Positions 1-64,000 are shown, counted from the first letter of the stretch. The stretch is DNA of 64,000 nucleotides from Minisyncoccota bacterium (GCA_017881075.1 JADGRH010000001.1:59639-123638); one strand, 5' to 3'. Numbers and translations: made by a program. Notes: a model not told the origin generated them from the letters alone.

Positions 1-3000
1 GCAACCTCATCTATATTCAGGGTGAATGCTAATGGCAACGTCGGCATCGGGACGACGACACCGGGGTATAAGTTACACGTTAAGTCGGCTAGTGATATTC
101 AATTTGCTCTCGACGTTGATAGTGGAGGTAGATACACAAGTCAATATTTTCTGAATAATGGCTCAACTCGTGCGGTTAATTTTTGGGACGAGACGAGTAA
201 TAATTTAACAATTGGAACATCGCACTCGGGCGCAGATTTGATTTTCAATCGGGGATTAAATGCTGCAGCAATGACGATTAGTGGAACTACAGGCAACGTC
301 GGCATCGGGACGACGACGCCTAGTACAAAATTGTCAGTGGCAGGTCAAGGATTCTTTGAAACTTCGACTGAAACCCCAGTGGGTTCTGGAACTCCTGGTC
401 CTGGGATAAGGATTGGGTATCTTACAAGCGGTGATTATGGATATATAACTTCAAGTAATTCTGGTGTAGCGGCTAAAAACTTGGTTTTGCAGCCTGGCGG
501 AACTGGAAATGTGGGTATCAATCAAACTGTGCCATTAGATTTGCTTCATATAGCAGGTGATAACATAGCTACGATAAGATTGCAAAACACAATCTCTGGT
601 GGAAAAACGTACCAAATCGGTTCCGCCATTTCTGGTGTAAGTAATGCAGGTTTTCAAATCTATAATGTTACCAACTCAAGAAGTGAAATGGTAATTGATA
701 CAAACGGCAACGTCGGCATCGGGACGACGGCGCCGGGTGGAAAACTAAGTGTCTCCGGCGGTGCCGCTATTGGCTCATCTTACGCTACCACTGCAGTTTC
801 GGATGGAAATCTCATAGTTTCTGGTTCTTTGGGCATCGGGACGACGACTCCTGGATCTAAACTCGACATCTGGGGAAATCTCAATGTGGCTACTGGCACC
901 ACTCCGGCACTTTTCGTGAATACGGCGACGGGGAATGTGGGAATTGGAGTTATTAATCCCGGTAAACCTTTAGATGTAACGGGAGATATTAGAGCTAGTG
1001 GAAATCTGTTGGCAGGGGGCGGCAATGCTTATCTTTTTAACGGAGGAGTTAGATTAGGAAATTCTTCTGGAGAAATTGATCTTTCTGCTAACGATATGAT
1101 TTACGGACCCAATGCCGGAACAACCAATCATATATTCAAGATCGGAGGAAATGAAATCGCTAGGATAAATTCAACAGGAATCGGCATCGGCACGACAACC
1201 CCAGGAGCAAAGCTACATGCTCTTTCCACCACCGAGCAATTAAGACTAGGATACGATGCTTCAAACTACAATTCCTTCACTGTCGGTTCGACTGGAAGTC
1301 TCACAGTCGCCGCTGTAGGAACTAATCCTAATATCACCCTTACACCTGGTGGAACGGGGTATACCATATTGAACGGCAACGTCGGCATCGGAACGACGGC
1401 GCCGGGTCAAAAACTTGATGTGGCAGGAAACATTAATGTTTCAACTAATTCTGCCTATATGTATAACGGCCTGAATGTCATCACCGCATCAACTACATTG
1501 AGTAATTATTTCTTCGGTGGTTCTGGTAACTTAACAATGACTGGAAACGCCAACACCGCCAGTGGTTATCAGGCGCTCTATAGCAACACCACTGGAACCA
1601 CCAACACCGCCAGTGGTTTTCGTGCGCTCTATAGCAACACCACTGGAACCTACAACACCGCCAGTGGTATTAATGCGCTCTATAGCAACACCACTGGAAC
1701 CCGCAACACCGCCAATGGTCTTGGAGCGCTCTATAGCAACACCACTGGAGGCAATAATGCGGGATATGGTATCAACTCTGGCTACGGCCTCACCACTGGG
1801 AACAATAACACCTTAATCGGACCTTCTGATTCTGTGGTCGCTTCATACAATCAGGTTACTACTGGCTCTAACAACATTTCAATCGGCAACAATGTCGCCG
1901 TGGCCAGCCCAACGGCAAGTAATCAATTGAACATTGGTAATCTTATCTATGGTACAGGCTTGAATGGCACGGGAGCGACGATAAGTGGCGGCAACGTCGG
2001 CATTGGGACGATTGCCCCAGACAAAAAACTCGAAGTCAATTTAGGAACATCAGATGCTCTCCGACTCACTTACAACGACTCTGATGGAAGTGCGGCTAAC
2101 TATACGGATTTCAATGTTTCTTCCGTCGGAAGTTTGACCATTGCTCCCACAGGAACTAATCCTAATATTACTCTCACCCCAGGAGGAACGGGGTATACCA
2201 TATTGAACGGCAATGTTGGGATTGGGACGAGCACGCCGACGTTGCCATTGGTTGTTAACGGCAAAATTATGAGCTATGGGAACAGTACTAACCAGATTAC
2301 TATGTCACCGGCGGGCAATGGCGTAGACAGTTACGCTCATTTGCAAATATTCAACACCGCAGGGTATGGTCAGGGCTATTTGGATTTTTATACCTATCCC
2401 GGCCAGGGTCTGGGTACACCTACGGTAAGATGGCGGGGCGTTGACCTCGGCAGCTACACCGGTGGCCACGTATTCTCGGCTTCCGCCGCCTCGCAGAACG
2501 GCGCTTCCACGGATGTCTTATTCGTTGGAAATACCGGAGCTACTGGCGTACTTACTAATCATTTTGGCGTAGGTGTGTTAACTAACGCGCCAGTATCGGC
2601 GTTGGATGTTAACGGCGGGGTAAGCATCGGTTCATACGCCGCTGTTAACGCGGCCCCGAGCAACGGGTTAATTGTCAGTGGCAACGTCGGCATCGGGACG
2701 ACGACACCAGGATTTAATCTTCAGGTTGCAGGTACTGGAGTTTCAGCGGCATTTGGGGCGGCGGCAAATAATAACGGAGCGGGGGTTGCTTTCTTGGGGT
2801 CAAGCACTGGCAAAAATTTCTTTATCGGTAATCAATATAATATAGGTGGCGCTTTGGAGATTACGCCATCGACTGCCAATGGCGGTTCCACTTTCACGAC
2901 GCCTGTTGTCACAATTTTAAGCACCGGCAACGTCGGCATCGGGACGACGGCGCCAGGCACCAAACTGGAAGTGGTTGGTACGGCTTCTTCTACTGGTTTG

Positions 3001-6000
3001 CAGGTTAATGGCAACGGAGCAATCACAGGAACGATAAGTGCACCAACTTTTGTAGCTACCACAAACAATATCGCGTTCCTTTCACTAAAATCACTTTCTT
3101 CTACAATTGGAGTGGGAGTTACAAATGGAGATGTTCTTTCATTTGACTGGGGCGGAATATATCCAAAGGGGTATCAATTCAGAACATCGGCGACACAGGG
3201 GATTAATATAGATAGTTCAGGCAACGTCGGCATCGGGACGACGGCGCCAGGGGCATCTTTGCAAGTTGCTGGCACTGGTATATGGTCTAGCGTTTACGGT
3301 TTTTCTGCCGGTGGGAACGCGCCACTTGCAGTTGGCACAGCAGTACTTCGTACGGGTAATGACTTCCGTATTCAGGACGATGGTAGTTTTAAAATAAATC
3401 AAAGTGGCGCGGCGGCATTCCTGACAATATTAAACACCGGCAACGTCGGCATCGGCACGACGGCACCTAGGGAAAAACTTGATGTTGCGGGAAATATCAC
3501 CACGGATTGGGCAGACCGCTTCATTGGAACTGAATATCAAGATGGCTCTACTTACAGAATGGGTATGAAAGTAGTTACTTCAGATAGAGATTTGCAGATA
3601 ATTAACAAGAGCGCAGGAGAGAATTTTTCGGGAATTTCCTTTCATACGGGGACTGGTCCAACGGAGCGTATGAGAATTGATAAGGGCGGCAACGTCGGCA
3701 TCGGGACGACGAATCCTGGAAACAAGTTAGTTGTGAGCGGAGCCGGTTATACTTATGCAGAGGTAGATGCAAGTTCGAGCAGCGGAACATATTCCGGAGG
3801 TTATCGTGCATATAATGATGTCGGGGCACAGGTATTATTGGATATTTATGCCAGCTCCAGTGTGGGCACATATCTAGGCCAGCCTCTTTCTAATCTTGTA
3901 AGGTTAACGGATTATAGCGGTTCAAGCGGTATTGCCATAGGCACATACACAAATACTCCGCTCACGTTAGGCACCAATAATTCGGCAAGGTTGGTAATCA
4001 ATGGTGCAGGCAACGTCGGCATCGGGACGACGGCACCGAGTGCGAAGTTACAAGTAAATGTAGCCAGTGGGTATGCAAATACTTGGTGGTCAAATGATAG
4101 TGTAACTACTCCATTTAGCGCTATTTACGGAGCTCACGTTGTTGGGTCATTCGGTCAAAATTATTCAACGGGTGGAGGTGCTGATTTTGCTGGATTTAGT
4201 CACGCAAATAACGAAGTCGGGGTGGAATTTGACGGATATGTAGGGGGAACTAGTCCTACAGCACCTGCACTTTTATTGGCAGGTTGGAAGTCTAATGGCA
4301 CTACGGGTGCTTCGGCGATGAGTGGAACAGATATTATTGCGCAGATTGCGGCTGGTGCGTCTCCTGTTGTGACAGTTCAAGCAAACGGCAACGTCGGCAT
4401 CGGGACGACGTCACCTGTCTCAAAATTAGATGTCTCAGTAACTTCACCAGGGTCAACAAACTTTGGTTTAAGTGTGCGGGATTCTACCGTAACCCCAACG
4501 TATGCCAGTAATGCAGATAATCTTTTAACTGTAAGAGGGGCAGGCAGTTCGGTAACTACTTGGAAAGGAAGAATTACTGCAGGTGGAGATAATGTGGAAT
4601 TTCTTATGGGTGAATACAATTCTCTTGCTTGGTTAGGAGCGCATAATGCCGCCCTCAATGCTTGGACTAACATATATATTAACCCTGATGGTGGGTCAAA
4701 TGCATACATTGGAGATTCAGGTGGTGGAGTTAACAATATCCCAGTTCCGATTCTTGCGGTAATTAACAGCACCGGCAACGTCGGTATCGGGACGACGGCG
4801 CCAGATGTAAATCTAGCAATTGGTTCACAGTTACTTGGTGCGCAAGGATTAAGCGGAGCCGTCTTAAACCTTGGTGGTAGTTCCTCTCAAATGCCAGGCA
4901 TAAATATTGGGCAAGACGCTACTCACGCCATAGAGTTTTATTGGATAGGCAATGCGACACCTGGAAGTGCGACTGCTGCGTTGGAAACCTCTGGCTACTT
5001 AAATCCATTTGCTATTAACGGTTCAAAAACAACCATACAAAGTGCGGCTGGAAATGTGATATTGGCGACAGGTGGTGGCAACGTCGGCATCGGGACGACG
5101 GCACCGGGTGGAAAACTAAGCGTGTCCGGCGGTGCAGCTATTGGCTCATCTTACGCTACCACCGCAGTTTCGGATGGAAATCTCATAGTTTCTGGTTCTT
5201 TGGGCATCGGGACGACGGCGCCGGGGTCAAAGATTCAGGCTGTAGGAGGATATATATCAACTTTTGATAACACTGGATACGGACCTGCATTTATGCAAGG
5301 CGCAAGTGGTGTTTCATATTTCGGCAACACCGGGACTTCAAGAATTGCTTTCGGGAACAATACTAATTATGAAAGGATGACGATTTTAGATAACGGCAAC
5401 GTCGGCATCGGGACGACTACTCCGGGTTTTCTTCTCACTGTTGCTGGCACTTCCAACATCACCGGAGCGGCGATATTCGGATCGACTCTAGGAGTTACTG
5501 GTGCAACAACTCTTTCTTCAACTTTGGGCGTCACCGGCCAAACAACTCTGGCGAATGCTTCATCAACGAATCTCACCGTCTCCACTAATTCATATCTTGG
5601 AACTGTGCAGTCAGGAACTTGGAATGGAACGACCATTGCTGTAGCAAACGGAGGCACTGGCCAAACCACATACACTAATGGCCAACTCCTGATTGGTAAC
5701 ACTACCGGCAATACTCTTACAAAAGCAGCTTTGACAGGCACTACAAATCAAGTAGTAGTGACAAATAGCACAGGTTCAATCACTCTTTCCACTCCGCAGG
5801 ATATTGCTACGGCCTCCACTCCAACCTTCGCCTCAACCACTCTTTCAAACTTTACTCTAGGATCCATCCCATTCTTCGGCAGTAGTGGAAAACTGGGTCA
5901 AAACAATGCCAACTTTTTCTGGGATGGTACCAATAACAGATTAGGGATTGGGACATCTACTCCCGATACGCTCCTTACCGTTGCAGGAAACGGAAGATTC

Positions 6001-9000
6001 ACCGGCACCCTCTCCGCTTCAAATCTCTCCGGCACCAACACTGGCGATGTAACTCTAGGAGCAATTGCTGCTACTCCAAACGCAAACGGAGCTTCTCTTT
6101 CCGGGCAAGTCTTAACTTTGCAGCCAGCCTCGACTTCCTTTGGCGGTGTCGTTACAACCGGAACTCAATCGTTTACAGGAGATAAGACCTTTACATCAAA
6201 CTCACTCGCAGCTTTACAAGTTACGGGGAGTAACACAGGAAGAACCTCTATCACTGTTCAAAATACGAACGCATCAGGTAATGCATCATTCTACTTTCAA
6301 AATGATAGAGGTAGCTTCAATTCATACGGAGGCCTTTTGACAGGAGGTTCGTCAGATGTAGGAGGTACTTTATTTGGGCTTGCTCGTGCGGACAGAACCT
6401 TCTTGATAAATGATGGTACTAATGCTCTAGGACTTGCTCTTGGTACTTTGACAGCACAGCCATTGACACTAGGAACGAATAATTTGGCACGGGTCACAAT
6501 TCTAAGTGGTGGTAATGTCGGAATTGGAACGACAGCACCGACCAGCACACTTGAATTATATAGAGGCGATAACAATATCGGGCCAACTCTTACTTTGAAT
6601 AATCCTACTGGAAATGCAGGCACCGCCGGATCAGCAATAGACTTTCTCGGTTATAGCGGAGCGAGCCAGCCGGTTACTAATAGGATTAAAACCATCGACG
6701 ATGGAGCTTATGGCTATCATTTAGCATTTCTCACCAAAGCGGATTCTTCGGGAGGAGCACTTTTTGAAGCAATGAGGATACAAGGAGGCACGGGCAATGT
6801 TGGGATCGCCACCACCACTCCGGGCTTTCCACTTACAGTGACAGGCGCTTCTAATTTCACCGGCGCCCTCAACTTTAACGGCGCCGCTGGATCTTCCGGA
6901 AACATCCTCCAATCAAACGGATCGGGAAGCGCTCCAAGCTGGGTATCAACCACCACACTCGGTACCATTGCGGTAAACCAAGGCGGCACCGGCCAAACTA
7001 CTTATACAAACGGCCAGCTCTTGATCGGAAACACCACCGGAAATACATTAACAAAAGCAACTCTCACGGGCACCGCTAACCAAGTGAATGTTACGAATGG
7101 TGCTGGTTCAATTACCCTTTCTACTCCTCAAAATATTGGTACCACATCCTCTCCCACATTTAACTCTCTCAATATCGCTAATGGATCAACATATAGCGGT
7201 TGGATAGGTAATTTCGGGCTAGGCTCTGACTGGGTTGGATTTACCGCAGATGGAGCGCAAAGTGCTTCAAAGTATGCATTCGAAGCAACGGCATCATATG
7301 GTGAAACTGTTTTTAATGCTAACGGTGGGGGGACATTGCCCTTCATTGATTTTCGATTTTCCAACGGGGGTGTTGAACCTATTACCAGAATATATGGGTC
7401 TGGCGGGCTCTATTTTGGTAGTGTGGCTGGTGCTGCTGACCCCGGTTTACAGAACCTCTCTATCTTTTCTGGAAAACTTGGTGTTGGGGTTCTAACCGCT
7501 TCTGCCAAAATCCACGCCCTTTCCACCACCGAGCAATTAAGACTAGGCTACGATGCTTCCAACTACAATTCCTTTACTGTCGGTTCAACTGGAAGTCTCA
7601 CAGTCGCCGCTGTAGGAACTAATCCTAATATTACCCTCACGCCGGGCGGAACTGGGTATACCATATTGAACGGCAACGTCGGCATCGGGACGACGACGCC
7701 AGGGGCAAAGTTGAGTGTCAAAGGTGGTGGTACTACAACAGGTCTTAACTTCCAAACTACAAACTCTAATAACCTACCTTTGGTCACAATATTAGACTCC
7801 GGCAACGTCGGCATCGGGACGACGACGCCGGGGAATAAACTCCAGATAAATGCTGCTCTTGCCACTGCTTCTGAATCTTTGCTTCGTCTGTCTGGAGGGT
7901 CAACGGGATTTGCCGGGACCAATGATGCAGGCACTGCGTATTCTCTTGTGTTCGATGGTACTGCATATAGTGTTGGTACTGGAGTTGTGCAACGTGATGG
8001 TGCAAAGATTGAGATGGCAAAAGAGGCATCGTGGAACGAAGCCGGTGGTGGCGGCGGTCCGCTTGGAGCATTATTGTTCTACACGAGTGCAGGTTCAATT
8101 GCATCTCCGAAGCTAACGGAAAAAATGAGAATAACAAGTCTCGGCAACGTCGGTATCGGGACGACGGCGCCGGATTCGAAGTTAACTATTTCATCAAATA
8201 CCGCAACCTTACCGTCTGGGGCAGCCACACTTCGTATTGCTGAAGCCGATACCGTGCAGACTAGCGCGGTTATAGACGCTTTTGCTACTAACGGGCTTTT
8301 TAACTTTCGACGGGCCGACACTACGGCGGCAAGCCCCTCGGCGGTCCAGTCTGGTGAAAATTTGGGCGTGTTCGGCGCCGCTGGCTACGGAACCAGTGCT
8401 TATTCCGGCACCCGCGCCCGCGTTGGATTTTTTGCCGATGAGACTTGGACGAATACTGCTAATGGAACATCCATTCGCTTTAGCACTACGCTCAATGGCG
8501 CCGCCACAGCGGGAGGCACGGAACGCATGAGAATAGATAACGCCGGCAATGTCGGAATTGGCACCTCCACCCCGGACCAAGCTCTAGTTGTATCAGGTAC
8601 GGCAAGAGCTACCAACTTACTCGGAGGTGCCACAACTCTTTCAACCGATGCTTCAGGTAACATTATTCGTACTCCATCAGACATTAGTCTCAAGGAAAAC
8701 ATCCAAAATATCGATAGCGCTGATGCTCTAAGCCAGGTTCTAGCCCTTCAAGGAGTAACCTATTTCTGGAAGGACAAGGCGAGATTTGGCACTGCCCAAG
8801 AAATTGGCTTCATCGCCCAGCAAGTCGAACCGATTGTCCCCCAAGTAGTTAAAAGCGGAGGAGCCTACAAATCCCTTAACTATGGTAACTTAACAGCCGT
8901 CCTTGCCAGCGCCATTCAAGAGCAACAAAAACAGATTACAGCCAATGCTTCAACGACGCGGGCCAATGCCTCAAGCACCGCCTCCGCTCTTTCTTCACTG

Positions 9001-9606
9001 GATCTTAGAGTAAGTACCTTAGAGAACCTGGGACCCCAAAGAGGGGGTGGAGGAGTCAGCACTGGAATCTTTGAAGATCTCCTTTCAACACTACAATCCT
9101 TTGGCACCGAAATCGTTGACGGAGTTTCTTATATGAAGAACTTCCTTGCTGAACATCTCACTACCCAGAACTTGACTATAAAAGGCAAAGATATTACGAA
9201 GACAGGATTCACTATTTATGATCGGGCTACCGGCGATCCTATCTGCGTCTATTTTGAGAACGGGATCCAAAAGACTTCCCCAGGCGAGTGTCCCGACAGC
9301 ACAGCTACTTCAACTCCTCCAACAGACACTACCTCCATTGTCTCAGACAACAACCCCCCAATAGATCCCCTCACCGGATCCAGCACTCCTCCGATCTCCG
9401 ATATCGGATCAAATCCTCCTCCAGACCAACCCCCTCCAACACCACCACCCGCCGACCCCACTCCGCCCTCCGATCCCACCTCCTTGATAGCGCCGAGCGC
9501 CCCAACATCACCACCAGCCCCTGATACGTCAGGATCGAATCCTTCTGATTCGACGTCCGCTCCCGCTGATCCGGGCTCGGCTCCTTCCAATGGGGGAGGC
9601 AATTAG
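1..9606 (+). CDS. Giant repetitive surface/tail-fibre-like protein with GNVGIGTT repeats and C-terminal peptidase S74 (intramolecular chaperone) domain; 5'-truncated by the window
   Basis: Frame is open from base 1. About 28 GNVGIGTTxP-like repeats; S74-like segment SDISLKENI...LQGVTYFWKD...IGFIAQQVEPIVPQVV...LNYGNL near 8677-8940, then a coiled coil and a Pro/Ser/Thr/Asp-rich tail. Confidence 0.85.
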   Translation, partial: ATSSIFRVNANGNVGIGTTTPGYKLHVKSASDIQFALDVDSGGRYTSQYFLNNGSTRAVNFWDETSNNLTIGTSHSGADLIFNRGLNAAAMTISGTTGNVGIGTTTPSTKLSVAGQGFFETSTETPVGSGTPGPGIRIGYLTSGDYGYITSSNSGVAAKNLVLQPGGTGNVGINQTVPLDLLHIAGDNIATIRLQNTISGGKTYQIGSAISGVSNAGFQIYNVTNSRSEMVIDTNGNVGIGTTAPGGKLSVSGGAAIGSSYATTAVSDGNLIVSGSLGIGTTTPGSKLDIWGNLNVATGTTPALFVNTATGNVGIGVINPGKPLDVTGDIRASGNLLAGGGNAYLFNGGVRLGNSSGEIDLSANDMIYGPNAGTTNHIFKIGGNEIARINSTGIGIGTTTPGAKLHALSTTEQLRLGYDASNYNSFTVGSTGSLTVAAVGTNPNITLTPGGTGYTILNGNVGIGTTAPGQKLDVAGNINVSTNSAYMYNGLNVITASTTLSNYFFGGSGNLTMTGNANTASGYQALYSNTTGTTNTASGFRALYSNTTGTYNTASGINALYSNTTGTRNTANGLGALYSNTTGGNNAGYGINSGYGLTTGNNNTLIGPSDSVVASYNQVTTGSNNISIGNNVAVASPTASNQLNIGNLIYGTGLNGTGATISGGNVGIGTIAPDKKLEVNLGTSDALRLTYNDSDGSAANYTDFNVSSVGSLTIAPTGTNPNITLTPGGTGYTILNGNVGIGTSTPTLPLVVNGKIMSYGNSTNQITMSPAGNGVDSYAHLQIFNTAGYGQGYLDFYTYPGQGLGTPTVRWRGVDLGSYTGGHVFSASAASQNGASTDVLFVGNTGATGVLTNHFGVGVLTNAPVSALDVNGGVSIGSYAAVNAAPSNGLIVSGNVGIGTTTPGFNLQVAGTGVSAAFGAAANNNGAGVAFLGSSTGKNFFIGNQYNIGGALEITPSTANGGSTFTTPVVTILSTGNVGIGTTAPGTKLEVVGTASSTGLQVNGNGAITGTISAPTFVATTNNIAFLSLKSLSSTIGVGVTNGDVLSFDWGGIYPKGYQFRTSATQGINIDSSGNVGIGTTAPGASLQVAGTGIWSSVYGFSAGGNAPLAVGTAVLRTGNDFRIQDDGSFKINQSGAAAFLTILNTGNVGIGTTAPREKLDVAGNITTDWADRFIGTEYQDGSTYRMGMKVVTSDRDLQIINKSAGENFSGISFHTGTGPTERMRIDKGGNVGIGTTNPGNKLVVSGAGYTYAEVDASSSSGTYSGGYRAYNDVGAQVLLDIYASSSVGTYLGQPLSNLVRLTDYSGSSGIAIGTYTNTPLTLGTNNSARLVINGAGNVGIGTTAPSAKLQVNVASGYANTWWSNDSVTTPFSAIYGAHVVGSFGQNYSTGGGADFAGFSHANNEVGVEFDGYVGGTSPTAPALLLAGWKSNGTTGASAMSGTDIIAQIAAGASPVVTVQANGNVGIGTTSPVSKLDVSVTSPGSTNFGLSVRDSTVTPTYASNADNLLTVRGAGSSVTTWKGRITAGGDNVEFLMGEYNSLAWLGAHNAALNAWTNIYINPDGGSNAYIGDSGGGVNNIPVPILAVINSTGNVGIGTTAPDVNLAIGSQLLGAQGLSGAVLNLGGSSSQMPGINIGQDATHAIEFYWIGNATPGSATAALETSGYLNPFAINGSKTTIQSAAGNVILATGGGNVGIGTTAPGGKLSVSGGAAIGSSYATTAVSDGNLIVSGSLGIGTTAPGSKIQAVGGYISTFDNTGYGPAFMQGASGVSYFGNTGTSRIAFGNNTNYERMTILDNGNVGIGTTTPGFLLTVAGTSNITGAAIFGSTLGVTGATTLSSTLGVTGQTTLANASSTNLTVSTNSYLGTVQSGTWNGTTIAVANGGTGQTTYTNGQLLIGNTTGNTLTKAALTGTTNQVVVTNSTGSITLSTPQDIATASTPTFASTTLSNFTLGSIPFFGSSGKLGQNNANFFWDGTNNRLGIGTSTPDTLLTVAGNGRFTGTLSASNLSGTNTGDVTLGAIAATPNANGASLSGQVLTLQPASTSFGGVVTTGTQSFTGDKTFTSNSLAALQVTGSNTGRTSITVQNTNASGNASFYFQNDRGSFNSYGGLLTGGSSDVGGTLFGLARADRTFLINDGTNALGLALGTLTAQPLTLGTNNLARVTILSGGNVGIGTTAPTSTLELYRGDNNIGPTLTLNNPTGNAGTAGSAIDFLGYSGASQPVTNRIKTIDDGAYGYHLAFLTKADSSGGALFEAMRIQGGTGNVGIATTTPGFPLTVTGASNFTGALNFNGAAGSSGNILQSNGSGSAPSWVSTTTLGTIAVNQGGTGQTTYTNGQLLIGNTTGNTLTKATLTGTANQVNVTNGAGSITLSTPQNIGTTSSPTFNSLNIANGSTYSGWIGNFGLGSDWVGFTADGAQSASKYAFEATASYGETVFNANGGGTLPFIDFRFSNGGVEPITRIYGSGGLYFGSVAGAADPGLQNLSIFSGKLGVGVLTASAKIHALSTTEQLRLGYDASNYNSFTVGSTGSLTVAAVGTNPNITLTPGGTGYTILNGNVGIGTTTPGAKLSVKGGGTTTGLNFQTTNSNNLPLVTILDSGNVGIGTTTPGNKLQINAALATASESLLRLSGGSTGFAGTNDAGTAYSLVFDGTAYSVGTGVVQRDGAKIEMAKEASWNEAGGGGGPLGALLFYTSAGSIASPKLTEKMRITSLGNVGIGTTAPDSKLTISSNTATLPSGAATLRIAEADTVQTSAVIDAFATNGLFNFRRADTTAASPSAVQSGENLGVFGAAGYGTSAYSGTRARVGFFADETWTNTANGTSIRFSTTLNGAATAGGTERMRIDNAGNVGIGTSTPDQALVVSGTARATNLLGGATTLSTDASGNIIRTPSDISLKENIQNIDSADALSQVLALQGVTYFWKDKARFGTAQEIGFIAQQVEPIVPQVVKSGGAYKSLNYGNLTAVLASAIQEQQKQITANASTTRANASSTASALSSLDLRVSTLENLGPQRGGGGVSTGIFEDLLSTLQSFGTEIVDGVSYMKNFLAEHLTTQNLTIKGKDITKTGFTIYDRATGDPICVYFENGIQKTSPGECPDSTATSTPPTDTTSIVSDNNPPIDPLTGSSTPPISDIGSNPPPDQPPPTPPPADPTPPSDPTSLIAPSAPTSPPAPDTSGSNPSDSTSAPADPGSAPSNGGGN
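34..8166 (+). repeat. Dispersed 24-bp repeat GGCAACGTCGGCATCGGGACGACG within the giant ORF
   Basis: Exact copies start at 34, 292, 706, 2680, 2926, 3220, 3688, 4009, 4387, 5077, 7672 and 7801; one-mismatch copies at 1375, 3439, 4774, 5395 and 8143 (counted by eye). Confidence 0.95.
1552..1750 (+). repeat. 51-bp tandem repeat x4 (NTAxGxxALYSNTTGxx)
   Basis: Units start at 1552, 1603, 1654 and 1705; nearly identical DNA core gcgctctatagcaacaccactgga. Confidence 0.95.
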
Positions 9607-9629
9607 GGGTTAATCCCTGGTGGAATATC

Positions 9630-9652
9630 CATAAGAGGTTAAACCTCTTATG
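9630..9652. repeat. REP-like palindrome CATAAGAGGTT-A-AACCTCTTATG
   Basis: Perfect 11-bp arms around one central base; same architecture as the RAYT-2 REP. Confidence 0.7.
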
Positions 9653-9741
9653 AGCTTAGATCATGATTACTCACATTCTCATTAAAATTTCCATTAGTTT
9701 ACACGGTCTAGTGATGAAATATCGCTTCTTATTGCGTTAAT

Positions 9742-10428
9742 CTACGCTCCGATCTCCGATGTCGGATCGAATTCATCAAATGTTTTGGCAGGACTTGTGT
9801 CTACAAAATGCTTGTACTCTTCTTTGTTTTTAAATTGGTCAAGAATGAGATCTGTTTTTAGAAGTTCACCCCATCGATTTTCTCCAATATAGTCTTGATA
9901 ACTTGACCAAGGGTAAAAATGCTCCTTGTCCTTCCACCCCGGCAATTCTCGTGCGTTTCTATGAATATAAGCGGAAAGGTGAAGCAACTGAGTATTGTCT
10001 GCAATCAGGACACTCTTGAAAGCTCCCTGAAATAGGTGCCCGATATGAAGATCTTTATATTTTTCATTATTATATTTTGTAGCGGAGATTATAATTCTTT
10101 GTAAATATTTTGATAAAGCTCCATCTTTTTTCCCTGTCGCACTTAGATGAAAGTGATTTGGCATTAAGCCGAATGAGTGAAGCTCCACAGTACGCGAGGC
10201 GACGATCTCCGAAATGATTTTCTTGCTGACCTGGAATTTCCTATGCTTCTCAAAGTATTTTACATATTGAGATAGGTGGCTAAACTTAATCGGAGACTGG
10301 AAAAATAGTATAGTAAAAAGAAAGCGAATATAATCGCGATTATCGTGGAAAATAATTTGCTTATTATTGCCTCTGCTAAGGAGATGAAATACTTCACCCG
10401 CGGCCAAGTTGTCTTTTCTATATGGCAT
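9742..10428 (-). mobile_element. REP-associated tyrosine transposase (RAYT, IS200/Y1 HUH family) #1
   Basis: FHLLSRGNNKQIIF N-terminus, LMPNHFHL (HUH) motif, GHLFQGAFKS, YIHRN and YPWSSY; flanked by REPs. Confidence 0.9.
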
Positions 10429-10598
10429 TATCTTCCGATCTCCGATATCGGAAGATTTAGTATAATAATAGCAGATGAAATATCCTTAAAGATTTTATGA
10501 AAATTTCTTTTTACACTAGTCCGATATCGGAGAATGGAGGATTCATTATACTAGTGATTATTTGTTATAATATGGAGTATAAATTAATCAATTAGATT

Positions 10599-11624
10599 AT
10601 GAGCAAAATACGAGTGGCAATAAACGGAGCGGGAAGGATTGGGCGGGCATTTTACAAGGTGGCAAGCAAGCGGCCGGAAGTGGAGATCGTGGCCATCAAT
10701 GACGTGGGTGACATCAATAATATTGCCTATCTTTTTAAATATGACAGTGTCTATGGGCGAAGTGGTCTGGATATTAAAGTTGCTAATGATCAGAGAAGTT
10801 TAAATATAGACGGTAAGAGCGTAGCTTATCTCAGTGAGAAAGATCCAGCCCTGCTTCCGTGGAAGGATTTGAATATTGACGTAGTAGTTGAATCTACAGG
10901 CTTTTTCACTAGTTTTGAAAAATCAAAACCGCATCTTGATGCTGGAGCGAAGAGAGTGGTGATAACCGCGCCAGTCAAAGAAGACGCTTCGGCTGGCGCA
11001 CCGACGGTCTTGATGGGAATCAACGAAGGTGAGCTAAAGAATTCCAAGATAAGTTCGAACGCTTCCTGCACCACTAACTCCGCCAGTCCGATCTTGGCAA
11101 TACTTGACGAAACCATAGGAGTTGAAAAAGCAATATTGACAACAGTGCACGGATACACGGCCAGTCAATCAATTGTGGACGGGCCGAATAAAAAAGATTG
11201 GAAAGAGGGCCGAGCGGCGGCACAAAATATCGTGCCGACTTCCACCGGCTCGGCCATTGCCGTAGCCAAAGCCCTGACACAGTTTAAAAATAAGTTTGAT
11301 GGCATTTCCATGCGAGTGCCGGTTCCGGCAGGATCCATTGCCGATATCACTTTTATTGCAAAGCGAAACACCACTGTTGAAGAGGTTAATTCTATTTTAA
11401 AAAAGGCGGCAACCGATCCCCGCTGGCAGAAAATTTTCACCGTGACCGAAGAGCAGATTGTCTCCACTGATATTATCGGAGCTCCTCACGCCGCTATTGC
11501 TGATCTTGGACTGACTCGGGTAGTTGATAATAATCTGGTGAAAGTGCTGTCCTGGTATGACAATGAGATGGGGTACACTTACTCGTTGGTAGAGCATGTA
11601 ATAGAAGCAGGAAAGTATCTATGA
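10599..11624 (+). CDS. gap: Glyceraldehyde-3-phosphate dehydrogenase (type I)
   Basis: INGAGRIGR, SNASCTTN, WYDNEMGY motifs. Confidence 0.97.
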   Translation: MSKIRVAINGAGRIGRAFYKVASKRPEVEIVAINDVGDINNIAYLFKYDSVYGRSGLDIKVANDQRSLNIDGKSVAYLSEKDPALLPWKDLNIDVVVESTGFFTSFEKSKPHLDAGAKRVVITAPVKEDASAGAPTVLMGINEGELKNSKISSNASCTTNSASPILAILDETIGVEKAILTTVHGYTASQSIVDGPNKKDWKEGRAAAQNIVPTSTGSAIAVAKALTQFKNKFDGISMRVPVPAGSIADITFIAKRNTTVEEVNSILKKAATDPRWQKIFTVTEEQIVSTDIIGAPHAAIADLGLTRVVDNNLVKVLSWYDNEMGYTYSLVEHVIEAGKYL

Positions 11625-12124
11625 AAATTTATCTTGCCTCAGATCACGCCGGTTTTAAATTAAAAGACATACTTACTCCTTTCATTAAGGAGTTGGGATA
11701 CGAGGTATTGGATCTGGGAGCATTCACCTACAAAGCGGGGGATGATTATCCTGATTATATTAAACTGGCGGCAGAAAAAGTCTCGGAAGATCCGGAAAAT
11801 GGTAAGGCTATTATTTTGGGAGCTTCCGGTGAAGGGGAGGCGATCGTTGCCAATAAATATAGGGGTGTTCGTGCAACTGTTTATTACGGAGGTAATAGAG
11901 AAATCATCAAGCTTTCTCGTCATGATAATGATTCAAATATCCTGTCCCTAGGGGCCAGATTTCTAAATGAAAAAGAAGCAAAGGAAATGGTTAAATTATG
12001 GCTTGGCGCTAAATTTTCAGAGGAGGAGACAAGACATGTCCGCCGTATAAAGAAAATAGCCGAAATCGAAAAAGTGGCTGGGAAAGGCAAAAAGACAAAA
12101 CTTCGAAAGTTTTTAAGATTTTAA
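11621..12124 (+). CDS. rpiB: Ribose-5-phosphate isomerase B family
   Basis: ASDHAGF, DDYPDY, ANKYRGVRA, HDNDSNILSLGAR, RHVRRI. Confidence 0.92.
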   Translation: MKIYLASDHAGFKLKDILTPFIKELGYEVLDLGAFTYKAGDDYPDYIKLAAEKVSEDPENGKAIILGASGEGEAIVANKYRGVRATVYYGGNREIIKLSRHDNDSNILSLGARFLNEKEAKEMVKLWLGAKFSEEETRHVRRIKKIAEIEKVAGKGKKTKLRKFLRF

Positions 12125-12129
12125 ATTGA

Positions 12130-12804
12130 ATGGAGATTCTTCCTGCAATAATGCCCGAAAGTTATGACGACCTGCGCGATAAACTGGCCGAGGTCTCAAC
12201 TTTGGTGACGGTCGTCCAGATAGATGTTATGGACGGCCGGTTCGTGGAATCAAAGAGCTGGCCATACAATCTGCATGGCACTGATACTGATTTTAGTAAG
12301 ATTTTACATGAAGATGAGGGCTTGCCGTTTTGGGATAGGCTGGATTTTGAAATTGATTTAATAGTGGAAGATCCACAGCAACAGGTGGAGAAATGGATGA
12401 AGGCTGGCGCCTCTAGGCTGGTAATTCATATTGAAAGTATTAAAGATGATGCTGTCAGTTTGCTTGAAGAAGTGAAGAGGGGTGAAGTTGGAGTAGGTCT
12501 TGCTTTGGATATGGACACCGATGTTGAAGAGGTGTTACCGTTTTTAGATTATGTGGACTTTGTGCAGTTGATGGGGATCGACCACGATGGTTTTCAGGGC
12601 GCCCCTTTTGACCAGAAAGTGCTTGAGAAAATAAAGAGATTGAAAGAGGAGTCGCCGTCGACATTGATTAGTGTCGACGGCGGAGTCAATTTAGAGACGG
12701 CGCCCGCTTTAATAGAGGCGGGCGCCGACCGACTGATCATCGGCTCAGCTATTTTTGAGAGTGGAGATATTGAGGGCGCTATAACCGATTTTGAGAGTTT
12801 ATAG
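12130..12804 (+). CDS. rpe: Ribulose-phosphate 3-epimerase
   Basis: QIDVMDGRFV, GFQG, SVDGGVN, GSAIF. Confidence 0.92.
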   Translation: MEILPAIMPESYDDLRDKLAEVSTLVTVVQIDVMDGRFVESKSWPYNLHGTDTDFSKILHEDEGLPFWDRLDFEIDLIVEDPQQQVEKWMKAGASRLVIHIESIKDDAVSLLEEVKRGEVGVGLALDMDTDVEEVLPFLDYVDFVQLMGIDHDGFQGAPFDQKVLEKIKRLKEESPSTLISVDGGVNLETAPALIEAGADRLIIGSAIFESGDIEGAITDFESL

Positions 12805-12906
12805 CATCGTCATAAGCGGAACCTACCGCTTTAAAACAGACTAAGACTTGGGCAAACGCCCCGGAGTGGTCTGTTTTAAGGCGCGTAGGTGAGCATTATG
12901 ACGATG
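12805..12906. other. Long imperfect intergenic inverted repeat (~100 nt hairpin)
   Basis: catcgtcataagc..acctaccgctttaaaacagac pairs with gtctgttttaaggcgcgtaggt..gcattatgacgatg. Confidence 0.75.
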
Positions 12907-12925
12907 ATAATAGTATAATTGAATT

Positions 12926-13792
12926 ATGTCTTTAACCGACAAAGAGATCCAACATTTAGAAGAAAAAGCGAACGACATCCGTCTTTCTATCATTGAAATG
13001 CTCATTGAAGCCGGCTCCGGCCACACCGCTGGCCCTCTCGGTATGGCCGACATTTTCACTGCTCTTTATTTTCAAATCTTAAATCACGACCCGAAAAAGC
13101 CAGACTGGCCGGAAAGGGATCGATTGGTCTTATCAAATGGCCACATCTGCCCGGTTCTATATTCCACCATGGCTCATTCAGGTTATTTTCCGGTGGAAGA
13201 ATTAAAGACTCTGCGTAAATTTGGCTCCCGTCTCCAAGGTCATCCCCATAGAGATTTTCTTCCATATCTTGAAAATAGTTCCGGCCCACTCGGATCAGGT
13301 CTTTCGCAAGCCACTGGTATGGCCCTTGCCGATAGAATTGATCGCGGTGATAGCAATGATCGCTACATTTATTGCCTGATGAGTGATGGGGAATTGGATG
13401 CCGGAAATAGTTGGGAGGGAGCGATGCTTGCCGGCAAGGAGAAATTGAGAAACCTGATCGCCATCGTTGACCGCAATAATATTCAGATAGACGGCTTTAC
13501 CGAAGACATCATGCCACTTGAAAATCTCCGAGCTCGTTGGGAGGCTTGGAATTGGCACGTGCTCGAGATAGACGGCCACAATTTCAATGAGATCGTTGAT
13601 GCGGTCGGTGAGGCAAAGGCTGTTTTTGAAAAACCAACAGTCATAATTGCCCACACTATTCCCGGCAAAGGAGTAAAGGAATTTGAACGAGACTATCGAT
13701 GGCACGGTAAAGCACCCAATAAAGAAGAAGCGAAAATGGCATTGAACGAATTACGAACATTAGGAGGAAAAATTAAAAGCGAACTTGAATAA
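12926..13792 (+). CDS. Transketolase, N-terminal (TPP-binding) subunit
   Basis: SGHTAG, DRLVLSNGH, LQGHP, SDGELDAGNSWEG, WHGKAP. Confidence 0.95.
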   Translation: MSLTDKEIQHLEEKANDIRLSIIEMLIEAGSGHTAGPLGMADIFTALYFQILNHDPKKPDWPERDRLVLSNGHICPVLYSTMAHSGYFPVEELKTLRKFGSRLQGHPHRDFLPYLENSSGPLGSGLSQATGMALADRIDRGDSNDRYIYCLMSDGELDAGNSWEGAMLAGKEKLRNLIAIVDRNNIQIDGFTEDIMPLENLRARWEAWNWHVLEIDGHNFNEIVDAVGEAKAVFEKPTVIIAHTIPGKGVKEFERDYRWHGKAPNKEEAKMALNELRTLGGKIKSELE

Positions 13793-14804
13793 TCTAAACC
13801 CCAAAATTTTTGATAAAGATGTAGAACAAGTGCCGATCCGAAAAGGATTCGGCGAAGGGCTTCTCATTGCCGGAGAAAAAAATGAAAATGTTGTCGGGCT
13901 TTGCGCTGATTTAACAGAGTCAACACAAATGCATCTTTTCAAACAAAAATTTCCAAATCGATTCGTTCAAGTCGGTGTGGCCGAGCAGAATTTAGCCACC
14001 GTTGCTTCCGGTATGACCGCTATGGGAAAGATCCCGTTCATATCTTCTTACGCCATGTTCAGTCCCGGCCGCAATTGGGAGCAGATCCGTACCACTATTT
14101 GCTATAACAATGCTAACGTCAAAATTGCCGGCAGCCACGCCGGAGTTTCGGTCGGGCCTGATGGCGGGAGCCATCAGGCCCTTGAAGACATCTCTATTAC
14201 GAGAGTAATCCCTCGAATGACAGTCATTTCGCCTTGTGATGCCATTGAAGCCAGAAAAGCTACTCTCGCCGCGGCCGAGATGGTGGGGCCTGTTTATATC
14301 CGTCTTGCTCGCGAGAAAACTCCCATCATCACTACCGAAGAGACACCTTTTGAGATCGGCCTTGGTCAAATATTTTATGATTCGGATGAGAGGGGTTCGA
14401 CCTCTAAAATTGAGGGGTCGAACCCCTCCAAAAGGGCGGGGATCATTGCCACGGGTGCTCTTGTTTACCAAGCAATAATAGCAGCTAAAGAATTGGAAAA
14501 GGAAGGGATTTCAGTCAAAGTTTTAAATCTTGCCACCATCAAACCACTTGATGAAGCTGCTATCTTGCTCTTGGCAAAAGAGACGAGAGCTATCGTTACT
14601 GTAGAAGAACATCAGATCAATGGGGGAATGGGTTCGGCTGTGGCCGAAAGTTTGGCTAAACATTTTCCAGTACCAGTGGAATTCATTGGTGCCAAAGATA
14701 AGTTTGGTCAGTCCGGAACTCCAGCAGAACTGATTGAGCACTATGGCATGGGCATCGATTCCATCAAAAAAGCAGTGAAGGATGTCTTAGCCCGAAAAAA
14801 ATAA
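13785..14804 (+). CDS. Transketolase, C-terminal subunit (with in-frame palindrome insertion)
   Basis: GVAEQN, GPDGGSHQ, GPVYIRL, TVEEH, FGQSG; start uncertain (TTG). Confidence 0.93.
   Translation: MNNLNPKIFDKDVEQVPIRKGFGEGLLIAGEKNENVVGLCADLTESTQMHLFKQKFPNRFVQVGVAEQNLATVASGMTAMGKIPFISSYAMFSPGRNWEQIRTTICYNNANVKIAGSHAGVSVGPDGGSHQALEDISITRVIPRMTVISPCDAIEARKATLAAAEMVGPVYIRLAREKTPIITTEETPFEIGLGQIFYDSDERGSTSKIEGSNPSKRAGIIATGALVYQAIIAAKELEKEGISVKVLNLATIKPLDEAAILLLAKETRAIVTVEEHQINGGMGSAVAESLAKHFPVPVEFIGAKDKFGQSGTPAELIEHYGMGIDSIKKAVKDVLARKK
14390..14428. repeat. REP doublet inside transketolase CDS
   Basis: gaggggttcgacctct-aaaatt-gaggggtcgaacccctc: two inverted palindromic units. Confidence 0.75.
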
Positions 14805-14836
14805 GCGAAATTGTAAGCTTCGTATTAATTTCGTAC

Positions 14837-15829
14837 CTAGATTTTCACCGGTGCCCAACCGTCGGGCTTCTTTTTTAACCAGGCCTCGATTCCAGATTGT
14901 GAGAGCAGGCCTTTTTGGGCGCCCACTTCTTGCACTACAGACATGGCATTTATCGATCCCCATTGAAGAGCCTCCCCTGTAGACTTGCCGAGAATGATGG
15001 CACTGGTAAAGGTAGAAGCAAAAGCATCTCCGGCACCGGTTCTTTCGTATGGTGGTTTTGGATCGGGATAGGGTTTCATAAACCAACTGTCAGTTCCATC
15101 ATAAGCATATGCGCCATTTGGTCCGTCAGTTATCACCACAATCTTCGGTCCCAGATCAGCCATCATTTTTAATAAGATTTTAACATCCGATTCCGCAGTC
15201 TCTAATATTTTTTGAGATTCTTGAACATTACAAAAAAAAAGTTCACTGCGAGCATAAATATCTTTCAGTTTTTCTTTTCCTAATTTAATATCAAAAACTC
15301 CCGGTTGAAATACGAGCTTAATCTTTGAATGTTCTTTCAAATAGGAAATAATCTTTTCATACATCGCCGAGGCCCCTTCTCGCAGAGAGCTAAGATAAAT
15401 AAATTTCGGTTCTCCAACGTTTGGTAATTCGTACTCGTATTCCTCATGTTTTATCAGTATGGTTCGCTCATCATGGAACCAAAGGACATAATGATGGTTG
15501 GTCTTCATGTCCTGGTTGATCTTGATAAAAGTGGTATCTACGGCGTTTTGGTGTAGGCTCTCCAAGCAGTCTTTGCCTAATTGATCATCCCCTAGATTAG
15601 AGATTAAGGCCGATTTCAAGCCAAGACGAGAGGCGGAAACTGCCGCATTAGGGCTATTTCCAACGGCGTTCACAATCTCTTCAAATTCGTACGGGATCTT
15701 ACTGGCAAAGGAAAGACAGAGCTTCTCGCTAGTGTGTTCTGCATTCCAGAGATCCTCAGCCTGCTCTAATCGAATAAAAGTATCGACTACGGTATCTCCC
15801 AAGGCGATGAAATCAAAGTCATTTTTCAT
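14837..15829 (-). CDS. PfkB-family carbohydrate kinase
   Basis: GNSPNAAVSASRLG, VVITDGPNG, ERTGAGDAF. Confidence 0.93.
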   Translation of the reverse strand: MKNDFDFIALGDTVVDTFIRLEQAEDLWNAEHTSEKLCLSFASKIPYEFEEIVNAVGNSPNAAVSASRLGLKSALISNLGDDQLGKDCLESLHQNAVDTTFIKINQDMKTNHHYVLWFHDERTILIKHEEYEYELPNVGEPKFIYLSSLREGASAMYEKIISYLKEHSKIKLVFQPGVFDIKLGKEKLKDIYARSELFFCNVQESQKILETAESDVKILLKMMADLGPKIVVITDGPNGAYAYDGTDSWFMKPYPDPKPPYERTGAGDAFASTFTSAIILGKSTGEALQWGSINAMSVVQEVGAQKGLLSQSGIEAWLKKKPDGWAPVKI

Positions 15830-15860
15830 GAGAATATTATATCAGAAGTTATGTTAAAAT

Positions 15861-16733
15861 ATGATTATGCATTCGCTTAAATATCACCTAGAACAGGCGG
15901 TAAAAAATAAGGTGGCTATTGGCCATTTTAATATTTCCAACATTGAGGGTTTATGGGCCGTTTTTAATGCGGCCAAGGCTTTAAATCTGCCGGTCATTGT
16001 TGGCACATCCGAGAAGGAGCGTGATTTTATCGGTCTAAAACAGTCGGTAGCTTTGATTCGTAGTTTGCGGGAAGAATTTGATTATCCGATCTTTCTCAAC
16101 GCCGATCATACTTATTCATTTGAAAAAGTGAAGGAAGCGGTGGACGCGGGCTACGATGCCGTCATTTACGATGGGGCAGAACAACCCCTTGAAGAAAATA
16201 TAAAAATAACTAGGCAGTGTGTTGAATATGCCAGAAGTAAAAATCCGAACATTGTGGTGGAAGGGGAGCTCGGCTACAAAGGAACTTCTTCTCAAGTCCT
16301 GGATTCAATTCCAAAAGGCGTGGAACTAGATAAGGAATATTTAACCAGCGTAGAGGAAGCGGCTCGATTTGTAAAAGAAACGGGAGTGGATCTTTTGGCT
16401 CCAGCCATAGGTAATTTTCATGGAATGCTCTCAAGTGGACATGACCCAGCCTTGAATATTGATGTGGCCAGAGAGGTGGCAGAGGCAGCCGGTATCCCTC
16501 TGGTTCTTCATGGTGCTTCCGGCAATTCCGCCGAAGACATTAAAGCCTCCATTGACGCCGGTGTTTCCATTGTGCATGTCAGCACCGAGCTACGGGTAGC
16601 ATTCAGGAAGAGTCTTGAAGAAACTTTGGCTGCCAATCCTAAGGAGGTCGCCACTTACAAAATTTTAGGACCGTCAGTAGAGGCAGTGCAGAAAGTGGTG
16701 ACAGATAAATTAAAAATATTCAATGAAAGATGA
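15861..16733 (+). CDS. fba: Class II fructose-bisphosphate aldolase
   Basis: LNADH, VEGELG, IGNFHG, LVLHGASG. Confidence 0.93.
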   Translation: MIMHSLKYHLEQAVKNKVAIGHFNISNIEGLWAVFNAAKALNLPVIVGTSEKERDFIGLKQSVALIRSLREEFDYPIFLNADHTYSFEKVKEAVDAGYDAVIYDGAEQPLEENIKITRQCVEYARSKNPNIVVEGELGYKGTSSQVLDSIPKGVELDKEYLTSVEEAARFVKETGVDLLAPAIGNFHGMLSSGHDPALNIDVAREVAEAAGIPLVLHGASGNSAEDIKASIDAGVSIVHVSTELRVAFRKSLEETLAANPKEVATYKILGPSVEAVQKVVTDKLKIFNER

Positions 16734-18360
16734 AATTCAGAAGATAATCAAAGGAGAGGCCGAAGACGATGAAACCACTCTCAAAACTTATAGCCGTGAC
16801 GCTAGTCTTTTTTTGGTCCGGCCGAGTTTGGTGGTTTTTCCGAAAGACACAGAAGATTTGAAAGCTTTAGTTAAATATGTAAATGAAAATAAAGCGGACC
16901 GGCCGGAACTTTCTCTTACCGGCCGGTCTGCCGGAACGGATATGACTGGCGGACCGCTGAACGACTCCATCATTCTGGATTTCACACGCCATTTCAAAAA
17001 GGAAAAAGTGGACGTTGAGGCTCTTTCCGCTGTGGTAGAGCCGGGCGTATTCTATCATGATTTTGAGACCGACACTCTGCCGAAACACATCTCACTACCC
17101 GTTTATCCGGCCTCAAAACAGTTGGCCGCTCTCGGTGGCATGATTATGAATAATGCTGCTGGCGAAAAGACTCTTCGTTATGGTCAAATCAGAGATTTCG
17201 TTAATGAAATTTCCATGATCCTTTCCGATGGAAATGAGTATTCATTTCGGAAACTGAATAAAAAAGAATTGGATGAAAAGCTCGCCCTCCAGAATTTCGA
17301 GGGCGAGCTCTACCGAAAAGTCCACACTTTAATTGAAAATAATTATGATCTAATTCAAAAGGCTAAGCCAAAAACTACTAAAAATTCATCCGGCTATTCT
17401 CTTTGGCGAGTGTGGGACCGCCAGACTTTTGATATGAGTCAACTATTCGTCGGCTCGCAGGGGACTCTCGGGTTGCTCGCCGAAGCCAAGATGAGATTGA
17501 TAAAAGAAAAACCATATCGAAAATTAATTGCCACCTTTTTTAAATCTTGGGATGATCTACCGGCGATGGTTAATGCCATCTTGCCGTTTAATCCTGAAAG
17601 TATGGAAGCTTTTGATGACACCACTCTTAAGTTGGGAATTCAGTTTATGCCGGAAATTGCCAAACGAGCACATGAGCATTTCTGGCGCTTTGCATTACGT
17701 TTTCTGCCGGAAGCTTTTATCGGAATAGAAATGGGTGGCCTCCCTAAATTAATTGTTCTTGTTGAATTATCAGAGGACTCTCAAGAGGAAATAGATAAAA
17801 AGGTTCCAGAGATTGAAAATATTCTAAAAACTTTTCCAGTGCATGTGCGGGTACTTGATGATGGGCCCGATGCGGAGAAATATTGGATAATGCGACGGGA
17901 GAGTTTCAATCTTCTTCGTCAACATGTTCATGGCCTGAGCACTGCTCCTTTCATTGACGACTTTGCCATTGATCCGGCCAAGATGCCGGAATTTCTGCCA
18001 AAGCTTTTGAAAATTCTTAAAGATCATGGCATTAAGGCCAACATTGCCGGCCACGCCGGTAATGGAAATTATCATATTATTCCACTAATGGATCTGAAGG
18101 AGGCAAGCGAGAGAGACAAAATATTGCCAGTAGCCAAGCTGGTCTATGATTTGATCATTCAATCGGGTGGCACCATTACTGCCGAACACAATGATGGTAT
18201 CATTCGCACTCCATTTGTGGAGCAAATGTTTGGTCACGAAATGTATCATCTATTTGAAGAAGTAAAGAAGATTCTTGATCCGCAGGATATTTTTAACCCT
18301 GGCAAGAAGGTAGGGGGTACCTTAAAATATCTAGAAGAGCATATTGCCAAAGGCGCCTGA
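16723..18360 (+). CDS. FAD-linked oxidoreductase (D-lactate dehydrogenase/GlcD-like)
   Basis: GRSAGTDMTGG, GSQGTLG, GHAGNGNYH, AEHNDG, DPQDIFNPGK. Confidence 0.88.
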   Translation: MKDEIQKIIKGEAEDDETTLKTYSRDASLFLVRPSLVVFPKDTEDLKALVKYVNENKADRPELSLTGRSAGTDMTGGPLNDSIILDFTRHFKKEKVDVEALSAVVEPGVFYHDFETDTLPKHISLPVYPASKQLAALGGMIMNNAAGEKTLRYGQIRDFVNEISMILSDGNEYSFRKLNKKELDEKLALQNFEGELYRKVHTLIENNYDLIQKAKPKTTKNSSGYSLWRVWDRQTFDMSQLFVGSQGTLGLLAEAKMRLIKEKPYRKLIATFFKSWDDLPAMVNAILPFNPESMEAFDDTTLKLGIQFMPEIAKRAHEHFWRFALRFLPEAFIGIEMGGLPKLIVLVELSEDSQEEIDKKVPEIENILKTFPVHVRVLDDGPDAEKYWIMRRESFNLLRQHVHGLSTAPFIDDFAIDPAKMPEFLPKLLKILKDHGIKANIAGHAGNGNYHIIPLMDLKEASERDKILPVAKLVYDLIIQSGGTITAEHNDGIIRTPFVEQMFGHEMYHLFEEVKKILDPQDIFNPGKKVGGTLKYLEEHIAKGA

Positions 18361-18403
18361 CCAGTGTTTGATTTTTTAATTTCAGTCTATATAATAGGTT
18401 TCT

Positions 18404-19078
18404 ATGCTGACTTTATCGATAGAAAAGCGCCAAAAGAAAGAGAAATTAGAGAAAATTAGGAAAAACGGCAAAATCCCGGCTGTTTTTTATGGACGCAAAG
18501 AAGCGGCTACCTCTATCGCTCTGTCTGAAGTGGATTTTCTAAAAGCCTGGAAAGAAGCGGGAGAATCATCCGTCCTAGTATTGAAAGGGGTAGGTGATGA
18601 GCATGAGGCTCTGATTCACGCCGTTGACACCGATCCGGTAACAGGCCGAGTTCGTCACGCTGATTTTTATGTAATTGAGAAAGGTAAGAAGCTGAAGATC
18701 AAAGTGCCGATTGAATTTACTGGCATTGCTCCGGCAGTGAAAGAGCTTGGAGGTATGTTGGTCAAAGTTCTTTATGAGTTGGAAGTCGAGGCTTTACCAA
18801 AAGATCTACCTCATAAAATTGAAGTTAGTATTTCCACACTTGTTAATTTTGAAAGTCAGATTCTGGCCAAGGATGTTAATTTACCGGCCGGTGTAGAATT
18901 AGTTATTGACCCGGAAGAAGTAGTGGCTCTGACCGCCGAAGCCAAAGAAGAAGTGGAGGAAGTGGTTGCACCGGTAGATCTTTCCGCCATTGAAGTAGAA
19001 GAGAAAGGTAAGAAGAAAGAAGAAGGGGAAGAGGCGGCGGCCGAAGAGAAGCCGGCCGCCGCCGCCGAAACGAAGTAA
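18404..19078 (+). CDS. rplY: 50S ribosomal protein L25 (Ctc long form)
   Basis: GKIPAVFYG, HADFY, acidic tail. Confidence 0.95.
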   Translation: MLTLSIEKRQKKEKLEKIRKNGKIPAVFYGRKEAATSIALSEVDFLKAWKEAGESSVLVLKGVGDEHEALIHAVDTDPVTGRVRHADFYVIEKGKKLKIKVPIEFTGIAPAVKELGGMLVKVLYELEVEALPKDLPHKIEVSISTLVNFESQILAKDVNLPAGVELVIDPEEVVALTAEAKEEVEEVVAPVDLSAIEVEEKGKKKEEGEEAAAEEKPAAAAETK

Positions 19079-19098
19079 TTATTCTAATCATTAAATTT

Positions 19099-20466
19099 GT
19101 GATCAAATTTGGCAAAAGTTTTTTAAAATTGGTCATTTTATTTACAGCTGTAATTTCCTTGATGGCTTTACCGATCTCTTTTCAACCGCTTCCTAATGTT
19201 TTGGCCCAAACGGCTAATCCGGACCTAACTCCAGAACAGCGCAAAGCTCTGGAAGATCAATTGGCTAAGATTGAGCAGGAGATCGCGGCCCAACAACAGA
19301 TCTTAGACCAAAAGAAGCAGGAAGGATCGTCAATTTCTCGTGATATAGCTATTCTTGATGCTCAAATTAAACAGGCTCAACTAAAAATCCAGGCGCACAA
19401 TTTGGCTATTAGTCGATTAGGAAAAGACATCACGGTCAAAGTTCAGGTAATTGATAATTTAAATATCCATATTAGTAGCGAACAGGAATCTCTGGCTCAA
19501 ATTCTCCGCCAGACCAATCAATTGGATTCCTACTCATTAGCCGAAGCCATGTTGAGCAAGCAGGATCTCTCTGCTTTTCTCTTAGATATGGACACTTTTT
19601 CTACCATCAATCAATCTTTAAAACAGAAGATGGATGATATTACCAATGCCAAGAATCAGAATGAACAAGCAAAGAATTCTCTCGATCAGCAACGCAACCA
19701 GGAAATTGATACTAAAGTTAATGTTGAAAACGAACAGAAGAAAATCAAGACGGCTGAGGCCCAAAAACAAGCTCTGCTTAATATCAATAAAAATCAGCAG
19801 CAGGGCTATCAGACGGTTATTGCTAATAAACAGGCCCAAGCGGCGACCATCAGAAACACCCTCTTTCCTTTGCGAGATGTTCCGGCTATTAAATTCGGTG
19901 ATGCCGTAACCTACGCCACGGTGGCGTTCAGAGCTACCGGTGTAGATCCAGCTTTTATTCTGGCTATCATTACTCAGGAAAGTAATCTAGGGGCCAATGT
20001 TGGAGCGTGTTATTTGAAAGATGCTTCCGGGGCAGGCACCCGGATCAGTTCTGGCGTTACGGTTTCAAATCTAATGAAGCCTGATCGAGATATTCAACCA
20101 TTTTTGGAAATTACTAAATTGGTTGGACGCGACCCATTTCAGACCAAAGTATCTTGTCCGTTATCGGTGGGGTACGGCGGAGCGATGGGACCGGCTCAAT
20201 TTATTCCTTCTACCTGGAAACTTATGGCATCAAAAATTGCTGCCGCTGTAGGGAAACCAGCGGCTGACCCCTGGAATCCTCAAGATGCAATCATGGCCTC
20301 AGCTCTCTTTTTGAGGGACCTCGGAGCTGTGTCCGGCAGTTATACCTCGGAAATCAAGGCCGCCTGTAAATACTATGGTTCAGGCGGTTCCGCATGTGCT
20401 TACGGAACTCAAGTAATGGCAAAAGTGCAAGCCATTCAGGCTAATATTGATGTGTTGAATAGCTAA
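19099..20466 (+). CDS. Secreted coiled-coil protein with C-terminal lytic transglycosylase (SLT-like) domain
   Basis: Signal peptide, PcsB-like coiled coil, ITQES...GGAMGPAQFIPSTW...DPWNPQDAI. Confidence 0.85.
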   Translation: MIKFGKSFLKLVILFTAVISLMALPISFQPLPNVLAQTANPDLTPEQRKALEDQLAKIEQEIAAQQQILDQKKQEGSSISRDIAILDAQIKQAQLKIQAHNLAISRLGKDITVKVQVIDNLNIHISSEQESLAQILRQTNQLDSYSLAEAMLSKQDLSAFLLDMDTFSTINQSLKQKMDDITNAKNQNEQAKNSLDQQRNQEIDTKVNVENEQKKIKTAEAQKQALLNINKNQQQGYQTVIANKQAQAATIRNTLFPLRDVPAIKFGDAVTYATVAFRATGVDPAFILAIITQESNLGANVGACYLKDASGAGTRISSGVTVSNLMKPDRDIQPFLEITKLVGRDPFQTKVSCPLSVGYGGAMGPAQFIPSTWKLMASKIAAAVGKPAADPWNPQDAIMASALFLRDLGAVSGSYTSEIKAACKYYGSGGSACAYGTQVMAKVQAIQANIDVLNS

Positions 20467-20491
20467 CGCAGATTTGATATAGTCTATCAAC

Positions 20492-20728
20492 ATGAAAAAA
20501 GACATTCACCCACAATATTTTCCAAAAGCGACCATTACTTGCGCCTGCGGAGTGGTCTATACTCTTGGCTCTACTAAGGAGAAGATGGAAGTGGAAATCT
20601 GCTCTGCTTGCCATCCACTTTATACCGGCAATGAGAAGGTGCTTGATTCGGCTGGGCGAGTGGAGAAGTTTAAGGCACGACAGTCTGGTGCTAAAACTAG
20701 GAAAGCTGTCTCAAAGAAAGAGAAATAG
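20492..20728 (+). CDS. rpmE: 50S ribosomal protein L31 (Zn-binding type)
   Basis: MKKDIHPQY, CACG, CSACHP, GRVEKF. Confidence 0.97.
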   Translation: MKKDIHPQYFPKATITCACGVVYTLGSTKEKMEVEICSACHPLYTGNEKVLDSAGRVEKFKARQSGAKTRKAVSKKEK

Positions 20729-20737
20729 ATTTGTACA

Positions 20738-20876
20738 GCTGGTGTGGCCCGTATCGCTCCTGCCCGACTTTCCTCCTCTGATGACTCGGAAGAGTCGTTC
20801 ACGAGCTCTCCGGGAACAACCTGGACGATTGGGTATTTCACAGCATGTCTATTGTGGTGCTGCTAATCCAGGTTCC
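20738..20876. ncRNA. Candidate structured RNA between rpmE and prfA
   Basis: GC-rich intergenic region with nested stems (gactc-ggaa-gagtc; aacctgga/tccaggtt); no family recognised. Confidence 0.3.
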
Positions 20877-20887
20877 AAATTGATATC

Positions 20888-21817
20888 ATGCAAAAAGAAC
20901 AACTTGATGGATTAAAACAAAATCACAAGACCTCCTATCTCGCCGGCGAATATGAAAGATTAGAAAAGCAGGAAGAGGAGATCAGGAAGATGTCGGAGAA
21001 CGATCCGGCTCTTTTGGCATTGGCCGAAGATGAATTAAAAGATCTGGATGTACAAAAGAAAATGATAGAAGAGCAAATTGAAAATATTACCAAGGTAGAA
21101 GAGTCGGAAGATGATTTTCCTTCTGAAATTGTTTTGGAAGTGAGGGCTGGCGCCGGTGGGGAAGAGGCAACTCTTTTTGCCGAAGAGCTCGCTCTAATGT
21201 ATCAGAAGTATGCCGCCGCCGAGGGTTGGGCGACTCATAAGATTAACGACACCTCATTTGAAATTAAAGGCAAGGATGTTTATCGAAAACTTCGATTTGA
21301 AACTGGCGTCCATCGTATTCAGCGCGTTCCGGAGACTGAAAAAATGGGCCGAGTCCATACTTCCACCGCCTCAGTGGCCATTCTTCCTATTCGTAAGAAA
21401 ACTAGTATCGTTATTAATCTCGTCGATATTGAGATGGAATTCTCCCGTTCCGGTGGAGCGGGAGGTCAGAATGTGAACAAAGTAGAAACTGCCGTGCGTC
21501 TCATCCATAAACCAACAGGCATTGATGTTCGCTCTACTCAAGAGCGAAGCCAATTGAAAAATCGGGAGAAGGCCATGAGCATTTTGATTGCCAAACTGGA
21601 GTTGATGAAAGAAGAAGAGGAAGCCAAAAAATTCTCCAAAGAGCGCTCCGACCAGATTGGCACCGCCGACCGCTCCGAAAAGATCCGCACTTACAACATC
21701 CTCCAAGACCGCGTCACCGACCACCGCATCAAAGAATCCTGGCACAATATAGAAAAGATCTTCGCTGGCGGCCTTGGACCGATCGTGGAGGCAATGAATC
21801 AGGCCTCAGGGGTATAA
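20888..21817 (+). CDS. prfA: Peptide chain release factor 1 (short form)
   Basis: [16 protein letters not shown] (PxT), [18 protein letters not shown]. Confidence 0.93.
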
Positions 21818-21819
21818 AA

Positions 21820-22062
21820 TTAGTGAATGAATTTAAGAGAAGTGGAAGTGCTCGTCGTTGTTGCATTCATGGTAGAAGTGCTGAAAGTTGAAATTATGGA
21901 ATTCCAAATATTTCCTGGGCGCTCCAATTGGCTCATAATTTGACCGGTAAGGCCTCCCTGCTGATTATGATAACTGCTATATCCGATAGTGGCGACGAAT
22001 GCCACAGCAACAATAAGAACAATCAACAGCCCGATAAAGCCGTGTTTTTTAGTGGTTTTCAT
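21820..22062 (-). CDS. Small membrane-anchored hypothetical protein (possible pilin-like N-terminus KKHG/FIGLL)
   Basis: Basic N-terminus, G-F, hydrophobic helix, Ser/Thr-rich tail. Confidence 0.6.
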   Translation of the reverse strand: MKTTKKHGFIGLLIVLIVAVAFVATIGYSSYHNQQGGLTGQIMSQLERPGNIWNSIISTFSTSTMNATTTSTSTSLKFIH

Positions 22063-22087
22063 ACGCTTAAAATCATAACATATCTCT

Positions 22088-22936
22088 TGCAGAGGTCTGA
22101 CCTCTGCAGCCGAGTTTCTGCAGATTTTTTTTATCTATAATTTATATTTCCTTTAATGTTTCTTCATAGTCGGTACTATAAAATATCTTGCAGAGGTCAG
22201 ACCTCTGCAAGATGAGAAAAGAACCATTTAATGTCGGATCATACATTCATGTAATAAAAAGAGGCCATAGAAAGTCTCTCATTGTTCGGGATGAGAATGA
22301 CAGAAATCATTTTGAGCGAATCTTGTATTACCTGAATCATAAGAAATCATTGCCCGAACGTTGGTCTCAGATTTTAAGAGAAAAGAGAATTAAGAATTTT
22401 GATTTTCCTAAGGAGTGGGGAAAAAGAAAGCCTTTGGTAAAAATTGTAGCTTATGCTCTAATGCCGAACCATCTTCATCTATTTCTGAAAGAAATTGTTG
22501 AAGGAGGAGTAACGACTTTCATGAGAAAAATAGGCAATAGCATGACAGCTCATTTTAATCTCAGACATGAAGAATCTGGAACGCTTTTTCCAGGTGCCTA
22601 TCGGTCTAAAACAATTGAAGACGATGCTTATTTTCGTTACTGTGGAGTATATATCATGGTCAAAAATATTTTTGAGCTTTATCCTGGTGGACTCGAGCGA
22701 GCAAAAAAAGAATTTGAGATAGCATTTCAATGGGCTTTAAATTATAGATTCAGCAGTTTGCCGGAATATCTGAATATCAGGACTCAACCGATAATCGATA
22801 AGGAATTGTTAGGGGAACTCTTTTTCGGTCCTAAGGACTTCAAGGATTTTGCTAGAGATTGTATTTTAGGAAGGAAACCTGATTTTAATGAGATAAATCT
22901 AGAGTAAATGAAATCTGCAGAGGTCTGACCTCTGCA
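22088..22936. repeat. REP palindromes of RAYT-2 (TGCAGAGGTC-W-GACCTCTGCA) x3
   Basis: Copies at 22088-22108, 22189-22209 (inverted) and 22916-22936. Confidence 0.92.
22212..22907 (+). mobile_element. REP-associated tyrosine transposase (RAYT) #2
   Basis: YIHVIKRG, YALMPNHLHL (HUH), SGTLFPGAYRSK, YRFSS. The ATG at 22212 is preferred over the TTG inside the REP. Confidence 0.88.
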
Positions 22937-22990
22937 GGAAATTTATGGGTTGCGCCGATAATTCTAATTTGCTACACTACCTCCTACACT

Positions 22991-23716
22991 ATGGAAAAAA
23001 CCAATACAAATAGCCTCGTTATAGAAAAAATGTTCCAAGCCGGTGCTCATTTTGGCTATTCTAAATCCCGGCGCCACCCGACCACCAGCCCCTACATTTT
23101 CGGGGTCAAAAATAAGGTAGAGATTATTGATTTAGAAAAGACCGAGGAATCTCTCACTGCCGCATTGGAATTCGTCAAGAAACTAGCCTCTGAAGGCAAA
23201 ACTATTCTTTTTGCTTCCGGCAAAAATGAAGGAAAGTCTGCTATTCAGAAAGGGGCAGAGGCCATTGAAATGCCATTTGTTGCCGGCCGCTGGGTAGGAG
23301 GAACTTTCACCAATTTTGACAATATCAAAAAACGAGTAGAGAAGATGCAGGACCTTCTATCTCAACGAGAGAAAGGAGAATTGGCCAAATATACCAAGAA
23401 AGAAAGATTGATGATTGATCGCCAGATCGACAAATTGAATCTGCTTTTCTCAGGATTGGTCTTATTGAAACAACTTCCCGCAGCACTTTTTGTAATTGAT
23501 TCAAGACGCGAGCATATCGCCGTAGAGGAAGCGAAGTGCATGAAGATTCCGGTGATCGCTCTTAGTGGCTCAGATTGCAATCTCAAAGAAGTTGACTACC
23601 CGATCGTCGCTAATGATTCTGCCATGGCCAGCATTAAATTTTTTGTTGATAAAGTGACCGACGCCTACAAAGAAGGGAAGTTAATGAAAAAAACTGAACC
23701 AATCAAAGCTGTATAA
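22991..23716 (+). CDS. rpsB: 30S ribosomal protein S2
   Basis: AGAHFG, RWVGGTFTNF, ANDSA. Confidence 0.97.
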   Translation: MEKTNTNSLVIEKMFQAGAHFGYSKSRRHPTTSPYIFGVKNKVEIIDLEKTEESLTAALEFVKKLASEGKTILFASGKNEGKSAIQKGAEAIEMPFVAGRWVGGTFTNFDNIKKRVEKMQDLLSQREKGELAKYTKKERLMIDRQIDKLNLLFSGLVLLKQLPAALFVIDSRREHIAVEEAKCMKIPVIALSGSDCNLKEVDYPIVANDSAMASIKFFVDKVTDAYKEGKLMKKTEPIKAV

Positions 23717-23719
23717 GTC

Positions 23720-24310
23720 ATGACTATCACTACCGAACAAGTAAAAGAATTACGTGACAAGACCGGTATTTCGGTGATGCAATGCAAGAAGGCTTTGGAA
23801 GAAGCCGGTGGCGACATGGAAAAGGCCACGGTCATTTTGCGAAAGAAAGGAGCGGAAATTGCTTCTAAGAAATCGGACCGAACGCTCGGCGCTGGCACCG
23901 TCGCCGCCTACATTCATTCTAATGGTACTGTCGGAGCGATGGTGGAGCTCGTTTCAGAGACAGATTTCGTTTCCAAGAATGAGGAATTTAAAACTCTGGC
24001 CTATAATATCGCCATGCACGTTGCTGCATCCAAACCAGAATTTCTCACCACCGAAGAAATAGACAAAACAACCAAGAAGAATGCCGCTGAAGTGTTTCAA
24101 AAAGAGGTGGAAGGAAAACCAAAAGAAATGCAGGCAAAGATACTGGAAGGGAAACTTAACTCTTATTTCGCCGACAAAATTCTATTGGAACAACCATTCA
24201 TCAAAAATCCGGAACTAACCATCAATCAACTTATTCAGAACGCTATTCAAAAATTCGGCGAGAAAATAGAAGTGGCCAAATTCACTCGCTTCTCTGTCTT
24301 AGAAAAATAA
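23720..24310 (+). CDS. tsf: Elongation factor Ts (short form)
   Basis: VKELRDKTG, CKKAL, ETDFV. Confidence 0.97.
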   Translation: MTITTEQVKELRDKTGISVMQCKKALEEAGGDMEKATVILRKKGAEIASKKSDRTLGAGTVAAYIHSNGTVGAMVELVSETDFVSKNEEFKTLAYNIAMHVAASKPEFLTTEEIDKTTKKNAAEVFQKEVEGKPKEMQAKILEGKLNSYFADKILLEQPFIKNPELTINQLIQNAIQKFGEKIEVAKFTRFSVLEK

Positions 24311-24320
24311 GCAAACATTC

Positions 24321-24698
24321 ATGATTATTGCTCTCTCATTGCTGATTGTCTCTTTTTTGGCCATGATGGGTATGGTTTATCTGAAACTGACCGAGACCAG
24401 AACTGGTAAGTCCTACCTCTTTTTCAATAAAAAAAGTGATCAGTTTGTGGAAAATAGTTATACTGGTGCAAAGAAATTCTTTCATCGCTGGAATTGGCGG
24501 ACCATCCAATTGCTTTACCACCTTGTTTTGGAGAAAATTGAGGATTTCTTTCTGAATATCTATCGATATACTAGAAAGAAGTTTGATAAACCGGTCAGTA
24601 TGGTAAAAGGACAAGGTGACCTTCCAACTGAAAAATCAGACAGCTCCTTTTTCTTGAAAAACATAGAGGAGCATAAAAATAATAATAAGCCGAAGTAG
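24321..24698 (+). CDS. Hypothetical membrane protein
   Basis: N-terminal TM helix; co-oriented with tsf; stop overlaps the tRNA 5' end. Confidence 0.7.
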   Translation: MIIALSLLIVSFLAMMGMVYLKLTETRTGKSYLFFNKKSDQFVENSYTGAKKFFHRWNWRTIQLLYHLVLEKIEDFFLNIYRYTRKKFDKPVSMVKGQGDLPTEKSDSSFFLKNIEEHKNNNKPK

Positions 24699-24764
24699 CT
24701 CAGTTGGTAGAGCAGCTGTTTTGTAAACAGCAGGTCGTCGGTTCAAACCCGACCTTCGGCTCCA
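24689..24764 (+). tRNA. tRNA-Thr(TGT)
   Basis: GCCGAAG acceptor stem pairs with CTTCGGC-TCCA; D arm AGCTCAGTTGGTAGAGC; anticodon stem GCTGT/ACAGC with loop TT-TGT-AA; GGTTCAAACC T loop. Confidence 0.97.
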
Positions 24765-24767
24765 AGA

Positions 24768-25463
24768 TTATTTCTTCTTACTACTAGTGCTTGTGGTGGA
24801 AGTGGCGCTGGTGGAGCTCGCCAGTAATGTTTGAAGAATTGGCAAGTCTTTCTCAATGTCTTCAATGCTGGTGAAACCGTAATAGGTCTTGTCTTCAATG
24901 ATGGTGGCCGGCAATGATCCATTCAATTTATAAATGGAAATGAGAGTCTTGACGGCAGAGAGGTCAAGATCATAATCAAAAGAATAAACTCGGAGAGACG
25001 GATATTTCTGTCTCATGGCGGTCAGAACATAGCCCTGTTTAGTACAATCATCGCAGTGAGTGTTGTTGGAATAAAAATATAGAATGAATACGGAAGGCAC
25101 ATGGCATCTTTCGCTCACCTGTTTCATTAAGAGATAATCTTTAATTTCCAAGAGAGAATAATCTTTCTTCAGCTGAACAATGTTGCTGTCTTGATTGCCA
25201 ATATTTTCTTCTCCGTATTGAATCTTATCGGCCAGAGAGTTTAGTTCGGGGGATAAGATAGAATCATTGACGTCCTTGCAGGAAAGCTCTCCAAGTAAAG
25301 AGAACTGAACCTCCGAGGAGGCAATGTCCGTAGAAATGGAACTCTGGATTGATTGAATGTCGGCAATTCTTTTGCCGTTGAAATAATTATTCAGATAAAG
25401 GGCCGTAAAGAAAATAGCGGCCGTGATCAGAAGAGTAATAAGATATTTTTTCCAATCCATCAT
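24768..25463 (-). CDS. Membrane-anchored thioredoxin-like (CxxC) protein
   Basis: N-terminal TM, ILYFYS..CDDC, later LPAT (cis-Pro-like position). Confidence 0.7.
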   Translation of the reverse strand: MMDWKKYLITLLITAAIFFTALYLNNYFNGKRIADIQSIQSSISTDIASSEVQFSLLGELSCKDVNDSILSPELNSLADKIQYGEENIGNQDSNIVQLKKDYSLLEIKDYLLMKQVSERCHVPSVFILYFYSNNTHCDDCTKQGYVLTAMRQKYPSLRVYSFDYDLDLSAVKTLISIYKLNGSLPATIIEDKTYYGFTSIEDIEKDLPILQTLLASSTSATSTTSTSSKKK

Positions 25464-25476
25464 GAGTGTGTCGCCC

Positions 25477-26733
25477 CTATCTCCAGGAGCTTTGTCTTCC
25501 GAATAAAGTATTGTAAAAAGCCTTGATAAGCCAGAGTGGAGCGATCATGGAATAAAGGAAGAGAGAATAAACCACATCCATATATCGGCGGTCTCTCACT
25601 CCGGCCATTCGCTTTCCGGTAAAAATAATGATCAGTGTAAGAACGATGAGCAAGGCATTAATGAAGGAAATAGCTTTCGTATTAATAAAGAACCAATCGA
25701 AATGAAAATTACTAAGGCTCCAATGAAAACCGACAGTTTGGAATCTAACGGTTTCTTTAATAAGAAATTTCAAGATGCCATAATAGATGACAAAGACTAG
25801 ATAGATAGTGCCAAAGAAAGAGACAAAGGCTAGCGGTAGGATAAAAAGGCCCAGATTGCCATATTTTTTATTAAAGACCAGATGCCGATAATCCTTGATA
25901 TTTTCCAGAAAGCCGTGGGTCCAGCGCACCCTCTGCTTGTAAAGCTTCGGTAAGGTTTTCGGACCAACAGTATAGACTACGGCCTTATGGGCGTTCACAA
26001 TCTTATAATGATTGCTCTGAAGACGTAGTGCCATCTCCATATCTTCGGTGTTGTGAGCATGATGATAATTACCTAGCTCGGTAAAAACTCGGGTTCTGAA
26101 AATGGAAAACGGACCGGGCGTGACATAAATAGCATTCAGAATACTGAAAACTTTTCGGGCGAAGATACCAAGATTATATTCAACATTCTGGATCATTCTG
26201 ATAATACTGTTCGGACTGTGGATTTTAAGCGACGGGGTAACAGCCATGACTTTTGGGTCTCTGAAATAGACCATGATATTTTTCAGAGCGTCCGGATGGA
26301 CGAAGGAATCAGCATCAAGACAGCCGACATAGTCTGTGACGGTATGTTCCAGGCCAAGATTGAGTGCAGTATATTTACCCCCGTTTTCTTTTTGAAATGT
26401 TTGAATTTGGGAAATATCTTTAAATTCGGAGATAACTTTGAAAGTATTGTCAGTACTGCCGTCATCAATAATTAAAATATGTAATTTCTCTTTAGGGTAA
26501 TTCAGTTTCAGTAAAGATTCTACAGTGGTTCTAATAGTGTTCTCTTCATTGAAGCAAGGAACGATAACGGTGACAGCCGGATGATCAATCAATTGCCACG
26601 ACTCTTCTTCCCGAATTTGCCCCTTTTTTTCCCAAAAAGTGAGCAACAGGAAGACTTCAAAATATAAAGACATGAAGAGAATGGTATATGTAACAATATC
26701 GGAGGCAATATGAAAAGGCATAGGTCGTTCCAT
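25477..26733 (-). CDS. Processive GT2 glycosyltransferase (PgaC/IcaA/CesA-like)
   Basis: PCFNEE, DDGSTD, LDAD, TED, QRVRW, flanking TM helices. Confidence 0.92.
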   Translation of the reverse strand: MERPMPFHIASDIVTYTILFMSLYFEVFLLLTFWEKKGQIREEESWQLIDHPAVTVIVPCFNEENTIRTTVESLLKLNYPKEKLHILIIDDGSTDNTFKVISEFKDISQIQTFQKENGGKYTALNLGLEHTVTDYVGCLDADSFVHPDALKNIMVYFRDPKVMAVTPSLKIHSPNSIIRMIQNVEYNLGIFARKVFSILNAIYVTPGPFSIFRTRVFTELGNYHHAHNTEDMEMALRLQSNHYKIVNAHKAVVYTVGPKTLPKLYKQRVRWTHGFLENIKDYRHLVFNKKYGNLGLFILPLAFVSFFGTIYLVFVIYYGILKFLIKETVRFQTVGFHWSLSNFHFDWFFINTKAISFINALLIVLTLIIIFTGKRMAGVRDRRYMDVVYSLFLYSMIAPLWLIKAFYNTLFGRQSSWR

Positions 26734-26797
26734 CCTATCTCATTTTGACCTCCTTTTCAACCTTTATTTTAAGGCTTAATTTGGCTATAATCGACTT

Positions 26798-27946
26798 ATG
26801 AGAAATATTTTTGAGGTGTCATATGAGGATCAAAAGAAGGCTTTAACCACGCTCGATGCTCTACATGATCCTGAAAACGAACGAATTAAAAGGTTTTTAA
26901 AAATGTCGGATTTATCTCGAACAGTCGGCAGTCCTATTGCCGAAATGGTAGAGAAAATTCTGGCCCGCCCGGAATTCAAAGATTTCGATGTTATTGAAAC
27001 GCCCGAAGTGGTGCCTACAACTATTAGTTTTGATCTTTTCGATTTTCCAAAAGATCATCCGGCCAGAAGCCGCTCCGATACCTACTACGTGAACGATGAA
27101 AATATTCTCCGAACTCACACCACCGTAATGTGGTATTACTATTTAAAGGAGAAAGATGTCCAAAAAAGAATGAGTAAGGGAGAGCCGGTCGGCTGTTTTT
27201 CCTTCGGAAAAGTTTATCGAAAGGATGAGATTGATCGAAATCACATGAATGTCTTCCATCAGCTGGACGGCTGGTATCTTGCCCCAAAAGAGAGAGAAAA
27301 AATTGGCGCAGATGAATTGAAAAAAGTTTTAGGAGCTATTGCCGAAGCGGTATATGGCCCGAAAATGGAAAAACGATATAACCCCGATGAATTTCCATAC
27401 ACTGACCCGTCTCTTGAAATGGAAATCAAGCCGGATGATCGATGGATTGAAGTTTTGGGGAGCGGAGTGGTGAAAGACAGCGTTTTGGATAAGCTCGGCA
27501 TTGATTCAAATAAATGGAATGGCTGGGCTTTCGGCTTTGGACTGGAGCGGTTAGCCATAGTTTCAATGGAATTGCCGGACATCCGCCTCCTCTGGTCGGA
27601 AGACGAAAGAGTGAAGAAGCAGTTGAAGCTCGGTTCTAAATTCAAAGAAGTCAGCAAATTTCCGCCGGTTATCCGCGACATTTCTTTTATTGCTCCCAAA
27701 AATTTAATTTTAAATCACTACTTTGATCGCATTCGCGATATTGTCGACGATCAAATCGAGGAAATGAAACTAACCGATAAATATGAGAATGATGCCAAGT
27801 TCGGTGTGGATAAAATGAGTTATACCTGGAGACTGACTTATCGAGATTTGAATAAAACTTTAACTAGTGAGGAAGTAAACGGTTTGCACGCTAAAGTTGA
27901 AGAAATGACAGAAAAGGAATTCAACGCCGCTGTAAGAAGAGCATAA
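26798..27946 (+). CDS. pheS: Phenylalanyl-tRNA synthetase, alpha catalytic domain fused to FDX-ACB anticodon-binding domain (organellar-type)
   Basis: HPARSRSDTYY, LRTHTT, YRKDEIDRNH, FPYTDPS, AFGFGLERLA, DIRLLWS, then SKFPPVIRDISF...YRDLNKTLTSEEVN. Confidence 0.92.
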   Translation: MRNIFEVSYEDQKKALTTLDALHDPENERIKRFLKMSDLSRTVGSPIAEMVEKILARPEFKDFDVIETPEVVPTTISFDLFDFPKDHPARSRSDTYYVNDENILRTHTTVMWYYYLKEKDVQKRMSKGEPVGCFSFGKVYRKDEIDRNHMNVFHQLDGWYLAPKEREKIGADELKKVLGAIAEAVYGPKMEKRYNPDEFPYTDPSLEMEIKPDDRWIEVLGSGVVKDSVLDKLGIDSNKWNGWAFGFGLERLAIVSMELPDIRLLWSEDERVKKQLKLGSKFKEVSKFPPVIRDISFIAPKNLILNHYFDRIRDIVDDQIEEMKLTDKYENDAKFGVDKMSYTWRLTYRDLNKTLTSEEVNGLHAKVEEMTEKEFNAAVRRA

Positions 27947-27951
27947 AACAC

Positions 27952-28278
27952 ATGGAAGATAAAATTCGACAAATTCTTTCGGATATAGGTTTCGTGGAAT
28001 CCGATAATGGAAATAAAATTTTTAAAATTAAGGATGGCATCCTTACCGTTGCTATTTCTAAACCTTCTTCGGGTAAGACGGTAAACGAAGAAATTCGCCA
28101 AACTCGTGAATATCTCTTGAAAAACCTTGATGCTAAAATTTTGACTCTCTGCACCATTGATGATACAGGTGGAATTTTAATGCTAGGAAAGGAGAAAATC
28201 GGTGAAATTAATAGAATAGATGGAGTAATGGAGATAAATCTCCATAAATTACTAAATAGTGCCTCAACTAAGGGTTAA
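27952..28278 (+). CDS. Hypothetical protein
   Basis: 108-aa ORF starting 5 bp after the PheRS stop. Confidence 0.6.
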   Translation: MEDKIRQILSDIGFVESDNGNKIFKIKDGILTVAISKPSSGKTVNEEIRQTREYLLKNLDAKILTLCTIDDTGGILMLGKEKIGEINRIDGVMEINLHKLLNSASTKG

Positions 28279-28370
28279 ATTGAGTCAGTGTTAGCTTGGC
28301 AAAGAGGCCAGTAAAATGCTATAATATGAGTAAATAAAGCCATTAAAAGGGGCTTTGTTTGTTTCAAAAA

Positions 28371-30476
28371 ATGGCAAAAGATAGCAAAGAAAAAGATGTA
28401 AAAAAGGGCTCATATGGGGCTGCTGATATTACGGTATTAGAAGGGTTGGAACCGGTCCGAAAGCGGCCGGGAATGTATATCGGTACCACCGGCCCGGACG
28501 GCCTCCACCACCTCATTACAGAAATATTTGACAATGCCCGCGATGAAGCCATGGGTGGTTTTGCTAATGATATTGAAATTGCCTTTCTGCCAAACAACCG
28601 AATCCGAGTAGTAGACAATGGCCGAGGTATTCCGGTGGATATGCACAAGCAGACGAAAGTTTCGGCGTTGGAGACTATCATGACCACACTCCACGCCGGA
28701 GGAAAATTCGGAGGTGAGAACAGTAGCTACAAAGTTTCCGGCGGGCTTCACGGTGTGGGTGCCTCAGTGGTCAATGCCCTTTCAATTTATACCAAGGTGA
28801 CAGTACATAAAGATGGGGGAGTGTATGTTCAGGAATATTCTCAAGGCAAGCGAAAAGCAGCAGTCAAAAAGATTGGTAACACAAAACTTTCCGGCACCAT
28901 TGTTATCTTTGAACCGGATCCGGCCATTTTCAGTGAGATTAAATTTGATTTTGAAAAGATAGTTTCTCATATGCGACAGCAGGCGTATTTAGTGAAGAGT
29001 TTGCGCATCTCTCTCCTTAATTTTACGGAAGTAAAAGAAAAAATTGAAACGGATAAGGTCTTCTATCTGCGAGAACTTGATCTAGAGGGACCATCACAAA
29101 CTTTTTATTTTGAAGGTGGACTTTTGTCTTTGGTCAAATTCTATAACCAACTCCAAAAACCGATCCACAAAAATATTTTTTATGTAGAGAAGAAAGTGGA
29201 AGGGGTGGAATCAGTGGAAGTAGCTTTGCAATACGTAGATGATATTGCTTCAAGAGTAGTGACTTTTGCCAATAATATTAATACTCCCGAAGGAGGAACA
29301 CATCTCACTGGTTTTAAAACCGCTCTGACTAGAACTCTAAACAGCTACGGCCGCAAAACGAACATTATTAAAGAATCGGAAGACAATTTTACTGGTGATG
29401 ATGTTCTGGAAGGTCTTACCGCCATCGTTTCGGTAAAGCTCCGAGAGATCCAATTTGAGGGCCAAACAAAGGCTAAATTAGGCAGCATGGAGGCCCAGAG
29501 TGCAGTAAACACGGTCTTTGGCGAGGCCTTTTCGGCGTATCTCGAGGAGAATCCGGATGATGCTCGATCTATCATCAACAAATCAATATTGGCTCTGAAG
29601 TCTCGGAAGGCAGCCAAGGCGGCCAAAGATTCCATCTTGCGCAAAGGTGCCTTGGAAGGAATGACCTTACCCGGAAAGCTGGCTGACTGCCAGTCAAAAG
29701 AAGCTAGTGAATCGGAGCTATTCATCGTAGAGGGGGATTCGGCCGGCGGTACGGCCAAGATGGGGCGCGACCGAAGGACTCAGGCCATACTGCCTCTCCG
29801 AGGAAAGATTTTAAATATTGAACGGGCACGACTTGATAAGATGCTTGCTTCCGAGCAGATCAAGAATTTGGTTATTGCTATCGGCACGGCTATCGGCGAC
29901 ACCTTTGATATTTCCAAACTTCGCTATCACAAAATTATTATCGCCACCGATGCCGACGTTGACGGTGCGCACATTCGCACTCTTATTTTGACTTTGTTCT
30001 ACCGATATTTCCGGCCGCTTCTCGATGGCGGCTTTATTTACATCGCCCAGCCGCCACTTTATAAAGTGAAATATGGAAAAGAAGTCTTGTATTTCTATAC
30101 TGAAGAAGAGAAAGATAAATTTCTGGTCAAAGAAAAAGTGGAAGTGGAGGAGGTGAAGGAAAGTGATGACAACAATAATGAGGTGGAAGTTTCGGAAGAG
30201 GAGAACGAGGAATCAGCCGAAGTGTCGACTGGTAAAAAAGCGGTCGCTTCGGCAAAAAAGAAAATCAGTATCCAAAGATATAAAGGTCTCGGAGAAATGA
30301 ACGCCGAAGAGCTTGGTGAGACCACTATGAATGTAAACAATCGCATCTTGAAACAAGTAAATGTAGATGACGCCGAAGCGGCTGACAAAGTGATTGAGGT
30401 CCTCATGGGCACCGACGTCCCTTCTCGCAAATCCTTCATCCAATCAAACGCCAAGGCTGCGAATATTGATATATAA
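28371..30476 (+). CDS. gyrB: DNA gyrase subunit B (type IIA topoisomerase B)
   Basis: VRKRPGMYIG, GGLHGVG, VEGDSAGG, PLRGKILN, DADVDG, QRYKGLGEM; acidic insert near the C-terminus. Confidence 0.95.
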   Translation: MAKDSKEKDVKKGSYGAADITVLEGLEPVRKRPGMYIGTTGPDGLHHLITEIFDNARDEAMGGFANDIEIAFLPNNRIRVVDNGRGIPVDMHKQTKVSALETIMTTLHAGGKFGGENSSYKVSGGLHGVGASVVNALSIYTKVTVHKDGGVYVQEYSQGKRKAAVKKIGNTKLSGTIVIFEPDPAIFSEIKFDFEKIVSHMRQQAYLVKSLRISLLNFTEVKEKIETDKVFYLRELDLEGPSQTFYFEGGLLSLVKFYNQLQKPIHKNIFYVEKKVEGVESVEVALQYVDDIASRVVTFANNINTPEGGTHLTGFKTALTRTLNSYGRKTNIIKESEDNFTGDDVLEGLTAIVSVKLREIQFEGQTKAKLGSMEAQSAVNTVFGEAFSAYLEENPDDARSIINKSILALKSRKAAKAAKDSILRKGALEGMTLPGKLADCQSKEASESELFIVEGDSAGGTAKMGRDRRTQAILPLRGKILNIERARLDKMLASEQIKNLVIAIGTAIGDTFDISKLRYHKIIIATDADVDGAHIRTLILTLFYRYFRPLLDGGFIYIAQPPLYKVKYGKEVLYFYTEEEKDKFLVKEKVEVEEVKESDDNNNEVEVSEEENEESAEVSTGKKAVASAKKKISIQRYKGLGEMNAEELGETTMNVNNRILKQVNVDDAEAADKVIEVLMGTDVPSRKSFIQSNAKAANIDI

Positions 30477-30488
30477 TTTAATGATCAT

Positions 30489-30638
30489 ATGAAACGACAA
30501 AATCCTATGAATAAGAAAAAACTCTTGCGGCAGGTAGATCACTTTACCCGCCCGCCACGGCTTGAGGGCAAGGCAAAAAATGCAGGAATGAACCCAATTC
30601 GCAAGAAGAAAAGAATTATTTATAAAGATAAAAAATGA
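30489..30638 (+). CDS. Small Lys/Arg-rich ORF (49 aa), not in ORF track
   Basis: MKRQNPMNKKKLLRQVDHFTRPPRLEGKAKNAGMNPIRKKKRIIYKDKK*; fills the gap and has an ATGA overlap with the VKOR start. Confidence 0.5.
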   Translation: MKRQNPMNKKKLLRQVDHFTRPPRLEGKAKNAGMNPIRKKKRIIYKDKK

Positions 30639-31054
30639 ATAAAAAAATAATAATACTCTCAACGCTCGCCCTTGTTGGTTTTATCGATGCGGCATATCTT
30701 ACGATCCAACACTACGCGAACGCTATCCCACCCTGCACCATCCATGGTTGCGAGACGGTGCTCTCGAGTGCCTACTCGGTTGTTTTCGGTCTGCCGGTCG
30801 CTCTCCTCGGTGTTGCTTACTACTTTGTATTGTTAATTCTTTATTTCATTTATTTTCAAAAAAAGAATACCAGTCTGCTCATCTTTACTCTACGTCTATC
30901 AATCGTGGGCTTTCTGGCCGATCTCTGGTTTGTCTCGGCCCAAGCCTTTCTCATCCATGCGTGGTGTGTGTACTGCCTTTTGTCCGCTCTGATGTCGACT
31001 CTCATTTTTATCCTCTCGTATTGGGAACTTTTCCACAAAAAGAATTTGTTGTAA
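30635..31054 (+). CDS. Vitamin K epoxide reductase (VKOR) family protein
   Basis: CTIHGCETVLSSAYS, GLPVA, WCVYC, four TM helices. Confidence 0.93.
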   Translation: MNKKIIILSTLALVGFIDAAYLTIQHYANAIPPCTIHGCETVLSSAYSVVFGLPVALLGVAYYFVLLILYFIYFQKKNTSLLIFTLRLSIVGFLADLWFVSAQAFLIHAWCVYCLLSALMSTLIFILSYWELFHKKNLL

Positions 31055-31098
31055 CATTTGAAAGAAATAGGCAGTTCAGACGTATATATAGGTACAAT

Positions 31099-31629
31099 AT
31101 GAAAAAATTCTTTACCTCACTTATCTTTGTGTTGATTTTTGCTGGCTATGGACTCCAGCAGCATTTTGGCAATGCATCTCAGATGGCTCCTATTGTCTCT
31201 GATATAACTCCCACAACACAACTTGTCGATACTGGTATCCAGACTAGCCTTACTCCTACACCGCCGCCGCCTCCCTCAACCAACAATCACACACCTACCC
31301 CAGTTCCTACCCCCACCCCCACACCACCACCAACGCCTAGAGGGCAATATATTGACGGTTCTTACACAGGGGGTGTAGCCGACGCCTATTACGGCTATGT
31401 GCAGGTACGAGTTACGGTGCGCGGTGGCAAAATGACGGACGTGGCTTTTCTTCAATATCCGAACGATCGGAACACCTCCCGTTACATAAATAGTCAGGCA
31501 ATGCCAATCCTTCGAAGCGAAGCGATCCAGGCTCAAAGTGCTCAAGTAGACACTGTCTCGGGAGCAAGCGCTACTAGTGGAGCTTTCCAGCAGTCGCTTG
31601 CCGATGCACTTTCGCAAGCCAGAGCCTAA
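31099..31629 (+). CDS. Extracytoplasmic FMN-binding (flavinylated) protein
   Basis: N-terminal anchor from ATG 31099, Pro/Thr linker, YIDGSYTG...YGYVQV..., VDTVSGASATS flavinylation motif. Confidence 0.88.
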   Translation: MKKFFTSLIFVLIFAGYGLQQHFGNASQMAPIVSDITPTTQLVDTGIQTSLTPTPPPPPSTNNHTPTPVPTPTPTPPPTPRGQYIDGSYTGGVADAYYGYVQVRVTVRGGKMTDVAFLQYPNDRNTSRYINSQAMPILRSEAIQAQSAQVDTVSGASATSGAFQQSLADALSQARA

Positions 31630-31630
31630 T

Positions 31631-32377
31631 ATGAAGCAGAATCGTGACATTATGGGAATGCCAGTGGCTCTCGAGATTACTGACGCCATAGTGAAGCAAG
31701 AATACTTTGATAAAGTGTTTGATTATTTCGTGCACATTGATCAGAAATTCAGCACGTACAAGAATGAAAGTGAAATTTCTCGTATCAACCGAGGAGAGCT
31801 ATCTCCCGCCGAATATAGTGATGAAATGAAAATTGTTTTTGACCTATCGGAAGAAACCAAGAAAATGACGGGAGGATATTTTGATATACGAAAAGCAGAT
31901 GGCACTTATGATCCGTCGGGCCTAGTGAAGGGTTGGGCAATCAATAACGGCGCTCTTATTTTGAAAAATCTCGGCTGTAAAAATTTTTATGTTGATATTG
32001 GGGGAGATATTCAAGTGAATGGAAAGAATGGTCAGAGTGAGGAATGGAGCATCGGTATTCGCAACCCTTTCAATCGAGAGGAGATAATTAAAGTGATATA
32101 TCCGCGTGGCCAAGGAGTGGCTACCTCCGGTACTTATATTAGAGGAGACCACATCCTAGATCCGTTCTCCAAGAAAGCGGTTGAATCCGATATAATTAGT
32201 CTTACGGTCATAGGGCCGAATATTTATGAAGCGGACCGCTTTGCTACTGCTGCATTTGCCATGGGTTCAGAGGCAATTCAGTTTATAGAAAATCTAGAAG
32301 GCTTTGAAGGTTATGCTGTAAATAAAAATGGCATTGCCACAATGACAAGCGGATTTGAGCATTACACAAAATTATGA
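31631..32377 (+). CDS. apbE: FAD:protein FMN transferase
   Basis: IMGM, SEISRIN, DPSGLVKGWA, DIGGDI, ATSGTYIRGDHILDP, ADRFATA. Confidence 0.92.
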   Translation: MKQNRDIMGMPVALEITDAIVKQEYFDKVFDYFVHIDQKFSTYKNESEISRINRGELSPAEYSDEMKIVFDLSEETKKMTGGYFDIRKADGTYDPSGLVKGWAINNGALILKNLGCKNFYVDIGGDIQVNGKNGQSEEWSIGIRNPFNREEIIKVIYPRGQGVATSGTYIRGDHILDPFSKKAVESDIISLTVIGPNIYEADRFATAAFAMGSEAIQFIENLEGFEGYAVNKNGIATMTSGFEHYTKL

Positions 32378-33897
32378 TCAAAATTATTGATAATTTCCTG
32401 AATAAGATAACTATGTATCGTTTGGTGTTCTACGAGCTATTCTTTCTATTGTTTGTGGCCGGAGTGCTCGGCTATTTTGGAATGCTACCCTATAACCCTT
32501 TAGCCCTAGCTTTTTCCGTAGCTTTTATTTTCGCAATCTGTTGGCTGGTGAATAAAATCTTTGCTCAGATGTTTAACGTACCGTCAAATCCGGAGTCAGT
32601 TTGGATAACCGCTTTTATTTTGGCTCTTATTATTATGCCCACCAGCAGTTTTTTAGATATGCATTTTTTGCCGCTGGCATTCTGGGCATCGGCTTCTGCA
32701 ATCGCTTCTAAATATATCTTGGCCATACGGGGGAAACATCTCTTTAATCCGACCGCCATGGGTGTTGCTGTGACCAGTTTAGTCCTAGGCTTATCCGCCA
32801 ACTGGTGGATAGGCACTCCCATCATGATACCGTTCGTACTTCTCGGCGGATTATTGGTGGTGCGAAAAATCCATCGATTCGATTTAATGTGGGCCTTTAT
32901 CGGAACTTTTGTCGTCGGAATCGTCTTTTCTAATTTTGCCCGAGGGTCTGGTTTGATACACCTCTTGAGCCAATCTTTATTCTACGCACCGGCATTTTTC
33001 TTTGCCACGGTAATGCTCACCGAACCAGCCACCATGCCACCGACACGCGTACTACGTATTTTCTACGGAATGCTTGTCGGGCTCCTATTCTTGCCCAATT
33101 TTAATATTGCCGGTTTCTATTTCACTCCCGAGCTCGCTCTGATTGCTGGCAACCTGTTTTCATATATAGTCAGTCCAAAATATAAACTTATGCTGAGGCT
33201 TAAAAAAATCATTCGCTTGTCTCCCGATGTTTACGAGTTTGCTTTTGCCACAAACAGAACGATTTCATTTAAACCGGGACAATTTATGGAATGGACACTG
33301 GCGCACGAGCATGCCGACAGTCGAAGCGTGCGACGCTATTTCACTTTAGCTTCCTCTCCGACAGAAAGAGAAGTGAAAGTGGGAGTAAAGTTTTATGCCC
33401 CGGCGAGCACTTTCAAGAAAGCACTTATATCGATGGGTGAGGGAGAGTCCCTTGTAGCCTCACAGTTATCAGGTGATTTCACTTTGCCTAGAAATAAAAA
33501 GAAAAAGCTGGTATTTATTGCCGGGGGAATTGGTGTTACGCCATTCAGAAGTATGATTAAATATTTACTTGATAAGCGAGAGAGACGCTCCATAACTCTT
33601 TTGTATGCCAACAAAACTCCGGCTGATGTTGTTTACTCCAATATTTTTACCATGGCCGAACGTGATCTTGGGATAAAAACAATCTACGCCTTTACCGACA
33701 AAAATGCTCAGCTTCCTTATGGAGCGGTTTCTATTATTGATGCTGAGACGATTAGGCGAGAAGTACCTGATTATTTTGATCGGCTATTCTATATTTCCGG
33801 ACCGCAAGGGATGGTGACCGCTTTCAAAGAGACTTTGTTAGAAATGAATATTCCAAGATCTCAAATCAAAACGGATTATTTTCCCGGGTTTGCATAG
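32374..33897 (+). CDS. RnfD/NqrB-like membrane domain fused to FNR-type FAD/NAD(P) oxidoreductase
   Basis: KHLFNP and MLTEPAT in the polytopic N-half; FKPGQF, RYFTLAS, IAGGIGVTPF, YISGP and DYFPGF in the C-half. Confidence 0.88.
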   Translation: MIKIIDNFLNKITMYRLVFYELFFLLFVAGVLGYFGMLPYNPLALAFSVAFIFAICWLVNKIFAQMFNVPSNPESVWITAFILALIIMPTSSFLDMHFLPLAFWASASAIASKYILAIRGKHLFNPTAMGVAVTSLVLGLSANWWIGTPIMIPFVLLGGLLVVRKIHRFDLMWAFIGTFVVGIVFSNFARGSGLIHLLSQSLFYAPAFFFATVMLTEPATMPPTRVLRIFYGMLVGLLFLPNFNIAGFYFTPELALIAGNLFSYIVSPKYKLMLRLKKIIRLSPDVYEFAFATNRTISFKPGQFMEWTLAHEHADSRSVRRYFTLASSPTEREVKVGVKFYAPASTFKKALISMGEGESLVASQLSGDFTLPRNKKKKLVFIAGGIGVTPFRSMIKYLLDKRERRSITLLYANKTPADVVYSNIFTMAERDLGIKTIYAFTDKNAQLPYGAVSIIDAETIRREVPDYFDRLFYISGPQGMVTAFKETLLEMNIPRSQIKTDYFPGFA

Positions 33898-33968
33898 ATA
33901 ACTTTTTGTCGCTCTTTTATTTGACTTTGACCCGGAAGAAGATTAATCTCAGGTGAGGAAAACAGCTC

Positions 33969-34682
33969 ATGAAAAACACAAATAAGAAGAGATTTTTACC
34001 GGTGATTCACGTTGAAAAACTCTACGAGACAGAAGAAAATGCCAAAATTGCTTTTGACAACGGCGCCGATGGCATCTTTCTGATTATTTACAACATTCAG
34101 ACTTATAAACTGCTCGAAATCTACGATCGAGTGCGGATTCTATATCCAGATCGCTACATCGGCCTTAACCTACTTGACCTCGGGGCCGGAAGCGCTTTGA
34201 GACAAATTCCAAGGACGGCTAACGCCTTGTGGGTTGATAGTCCCGCTTTGGTTGGCAGTCCTTCCAACTGGCCTTTTTGTAAGAAAGCTAGGGAGTTCTG
34301 GGAACGCCGCCAGCAATATCCAGATTGGGAAGGTGAATGCTTCGTGGGTGTCGCCTTCAAGCATCAACCGACAATTCCTATGGCTGAACTGGCTGCGGTC
34401 ACAAAGGCCTCGGCGCCATTTATGGATGTTGTTGTCACAAGTGGTAAGGCGACAGGAGTGCCGCCGATACCGAGGAAGCTGGAGATCATGCGAGAGGCAA
34501 TTGGGAATGAAAAACGTCTCGCTCAAGCAAGCGGCATCACACCCAAAAATGTCTTTGACTCCTTGCCGTTCATTGACGATTTTATTGCCAACACTGGTGT
34601 CAGCAGGAGTCCGACAGAGTTGGAGCCGCGTCTCGTTAGGGTGACAGGGGACATCATTCACAATTACTCCTGTAGAAATTAA
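33969..34682 (+). CDS. BtpA/SgcQ-like TIM-barrel protein
   Basis: LPVIH, GADGIFLI, GLNLL, GVAFKHQ, VVVTSGKATG, ASGITPKNV. Confidence 0.7.
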   Translation: MKNTNKKRFLPVIHVEKLYETEENAKIAFDNGADGIFLIIYNIQTYKLLEIYDRVRILYPDRYIGLNLLDLGAGSALRQIPRTANALWVDSPALVGSPSNWPFCKKAREFWERRQQYPDWEGECFVGVAFKHQPTIPMAELAAVTKASAPFMDVVVTSGKATGVPPIPRKLEIMREAIGNEKRLAQASGITPKNVFDSLPFIDDFIANTGVSRSPTELEPRLVRVTGDIIHNYSCRN

Positions 34683-34695
34683 GGGAGAGAATGTC

Positions 34696-34727
34696 GGGCG
34701 AAAACCGAAGGTTTTCGCCCATTTTTA
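34696..34727 (+). terminator. Intrinsic terminator
   Basis: gggcgaaaacc-gaa-ggttttcgccc followed by a T tract. Confidence 0.8.
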
Positions 34728-34745
34728 TATCACAGGAATTAAAAA

Positions 34746-34766
34746 TATCGAAGTCTGACTTCGATA
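34746..34766. repeat. Isolated REP-like palindrome TATCGAAGTC-T-GACTTCGATA
   Basis: Same GAAGTCTGACTTC core as the DnaE insertion. Confidence 0.7.
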
Positions 34767-34787
34767 AATCCTTGTTATAATGGCGAA

Positions 34788-35105
34788 ATGAAAGAGAGTT
34801 TTGGTGACAGGGTCATAAAGATAGCTCTTCGGATTCCATCCGGCCGGGTGACGACTTACGGCCGGATTGCTCGAGCGGCGGGCGGCGGGGCGATGGCGAG
34901 CCAGAGTATTACAAGTATTCTCAGCAAAGCATATGATAATGGAGAGAAGAAGATCCCATTTCACCGCATCGTCTATGCTGATGGCAGAATTTGGGTGAAC
35001 TCACGCTACCGCAAGGAGCGCATGAAGCTCTACAAAAAAGAGGGAATTGAAATTGATAATAAAGACCGAATCAAAGATTTTCGAGACATTCTTTTGGATT
35101 TTTAA
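34788..35105 (+). CDS. Alkyltransferase-like (ATL/MGMT family) protein
   Basis: IPSGRVTTYGRIA and IPFHRIV; Phe replaces the catalytic Cys of PCHRV. Confidence 0.85.
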   Translation: MKESFGDRVIKIALRIPSGRVTTYGRIARAAGGGAMASQSITSILSKAYDNGEKKIPFHRIVYADGRIWVNSRYRKERMKLYKKEGIEIDNKDRIKDFRDILLDF

Positions 35106-35345
35106 ATGAGTGAAATAATTTTTAATGACGTTTGTAATAGAGATTGAGGCGGAGGAATTCGCTTCGACCATGGTGATTATTAGTCCCGACGTCTCTGTCG
35201 GGGCCCCGATCAAAGCATTGGGGATAATTTATCAAAAATTGTAACAACATGTGAAGATTCGTTTGGGCAAAACCCGCCTTCGGCGGCTTTTGCCGTGTTT
35301 AGAATAAGCTTGCTATCAAATTGCATAAAAGATATAACATAATTT

Positions 35346-35924
35346 ATGGATCCGACCGATCTCACACTCTCCGATGAAGAAGTAGCCCTGCTCATTCAAA
35401 AAGGAGATAAAGAAAAATTCAGTCTTTTAGTCAAACGCTATGAAGACAAACTGTTTCGATATGGACGCAGGTTTCTTTCCAGTCGCGAAAATATTGAGGA
35501 TATAGTTCAGGACGTCTTTGTCAGCACATTTCAAAATATTAATAATTTTGACTCATCGCTCCGATTTTCGTCCTGGATTTATCGAATTGCCCACAACGCT
35601 TTTGTTAACAGTCTGAAGAAAAATAGCAAAAGCCCTATTATTTATATCGATTTCGATACATTAATTTCGCATCCCGTATATGAAGAGCCTAAGGATTTTG
35701 AAAAAGAGCAGAAGGAAATGAAGGAAATGGTAGACAAAGGGTTGGAAAAACTTTCATCAAAATACAAAGAAGTGATCATCCTGCACTATTTGGAAGAAAT
35801 GAGCTATAAGGAAATATCGGATATTTTAAGAATACCAATGGGCACCGTCGGCATTCGTATTAAAAGAGCCAAGGAATCCTTAAGAGTAGCGTACGCCAAA
35901 ATGAATTTAAATTATGGAAAATAA
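35346..35924 (+). CDS. ECF RNA polymerase sigma factor (SigW-like)
   Basis: EDIVQDVF, FSSWIYRIAHN, MSYKEISDIL.IPMGTV..RAK. Confidence 0.93.
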   Translation: MDPTDLTLSDEEVALLIQKGDKEKFSLLVKRYEDKLFRYGRRFLSSRENIEDIVQDVFVSTFQNINNFDSSLRFSSWIYRIAHNAFVNSLKKNSKSPIIYIDFDTLISHPVYEEPKDFEKEQKEMKEMVDKGLEKLSSKYKEVIILHYLEEMSYKEISDILRIPMGTVGIRIKRAKESLRVAYAKMNLNYGK

Positions 35925-36648
35925 TCAAGACCAAAAACCAAATAAAATCCAGCAAATTCTGGAGAAGATAAAGAAAAATGAGATCACTCCTCATTCAAAG
36001 TTTTATTTCAAATTACGAATGACCTCGGTGATAATTGTGGCCGTGGCCGTCTTCCTTATCACCGCCCTTCTGCTCAGCTTCATTATTTTTAGTATGAAAA
36101 TAGGCGGTCAGTTTGCTTTGATCGGTTTCGGTCATCACGGCTGGGAAGTATTCCTGGTCACTTTTCCTTGGATCTTATTCTTTCTTGATCTTATTTTAAT
36201 GATTCTTCTCGGCTGGCTTTTAAGGACTTTCCGATTTGGATATAAGAGCCCGGCCCTTTATTTATTGGCCGGGCTTCTAGGCCTTACTATTTTAAGCGCG
36301 GTTGTATTTGAGGGCGAGACCTCGTTTCATAATCGTCTATTTCTCGAGGCGGAAAAGGATAATCTACCCTCACCTTTTGAAGAGCTATATGAACATGTTC
36401 ACCGCCCACCACCCTCAGGCCACGGCATATTTCGAGGAATGATTGCCTCCATTAGTGATGGCACTCTCGTAGTTAATATTGAGAGCCCGGATAGTACCTC
36501 AACCATGCCCTTCAAAGTCATAATCTCACCATCTCAAAATACCGATGCCTACCAAGTCGGTCAGTTGATCTTTATAGACGGCGTAATCATTAATGATCAG
36601 ATTCAGGCTGAAGGTATTCGCGAAGCCCCCGAAGTGCCGGGCGAATAA
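35914..36648 (+). CDS. Membrane protein, putative anti-sigma partner
   Basis: Overlaps the ECF stop; three TM helices and a C-terminal beta-rich domain. Confidence 0.6.
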   Translation: MENNQDQKPNKIQQILEKIKKNEITPHSKFYFKLRMTSVIIVAVAVFLITALLLSFIIFSMKIGGQFALIGFGHHGWEVFLVTFPWILFFLDLILMILLGWLLRTFRFGYKSPALYLLAGLLGLTILSAVVFEGETSFHNRLFLEAEKDNLPSPFEELYEHVHRPPPSGHGIFRGMIASISDGTLVVNIESPDSTSTMPFKVIISPSQNTDAYQVGQLIFIDGVIINDQIQAEGIREAPEVPGE

Positions 36649-36789
36649 TTAGTAGTGATCGGAAAGATAATGGTGTCCTAATTATAGCTTAGTCTGTCCT
36701 TGAAATTATATGTAGAGGGCTCACTGCATGTTATAAGCAGGAACTAAGCTTGACAGAATTCTATATTTAGTTAAGATACTTAACTAAAT

Positions 36790-37215
36790 ATGGATACCCG
36801 AAAACAGGCTACTTTGGCCATTATGGAGAGCATGCAAGTCGTTAGACGACGTCTAATGGTGCGTAAAACTATTACTGACATTACCTTTTCACAATGGGCG
36901 GTTTTGTCTGCGGTCATGAAGATGAAACGTGGTGGTATAAAAGAGATCGCTACAGAGCTCGATATTACCCCAAGCGCCGCTACTCAACTAGTTGATGAAT
37001 TGGTTCTGAAAGGGTATCTCTTAAGGGAGGGCAGTGACCGCGACAGGCGGGCCATTTTCATTAAATTATCTCCAAAACAAGAGAAAAACCTCAAAGATCT
37101 TAAAGCTAAACGGCTAAAGAAATTTAACATCATGTTTCGCGTCTTAGATGATGAGGAGTTGCGAACATATGCCGTTCTGAACAAGAAAATTGCAGTCGGC
37201 CTTTTAAACAGATAA
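36790..37215 (+). CDS. MarR-family regulator
   Basis: ITFSQWAVL, ITPSAATQLVDELV.KGYL.R...DRR. Confidence 0.92.
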   Translation: MDTRKQATLAIMESMQVVRRRLMVRKTITDITFSQWAVLSAVMKMKRGGIKEIATELDITPSAATQLVDELVLKGYLLREGSDRDRRAIFIKLSPKQEKNLKDLKAKRLKKFNIMFRVLDDEELRTYAVLNKKIAVGLLNR

Positions 37216-37235
37216 ATAAACATTAATTTTAATAT

Positions 37236-38897
37236 ATGAAAAATTTTTTTAGCGGAATCAAAATCTGGGTGGTCAAGCATAAAGTCATCAGTGCCATTAT
37301 AGTCATTGTTATTTTGGGCGGTGGCTATTGGAGTTATACGAAATTTTTTGTCGGTACACCAGCAACCCAATATGTTTTGGGGCAAGTTACCAAAGGAACG
37401 CTTATCTCATCTATTGACGGTACCGGCCAAGTCTCCGCCACTAATCAAATAGATTTAAAACCAAAAGTTTCCGCTAAGATTACCTCCATTTCCGTTAAAG
37501 CCGGACAGGAAGTGAAGCAAGGGGCGGTCATTGCTAGTCTAGATGCAGGGGATGCCTCAAAGGCTGTACGTGACGCAGAACTCAGTCTTCAAAGCGCCCA
37601 ATTATCTCTGGCTAAGCAAAATCAATCTTTGTCTCAGACTGATGTCAGGAAGGCTTATGACGATGGTTTTAATGCGGTAGGGAACTCATTCCTTGATTTG
37701 CCCGGAATGCTTACAAAATTAGAAGACCTGGTATATAACGGAAAGGGCTATCTTTCCAACAACTCAATTAATGCTTTAGGACAGGTTGCCCAAACATATA
37801 GTCAAACGGCTGTCGCTTCTTATTTCAAAACCAAGAAGAGCTACGACCAAAATTTAGTAGACTATAAACTCACTTCTCGCGATTCAGCGACCAGTACCAT
37901 TGAATCCTTAATTTCAGAAACCTATAATACCATTCAAGATTTATCGGAAGCCATTAAGGATGCTAATACCTTAGTGGATTATTTAAATACACAGTATGAT
38001 ACCCAGAATAAACCTCCCCAACTTATGATTGATCAGAGTAGTTTAAACACTTTTACTAATACCACCAACAGTCACGCAACTGCTCTTATAAATTCAAAAT
38101 CCAGTATTCAAAGTGCCACAGATGCCGTAGGCAACAATGGCCTAGATACTCAATCATCGGAGTTGACAGTGGCAGTGCGTCAAAATGCTCTGAACGATGC
38201 TCGAGAAAAATTGGCCGACTACACTATTCGAGCACCCTTTAGTGGCATTATTGGTAATGTTGTTGCCTCTCTTTCCGATGACGTTGGCCCATCTTCAGTA
38301 ATCGCCACTTTAGTGACAAAACAAAAAATTGCCGTTATTCAATTAAATGAAGTAGACGAGGCGAAGATCGCTTTGGGTAATAAAGCCACCTTAACCTTTG
38401 ACGCTCTTCCGGATCTCTCCTTGACTGGCACGGTGGAAGAAATTGAGAATGTTGGAGTGCTTTCACAAGGAGTAGTGACCTACAATATTAAAATTACATT
38501 TGACACTCAAGACGACAGGGTTAAACCAACCATGACTGTTTCAGCTTCCATCATCACTGATTCCAAAGAAGGAGTATTAATGGTTCCAAGTTCGGCTGTT
38601 AAGACTGATGCCAACGGAGGGAAATACGTTCAGGAAATTGCCGGAGCATCCGCCGGAGCCGGAAATGTTTCGACTAAGACTGCTCCACAATCGGTTGCAG
38701 TGGAAGTTGGCAACTCCAATGATACAGATACGGAAATAGTTTCCGGATTGAATGAGGGCGATACGATTGTCATTAGATCAATTGCCTCTAGCGCCACAAC
38801 CGCAGTCGCTTCTGCGCCCAGCCTCTTTGGCGGCAGTACCGGTGGAAACAGAGGAGGAACCACCGGAGCAACCACCAGAGCTCTTCGTTCAAATTAA
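37236..38897 (+). CDS. MacA/YknX-like membrane fusion (adaptor) protein
   Basis: TM anchor, VKAGQEVKQG lipoyl half, long coiled coil, IRAPFSG, EIVSGLNEGD. Confidence 0.9.
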   Translation: MKNFFSGIKIWVVKHKVISAIIVIVILGGGYWSYTKFFVGTPATQYVLGQVTKGTLISSIDGTGQVSATNQIDLKPKVSAKITSISVKAGQEVKQGAVIASLDAGDASKAVRDAELSLQSAQLSLAKQNQSLSQTDVRKAYDDGFNAVGNSFLDLPGMLTKLEDLVYNGKGYLSNNSINALGQVAQTYSQTAVASYFKTKKSYDQNLVDYKLTSRDSATSTIESLISETYNTIQDLSEAIKDANTLVDYLNTQYDTQNKPPQLMIDQSSLNTFTNTTNSHATALINSKSSIQSATDAVGNNGLDTQSSELTVAVRQNALNDAREKLADYTIRAPFSGIIGNVVASLSDDVGPSSVIATLVTKQKIAVIQLNEVDEAKIALGNKATLTFDALPDLSLTGTVEEIENVGVLSQGVVTYNIKITFDTQDDRVKPTMTVSASIITDSKEGVLMVPSSAVKTDANGGKYVQEIAGASAGAGNVSTKTAPQSVAVEVGNSNDTDTEIVSGLNEGDTIVIRSIASSATTAVASAPSLFGGSTGGNRGGTTGATTRALRSN

Positions 38898-38900
38898 ATA

Positions 38901-39605
38901 ATGATTGAATGCAAAGACATCACTAAAATCTACAAAAACGGTGACAACGAAACGGTTGCTCTGAAAGATGTCTCTTTATCTATTAATGATGGTGAATTCG
39001 TGGCGATCATGGGACCGTCAGGATCCGGCAAATCAACCCTAATGCATATTTTAGGAGCTCTTGATACACCCACTTCCGGCACTTATTTTCTGGATGGCGA
39101 AGATGTATCTAAACTTTCTGACGATGAATTGGCCGATATTAGAGCCAAAAAAATCGGCTTTGTTTTTCAAACTTTTAATTTACTTTCCCGAGCAACAGTG
39201 ATGAGAAATGTAATGTTGCCGTTAGTCTACTCCAATGTGGATGAGGCGGCGCGGAAGGAAAGGAGCGCCGCCGCTCTTCGGTCGGCAGGTCTTCCTGAAG
39301 ATCGTTGGCAACATCGGTCCAATCAACTCTCCGGTGGCCAGATCCAACGAGTAGCCATCGCCAGAGCTTTGGTTAATGACCCATCCGTAATTATGGCCGA
39401 TGAGCCAACCGGAAATCTTGATACTAAGACCGGTCAGATTGTCCTAGGCACATTTGAGAGACTGAACAAGGAGCACGGGCGAACTATTGTTCTCATCACT
39501 CACGAAGTAGAAGTGGCAGAATATGCTGATCGCATCATTTATATCAGGGATGGAATGATCACTGAAGATAAGAAAAGCCATAAGAAGCGAAAAGCACATA
39601 TATGA
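38901..39605 (+). CDS. ABC transporter ATP-binding protein (MacB/LolD type)
   Basis: [33 protein letters not shown]. Confidence 0.95.
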
Positions 39606-40813
39606 CCATAAGAGATCTATTTAACGAAACTTCTTCCGCCTTGCTTAGCAATAAAGTCAGATCGTCTTTGACCATGCTCGGTATTGTTATTGGTATTGCT
39701 TCAGTCATTGCTATGCTCGCTATCGGTAATGGAGCTAAGGTTCAAATCCAATCAAGCATTGAAGGTCTAGGGTCAAATCTTTTAACTATTCTGCCTGGAG
39801 TGGTTCAGCCGGGTCGTGGCATTGTCTCTAGTGGTCGTGGCGCCGCTCAGACCCTGAAGACAGACGATATTGCCGTCATTGCGTCTGTTGATGGTATTAG
39901 CGCTATCTCTCCAGAGAACTCTCGTCGCTTCCAGATAGTGTCTCAAGTCGGTAATAATACCAATACTACTGTCACAGGAGGGCTCTCTGCCTATGCCACT
40001 ATTCATAATCTAGTAATATCAGAAGGTACATTTATCACCGATGAGTCGGAACGAAGCATCCGCCGCCAAGCCGTACTGGGCGCTACTGTCGCCACAGACC
40101 TCTTTGGTGATGTGGATCCTCTTGGCAAGACTGTTCGAGTAAACAATGTCCTCTTCACGGTTATTGGAATATTGCAGAAAAAAGGTGGGGTTGGTTTTTC
40201 CGGTCCGGATGATATGGTCATTGTGCCGCTCTCGGCCATGCAAAAAATTCTAACCGGGGATGATTATTTCTCCACTATTACTGTTAGTGTCGCCGACAAA
40301 AATAATACCAATAATATTCGTGACGAGATAACTTCTGCGCTGATGGCGAAACATCGCGTAGCTGAAGCCGACTTTTCTATTATCTCTCAAGAAGATATCT
40401 TGGGAGCACTCTCTCAAGTAGTAAATACCTTCACTCTATTTCTTGCTTCAATTGCCGGTATTTCTCTATTGGTGGGGGGTATCGGTATTATGAATATGAT
40501 GCTTACTACAGTTACAGAAAGAACCAGGGAGATTGGTTTAAGAAAGGCCGTAGGAGCAAAGAGCAAGGATATCAACAATCAATTTCTGACTGAGGCCATC
40601 TTGCTTACTTTTGTCGGAGGAGTGGTCGGAGTAATTCTCGGTTGGGTTGTGGCTTTTGGTGTATCATCTACTGGGATAGTAAATGCCCAAATCAGCCTTT
40701 TCTCCGTAATTTTGGCTTTCGGTGTCTCTGCCGTCATCGGTATCGCCTTCGGATATTATCCAGCCAGACGTGCGGCCAATCTTAATCCAATTGAAGCATT
40801 GAGGTATGAATAA
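39602..40813 (+). CDS. ABC transporter permease (MacB/FtsX type)
   Basis: RSSLTMLGIVIG, GGIGIMNMM, ERTREIGLRKAVGA, PIEALRYE. Confidence 0.95.
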   Translation: MTIRDLFNETSSALLSNKVRSSLTMLGIVIGIASVIAMLAIGNGAKVQIQSSIEGLGSNLLTILPGVVQPGRGIVSSGRGAAQTLKTDDIAVIASVDGISAISPENSRRFQIVSQVGNNTNTTVTGGLSAYATIHNLVISEGTFITDESERSIRRQAVLGATVATDLFGDVDPLGKTVRVNNVLFTVIGILQKKGGVGFSGPDDMVIVPLSAMQKILTGDDYFSTITVSVADKNNTNNIRDEITSALMAKHRVAEADFSIISQEDILGALSQVVNTFTLFLASIAGISLLVGGIGIMNMMLTTVTERTREIGLRKAVGAKSKDINNQFLTEAILLTFVGGVVGVILGWVVAFGVSSTGIVNAQISLFSVILAFGVSAVIGIAFGYYPARRAANLNPIEALRYE

Positions 40814-40854
40814 CAGAGCTATAATGTTCAAAATTATTAATAAAAATTTATAAA

Positions 40855-41292
40855 ATGAATAAAAATAAATCAATAGGGTTCATAATAATCGGGTTAGTAA
40901 TTGCTGCCGGCCTCTTTTATGGCGGGCTGAAATATGGAGAAGCTCATGCACAGCCTGTGGCGGGAGCGTTCGCTCGTGGAGCAGGGGGAGCTGGTGCCAA
41001 TTTTGCCGGCCGGCAGACCGCAGGTGGCGGAGCACGGGCTGGTGCGAACGGCGGCCTGGTTCTAGGTCAGATCTTAAATAAGGATAGCCAGAGTATTACT
41101 ATCGGTCTCTCGGGAGGTGGTTCAAAAATCGTTTTTCTGGCCACTTCTACACCCATAACGAAATCAGTATCAGGATCTCGGAATGATCTTCAAACAGGAA
41201 CAACAGTTTCGGTTATCGGCAGTGCTAATTCAGACGGTAGTGTCACTGCACAATCAATTCAAATTAGAACAGCTACTTCAACACCAAGATAA
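40855..41292 (+). CDS. Membrane-anchored Gly-rich protein with OB-like (DUF5666-like) domain
   Basis: TM, GAGG linker, DLQTGTTVSVIG..NSDGSVTAQSIQI. Confidence 0.65.
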   Translation: MNKNKSIGFIIIGLVIAAGLFYGGLKYGEAHAQPVAGAFARGAGGAGANFAGRQTAGGGARAGANGGLVLGQILNKDSQSITIGLSGGGSKIVFLATSTPITKSVSGSRNDLQTGTTVSVIGSANSDGSVTAQSIQIRTATSTPR

Positions 41293-42115
41293 TTAACGAA
41301 AGAAGTCCGGCCAGGATGCAGTAAATGGCAAAAGGTTTAAGAGTGTGAGTTTTAAAATATTTAGTCAGGAATCGAATGGAAAAGTAGGCAGCTATGGCGG
41401 CCGATATAAAACCAGCAAGAATTGGACTATACACAGTTTGATCGGCCTGTATTAATTGCGGCAATTTTAATACGGCGGCAGCCAATATAATTGGTGTTGC
41501 CAGCAGAAAAGAAAAGCGGGCGGCGGCCTCGTGATCAAGGCCAGAAAGGAGACCTCCGCCGAGGCTCGCTCCGGTTCGGGAAAAACCGGGCAAAAGTGCT
41601 ATGGCCTCTGAAAGACCGATTCCCAAAGTATTTTTCCAGGAAAGTTTGGCGATTTCCTCGTCCGGCCGACTACCCTCTATTTTTCTATGCCTGATTTTTT
41701 CCATCAGAAATAGCATCAGGCCGTTCAAAATCAGAAAGATGGCAATAATGAAGGAAGAAGCAAAGAGGCTTCTGAATTGCTTTTCAAAAAGCAATCCTAA
41801 AATACCGGCTGGAATAGTAGCGACGATGATAAACCAGGAAAGTTTCTCATAAGTATCCGTAATTTTTCTCTTTCCAATTGAACGAAAAAATCCTCGAATA
41901 ATCAAGAGCCAGTCTTTATAGAAAAAGACCAATAGAACTAAGGCGGTAGCCAGATGAGTAGCCACTAAGAAAATGAGGAAAAAGTTATTACTCTCATTGA
42001 TTGGCCAATTTAAAATTGCCGGCAGAAGGACACCATGCCCAAGACTGGAGATTGGAAAAAGTTCTGTCACCCCCTGAACCAACCCCAAAATTATTGCTTG
42101 AGTAAAGCTAATCAC
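41273..42115 (-). CDS. uppP: Undecaprenyl-diphosphate phosphatase
   Basis: VQGVTELFPISSLGH, PGFSRTG, AARFSFLL. Confidence 0.95.
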   Translation of the reverse strand: MISFTQAIILGLVQGVTELFPISSLGHGVLLPAILNWPINESNNFFLIFLVATHLATALVLLVFFYKDWLLIIRGFFRSIGKRKITDTYEKLSWFIIVATIPAGILGLLFEKQFRSLFASSFIIAIFLILNGLMLFLMEKIRHRKIEGSRPDEEIAKLSWKNTLGIGLSEAIALLPGFSRTGASLGGGLLSGLDHEAAARFSFLLATPIILAAAVLKLPQLIQADQTVYSPILAGFISAAIAAYFSIRFLTKYFKTHTLKPFAIYCILAGLLSLIILVLK

Positions 42116-42158
42116 CCCTCTATTTTATCACTTCCTAGCGAACATGCTAGAATTATGT

Positions 42159-42683
42159 ATGGCTAAGATAACTATTGATGGGTTGGCAGGAACGGGGAAG
42201 AGCACGGCCACCAAGATGTTGGCCGAAAAGCTCGGCTACCAGTTCTCCTCAAGTGGTGATTTTATAAGAATGCAGGCAAAAGAGCTTGGTCTTTCTATTC
42301 ACCAATTCGATGATTTGGCCAGAACCGACTCTAAGTATGATATTACACGGGACAAAATGGTAGAAAAATACGGAAAGATCCACAATGATTTTATTGTCGA
42401 GGGTAGATTAGGTTGGAAATTTATTCCCGATGCCCATAAAGTAAAATTGCACTGCGATTTTGACGCAAGGGTGCGAAGGGCGGCTGACCGAGATGGTCTT
42501 GATTTTGAAACGGCTAAACGACACACTATTCAGCGGGAAGAAGCCATTGCGGACAGATTTTTTCGTTATTATGGAATTGAAAATGCCATCGACGATTCTC
42601 ATTTTGATTTGATTATAGATACTACCAATACAAAAAAAGGTGAGGCAATGGAAATAATTTGCCGCCATTTCAACCTAAAATAA
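42159..42683 (+). CDS. Cytidylate kinase-like (archaeal-type) P-loop kinase
   Basis: ITIDGLAGTGKST, VEGRL, RFFRYYGI, FDLIIDT. Confidence 0.8.
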   Translation: MAKITIDGLAGTGKSTATKMLAEKLGYQFSSSGDFIRMQAKELGLSIHQFDDLARTDSKYDITRDKMVEKYGKIHNDFIVEGRLGWKFIPDAHKVKLHCDFDARVRRAADRDGLDFETAKRHTIQREEAIADRFFRYYGIENAIDDSHFDLIIDTTNTKKGEAMEIICRHFNLK

Positions 42684-42796
42684 GTCAAAAATCTACAACC
42701 GGGTTATCCCCACCCCTCCTATTGACTACCCCCCCCTTATGCTATTCTTATAGGTGAGGGAAGTAACTCTAAACTTTATTAATAAATATTTTTTCT

Positions 42797-44692
42797 ATGT
42801 CTAAAAATCATTTCAGACTGATTTTATCAGTTTTCTTTATAAGTGCTTTCTTTTTGGCCCATGGAGCTCTGGCGGCGACCCACCCTACACCAGTCTTTAC
42901 AGTGGATATGCATGATTACACTTACCCGCCTGAAGCTTCTACTGATGCCAACACTGGCGGGCAGGTTAGTGGTCTCCAGAACTTTTTGACAACCACTGGT
43001 TATTTCCACGGCCCAGTCAGCGGATATTTCGGTTCTGTCACCAAGACCGCCGTTGTAAACTTTCAAGTAGGCAACTGTATTGATCCTGCTTCTGGATATG
43101 TTGGGTCTGTCACCCGCGCAAGAATTGCCACTGGAAATTATGTAAACGGAGGCCCTAATCCTACAACTTGCGTTCCTGCTCCCTCTAATCCATTTATCCA
43201 AATCTATTCTCCAAATGGGGGAGAGCACTTAGTAAGCGGACAAACAGCCAACATCTCCTGGAATGCTCACAATATTCCACTTGGGGCAACACTCTCTCTA
43301 GGCTTAATACCTGTAGGAGCGCCTTGCAGTCCTCTTCCTTGTGTTGGTACTATGATGCTTATAACTACCCTTCATAATGATTCAGGTCAATACACTAATT
43401 CTGCTAGCTATGATTGGTTAGTGCCGATTATGCCTGGTCCTCAACAGTACAATATTAATATTATTGTTCGGCAAGGTAATAATCCAGAGACTCTTGCATC
43501 CGACCAGACAGATGCGCCATTTACTATCGGACCACTAACTACGACAGGACCTCACATCTCTTTTCTTTCTTCGGTCTCTGGTCGAGCCGGCAGTCAACTG
43601 ACGATTTACGGATCGGGATTTGCGCCGACATATAATACCGTTAACTTTATTGGCCCGCCTCCTTTGGGTGCTGGCCTTGCTGTATTACCATCAAACGGAA
43701 CATCTATAACGGTCACTGTGCCAAATATTGCAAATCTTCCACCGGGCATATATATGGTTGCTGTCTCGCATGATCCAGACAATTCGCCAAGCAACCTAAT
43801 GACTTTTGTCGTGCTCTCTAGTAATCAAACAGGATCTCCGGTCATCTCTTCTCTTTCTCCCAACCCTGCCCCTGTGGAGTCATCAGTAGATATTATTGGC
43901 TCAGGTCAAATAATTAGCGGCATCTTTTATCCCGTCTTAACAGACAATGGTTGTCCTGCAGTAATACTCCCGATTCATTTCAGCCCGACTACCGGAAGAC
44001 CAATATTCGACGTCCCGTTTCATTATGGGTGCTCGAACGGCTATCACCCGGTCGTCCCAGGCAACTACATCGTCCAGGGACTAGACACCAATAACTGGAA
44101 GATAAGCAATGCGGTCAATTTTGTGGTTAATGCTGGAACTGTGACGACCTGTATTCCGTACACCACTCCGGGTGTCCAGTATACTTGTGCGCCTTCATAT
44201 TCTTACATCGATCCTTCTTTTGGTCCGGTAGGCAGCACAGTTTATCTATATGGCTCAAACTTCAACCCAAACACTTTTGTCGCCCTTGATGGAAGCTATG
44301 GACAATCGATTACTCCAACCTTAATATCCTCTACTACTCTCCGTTTTATCATTCCATCAAACACCAGTCTTGGCACGCACCTTGTTCAAGTCAATGATAG
44401 AGCGTCAAGTTTTTCTTTGAGTGGCTACGGTAACTTCACTGTCACCTCCGGGCCTGCTCCTACTCCTCCGCAGAAAGACCCAATTACTACAGTCAAACCA
44501 GCTCCAAGTGTCACCCCCAGCACTTCAGCCACACCAAAATCAAATGACTCGGCTAATAAGATGCAGACAGCCAATGTTATTGATTCCTTGAACAATCTGG
44601 TCAACATAGCTAATGGAAATAATATGACAGCGGAAGTGCGTAGTGCTATCAATCTATTGTTGAGAAATTTGCAGATATTTGGCAGGTATTAG
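42797..44692 (+). CDS. Secreted surface protein: peptidoglycan-binding domain plus IPT/TIG-like domains
   Basis: Signal peptide; VSGLQNFL..GYFGSVTKTAVVNFQ; SPNGGE; repeated P.I.SLSP...G..V.I.GS.F units. Confidence 0.8.
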   Translation: MSKNHFRLILSVFFISAFFLAHGALAATHPTPVFTVDMHDYTYPPEASTDANTGGQVSGLQNFLTTTGYFHGPVSGYFGSVTKTAVVNFQVGNCIDPASGYVGSVTRARIATGNYVNGGPNPTTCVPAPSNPFIQIYSPNGGEHLVSGQTANISWNAHNIPLGATLSLGLIPVGAPCSPLPCVGTMMLITTLHNDSGQYTNSASYDWLVPIMPGPQQYNINIIVRQGNNPETLASDQTDAPFTIGPLTTTGPHISFLSSVSGRAGSQLTIYGSGFAPTYNTVNFIGPPPLGAGLAVLPSNGTSITVTVPNIANLPPGIYMVAVSHDPDNSPSNLMTFVVLSSNQTGSPVISSLSPNPAPVESSVDIIGSGQIISGIFYPVLTDNGCPAVILPIHFSPTTGRPIFDVPFHYGCSNGYHPVVPGNYIVQGLDTNNWKISNAVNFVVNAGTVTTCIPYTTPGVQYTCAPSYSYIDPSFGPVGSTVYLYGSNFNPNTFVALDGSYGQSITPTLISSTTLRFIIPSNTSLGTHLVQVNDRASSFSLSGYGNFTVTSGPAPTPPQKDPITTVKPAPSVTPSTSATPKSNDSANKMQTANVIDSLNNLVNIANGNNMTAEVRSAINLLLRNLQIFGRY

Positions 44693-44704
44693 AAAGGATT
44701 CTAT

Positions 44705-44740
44705 TAAAAAAACGCCGCCCAAAAGGCGGCGTTTTTTGTT
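44705..44740. terminator. Bidirectional intrinsic terminator
   Basis: aaaaaacgccgcc-caaaa-ggcggcgtttttt between convergent genes. Confidence 0.85.
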
Positions 44741-44743
44741 AAT

Positions 44744-45145
44744 TTATTCCTTTCTCCTCAACTCAATCTCTTCTTTTGATAAATCAAATTTAACCACAAA
44801 ATGTTCAAAGAATCCTTTTTGACCAAGTATTCCATACGGCACAACACTTCCAGAAACGTTAGGCATAAATCCTGCATCAATCTCAAAAGGCCAGCCACCA
44901 ACCATGATACTAATTCGGTGTAAGTAATAAATAGAAACTTTTCCTCCAACTCCAAAAACTTCCTCCGGTCTGCCACTTGTCAAATCAATACCAAGCAGGT
45001 CTCCAATATTAGAGTGAAAAATACATATATCAGAACCGGAATCTATCAAAACATCGTACGGAACAGTTCTATCATTATAGGTAAGTTCAATAGGAATAAC
45101 TGGCCGCAATATTTGCGACCCATAGTTCTTGTATCGAAATTTCAT
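44744..45145 (-). CDS. Retropepsin-like aspartic protease
   Basis: MKFRY..RPVIPI..LIDSGSD..GVGG..GILGQKGFF; start at 45145 (ATGA overlap with the upstream gene). Confidence 0.85.
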   Translation of the reverse strand: MKFRYKNYGSQILRPVIPIELTYNDRTVPYDVLIDSGSDICIFHSNIGDLLGIDLTSGRPEEVFGVGGKVSIYYLHRISIMVGGWPFEIDAGFMPNVSGSVVPYGILGQKGFFEHFVVKFDLSKEEIELRRKE

Positions 45146-45339
45146 AGTGCACCAATGTATGTCGCCAGCGTTTCCGGCATGCGAGTAAGAATAGGTTTTT
45201 TGTAACCATTCTTTTGAGCCTTCTCCCAAGCTTCTTTTGCGGTCTTGCCACTTCCCACAACCGTGATCTCATCTTTCTTAAGTGCCACCCACAAGCCTTT
45301 ATATTTTTTATATATTTTAGTCCAATCTATAGCTGTCAT
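45142..45339 (-). CDS. DUF5678-like small protein
   Basis: KYKGLWVAL..VVGSGKTAKEAWEKA..GYKKP pattern; coupled to the aspartic protease. Confidence 0.75.
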   Translation of the reverse strand: MTAIDWTKIYKKYKGLWVALKKDEITVVGSGKTAKEAWEKAQKNGYKKPILTRMPETLATYIGAL

Positions 45340-45590
45340 AGTTACGTTATATCAAAATTAAGGATAATTCTCAAGACGTTCGACCGAGACACTATGATAA
45401 AGATCACAGATGAATTTTCGCCAAAGGAAAGATAAAGAAAAAAGCTTCTACTGAGACTTATTTTACACACAGGATTATCCACAGCCAATTTTTTCGGTCT
45501 TCAAAAAAGCCATTTTCTCTGGTATGATTATATAGTTAGTTAAAAGTAAGGGTCGATTTAATTACAAACTTAAATACAAACCCAATCTAT

Positions 45591-45968
45591 ATGGCAAAGA
45601 ATTTAGCTGTTATTTTTGGAGTAGTATTTGTTCTTGTCGGCCTTTTGGGCTTTATTGGCGGAGTTGGTATTGTCGGACCAAATGGCACTTTTGCCACCGA
45701 CACTGTCCACGATCTTATTCACTTCCTTTCTGGTGTGATTATGTTGATTGTGGCCTTTTCCGCTCCTCAGTCTTCTGCTGGAGTTCTGAAGGTCTTCGGT
45801 ATCATCTATCTCTTAGTCACCCTGCTCGGATTTCTCACTCCCGGTCTGCTTGGTAGCCTAATGCTTTCTAACGGAACTGATAATTGGCTACATTTAGTGC
45901 TAGGCGTCGTTATCACTTGGGCTGGCTTTAGTGGCGCAAACAACACCAGCGCTCCGATGACAGCGTAA
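45591..45968 (+). CDS. DUF4383-like 4-TM membrane protein
   Basis: FGVVFVLVGLLGF, HDLIHFLSG, DNWLHL. Confidence 0.8.
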   Translation: MAKNLAVIFGVVFVLVGLLGFIGGVGIVGPNGTFATDTVHDLIHFLSGVIMLIVAFSAPQSSAGVLKVFGIIYLLVTLLGFLTPGLLGSLMLSNGTDNWLHLVLGVVITWAGFSGANNTSAPMTA

Positions 45969-45999
45969 GCAATTTTTCTCACTAGAAATTTTTTAGAGA

Positions 46000-46037
46000 C
46001 CCACCCCGTCGCTTCAAAACGACGGGGTGGGTTTTTA
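46000..46037 (+). terminator. Intrinsic terminator
   Basis: cccaccccgtc..gacggggtggg followed by ttttt. Confidence 0.8.
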
Positions 46038-46053
46038 TGATATTATAAAATGG

Positions 46054-46245
46054 ATGGAAATAAAAAACATTGATCATTACGTTTGTGCCGGAGAGTGCCG
46101 GAGCGAATCGGAAAAGCCCGCCACCTGTGTTGTTAAAAGCTGCTCAAAATATGGAGAACCTCTGGTTTCCTGCACTTGTGCCGATGGTCGTCACAAGGAA
46201 GTTTGGGATAAGGAACTGCCTTCGCCGACGAGGGATGGGTTTTGA
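46054..46245 (+). CDS. Small Cys-rich (putative metal-binding) protein
   Basis: YVCAGEC...TCVVKSC...CTCADGRH; six Cys in 63 aa. Confidence 0.6.
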   Translation: MEIKNIDHYVCAGECRSESEKPATCVVKSCSKYGEPLVSCTCADGRHKEVWDKELPSPTRDGF

Positions 46246-46248
46246 AAT

Positions 46249-47106
46249 ATGAACTTTCTCCGACCATTAGGCTTCCTATCCTTAATCGTTCTCGTGGGGT
46301 TTTTTCTCCAACACTACCATTTCAACTTTACCGATTTCAAAAATACTACCAGCGCTCTTGAACAGAAAGTTCAGCAAAAAGTAGAAGAGAATCTGCCTCC
46401 ACCGCTCCGCGGCGGCTCCTCTATCACTCCTCCCCAAAGCGGAACGATCAGCCGCTCCGGCATCATCGCTACCACTAACAAGGAAAGGGCCAAAAATGGG
46501 GGCTTCTCCGCGCTCACAGAAAATGCCAAACTTGATGCTGCTGCGGCTGCCAAGGTAACAGACATGTTCGCCAATCAATATTTTGAACACACTTCTCCGA
46601 GTGGTAAGGGGCCAGCGGACCTGGCGAATGCACAGGGCTACTCCTACATTCTCATCGGCGAGAATTTGGCACTCGGCAATTTTACCGACAATCAGGATTT
46701 ACTGACCGCTTGGATGAATAGCCCGGGACATCGGGCCAACATTTTGAATAATCGTTTTATTGAAATGGGAGCGGCGGCCACAATGGGAATGTATGAGGGA
46801 AGAAAAGTATGGTTGGCAGTTCAGGAGTTTGGTTTGCCCCTGTCTTCTTGCCCATCAATTAATTCTAATCTTGAAGCAAGGATCCAAATAATGAAGAACG
46901 ATCTTGATATTAAGGTGGCCGCCCTTCAAGCAAAGAAAAAGGATATTGACAATACCTATCCAAAATCCGGCGATACTTATAATCAAAAGGCGGCAGAATA
47001 CAACCAAATGATAGCTGATTACAACGCTGAAGTGAAAGAAACCAGAACTGATATTGATACTTACAACAAAGGAGTCAAGGCTTTTAATAATTGTGCTCAA
47101 ACCTAA
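46249..47106 (+). CDS. CAP/SCP-domain protein with C-terminal coiled coil
   Basis: TNKER, YFEHTSP, GENLA, WMNSPGHRANIL, VQEFG. Confidence 0.92.
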   Translation: MNFLRPLGFLSLIVLVGFFLQHYHFNFTDFKNTTSALEQKVQQKVEENLPPPLRGGSSITPPQSGTISRSGIIATTNKERAKNGGFSALTENAKLDAAAAAKVTDMFANQYFEHTSPSGKGPADLANAQGYSYILIGENLALGNFTDNQDLLTAWMNSPGHRANILNNRFIEMGAAATMGMYEGRKVWLAVQEFGLPLSSCPSINSNLEARIQIMKNDLDIKVAALQAKKKDIDNTYPKSGDTYNQKAAEYNQMIADYNAEVKETRTDIDTYNKGVKAFNNCAQT

Positions 47107-47113
47107 GATCTAA

Positions 47114-48280
47114 ATGCTAAATTTTTTTCACAGCTTTCATGGTAATGATCTATTAGATGTTATTCTGGTAGCCCTTTTTATCTATGTTGTTTTTATTTTT
47201 ATCAAACAGACTCGCTCTTACTTCATTTTCAATACCTTTCTGCTTCTTTTTGTCATTACCTATTTGTCGCGAACACTGGACCTTGCCCTAAGTCGTAAAC
47301 TATTTGAACCGTTAGTGGCTTTTTTCGCCATCATTTTTGTAGTGGTCTTTCAGCGTGAGATCCGTCGTTTTTTTAAATGGTTTGTTATCTCCCGTAATCG
47401 ACTGGGACGAAAAACCGAAACCATGATTACAACTCGCATTACCGACGCCATTGTGGAAGCGGTGGCTATAATGGCCAAGAAGAGAACAGGGGCTCTGATT
47501 ATTCTCTCCGGCGAATATCCTTTAGATGGCGTGGTAGAAGGAGGATTTTCTCTTGGTGGAGAAGTTTCCACCCCGCTTCTTTTAAGTATCTTTGACAGTC
47601 ATACTCCGGGTCACGACGGAGCGGTGTTGATTGATAATAAACGGGTCAAGAGTTTTGGTTTACATTTGCCTCTCACTGAAGAGTTCCGCGGCTCGCCAAC
47701 CCTAATGGGAACACGTCATCGGGCAGCTCTCGGGCTTTCAGAAAGAACGGACGCCATGATTATTGTGGTCTCGGAAGAGAGGGGAGCTATCTCTATCGCT
47801 CAAAATGGGGCACTACGAACAGTCCCCGATAGTGATAGTTTGGCGACCATCATCCGTGATTTCATTAAGGAAAATCCGCAAGAGACGCATGATTTCTGGT
47901 ATTACATTGTGGTTAAAAATTTTTTTATCAAGATTCTTTCTATTGTTATTGCTCTGGCTCTTTGGATTCTTCTTGTATTTCAGGGCAATATTTCTAATCG
48001 CGAGATCACGGTGCCGATTGAATTCAGTCATATTCCGGCGAGCGTCATTGTAGAGAAAGTGATTCCACCTGAAGTGAAGATTAATGTTTCAGGCAACAGC
48101 CGTGACGTTGCCGCTCTAAAAGAACAAGATGTAAGGGTTATTATTGATCTCTCTAAAGCGGTGGAGGGTAGCGAGCAATTTGATGTCACCAAAAAGGAAG
48201 TCGTTCTGCCGTCCTATCTTAATCTAGTCAGCATCAGCCCAACCAGAACCTTGGTCGGGCTACATAAAGTCGGACCGTGA
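47114..48280 (+). CDS. Diadenylate cyclase CdaA fused to a YbbR (CdaR-like) domain
   Basis: Three TMs, VFQREIRR, HDGAV and GTRHRAA catalytic motifs, then KILSIVIALALW TM and a YbbR-like domain. Confidence 0.88.
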   Translation: MLNFFHSFHGNDLLDVILVALFIYVVFIFIKQTRSYFIFNTFLLLFVITYLSRTLDLALSRKLFEPLVAFFAIIFVVVFQREIRRFFKWFVISRNRLGRKTETMITTRITDAIVEAVAIMAKKRTGALIILSGEYPLDGVVEGGFSLGGEVSTPLLLSIFDSHTPGHDGAVLIDNKRVKSFGLHLPLTEEFRGSPTLMGTRHRAALGLSERTDAMIIVVSEERGAISIAQNGALRTVPDSDSLATIIRDFIKENPQETHDFWYYIVVKNFFIKILSIVIALALWILLVFQGNISNREITVPIEFSHIPASVIVEKVIPPEVKINVSGNSRDVAALKEQDVRVIIDLSKAVEGSEQFDVTKKEVVLPSYLNLVSISPTRTLVGLHKVGP

Positions 48281-48411
48281 GCCTGGTGGTTTTGAGTTCG
48301 AGTCCTTAACCCCCAACAAATAAATAAAAGATAATTTTAAGATAATGTTATTGACAAAATGGCTAAATAGGCGTAGTTATATATTATTATTTGCTTAATA
48401 ATTATATTGCC

Positions 48412-49557
48412 ATGAAAAAACTTCAATTTTCAGCCATATTTTTCAGCCTAATTTTGACAGTGATGTTCTTTCCACATTTCGGATTGGCTGACACCGTTGG
48501 TCTCTCTGTGAGTAGTATGAGCAATAACAGGGTTCAGATTAACGTAAATGGCGACAGTAATTATTCTGTAGATCTTTTTTACCAAGTATCTCCGTCATCG
48601 CCCACCATCCCTGTTGGTTCTATTGGCACCACCGACTCAAGTGGTTACTTTTCTGCCATTCTAAATAGTGGCAGCTACAATCTCTCATCGGGTTATAGAG
48701 TATATGTGGAAGTGAATGGCCAGCAATCAAACACCGTGATCTGGCCGTCTTCTGACAATAACAATAACGACCAAATCACTTTCAGTCAGAACAATATAGA
48801 ATTGGATTATAACCAAAGCATCACCGTAAATATTTATGGTGGCTCCGGCTCGTATTATATTTCTTCCAATTCAAATTCTGATTTTGTCAACGCCTCAATC
48901 AGCGGTAATCAAATTTATCTCTCAACTGACAATAATAATCAGTATAACGGTGACTCGGCTACCATCCGTGTCTGTTCTCGTAATGGTAATTCAAGTTGTG
49001 GTTATCTGTATGTAACCCAGAGTGGCAATAATAATAATGAACAGGTTAGTTTCAGCCAAAATAATATTAATCTCAATATCGGCCAACAAGTTCAAACCAC
49101 TATCTACGGTTCCGGCAGTTACTACATTTCTAACAATTCTAATTCAAATGTGGTCAACGCTTATCTAAACGGCAATACTCTGAATATTACAGGAAGTCAA
49201 AGTGGTTCAGCCACTATCAGAGTTTGTTCCAATAATAGTAATTCAAGTTGTGGCAATCTTCATGTCAGTGTCAGTGGCAACTATTATAATAATAACAATG
49301 GCTACTACAATAATCCTCCCATCGTCTACGTTCAGAATCCAACCACTCCTATGTATACTCAGTCTATTTATGGCGGATTAGGCACGCCGTCCGCCGGAGT
49401 ATTCTTAAGCCATGTGCCTTCAACCGGCATCAGTTTCAATCTGAAAATGGCTCTCTTTTTCATCGGCCTCTTTATGTGGAGTGCTTTCGGTGCTTTTATG
49501 ATTCTTTCCTACCAAGAAAGCAAGAAATTACTGGCTGACCTAGAAAAGAGAAATTAA
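48412..49557 (+). CDS. Asn/Ser-rich surface protein with sortase-type signal (VPSTG-TM-KK)
   Basis: Signal peptide; two ~85-aa repeats (FSQNNI.L...GSGSYYIS.NSNS...SATIRVCS..NSSCG); GTPSAGVFLSHVPSTG followed by TM and basic tail. Confidence 0.8.
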   Translation: MKKLQFSAIFFSLILTVMFFPHFGLADTVGLSVSSMSNNRVQINVNGDSNYSVDLFYQVSPSSPTIPVGSIGTTDSSGYFSAILNSGSYNLSSGYRVYVEVNGQQSNTVIWPSSDNNNNDQITFSQNNIELDYNQSITVNIYGGSGSYYISSNSNSDFVNASISGNQIYLSTDNNNQYNGDSATIRVCSRNGNSSCGYLYVTQSGNNNNEQVSFSQNNINLNIGQQVQTTIYGSGSYYISNNSNSNVVNAYLNGNTLNITGSQSGSATIRVCSNNSNSSCGNLHVSVSGNYYNNNNGYYNNPPIVYVQNPTTPMYTQSIYGGLGTPSAGVFLSHVPSTGISFNLKMALFFIGLFMWSAFGAFMILSYQESKKLLADLEKRN

Positions 49558-51008
49558 TTGGTGTAAATATTTACGCTGGCAGTATTATTATTTTCTTCAG
49601 TCTCGTTAATATTGTTATTAGGATCAACAGTGATTCTGATATTATTATTGCTCTGATTGTTTAATCCATCTAAACCGACGGTGTAGATTCGGCTTTCGCC
49701 ACCAGCCAGAGAGGGTTGGGTGCTATCAGTATCAAAGTTATTATTTGAGTAGTAATTGTTGTTTGAATTAGGCAAGCTGATCCGGAAGACCCAAGTGCCA
49801 CTAGAAGCCGAGCCATTGTTGGTGACTTGAAAACGGACGCCAGCTCGATCGCCATTATTGATTGAAGAAGTCTGAATGTATTGTCCGCTGGATCGATCAA
49901 TAATGCCGGTATCAAGGATACTTACCGAGAGATCTACTCCGTTTGAAGTTACTCCAGAATTAGTGGCGTTGATGGTGATTGATGCCATGTTATTATCTTT
50001 TCGCAATTCTTTCAATTGATCGGTCGGATCGATATTGATCTGCACCAGTCGGTTTTGTCCGGTCTGAACGTAATCAAAGTAGACTTCACCCGCCAGAGCA
50101 ATTCCGGGCGGAATAGAAGACTGATTGTAGAGATATTTGGTTTGATCAGAAGGGGAGACGGCGGGCAAAATAGCTCGTAAAGTCCAAGGGCCGGAAGGAG
50201 CGCTGCCAATATTATCTACTTGAAATTGAACGGTCACTCGGTCATTGGTATTGACGTCGGTGGTAGGAGTAAAGACTCCAGTATTTCGGTCTCGCACACC
50301 AATGGCCGTGATACGCACCACTAGGTCCGCTGTGCCACCGGCGGTTGGGGGATTGGAATAATTTGGATTGGCGTTTGAAGAAGAGGTGGCCTTCGGAGAA
50401 GTGTTGTTATTGTTTGATCCGTTATTGTTGGGTGGAATAGAAACAGCCGTATTAATAACTACTGAAGTTTCACCACTGACTACAATTTTTCCATCTAATT
50501 TAGAAATGAAATCAACCGAAACAGGGGCGGTGACGGCAGAGCCACTGTTATTAACGCCGATGAGTGTGAATGAAGTACTGGATGCTTCAAGGCGTAATTT
50601 ATTATTGCAGTCGACTGATTGATGATTATTGCCGGTCTGATATTCCAATTTAAAATTATTCTGGCAAGTGGTACTCAAATTGTAGTAGCCATCGATGGTT
50701 GCGCCAATGTGTTTAAAAGAAACGGTAAACGATTCTTCGGAATTGATTCGACTCTTGTCAGAGCTAACAGTGATTTTCTCTTTTGGAGAGAAAAGGGAAG
50801 AAAAGGAAAAGTTTACGGAAGCGAAAGAGGAGAGAGCGGCCGGTACCAGTTTAACGATACCGATGCTTAGAACGATTAAGACGATTAGAACAACTCCCAA
50901 GATCAAAATACGCAGGAGAATACTGCGAGAAGGGGTCTTTTCAGGAAGTTCCTCTCGGATTTCCTGTCGATTAATTGAAAAGTTATCGATGTTTTTGTCT
51001 TTTTCCAT
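49554..51008 (-). CDS. Membrane-anchored protein with two CARDB-like domains
   Basis: DLVV..V.F.V.N.G..SG.W..IDP.DQ..E....NN.AS pattern occurs twice. Confidence 0.8.
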   Translation of the reverse strand: MEKDKNIDNFSINRQEIREELPEKTPSRSILLRILILGVVLIVLIVLSIGIVKLVPAALSSFASVNFSFSSLFSPKEKITVSSDKSRINSEESFTVSFKHIGATIDGYYNLSTTCQNNFKLEYQTGNNHQSVDCNNKLRLEASSTSFTLIGVNNSGSAVTAPVSVDFISKLDGKIVVSGETSVVINTAVSIPPNNNGSNNNNTSPKATSSSNANPNYSNPPTAGGTADLVVRITAIGVRDRNTGVFTPTTDVNTNDRVTVQFQVDNIGSAPSGPWTLRAILPAVSPSDQTKYLYNQSSIPPGIALAGEVYFDYVQTGQNRLVQINIDPTDQLKELRKDNNMASITINATNSGVTSNGVDLSVSILDTGIIDRSSGQYIQTSSINNGDRAGVRFQVTNNGSASSGTWVFRISLPNSNNNYYSNNNFDTDSTQPSLAGGESRIYTVGLDGLNNQSNNNIRITVDPNNNINETEENNNTASVNIYTN

Positions 51009-51065
51009 AGTGTCGCTATTATATACTACATTTACTTTTTTGTCAAATAGAGCTATAATTGGCCT

Positions 51066-51719
51066 ATGAAACAGTCAGTAAAGTGGTATAAACACAAAGA
51101 GACCCTTTTCATTCTGCTCTTCGTTGGTATATTTTTCGTCTCCTTTGTCATTTTGTATTTTCTGGGACTAATTCCTAATGAGTTGATTGTTGATACCAGT
51201 AAGCCGAGCGCTCTGGACCAATTGAATGAACACTCCATTGAAAGTGTTGTTGGGGGCAATAACTCGAATAATTATTCAGTCACCATTCTCCAAGAAGAGC
51301 CCATCAAGATTGAGGCGGCCACAATCGGTTTAAGTTTCAGTATTGAAAACCCGACCACTGATAATTATCAGGCTCTGGATTCGGCACTGGTGAGGGGGGC
51401 GGTCCATTATCCCGGCTCCGGTTTTCCCGGTGCAGGCAACATGTTTATTTTTGGTCACAGCACCGGCTTCAAAGTAGTGAACAACAAGGCTTATCAAGTT
51501 TTCAATAATATTCACAATCTTCAGCAAGGTGATGAAATAAAAATTTATTCCAAGGACAAAGTTTATTCATATCGTGTCAGTTCGGTGAAGTTGGAAAAAG
51601 ACAGTAATGCTTATGTCAACTTCTCCACCAATATCAACAAATTAACTCTCTCTACCTGCAACAGTTTCGGCGCGAAAGAAGATAGGTATGTTGTGGAGGC
51701 AGACTACGTTAGCAGCTAA
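51066..51719 (+). CDS. Sortase (class D/E-like)
   Basis: N-terminal TM, GAVHYPGS, FIFGHS (His), LTLSTC (Cys), RYVV (Arg). Confidence 0.93.
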   Translation: MKQSVKWYKHKETLFILLFVGIFFVSFVILYFLGLIPNELIVDTSKPSALDQLNEHSIESVVGGNNSNNYSVTILQEEPIKIEAATIGLSFSIENPTTDNYQALDSALVRGAVHYPGSGFPGAGNMFIFGHSTGFKVVNNKAYQVFNNIHNLQQGDEIKIYSKDKVYSYRVSSVKLEKDSNAYVNFSTNINKLTLSTCNSFGAKEDRYVVEADYVSS

Positions 51720-51744
51720 GGGGCCGGCGCGGAGCGCCGGCCCC
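51720..51744 (+). terminator. GC-rich hairpin after sortase
   Basis: ggggccggcgc-gga-gcgccggcccc; no clear T tract. Confidence 0.6.
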
Positions 51745-51853
51745 GTTGACTATTTCTTCATATAGTGGTAGCAATTAGAGTGGGTAAAACCAACTATTTT
51801 CAATAGAAATTTGACAAATCAATAAAACAAAAAACAAGAAAGGGCAGTTACAG

Positions 51854-53821
51854 ATGCAACAGAACGAACCAACGCAACAGATTTCACATGCTCGCCTTCA
51901 AAAACGCTACCCCACTATGAGGATCGGTGAAGATGAGGATGAGTTCGCAGTAGATCTTGACACCACGAACACTGAGAAAAAAGGGAGACCAGTTAAGGAC
52001 CTGGATCGGGGTGAAAAACAACTTCATTTCGATCATCGGCTTCTCCGATATAATAAACCTGAATTGGCTGCAATGGCCGAACCGCTTTTGCCGGGAGATG
52101 TGAGAGAGACAAGCAATCTCTCCCTTATTTCGGGAAAGACTGGCCATGAAAGCGACGCCAGTCTTCACCGGGTTGTAAAACCCGAAATGGTCGGAGACGG
52201 AGAGAGAGGACGTGCTCTGGCTGAGAGACGACAAAAGAGACGGTTTCCCCGTGAAAATTTCGGCTTAGGAAAGCTCCAAGACGATCACATCAGAATCTAC
52301 GGCAATGCCATTGACGCCTTCGGCTCTCTAGGTCTGGTTAAAGGAAAATTCGAGGAAGGTTTCATTATCGACCTCGACCAGGGTGAAATCGAAGGAAACG
52401 TCGGCGGAAAGAGTGGCTTTAATCACAACACTCACAATATCAGTAATGTCGAGGGCGATGTCACCGGAACAACAGGAAATCCCAGCGGTTTCATAACAAA
52501 GGTAAATGTCACGGATTGGGGTAACTGGGAACAGATACTTCTTCTCTTTTTCGGGTACGATCCGCTTTTGTGGGATGGAACACCTCTTCCCTCTGATCTG
52601 GCTCCTAAGCCAGGAAGCGCCGTTGATCTTTATCGAATCGCCCGAAAAGCATACGAGACTGGCGGTGGAGGTTACACCCCTGAAATCAAGGCACTCTACG
52701 ATCTCTATCGGGTTGAGCTCGCAAGGGTTTGGAAAATCGCCGAAGAGATGCAACTGCCGTGTTATCTCGATCTGGTAACGACCGCCGACTGGAATGCCGG
52801 CGACTGGGTCTATCGAGATTTTTTCGAAAAGTGCCAAGCCAGGTACGAACAAGCGAAAAAAGACGGGGTAGAAAATCCCGTGGAAACACCATTCGTCCTT
52901 GTAAGACACGAAAGTGGCAATCTTCGCACCACGATCGCCTTGTTCTCGGAACTCGACGGTCGTTCTGATGCGGAAAAACAGTGGGAACTGCCGGATGAAC
53001 CAGTCATTCGGAACATCAGCGCGACAGTGCATTGGAGATCAGAGTGGATGCCTCAAGAAGAGATCGAGTGGCGAACGCGAGCTAATGAAAAAATCTCGCG
53101 TAAGAATATTCGTCGTCAGTTGCGTGGCAAAGAACCTTTGCCTCTGTGGCCTGTTGGATCTCTGATTCCAGAATGCGTGCGGCATGGATGGGACGGGGAG
53201 AGGAAGCTCACCCTAAGGCCCATCATAGAGTTTCCTAAACAGCCCGACAGGGAGGTCTGGAACTTTAAGCCGAGATCGGAAAGTGACGAACATTTCCACG
53301 CTCGAATGTTTCGGAAATATAGGATCTGTCCGCGACACCCACCCTTCTGGATTGAGGATTTCTATGTCTCGGTACCAGTCTATGCAGGTACAGGGAAAGT
53401 GAAATACCTCATTTGTCCGAAGATGTTGAAGATGCCGCCCGGTCCGATGCTACACGTTTCTCATGTGCGTGAATTGCTTCATAGGCCAAGAGCTGAAGCT
53501 CTGGCTTATGTGGATCGTCTTCAACCCAAAAAGCCGCAACTCAGCGCTAAAGCGCTTCAGTACATTAAAGGAAAGATGAAACCTTTGCCAAAGGAAGAGC
53601 GAAGAAGTAAAGCCAAACAGAAAACCAAGACTATCCCTCGGATTTCGGAACAACCTCCGAATTTGCCGAAGGAAGTTAATCTTCCTGCTTCAGCTACAAC
53701 TTCAACTTTAGTAGCACCGGCGCCGAATTCTTCCAAAACTCCGCCGGAACCCGAGACCCCAAAGACGGGGGTAATACGACGGCTTGCGGGTGCCGCCGCC
53801 TCCTTCTACATTAGGCAATAG
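51854..53821 (+). CDS. Hypothetical protein (655 aa, no recognisable family)
   Basis: Long ORF with A-rich leader/RBS and its own terminator. Confidence 0.8.
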   Translation: MQQNEPTQQISHARLQKRYPTMRIGEDEDEFAVDLDTTNTEKKGRPVKDLDRGEKQLHFDHRLLRYNKPELAAMAEPLLPGDVRETSNLSLISGKTGHESDASLHRVVKPEMVGDGERGRALAERRQKRRFPRENFGLGKLQDDHIRIYGNAIDAFGSLGLVKGKFEEGFIIDLDQGEIEGNVGGKSGFNHNTHNISNVEGDVTGTTGNPSGFITKVNVTDWGNWEQILLLFFGYDPLLWDGTPLPSDLAPKPGSAVDLYRIARKAYETGGGGYTPEIKALYDLYRVELARVWKIAEEMQLPCYLDLVTTADWNAGDWVYRDFFEKCQARYEQAKKDGVENPVETPFVLVRHESGNLRTTIALFSELDGRSDAEKQWELPDEPVIRNISATVHWRSEWMPQEEIEWRTRANEKISRKNIRRQLRGKEPLPLWPVGSLIPECVRHGWDGERKLTLRPIIEFPKQPDREVWNFKPRSESDEHFHARMFRKYRICPRHPPFWIEDFYVSVPVYAGTGKVKYLICPKMLKMPPGPMLHVSHVRELLHRPRAEALAYVDRLQPKKPQLSAKALQYIKGKMKPLPKEERRSKAKQKTKTIPRISEQPPNLPKEVNLPASATTSTLVAPAPNSSKTPPEPETPKTGVIRRLAGAAASFYIRQ

Positions 53822-53840
53822 TAGGGAAATAACGATAGTC

Positions 53841-53868
53841 GGCGTCGCGTCTTGCGCGACGCCTTTTT
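53841..53868 (+). terminator. Intrinsic terminator
   Basis: ggcgtcgcg-tcttg-cgcgacgcc followed by ttttt. Confidence 0.85.
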
Positions 53869-53877
53869 AATTTTCCA

Positions 53878-53906
53878 TTGACACCAGCTACTTATCATGA
53901 TAGATA
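53878..53906 (+). promoter_or_regulatory. Sigma70-type promoter with extended -10
   Basis: TTGACA-17-TAGATA, with TGA immediately before the -10. Confidence 0.6.
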
Positions 53907-53960
53907 TCTGACTAGATATTGTAGGAAAAAACAACGAACAAAAACAAAAAGAAAGGTATT

Positions 53961-55424
53961 ATGATTAGTTTTTTGATAACACCGTGCAGGAAAATTTGGC
54001 CGAAAAAGCTGAAACCATGGCTTACGGCCACCATAGCCGTCGATATCGGCACCGACAATCTCGACATTTGTCTATGTGATTCAGACGGAAAGCCCGATGT
54101 CGACAAGATTCTTCAGCTGCCCACCGTTGCGCTCAAAATGGCTGATGGAGAAACTCTTCTCGCCATTGGGGATGAAGCTCGAGCGGTGATAGATCGTGTC
54201 TCTAATGATGCGGAAGAAAAAAGGCGTGTGGAGGTGATCCAGCCGGTCAGAAACGGCAAGATCGTCAATCGTCCAGTGGCGACAGCTCTTCTTAAGATGG
54301 GCCTCCGAGAGTTTTGGAAGCAGTATCCTCAAATCACGGATCAAACGCAAATCCGCCTGATTGTCACAGTGCCAATCAAGTTATCTCATGTCCAGGAACG
54401 AGAGGTAGTCAATGTGGCGCAAAACGCGACCACGAGGAATGACGATAGCAGCACCACTTCCGTCTCGGTTATCGATCAGCCGATGGCAGCAGCCATTGGT
54501 TCGGGAGTTTATAACCCGAAGAAAGTTATTGGGTCACTGATTTGTGACATCGGAGGGGGTACTCACCAGGTGATGGCCGTTTCCGGAGTAGCAGGTAACA
54601 TGGCCTCCAGGCTTTTGGAAGAAGGAGGCAACGCTTATACGGAGGTCATACAGGAGTATTGCCGCACCAAGCACAAGATCGATCCTGACTTCAACGAAGC
54701 CGAAAGGGTAAAGTGCGAGATCGGAGCAGCCGAGGTGGTTCCTGAAAAAGACGAGAACAACAAGATGACAGATGGTAATCGAACTACCAGAATCTATGGC
54801 AAACATCTCGAGACGCACTTGGGTGATTCGGTTGAATTGACCAGCGAGGAGTTGGTACCGGTCTTTGCTTCAATCCTTGGTCGTTTCGTGAGACTGATCA
54901 AGGAAGTGGGAGATGTCGCGCCCAAAGGAGTGGTTGCTGACATGGCAAAGCCAAACTCGGGTCTTTATCTTGCAGGCGGAGGCTCTCTGCTTCGCGGTCT
55001 GCCAGAATACCTGAAGAAAGAAACTGGTTACAATGTCTATGACATCCCGAATCCTCAAAGAGTTGTTGTGATTGGGGCGGCCATGGCACTGGGGAGTCCC
55101 ATCCTCTCCTTCAACTTTGTCCGGGAGCCTATCATTGAAGATCCAAAACGAAAGGGTTTGCCGAAAGCTGTCAAACGACCGTCGTTCAGCAACTTGAGCG
55201 GTCAAAGTCCGACCTTCAGATGCTCAACTCTTCCATCGGAGGATGGAGAATCGGATCCGGTCACCCAATACTCGAAGGGCACAACTTCTGATGGTAAGAC
55301 CTTCGAGGAGAAGGCCTTGCTCCTGGGTGTAGGCGTGAAGTATCTCGACGATCTCACACCCGCTGAGAAGAGACGACTCGCGGCGCAGAAGAAAATGCCG
55401 GTAATGGAGACGCAGACAGCCTAA
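53961..55424 (+). CDS. Divergent MreB/Mbl-like actin ATPase with C-terminal extension
   Basis: IAVDIGTDN, AIGDEAR, QPVRNGKI, QPMAAAIGSG, ICDIGGGT, AERVKCEIG, LAGGGSLLRGL, PQRVVVIGA. Confidence 0.88.
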   Translation: MISFLITPCRKIWPKKLKPWLTATIAVDIGTDNLDICLCDSDGKPDVDKILQLPTVALKMADGETLLAIGDEARAVIDRVSNDAEEKRRVEVIQPVRNGKIVNRPVATALLKMGLREFWKQYPQITDQTQIRLIVTVPIKLSHVQEREVVNVAQNATTRNDDSSTTSVSVIDQPMAAAIGSGVYNPKKVIGSLICDIGGGTHQVMAVSGVAGNMASRLLEEGGNAYTEVIQEYCRTKHKIDPDFNEAERVKCEIGAAEVVPEKDENNKMTDGNRTTRIYGKHLETHLGDSVELTSEELVPVFASILGRFVRLIKEVGDVAPKGVVADMAKPNSGLYLAGGGSLLRGLPEYLKKETGYNVYDIPNPQRVVVIGAAMALGSPILSFNFVREPIIEDPKRKGLPKAVKRPSFSNLSGQSPTFRCSTLPSEDGESDPVTQYSKGTTSDGKTFEEKALLLGVGVKYLDDLTPAEKRRLAAQKKMPVMETQTA

Positions 55425-55442
55425 GGGTAGTAATTAGTCAGC

Positions 55443-55472
55443 GCCGCGGAAACCTAGTTTCCGCGGCTTTTT
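55443..55472 (+). terminator. Intrinsic terminator
   Basis: gccgcggaaac-cta-gtttccgcggc followed by ttttt. Confidence 0.85.
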
Positions 55473-55502
55473 ATATAAAGTAGCTTCTACGGTAAAATTT
55501 AA

Positions 55503-55531
55503 TTGACGTATAAGATTTAGTGTGATAAGGT
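55503..55531 (+). promoter_or_regulatory. Sigma70-type promoter with extended -10
   Basis: TTGACG-17-TAAGGT preceded by TGTGA. Confidence 0.6.
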
Positions 55532-55596
55532 CAAAAAGAATTTTCATTTCGTCGAATTCTCGACGAAACAGCTCTTAAACAAAGAAAGGAACATAA

Positions 55597-56319
55597 ATGG
55601 CTAAACCAGCCGTAAAGAAAGTCTCAGTGCAGAGGCGCGCGGTTCAATTGGTCAGTCAATTCATTTGCGCTGGCCGCAAGTTTCATTGGCGCAGGGTCGG
55701 AATTACTCTTCTCATGCTTGTAGTTTTTCCAATCTTGATGTGCACTCTTTGGCATCACGGAGGAAAAATCGCTTCTCTCGGGTGGCGTACAACCACTCAA
55801 GGATTGCAATATTTTGGTAGTCACATGCAGATGGCAACGAAGTTGGCAAAAGTGCAGACAGCGCTCAACCTTACCGACTACGATCTTCGAGTGACACAGC
55901 AAAAGTTTGCCAACAAAACCGAAGAAGCGGCGGAAAATGCAGACGAGGCAAAGGCCGCGCACAAATCGGAAGCGGAGTTGCGTGAGTCCCTAGCTGCGAA
56001 GAAGGAATCTTTGGACGCCGAGAAAAAAGCCACCACTAGACTTGAGGGAGAGGTCACACAGGCAAACCTTAATGGCCAGAAGCGGGTGGAGAAAGCTCAA
56101 GCGGAAGCAGCTTCAAAGATCGCTGATGCCAATGGTGTAGCAGCGGCTGCCGTTAATCGCGCCAAAGTAGCCGAAGCTGCGGTAAACAAACTTCCAGACG
56201 AAAGTTTGAGCAAAGCCAAAGCCGAAGCGGAGCAAAAAAACGCCAGATTGGAAGCGGAGCTTAGACAATCGAGAGCGCGACACCTCGCAGACGTCAAAGA
56301 ATTACTGAAGGGCTATTAG
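55597..56319 (+). CDS. Hypothetical membrane-anchored coiled-coil protein
   Basis: AAAGGA RBS; one TM, then an Ala/Glu/Lys-rich heptad region. Confidence 0.8.
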   Translation: MAKPAVKKVSVQRRAVQLVSQFICAGRKFHWRRVGITLLMLVVFPILMCTLWHHGGKIASLGWRTTTQGLQYFGSHMQMATKLAKVQTALNLTDYDLRVTQQKFANKTEEAAENADEAKAAHKSEAELRESLAAKKESLDAEKKATTRLEGEVTQANLNGQKRVEKAQAEAASKIADANGVAAAAVNRAKVAEAAVNKLPDESLSKAKAEAEQKNARLEAELRQSRARHLADVKELLKGY

Positions 56320-56333
56320 TGCTCAATCAGGAC

Positions 56334-56368
56334 GCAGTGCGGAACACCGATTCCCGCACTGCTTTTTA
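56334..56368 (+). terminator. Intrinsic terminator
   Basis: gcagtgcggaa...ttcccgcactgc followed by ttttt. Confidence 0.8.
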
Positions 56369-56392
56369 TTTTAGGGCTGTTTCAAATTGCCC

Positions 56393-56421
56393 TTGACTTT
56401 ATTTCAGGGATGTGATAATAA
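56393..56421 (+). promoter_or_regulatory. Sigma70-type promoter with extended -10
   Basis: TTGACT-17-TAATAA preceded by TGTGA. Confidence 0.6.
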
Positions 56422-56512
56422 GAGAAATGAATCGTCAATAGTTAATAAATCTTGAACAAGTATTCAGGGTTTATGTTGACAAACAAACAACGCAGACAAC
56501 CCGGGAGGGTTT

Positions 56513-57097
56513 ATGAATATATCGAAAACAAACAAGCCATTCGCTCTCATTCTCGCGCTCATCGCGGCCGTTTCCTTCGTCGCCACCCCCGTGGCGTTCG
56601 CTGGCGACAGGAACGAAGCGAAGCCGAAGCAATCGGCGATACCTACTAAAGCAGCCGCCAAGAAACTACCAAACGAATTCACTGGCATTCCTGAAGCCAC
56701 GCCAGTGGATCAAATGATCGCAATTGATACGACACCGACCGGAAACGATCCGAACAAAAAGAAACTCCAACAGCTAGCTACAGCTGCCGACCCCACGGCG
56801 TCAGCAACTCCGGACCCTACGGTGGAAGCCAAAGCTGGGATCGTCGCCGAGATTCGCAGGATGGCGAAAGCCAAGATTGACGAGATCACAGCCGAAAAAG
56901 ATGATGTTTCGAGCAAGTACAACGAACTGGTCAAAGGCTACAACAATCTGCTCACGCAACTAAACACTGCGAATGGCGATAAGGCTAAGTTGCAAGCCAA
57001 TTACAACGTCTTGGCGGCAGCGTTGGATGGAGCCGACGACATCAAAACGACGCTCAAGCCGAAAGAAAACCCGGCACCGACGGTCGTTAAGAAATAA
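56513..57097 (+). CDS. Hypothetical secreted coiled-coil protein
   Basis: GGGAGG RBS, Sec signal ending AFA, C-terminal coiled coil. Confidence 0.8.
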   Translation: MNISKTNKPFALILALIAAVSFVATPVAFAGDRNEAKPKQSAIPTKAAAKKLPNEFTGIPEATPVDQMIAIDTTPTGNDPNKKKLQQLATAADPTASATPDPTVEAKAGIVAEIRRMAKAKIDEITAEKDDVSSKYNELVKGYNNLLTQLNTANGDKAKLQANYNVLAAALDGADDIKTTLKPKENPAPTVVKK

Positions 57098-57116
57098 GAC
57101 ACGATCAATTTCGATC

Positions 57117-57156
57117 AGCGAGCGCAGGGAAGTCCTTTGCGCTCGCTATTTTATTT
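57117..57156 (+). terminator. Intrinsic terminator
   Basis: agcgagcgca...tgcgctcgct followed by attttattt. Confidence 0.75.
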
Positions 57157-57169
57157 AGAGACGAAGCCC

Positions 57170-57198
57170 TTGACTTTCTACTACTAGTATGATAATAT
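57170..57198 (+). promoter_or_regulatory. Sigma70-type promoter with extended -10
   Basis: TTGACT-17-TAATAT preceded by TGA; shares gcccttgacttt with the promoter at 56389. Confidence 0.65.
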
Positions 57199-57256
57199 AC
57201 AGGTAAATCAGGTTCTAGACACTATGTTTAGGGCCGCAACACGGAGAAGTATACAG

Positions 57257-58057
57257 ATGAAAAAACAGATCTTTGCAACACTGATCATGGCCCTAGTGGC
57301 TGGATCGATGATCAATAACGTCTCAGCCCAGACTTCAGCATCAGTGGCCGCTGACGCTGACGTTGTGGCACGCGCGGAAAAATTCAAGGCAAACAGGGTG
57401 CATATCGCAACTCTGGAGCAGGAAAATGCTCGGCTCACAGCAAACGCCGAAGTCTACAAAGAAGCTTTGGGAACAGAGCCCGTTGTGACTTCCTCGCCTG
57501 CGGCAAGCACAACCGCTTCACCAAGCGCGACGACAGACACCAAAGCGGAGAGCGCGACGAAGGACGCCACCGAAGCCGAGATCAAGAGATTGGTCGAGGA
57601 CAAACGGCGCGAAATCGCGGCAAGGAAAAATCTTCCTGGCCCGACAGCGAACAACACCTCTGCGGCACCGGCGAGCACGCCCGCAGACCCAATGGATCGT
57701 GAAGGCTACACCAAGACCTTGGTGGGTAGCTACATCCAGAAGGTGGAAGACCCGCGTTCTAAGCCCGTCGAAATCTTGGCCCGCAAGATTACCCTGGTTG
57801 GAGAAACCGAGGGAAAGATGCGCGAGCTTTGTTTCTGGACTGATGGGCACCACAACATTACCACGGGGTATGTGAGTGGTGGGGTGAAGGCGCATTTGAA
57901 TCGTCCGGATCATCAAACCTGGAAAAGGGGAGAGATCCGCGACGGACAGACAGGCAACATTCTTGTCGTCTATTACGTCGATTCGCCGGAAGGGAAGGTG
58001 GTCACAGCCTCCCGCCGGGAGTACCATCAAAAGCCGTCAAAGAATCAGCGTCGATAG
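57257..58057 (+). CDS. Hypothetical secreted protein
   Basis: GGAG RBS before MKKQIFATL signal peptide; short coiled coil, Ala/Thr linkers and a beta-rich C-terminal domain. Confidence 0.8.
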   Translation: MKKQIFATLIMALVAGSMINNVSAQTSASVAADADVVARAEKFKANRVHIATLEQENARLTANAEVYKEALGTEPVVTSSPAASTTASPSATTDTKAESATKDATEAEIKRLVEDKRREIAARKNLPGPTANNTSAAPASTPADPMDREGYTKTLVGSYIQKVEDPRSKPVEILARKITLVGETEGKMRELCFWTDGHHNITTGYVSGGVKAHLNRPDHQTWKRGEIRDGQTGNILVVYYVDSPEGKVVTASRREYHQKPSKNQRR

Positions 58058-58126
58058 GACGCAAAACGACTATAAGCGACAAGTGCAGGGAAAAAGTCCC
58101 ACACTTGCCGCCGTTTATTTAAAAAC

Positions 58127-58154
58127 TTGACAAATTAATGATATAGTGTATAAT
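58127..58154 (+). promoter_or_regulatory. Sigma70-type promoter
   Basis: TTGACA-16-TATAAT. Confidence 0.65.
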
Positions 58155-58211
58155 ACTTAAATCATTGATTTTTAGCCAAAAAAGCATAATTTAAAAATAA
58201 TCAACAAAAAC

Positions 58212-59663
58212 ATGAACAAAATTTTAAAAACAATTAAATACAGCTTAGGAATTATGGTAATCCTTGCCTTTGCTTCTATTTCTATGGGGCAAGTTGTTTA
58301 TGCGGATACCCCATCTGATTATGGATCAGGAAGCTACTACGACTACACTCCTGATTATGGATCTGGAAGTTATTACAACTATACCCCTGATTATGGATCC
58401 GGCAGTTACTATAATTATACTCCTGACTATGGCTCAGGCAGTTACTACGATTCTTCTCCGACCTACACTGATAATACTTCCGGCAATGGTTACGGCACCG
58501 ACTATGGTTATTACTACGGAGACAACTGTGGCTCTAGTTGCGACACTACTAATTATGGCACTGACCAGGGTTATTACTATGGTAATAACTGTGATACTAG
58601 TTGCGACACCGCTAGCAATGATTATGGTTACGGTGGCTCTGGTGGTGGCTACGGAGGCTGTTCTTACGGTTGTGGTAGTAGTAACTCCGGAAGTTATGGC
58701 ATGCCATCCTACAATTCCTACGGCACTCCCTCTTACAATCCACCATCTTACAATTACAACCCCACCCCTACCTATTACAATCCTCCATCTTCTAACGGCT
58801 CCGGCGCTATCGTAGTGAATAACAACAATAACAATACAAATAACAACACCAACAACAATAATGTGGTAGTGAATATTCCTCCGGTCAATACTGTCACTCC
58901 TCCGCCACCCCCACCTCCTCCTGTCTACAACAACCTTACTGCTTACTGTGTTGGCACCCCTTCTAATCCTCAAATTGGAGATAATGTTACATGGAGAGTC
59001 TATGCCTCGGGGGGTAATGGTAACTACAATTATTCTTGGAGAGGAGATGTCTCTGGTAATAACACAACTGAAAACGCCAACTATTATAATAGTGGTACAG
59101 AGAGTGCTTCAGTCAGGGTAACAACCTCAAATGGCGATAGCTTTACTACCGACCAATGTGAAGTAAACGTGCAACCACGAGGATCAACCATTTCTAATGT
59201 TACGGTCTATACTCCACCAACAGGCACTCCTAGCGCAGGTGTATTCCTTAGCCAAATTCCTGCTACTGGCATCAGCCCTACGATGAAATTGGCTCTCTTC
59301 ATTCTCGGACTCTTTCTCTGGAGCGCCTTCGGAGCCTACATGATTCTGGAACGACGCAAGATGGGTACATTGGCTACTGCTGGTATCAATGCTTCCGACA
59401 TGGAAGATGAGGCCGACGAAGTGGTCACTGAACCGACGGAATCAATTCCAGCTGACGATCTTGAAAGTAATCTTTCTTTCCGAGCGCGCGAGAACAATGT
59501 TCTCATCTCTCGAGATGGTCTTGCCGTCATAATGAATCGAGCCAATGGCAATCAGGGCGAGGCTGAAAACATCCTTTCACAACTCGTGAGCAAGGTTTCC
59601 AGAAATGACGGAGATTACGCTACACTGAACGGAGAAAAAATTAATAAATTACTTAATAGTTAA
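58212..59663 (+). CDS. Tyr/Gly/Ser-rich surface protein with PKD-like domain, sortase-type signal (IPATG-TM-RRK) and cytoplasmic tail
   Basis: Signal peptide; PDYGSGSYYNYT x4; poly-N and poly-P; ASGGNGNYNYSW (PKD-like); GTPSAGVFLSQIPATG plus TM; about 100 aa after the TM. Confidence 0.85.
   Translation: MNKILKTIKYSLGIMVILAFASISMGQVVYADTPSDYGSGSYYDYTPDYGSGSYYNYTPDYGSGSYYNYTPDYGSGSYYDSSPTYTDNTSGNGYGTDYGYYYGDNCGSSCDTTNYGTDQGYYYGNNCDTSCDTASNDYGYGGSGGGYGGCSYGCGSSNSGSYGMPSYNSYGTPSYNPPSYNYNPTPTYYNPPSSNGSGAIVVNNNNNNTNNNTNNNNVVVNIPPVNTVTPPPPPPPPVYNNLTAYCVGTPSNPQIGDNVTWRVYASGGNGNYNYSWRGDVSGNNTTENANYYNSGTESASVRVTTSNGDSFTTDQCEVNVQPRGSTISNVTVYTPPTGTPSAGVFLSQIPATGISPTMKLALFILGLFLWSAFGAYMILERRKMGTLATAGINASDMEDEADEVVTEPTESIPADDLESNLSFRARENNVLISRDGLAVIMNRANGNQGEAENILSQLVSKVSRNDGDYATLNGEKINKLLNS
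58314..58450 (+). repeat. 36-bp tandem repeat x4 (PDYGSGSYYxYT)
   Basis: ctgattatggatc.gg.ag.ta.ta. units with a 36-bp period. Confidence 0.9.
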
Positions 59664-59667
59664 CAAA

Positions 59668-59710
59668 AAAGAAAACAGCGGCCGCCTAAAGGCGGCCGCT
59701 GTTTTCTTTT
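59668..59710. terminator. Bidirectional terminator overlapping the thrS stop
   Basis: aaagaaaacagcggccgcc-taaa-ggcggccgctgttttcttt. Confidence 0.85.
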
Positions 59711-61434
59711 TGGAATTTTTCGATCAATTTTGCTATTTTAATTGTCTCCGCATTTCCTTTGTCACGGCTCTCTAGTGTTACGGTCTGCGACCCAACCTCT
59801 TTGTCACCAATGACGGCCATGTAGGGGACTTTCTCTACCTTTCCTTCTCGTATCTTCTTGCCGAGACTTTCATTAGAATCATCCAACTCCGCTCTGATGC
59901 CGGCGCTTTTCAATTGCTGAAATACTTCGCCGGCATACTCTTGATGTGTCTCACCAATAGAGAGGATCTTTATCTGAACAGGGGAGAGCCAGAAGGGGAA
60001 TGCACCGGCGTAATGTTCGATCAAAAAACCGATGAATCTCTCATGAGTACCAAGAGGGGCGCGGTGAATGCAAAGAGGAGTTTCCTTTTCTCCTTTAGCA
60101 TTAACATAATTTAAATCGAATCGTTTTGGTACCGAAAAATCTACTTGATTAGTAGCCAGAGTAAACTCCCGGCCAATAGCACTCCAAACTTCCACGTCAA
60201 TCTTAGGGCCATAGAAAGCCGCTTCGTTGGCTATTTCTACATAAGGAATTTTTGATTCCACCAAAACATCTCGAACCATTTTTTCCGTTTCAATCCAGAG
60301 CAGAGGCTCATCAACATATTTCTCGCCCAGTCTGGCCGGATCATGAGTGGAAAAACGCATCTGATATTTTTCTATACCAAAAATCTTAAAATATTTAAGA
60401 TACATTTCATTTACTTGTCGAAACTCTTCCGCAAATTGATCCTTACTGCAATAAATATGGGCATCATTCATTTGCATAGAACGCGTCCTCATGATGCCGA
60501 AAAGTTCTCCCGATTTTTCCTGCCTGTAAACAGTGCCATATTCAGCCAGGCGCAGAGGTAGGTCTTTATAACTCGGATGCATCGCCGCAAATATTTTATG
60601 ATGATGCGGACAATTCATGGCCTTTAGATAATACTTTCCGCCCTCATATTCCATTGGTGGAAACATGCTCTCCTGGTAATAGGGAAGATGGCCGCTTTTT
60701 ATATACATTGATTCCTTGGCGATGTGAGGTGTGCGAACTCTTTGGTATCCTGCTTCAAACTCTGTTTCTTTGGCAAGCTTTTCCAGCTCCTCAATAATAA
60801 TGGCTCCGTTCGGAAGCCAGAGCGGCAGCCCTGGCCCGGTATCTTCATCAAAAACAAAAATTTTTAATTCACGGCCGAGTTTTCGATGATCTCGTTTTTC
60901 GGCCTCAATCTGTTGTTTCTCATAATTTTCCAATTCTTCTCTTGTTTCAAACGCTAACCCATAAATACGAGTGAGCATTTTGTTTTTCTCGTCTCCGCGC
61001 CAATAGGCACCGGCGATGTGGGAGAGCTTAAATGCATCAATATTGACATCCTGCATGTTGTCAACGTGTCCGCCGCGACAGAGGTCGGTGAATTTTCCAG
61101 CAGTGTAAAGAGTGATCGGCTCCTTTTTGGCGACAATCTCATCAATCAATTCCAGTTTGTAGGGATTGTCGGTGAATAGGGCCCTCGACTCGCTCGGGCT
61201 CACTTCTTTATGCTCAAACCCTTTCCACCCATTATAAATTTTCTTCATCTTCTTCTCGATCTCCTTCAGGTCTTTATCCGAAATAGGGGACACGAAATCA
61301 AAGTCGTAATAGAACCCATTCTCAATAGCTGGCCCGATAGTATTTAAAGCATCAGGATGCAATTCCAAAACTGCCGCCGCAAGCAAATGTGCCAGCGAAT
61401 GTCGCATTTTAGCCAGTTTGTCGTTTGAATCCAT
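59686..61434 (-). CDS. thrS: Threonyl-tRNA synthetase (lacks N-terminal TGS domain)
   Basis: RHSLAHLLA, DLCRGGH, AGAYWRG, RDHRKLG, MNCPHH, AFYGPKID, HRAPLGTHERF. Confidence 0.97.
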   Translation of the reverse strand: MDSNDKLAKMRHSLAHLLAAAVLELHPDALNTIGPAIENGFYYDFDFVSPISDKDLKEIEKKMKKIYNGWKGFEHKEVSPSESRALFTDNPYKLELIDEIVAKKEPITLYTAGKFTDLCRGGHVDNMQDVNIDAFKLSHIAGAYWRGDEKNKMLTRIYGLAFETREELENYEKQQIEAEKRDHRKLGRELKIFVFDEDTGPGLPLWLPNGAIIIEELEKLAKETEFEAGYQRVRTPHIAKESMYIKSGHLPYYQESMFPPMEYEGGKYYLKAMNCPHHHKIFAAMHPSYKDLPLRLAEYGTVYRQEKSGELFGIMRTRSMQMNDAHIYCSKDQFAEEFRQVNEMYLKYFKIFGIEKYQMRFSTHDPARLGEKYVDEPLLWIETEKMVRDVLVESKIPYVEIANEAAFYGPKIDVEVWSAIGREFTLATNQVDFSVPKRFDLNYVNAKGEKETPLCIHRAPLGTHERFIGFLIEHYAGAFPFWLSPVQIKILSIGETHQEYAGEVFQQLKSAGIRAELDDSNESLGKKIREGKVEKVPYMAVIGDKEVGSQTVTLESRDKGNAETIKIAKLIEKFQKENSGRL

Positions 61435-61461
61435 ATTTCAGAATATTAACATATTTATTTC

Positions 61462-61586
61462 TGTCATTCCCGTGAAGACGGGAATCCAGGTCTTCCTCCC
61501 CTCCTCAGATGAGGAGGGGATTGAGGGGTGGTTGAAGAATCTTAATTTCAGACCACCCCCTGCCCCCTCCTTGTCTAATGAGGGGG
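61462..61586. repeat. Cluster of REP-like hairpins (ATTCCC-N8-GGGAAT and CCCCTCCT..AGGAGGGG types)
   Basis: gtcATTCCCgtgaagacGGGAATcca at 61463-61488; cccctcctc-agat-gaggagggg and an inverted partner accaccccctgccccctcc. Confidence 0.75.
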
Positions 61587-61620
61587 TTTCAAAACGGAGT
61601 CAAAAACTGGCTTTGACACA

Positions 61621-64000
61621 TCATAATTCTTTAATCGCCTCCGCGATCATGCTGGTCTCGCCGTTGCGGTCGGACATCCGGCCTTTGACCGCAATGCATT
61701 TTTCCAGTGCGATAAAAGATTTGTATTTCTCACAAGTCTTTGGAAACACCACCACCTCAATATTTCCGGAGAAATCGGCGATCTTCAGGAAATACATATT
61801 TTCTCCTTTTTTAGTCCTCACCTCTTTTAATTCTTCTACAATACCTTCAACTACGCCGAGCATCCCTTCTCTTAACTCCGCTTTCGTCTTGGCGATATTT
61901 GTTTGTTTTTTCTCTAGCTGTTCTTTGAATTTATCCAAAGGATGACCGCTGATGTAAAGGCCGAGAAGCTCCTTTTCCCAGATGAGCTTCTCGGCCGCCG
62001 TTGCTTCTGGCGCCGCCGAGAGGCGCAAGGATGGTAGGGAAATGCTCGCTCCCAGAGCCCCGAATAATGACTCCTGATTAGTTGGAGCGCGATGTGTTTC
62101 CTTATTGTATTGAATAATGTCTTCAATATTGGCAAGTAACTGGCCTCTTTCGCCGAAGTGATCCATCGCCCCCGCCTTTATCAAAGCTTCCAATGATTTT
62201 TTATTTAAATTTTTATCGCTTACTCGGTTCAGCAAATCCTCCAGAGATTTGAACTTACCGCCCTTCTTCCTCTCATTGATAATGGAATGAGCAATGCCTT
62301 CGCCGAAATTCTTGATGGTCGTTAGGCCGAAACGAATTTGATCTGGCGGTAAGGAAGTCTGACTTCCCTTAGGAAGTCTGACTTCCTTACCGCTCTTTAT
62401 CACCGTAAAATCCTCAAAACTTTCATTGATATCCGGCGGCAGAACGGGGATCCTCATTCGTTTGCATTCCGTGATGATCTCCGAGATCTTCTCCACATCT
62501 CCCGATTCTGCCGTCATCACTGCAGCCATATAAATACATGGGAAGTTGGCCTTCATGTAAGCGGTCTGGTAAGCCACCTTGCCGTAGCTGGCAGCATGGG
62601 CTTTGTTGAATCCGTAGGCCTGAAAAGGTTCAAAAAGTTTCCATAATTTCTCGGCAAAATCTTTTGTCTGACCCTTCTTGATGATACCCTCGATCAATTT
62701 TTCTTTTTGAGCGGCCATTTCTTTTGGAATTTTCTTACCCATAGCCTTTCGGAATTTATCCGCCTCGAGCCAGGAGTAGCCGGCAAGCTCTATGGCGCTA
62801 AGGAGTACGTCGTCCTGATAGACAATAAGACCATAAGATTCCTCCAGATATTTTTTCATTCGGGGATCGGGGTAGGAAATAAGATTCGGATTATTTTTTC
62901 TTCGGACATATTCCGGGATCACTTCCATCGGGCCGGGGCGATAGAGAGCCACCATGGCGTTAATGTCGTGAATGGTGGAAGGTCGAAGGTCTTTCAAGTA
63001 ACGGGTCATGCCGGAGCCGTTCAACTGAAAGAGTCCGGCCGTTTCTCCTTTGGCTAGAAGTTCAAATGTTTTCTTATCATTTAAAGGAACGTTTTCAATA
63101 TCAATATCAATTCCCTCAATGGTTTTCACCAGAGAGACGGAGTCGGCTAAAATGGCAAGATTTCGGATACCGAGAAAATCAAATTTTAAAAGCCCGGCAT
63201 TACTTTCATCTACAGAATGCATGTCGTATTGGGTGATGATCTTACCCTCATCTAATCCGGCGCTTTTCGGATCAAATTGTAGCGGCACAATTTCAGTCAG
63301 AGGAATAGGGGAGATAACCACTCCGGCGGCGTGAACGCTAATGTGTCTTGCCAAGCCTTCAATTTTTTTAGCCATGTCAATGATCGTTGCCACATCTTTG
63401 TCTTGTTGGTAAAGCTGTTTCAGCTCCGACACTTTCGCAAAGGCCCGATCAATGGTCATGGGAAATCCTTGGGCGCCGATAGGAATTAATTTTGAAATTT
63501 TGTCACCCACGTCGTAAGGGAAGCCGAGAGCCCGGGCAACGTCACGCACCGCTCCGCGGGCCATCATCGTTCCGAATGTTCCAATTTGCGCCACTTTGTC
63601 TTTTCCATATTTCTCTTTAGCATAAGCAATAACTTCATCACGACGATTGTCGGCAAAATCCATATCAATGTCCGGCGCCGATGGTCGCTCAAGATTAAGG
63701 AATCTTTCAAAAGGTAATTTATATTCAAGTGGGTCTACATTGGTAATACCGGCGAGATATGTGACTATGGAACCGGCGACAGAACCTCGGATAGTGGTCA
63801 GGATCTTGTTCTCGTGTGCAAAACGCATCAGGTCGGACACTACCAGGAAATAGGAGGCATAGCCCTTCTTTTCAATGATATTCAGTTCGTATTCAATCCT
63901 TTCTTTTACCTTTTCCGATAGTTCCAATTTCCGCCTTTCAAGACCGCTATATACAAGCTCGCGCAATTCCTCATCGATCGATTTGCCTTTTGTCGCTTTA
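61621..64000 (-). CDS. dnaE: DNA polymerase III alpha subunit (5' part outside window)
   Basis: RGSVAGS, FERFLN.ER...PDIDMDF, HAAGVVI, LLKFDFLG, YGFNKAHA, EKELLGLYISGHPL, C-terminal OB fold. Confidence 0.97.
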   Translation of the reverse strand, partial: KATKGKSIDEELRELVYSGLERRKLELSEKVKERIEYELNIIEKKGYASYFLVVSDLMRFAHENKILTTIRGSVAGSIVTYLAGITNVDPLEYKLPFERFLNLERPSAPDIDMDFADNRRDEVIAYAKEKYGKDKVAQIGTFGTMMARGAVRDVARALGFPYDVGDKISKLIPIGAQGFPMTIDRAFAKVSELKQLYQQDKDVATIIDMAKKIEGLARHISVHAAGVVISPIPLTEIVPLQFDPKSAGLDEGKIITQYDMHSVDESNAGLLKFDFLGIRNLAILADSVSLVKTIEGIDIDIENVPLNDKKTFELLAKGETAGLFQLNGSGMTRYLKDLRPSTIHDINAMVALYRPGPMEVIPEYVRRKNNPNLISYPDPRMKKYLEESYGLIVYQDDVLLSAIELAGYSWLEADKFRKAMGKKIPKEMAAQKEKLIEGIIKKGQTKDFAEKLWKLFEPFQAYGFNKAHAASYGKVAYQTAYMKANFPCIYMAAVMTAESGDVEKISEIITECKRMRIPVLPPDINESFEDFTVIKSGKEVRLPKGSQTSLPPDQIRFGLTTIKNFGEGIAHSIINERKKGGKFKSLEDLLNRVSDKNLNKKSLEALIKAGAMDHFGERGQLLANIEDIIQYNKETHRAPTNQESLFGALGASISLPSLRLSAAPEATAAEKLIWEKELLGLYISGHPLDKFKEQLEKKQTNIAKTKAELREGMLGVVEGIVEELKEVRTKKGENMYFLKIADFSGNIEVVVFPKTCEKYKSFIALEKCIAVKGRMSDRNGETSMIAEAIKEL
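62346..62393. repeat. REP doublet inside dnaE CDS
   Basis: Two tandem GGAAGTC-T-GACTTCC units within perfect outer arms GCGGTAAGGAAGTC/GACTTCCTTACCGC. Confidence 0.85.

Follow-up and report, generated by a model that had tools for sequence, protein, structure and literature searches.

A stretch of 64,000 nucleotides from a Minisyncoccota bacterium (GCA_017881075.1), referred to below as the window, begins inside a giant gene in which one 24-bp word, encoding the peptide GNVGIGTT, recurs between protein modules. The locus raises the question of why a short piece of coding DNA should be kept letter for letter at such joints. The initial annotation, made from the sequence alone, proposed that the word is a recombination or insertion site of an integron- or shufflon-like system diversifying a host-attachment fibre. 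A recount gave the same 12 exact copies and five copies with one mismatch, all 17 of them on the + strand and in the frame of a single ORF (Table 1). The modules between copies in the window array are mostly unrelated to one another, as had been claimed, and the 11 spacings quoted follow from the copy positions, the remaining gaps being longer (414, 669, 1305 and 2277 bp).

The first 2.1 kb of the gene lie upstream of the window, with the start at C6:57512 of the genome (designated G000); it encodes an S74/MAT-type fibre with a hydrophobic N-terminus, about 30 modules, an S74 chaperone and, for about 250 residues beyond it, a coiled-coil-like, Pro-rich tail. The joints of the modules read GNVGIGTT-x-P-xx-K-L, and the capping-loop motif of the superfamily, VGIG-x-x-x-P-x-x-x-L, occurs in about 30 copies. 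The S74 domain scored 55.5 bits over a cut-off of 22 and carries the SDxxxK motif of the S74 chaperone-proteases, and the stretch with the last module (8143..8568) matches solved fibre chains (8OML, E 3e-17; 8OND, named bd2133, E 4e-8). The N-terminus holds a domain common to orthologues, for which a PDB search returned a motif-level match (E 0.14). A MAT-like trimer, surface display and glycan or cell binding are predicted by analogy, and the terms "binding modules" and "host attachment" are likewise carried over from MAT and phage fibres.

Table 1. Features of the fibre locus, with positions counted from the first letter of the window
Feature	Position	Strand	Remarks
Fibre gene, 3' 9.6 kb	1..9606	+	whole gene G000:C6:57512-69244, 3,910 aa
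24-mer, all exact copies (starts)	34, 292, 706, 2680, 2926, 3220, 3688, 4009, 4387, 5077, 7672, 7801	+	
24-mer, all one-mismatch copies (starts)	1375, 3439, 4774, 5395, 8143	+	
24-mer, exact	34..57	+	
24-mer, exact	292..315	+	
Block opened by exact 24-mer (706-729)	706..860	+	93.5% identical to 5077-5231
Half-word GSLGIGTT	823..846	+	last 15 nt of word intact; likewise at 5194
Block	1216..1411	+	91.9% identical to 7513-7709
Decayed copy (GNVGIGTI)	1990..2013	+	3 mismatches
Decayed copy (GNVGIGTS)	2209..2232	+	6 mismatches
Densest cassette array	2680..5418	+	modules 219-387 bp, mostly mutually unrelated; exact words 2680, 2926, 3220, 3688, 4009, 4387, 5077; one-mismatch 3439, 4774, 5395
Second copy of 706-860 block	5077..5231	+	
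Decayed copy	6511..6534	+	6 mismatches; another at 6793, 7 mismatches
Second copy of 1216-1411 block	7513..7709	+	ends at exact word 7672
24-mer, exact	7801..7824	+	
One-mismatch word 8143, last module and decayed word 8545	8143..8568	+	
Peptidase_S74 intramolecular chaperone	8677..8853	+	PF13884, E 6.9e-15, SDxxLK motif
Y1/RAYT-like HUH gene adjoining fibre gene	9742..10428	-	own REP-like palindromes; not linked to word

Within the genome the word is confined to this gene. Four more copies with 2-4 mismatches lie in the part upstream of the window, no copy within 5 mismatches was found elsewhere in the 716-kb genome, and no reverse-orientation copy within 6 mismatches occurs in the window, all copies being direct repeats. 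The number of synonymous encodings of GNVGIGTT was recomputed as 24,576, and 12 of the 21 copies of the peptide in the whole gene are spelled by the exact word. All eight third positions of the word are G or C, compared to a third-position GC of 0.39 in the rest of the gene, in agreement with the A/T-richer flanks noted before, and of 0.42 genome-wide. The probability of the exact word given the peptide is 2.8e-6 under genome codon usage and 4.3e-6 under the gene's own usage; because it is of the order of 4e-6 per copy, codon bias is not the cause of the word. The CGTCG-N9-CGACG dyad is present as described. Its extension to GGC..GCC, said to hold in many copies, was found in 9 of 17, and the final CC is set there by the proline codon. 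Among the peptide copies cited as synonymously decayed, 6511 is one (6 mismatches), and those at 2209 and 8545 encode GNVGIGTS, a different peptide.

The 24-mer was found letter-perfect in fibre genes of other bacteria (Patescibacteria), of DPANN archaea, of phages and of giant viruses, a retention that is unexpected for a coding word. It was the commonest spelling of GNVGIGTT in viral and metagenome samples drawn blind to the encoding: 5 of 250 viral copies were exact and 30 of 250 lay within 2 mismatches versus 0.67 expected, and a 21-mer of the word was present in 15 of 195 metagenome copies versus 0.07 expected. Five of its seven codon pairs stand clearly above background, being 2.7-9x commoner inside the motif (1.7-3.5 for the weakest). 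The ends of the word are sharp, with codons 1-8 fixed, whereas the equally conserved P10 and L14 (98% and 89% in 524 near-consensus copies) use all synonymous codons, and P10 codons occur as expected in the encoding-blind samples. The per-copy probability, the viral and metagenome excess and the codon-pair enrichment led to the rejection of codon preference as the source of the word, and they support its conservation as DNA. The distribution is patchy. In the order, a near-consensus copy was present in 16 of 61 peptide-bearing genomes, most copies there being decayed, and genes differ sharply in their share of near-consensus copies (19/24 in G000 and 15/16 in G072 versus 0/18 in G020 and 0/19 in G061). 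Each third position of the word tolerates change, and at word-rich loci 19 of 21 deviations at bases 3-15 were C>T. An apparent "ghost" of the word in decayed copies, a T:A difference between Gly codons 4 and 6 (OR 4.3), was dropped as support, since codon context outside the motif accounts for about half of it (OR ~2.2). In records of cultured phages, a 1-kb query from the gene found nothing beyond a single weak match of 42 nt.

Such a spelling could be reached independently in each lineage through generic GC-biased conversion or because stable duplexes are selected, and assembly chimeras at a shared word could mimic swaps. The word does have G or C at every third position, maximal CpG and a duplex energy ranking 8th of the 24,576 encodings, and k=31 contigs break at several copies. 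However, the encoding ranked 11th for duplex stability is almost absent, with one stretch in the viral collection versus more than 129 for the word, by which pure duplex stability or GC bias was rejected. The same collection held 89 stretches of a one-change neighbour and 0, 1, 1 and 4 of GC-matched variants with 2-4 changes; other all-GC encodings are scarce, and the enrichment concerns particular codons (GGG at codon 6, ACG rather than ACC). Against chimeras, contigs of the source run are evenly covered (depth 9-12) and span the exact copies at 2680, 3688 and 4387 with no discrepancy, and the duplicated blocks in the gene differ by 6-8%. This group of explanations is barely credible.

Selection for a hairpin in single-stranded DNA or mRNA, either as the substrate of an HUH enzyme (Y1/RAYT) or as a ribosome pause that times module folding, is another possible explanation of the word. 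The top-strand ssDNA fold ranks 25th of 24,576 encodings (579th as RNA), a Y1 gene lies directly downstream, and the viral sample shows covariation of bases 9 and 21 (OR 3.0, p 0.002). The metagenome sample has no such covariation (OR 0.92), a count per locus gives a weak signal (OR 1.5, p 0.2), the double variant that keeps the hairpin occurs in one viral stretch versus four for the variant that breaks it, and top-strand fold z-scores reach only -1.8 to -2.1. Moreover, Y1 was found near 2 of 8 word-rich versus 1 of 16 word-free relative loci and near none of 160 viral loci. With the viral covariation not replicated and the compensatory variant not favoured, hairpin selection was set aside as very unlikely. 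It is the sequence of the word that matters, not its structure or GC content.

The borders of the modules coincide with the word: a shared module begins with base 1 and ends immediately past base 24. In 31 pairs with a common downstream module, third-position identity rises from 0.42 at base 0 to 0.97 at base 3, and in 49 pairs with a common upstream module it falls from 0.73 at base 24 to 0.27 at base 33. Within the gene, the identity between 706..860 and 5077..5231 begins at word base 1 and stops just past the half-word at 823; the 1216..1411 block ends just after the word at 1375, as its second copy does after that at 7672, its 5' end lying about 40 nt past a degenerate motif and not at an intact word. 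Across 106 pairs, 77% of the change-point mass falls between -3 and +30; breakpoints at random relative to the word, by which the initial annotation would have been refuted, were not found. Non-overlapping change-point intervals (-10..-4, 0..11, 12..34, 25..45 and 33..35) indicate no one crossover position, although the pairs are interdependent and a scatter of crossovers can also be produced by later mutation or conversion. Thus DNA conservation beyond the need of the protein at module borders, and breakpoints concentrated at the motif, both of which mark motif-mediated homologous exchange, were found.

Module content has changed as well. The same-genus orthologues of the fibre share its termini and hold different modules, and both carry decayed spellings only, as do several multi-copy genes (G020 and G061 among them). 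Ten pairs of neighbouring window modules could be tested, and in 166 related proteins none of them stays adjacent. Order was thus not invariant; at strain level the comparison covered other proteins of the family, of which P0038 and P0155 are identical through the end of GNVGIGTT and different beyond it, and 21 of 24 within-cluster protein pairs are collinear. No close strain of the fibre protein was present among 2,117 candidates scored. Between bacterial, archaeal and viral loci no near-identical whole module was found, only partial blocks of 80-84% identity. Codon usage of the modules is mostly below the genome median, a measure confounded by amino-acid bias, and the case that it makes for a foreign origin of the modules is weak at best.

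The word might instead be a passenger, the old spelling of a successful GC-rich module family that spread by duplication and transfer, with joints lying where the protein tolerates them. Swaps occur at decayed copies as well as at the consensus, the order retains mostly decayed copies, and enrichment of the consensus word at recently swapped junctions of multi-copy loci is modest (54/250 versus 38/302), not significant within any of three sampling groups and, in the encoding-blind group, 0/47 versus 8/349. Under neutral inheritance, however, the word should decay at the pace of P10 and L14, and the word is intact between unrelated modules with AT-rich third positions, in ORFs with GC3 down to 0.17. 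Where synonymous identity of the flanks is saturated (0.31), motif identity is 0.63 if one copy is consensus, in a class that was chosen on the word; and in two viral contigs a common module only 82% identical as DNA keeps its flanking words almost unchanged. A passenger origin is therefore quite improbable.

A further possibility is that the word is the target of some recombinase or integration factor that is sequence-specific and works in trans on flanked cassettes, in the manner of an integron or shufflon. The weight of exact sequence over structure or GC, the sharp ends, the 5-bp dyad around a 9-bp spacer, the bimodality of genes and a tyrosine integrase within 3 kb of three viral loci would all suit such a target. 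Against it, there is no fixed crossover, decayed words swap too, all copies are direct, each third position may change, and the word adjoins giant-virus capsid genes as well as occurring in prokaryotes. The integrase lies near only 3 of 80 exact-word viral loci. G000 and G072 have one tyrosine recombinase (PF00589) each, that of G000 on another contig than the fibre gene, and it is of a kind that 98 of the order's 101 genomes possess. When 898 neighbour proteins were clustered, no recombination gene recurred apart from Y1 (11 loci) and the integrase. Reverse transcriptase was present in 9 of 16 word-positive versus 36 of 85 other genomes, and the diversity-generating retroelement of the genome (C6:33506-35995) has its own TR/VR pair with no match to the fibre gene. 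The search for a partner enzyme covered tyrosine recombinases, Y1/RAYT and RT/DGR, and none of these tracks the word. A RAYT/REP system was rejected on the same footing, the adjacent Y1 gene having its own palindromes. A target of this kind is unlikely. So is its broader form, in which the word would be a cross-domain connector for a commons of fibre cassettes shared by Patescibacteria, DPANN archaea, predatory bacteria, tailed phages and giant viruses, in frame and integron-like with no resident integrase, and read in trans by an undescribed factor.

Junction-switched molecules and excised circles were sought in the contigs of three runs of the one source sample, two of which barely contain the stretch, and none was seen. 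The single candidate joint (one side of 21 nt, depth 2.5) probably came from another organism.

Collectively, these results suggested, with a probability of about 0.6, that the 24-mer, which encodes the conserved capping-loop peptide of the fibre and marks where modules start and end, is a standard homology plug for general recombination. Joining at the word would proceed by RecA-type pairing or single-strand annealing with no dedicated recombinase, and would duplicate, delete, insert and swap modules in frame. Its 24 identical GC-rich bases would be close to the minimum length for bacterial recombination, a MEPS of 23-27 bp being given in the text available for PMC12074656. Copies that match the commonest spelling in the pool would recombine most and be re-copied, and one spelling would therefore be locked in by a frequency-dependent drive; copies in settled parts of a gene would decay, mostly by transitions. 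Incoming modules may arrive on foreign DNA, as RecA and ComEC are present in the genome, or from phages, and the fibre so built, a trimer at the cell surface, would present binding surfaces that can be changed. The homology plug is favoured by sharp-ended conservation of the DNA, one cross-lineage spelling, breakpoints at the word and differing orthologue modules. On the other side, swaps do not require the consensus word, and RecA and ComEC are the same in the tested relatives that have only decayed spellings. For a single spelling to be kept in bacteria, archaea, phages and giant viruses, modules must travel between them, and selection on the protein would by itself also place breakpoints at module borders. 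Thus, of the proposal that the 24-mer is a site for swapping and duplicating modules, the DNA conservation, the module differences and the breakpoints at the word stood, and recognition by a recombinase did not.

Recombination at conserved motifs in the distal tail fibres of T-even phages was reportedly described by Tetart et al. in 1998, and integrons likewise combine a repeated short site with exchange of variable parts. In the text available, Pas et al. 2023 (PMC10408124) described motifs of 20-95 nt with 63-81% identity that flank one domain in six genera of E. coli phages; as here, short DNA motifs lie at module borders of unrelated fibre or spike genes and are proposed as hotspots of homologous recombination without a dedicated enzyme. 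Compared to those motifs, the present word is letter-perfect, can be repeated 12 or more times in a gene and is common to bacteria, archaea, tailed phages and giant viruses. The mosaic adhesive trimer (MAT) fibres of Bdellovibrio, an S74 subfamily (Caulton et al. 2024, PMC10769870), share with this fibre the S74 chaperone with SDxxxK, the capping-loop motif (consensus V-G-I-G/N-x-x-x-P-x-x-x-L) and the matches to solved chains. Unlike them, it belongs to a small-genome, probably Patescibacteria, cell and strings about 30 capping-loop modules in one chain that continues well past S74. As far as its available text goes, that paper makes no mention of DNA-level conservation of the motif and speaks of recombination in connection with strain construction; its supplementary motif alignment may bear on the novelty of the word. 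No earlier account of the word was found in the literature searched, mostly open-access main texts, which does not establish absence from print.

The R64 shufflon (Rci/sfx/pilV; bioRxiv 10.1101/2024.10.25.620183, as far as its available text goes) similarly has a repeated short site in or beside an adhesin gene and in-frame exchange of variable parts. Several features set the present locus apart. First, no dedicated tyrosine invertase adjoins it and its sites are never inverted. Second, compared to shufflons and integrons, it has no fixed crossover position, with the caveat on later mutation or conversion given above, and its modules are all translated in one chain, none being stored silent. 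Third, unlike in integrons, no attC-like structural requirement was replicated and the modules are parts of one ORF, the comparison with integron integrases resting on a recombinase typed by Pfam only. An integron- or shufflon-like diversifier, as first envisaged, is thus disfavoured by direct repeats, scattered crossovers, swaps at decayed copies and the lack of an enzyme that tracks the word.

The word offers an easy way to find fibre genes that have been reshuffled recently, and calls for caution with short-k assemblies of such genes. It also opens to test the more general notion that a synonymous spelling can become fixed as a standard through recombination itself, in a frequency-dependent way. 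One in-frame DNA plug would make thousands of unrelated modules interchangeable, and would offer episymbiont-type bacteria and archaea, phages and giant viruses a route to rebuild the fibres that probably choose their hosts.

With its start 2.1 kb upstream of the window, the fibre gene codes for a product of 3,910 amino acids with a hydrophobic N-terminus, about 30 modules, an S74 chaperone domain (E 7e-15) and a Pro-rich tail. The modules are joined by GNVGIGTT-x-P-xx-K-L, and the last one matches chains of solved fibre structures. According to the accessible part of one report, MAT fibres of Bdellovibrio carry the same capping-loop motif (PMC10769870). We infer that the fibre trimerises and binds. 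At least 517 of the 2,117 candidates scored were giant relatives of this fibre, and those named were mostly Patescibacteria. Together with the size of the genome, this makes the host a probable Patescibacterium. Separately, a 51-bp tandem repeat module (NTxxG-type) within the fibre evolves independently of the 24-mer. Directly upstream of the gene, each of the three genomes of this genus keeps a cluster of four genes whose products are predicted to be secreted (also sampled loci L459 and L462); this conserved cluster is perhaps an anchoring or export set.

Within this ORF, GNVGIGTT is spelled by the 24-mer GGCAACGTCGGCATCGGGACGACG (the word) in 12 exact and 5 one-mismatch copies, all in frame and located where the initial annotation had placed them; the exact form accounts for 12 of the 21 GNVGIGTT copies. 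No copy within 5 mismatches was found outside the fibre gene in a count across the whole 716-kb genome. Codon preference does not explain it: under genome or gene codon usage each copy would be spelled this way with a probability of 2.8-4.3e-6, and GGG and ACG are rare codons in this genome (0.125 and 0.112). Depth over the gene was even (9-12) and source-run contigs bridged three exact copies without differences; an assembly artefact is therefore an unlikely origin of the array, although the run may be the assembly's own source and is then not independent.

Among related genomes, the exact word occurred in 4 of 40, every one from another family. Of 101 genomes belonging to the order, 61 have the peptide itself and 16 carry a 21-nt version of the word with at most one mismatch. 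Exact copies were found in at least 129 viral stretches and at least 150 in genomes, with record titles naming many Patescibacteria, Woese-, Pace- and Aenigmarchaeota, Methanosarcinales, Elusimicrobia, Omnitrophica and Bdellovibrionales, bins that are possibly mislabelled or hold prophages. At seven viral loci the fibre gene adjoins a giant-virus capsid family (Pfam check on one member); several others have genes for phage heads, connectors or lysis. Viral and metagenome copies were sampled by peptide rather than spelling to avoid circularity. Among the matches listed, which are not random draws, the word was the top spelling in both sets: 5 of 250 viral copies were exact and 30 lay within 2 mismatches (0.67 expected), while 11 of 195 metagenome copies were exact and 15 had the 21-mer (0.07 expected). 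Third-position GC of word-bearing ORFs was as low as 0.17. Furthermore, all but 3 of 408 exact copies lie well within an open frame and read as GNVGIGTT, and DNA conservation ends sharply: the following P10 and L14 are equally conserved in the protein, yet synonymously free. Another spelling recurs at L313, L347, L361, L442, L741, L743, L189 and L090: its 5' part is rich in G and free of C, its last 9 bases are those of the word, and it tends to accompany particular upstream modules.

Orthologues of the same genus share both fibre termini, but almost all internal modules differ. Across 166 proteins, 19 of the 29 window modules had full-length relatives, which were dispersed among different proteins; of 10 neighbour pairs that could be tested, none was still adjacent. 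Breakpoints concentrate at the word. Of 326 alignment ends over all loci, 117 fell near the motif (35 expected); identity rose exactly at base 1 in 31 pairs with a common downstream module and dropped after base 24 in 49 pairs with a common upstream module, many of these pairs deriving from few genes. Two blocks in the window, 706-860 and 5077-5231, match at 93.5% identity beginning with the word's base 1, and similarity between 1216-1411 and 7513-7709 stops just past the word, its start not being at an intact word. At the protein level only, 21 of 24 within-cluster pairs were collinear; one was identical through the end of GNVGIGTT and different afterwards, one differed by an 86-aa unit with both its ends in the motif (possibly assembly collapse), and in the last a block that does not begin at the motif was replaced. 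Single modules bounded by the word are also common to viral contigs at 82-98% DNA identity (L048, L066, L074, L079, L086 and neighbours), some near a giant-virus capsid gene, so giant viruses, too, seem to shuffle modules.

What is conserved is identity to one spelling. The word ranks 25 of 24,576 encodings in single-stranded folding and 8 of 24,576, near the optimum, in duplex stability. Neither property suffices. In the whole viral collection, against more than 129 stretches with the word, the one-change neighbour was found in 89, a hairpin-keeping double variant in 1 and a hairpin-breaking one in 4, and two further GC-matched variants in 0 and 1; stem covariation did not replicate in a second sample. 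The initial annotation had proposed the recombination site of an integron- or shufflon-like system. That shared modules begin and end at the word is supported; recognition of that kind is not, given the crossovers, the spellings and the enzymes. Positions -3 to +30 held 77% of the change-point mass in 106 pairs, and intervals of informative pairs did not overlap. Swaps also occurred in genes with decayed words only (G070, G048, G065), and the consensus at swapped junctions was enriched about 1.9-fold in multi-copy loci, not within single sampling groups.

The search for a co-occurring recombinase, reverse transcriptase (RT) or HUH enzyme was run, and no tyrosine recombinase, Y1 or RT tracked the word. 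The genome encodes a single tyrosine recombinase, and so does nearly every relative. Its four Y1 genes are all on contig C6; the one beside the fibre gene has palindromes of its own, one inside the fibre's C-terminal coding sequence, and Y1 showed no association with the word. The RT is part of an ordinary DGR, which has its own target. As separate observations, a related tyrosine integrase (270-285 aa) lies within 3 kb of exact-word fibre genes at phage loci L021, L052 and L087, none being seen beside peptide-sampled loci, and a PD-(D/E)XK nuclease with zinc ribbon and a four-helix-bundle gene adjoin fibre genes at 5-6 loci, including L299, L304, L355, L442 and L444.

Features near the fibre gene and elsewhere in the genome (G000)
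Feature	Location	Strand	Details
Four-gene cluster	C6:53756-57429		
51-bp tandem repeat module	window 1540-1750		
Y1/RAYT-like gene	window 9742-10428	-	within 9385-10540 region
REP-like palindromes	window, near 9389, 9748, 10433, 10521		flank Y1 gene
DGR	C6:33506-35995		complete-looking; ~24 kb upstream of window start
DGR target	variable region C6:33943-34069		189 aa
DGR template repeat	C6:34445-34571		83% identical to variable region, differences at template adenines
DGR accessory gene		-	small; presumably Avd-like
DGR RT			331 aa
Second gene	C5:91837-92123		similar promoter and N-terminus

The simplest account is that the word serves as a homology plug for module exchange. Its length of 24 identical bases agrees with the minimum of 23-27 bp that the accessible part of PMC12074656 gives for RecA/RecBC recombination; an identity block between heterologous flanks recombines efficiently according to that of PMC8918686. 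These figures may not hold in this lineage, whose genome has RecA and ComEC. Since the motif forms a structural joint, crossing over within it would keep the frame and presumably the fold. Copies with the commonest spelling would have most partners and be re-copied, and idle copies would decay; observed decay is mostly C>T at bases 3-15. High GC and stability are, at a guess, why this spelling won. A trans-acting, sequence-specific factor acting on the word is unlikely. It stays viable because the homology account gives no reason why a gene is either rich in the word, like G000 and G072, or wholly decayed, like G001, G002, G020 and G061, nor why one spelling persists across domains although no near-identical whole module was found across them among the bacterial, archaeal and viral loci compared.

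Collectively, the word phenomenon is real. A search that took in few subscription papers and no supplements found no published description of it. The system lacks the defining properties of integrons (features from general knowledge), RAYT/REP elements, DGRs and shufflons (features per the accessible part of bioRxiv 10.1101/2024.10.25.620183). Under the homology account, the word works like the motifs of phage receptor-binding genes, as a conserved-DNA recombination hotspot. The same kind of motif recombination was reportedly described in phage fibre genes by Tetart in 1998. Conserved motifs are proposed as such hotspots in the accessible parts of two reports (PMC10408124; bioRxiv 10.64898/2026.05.12.724579). 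Unlike those cases, the word is letter-perfect, recurs many times in a single gene and is common to bacteria, archaea, phages and giant viruses.
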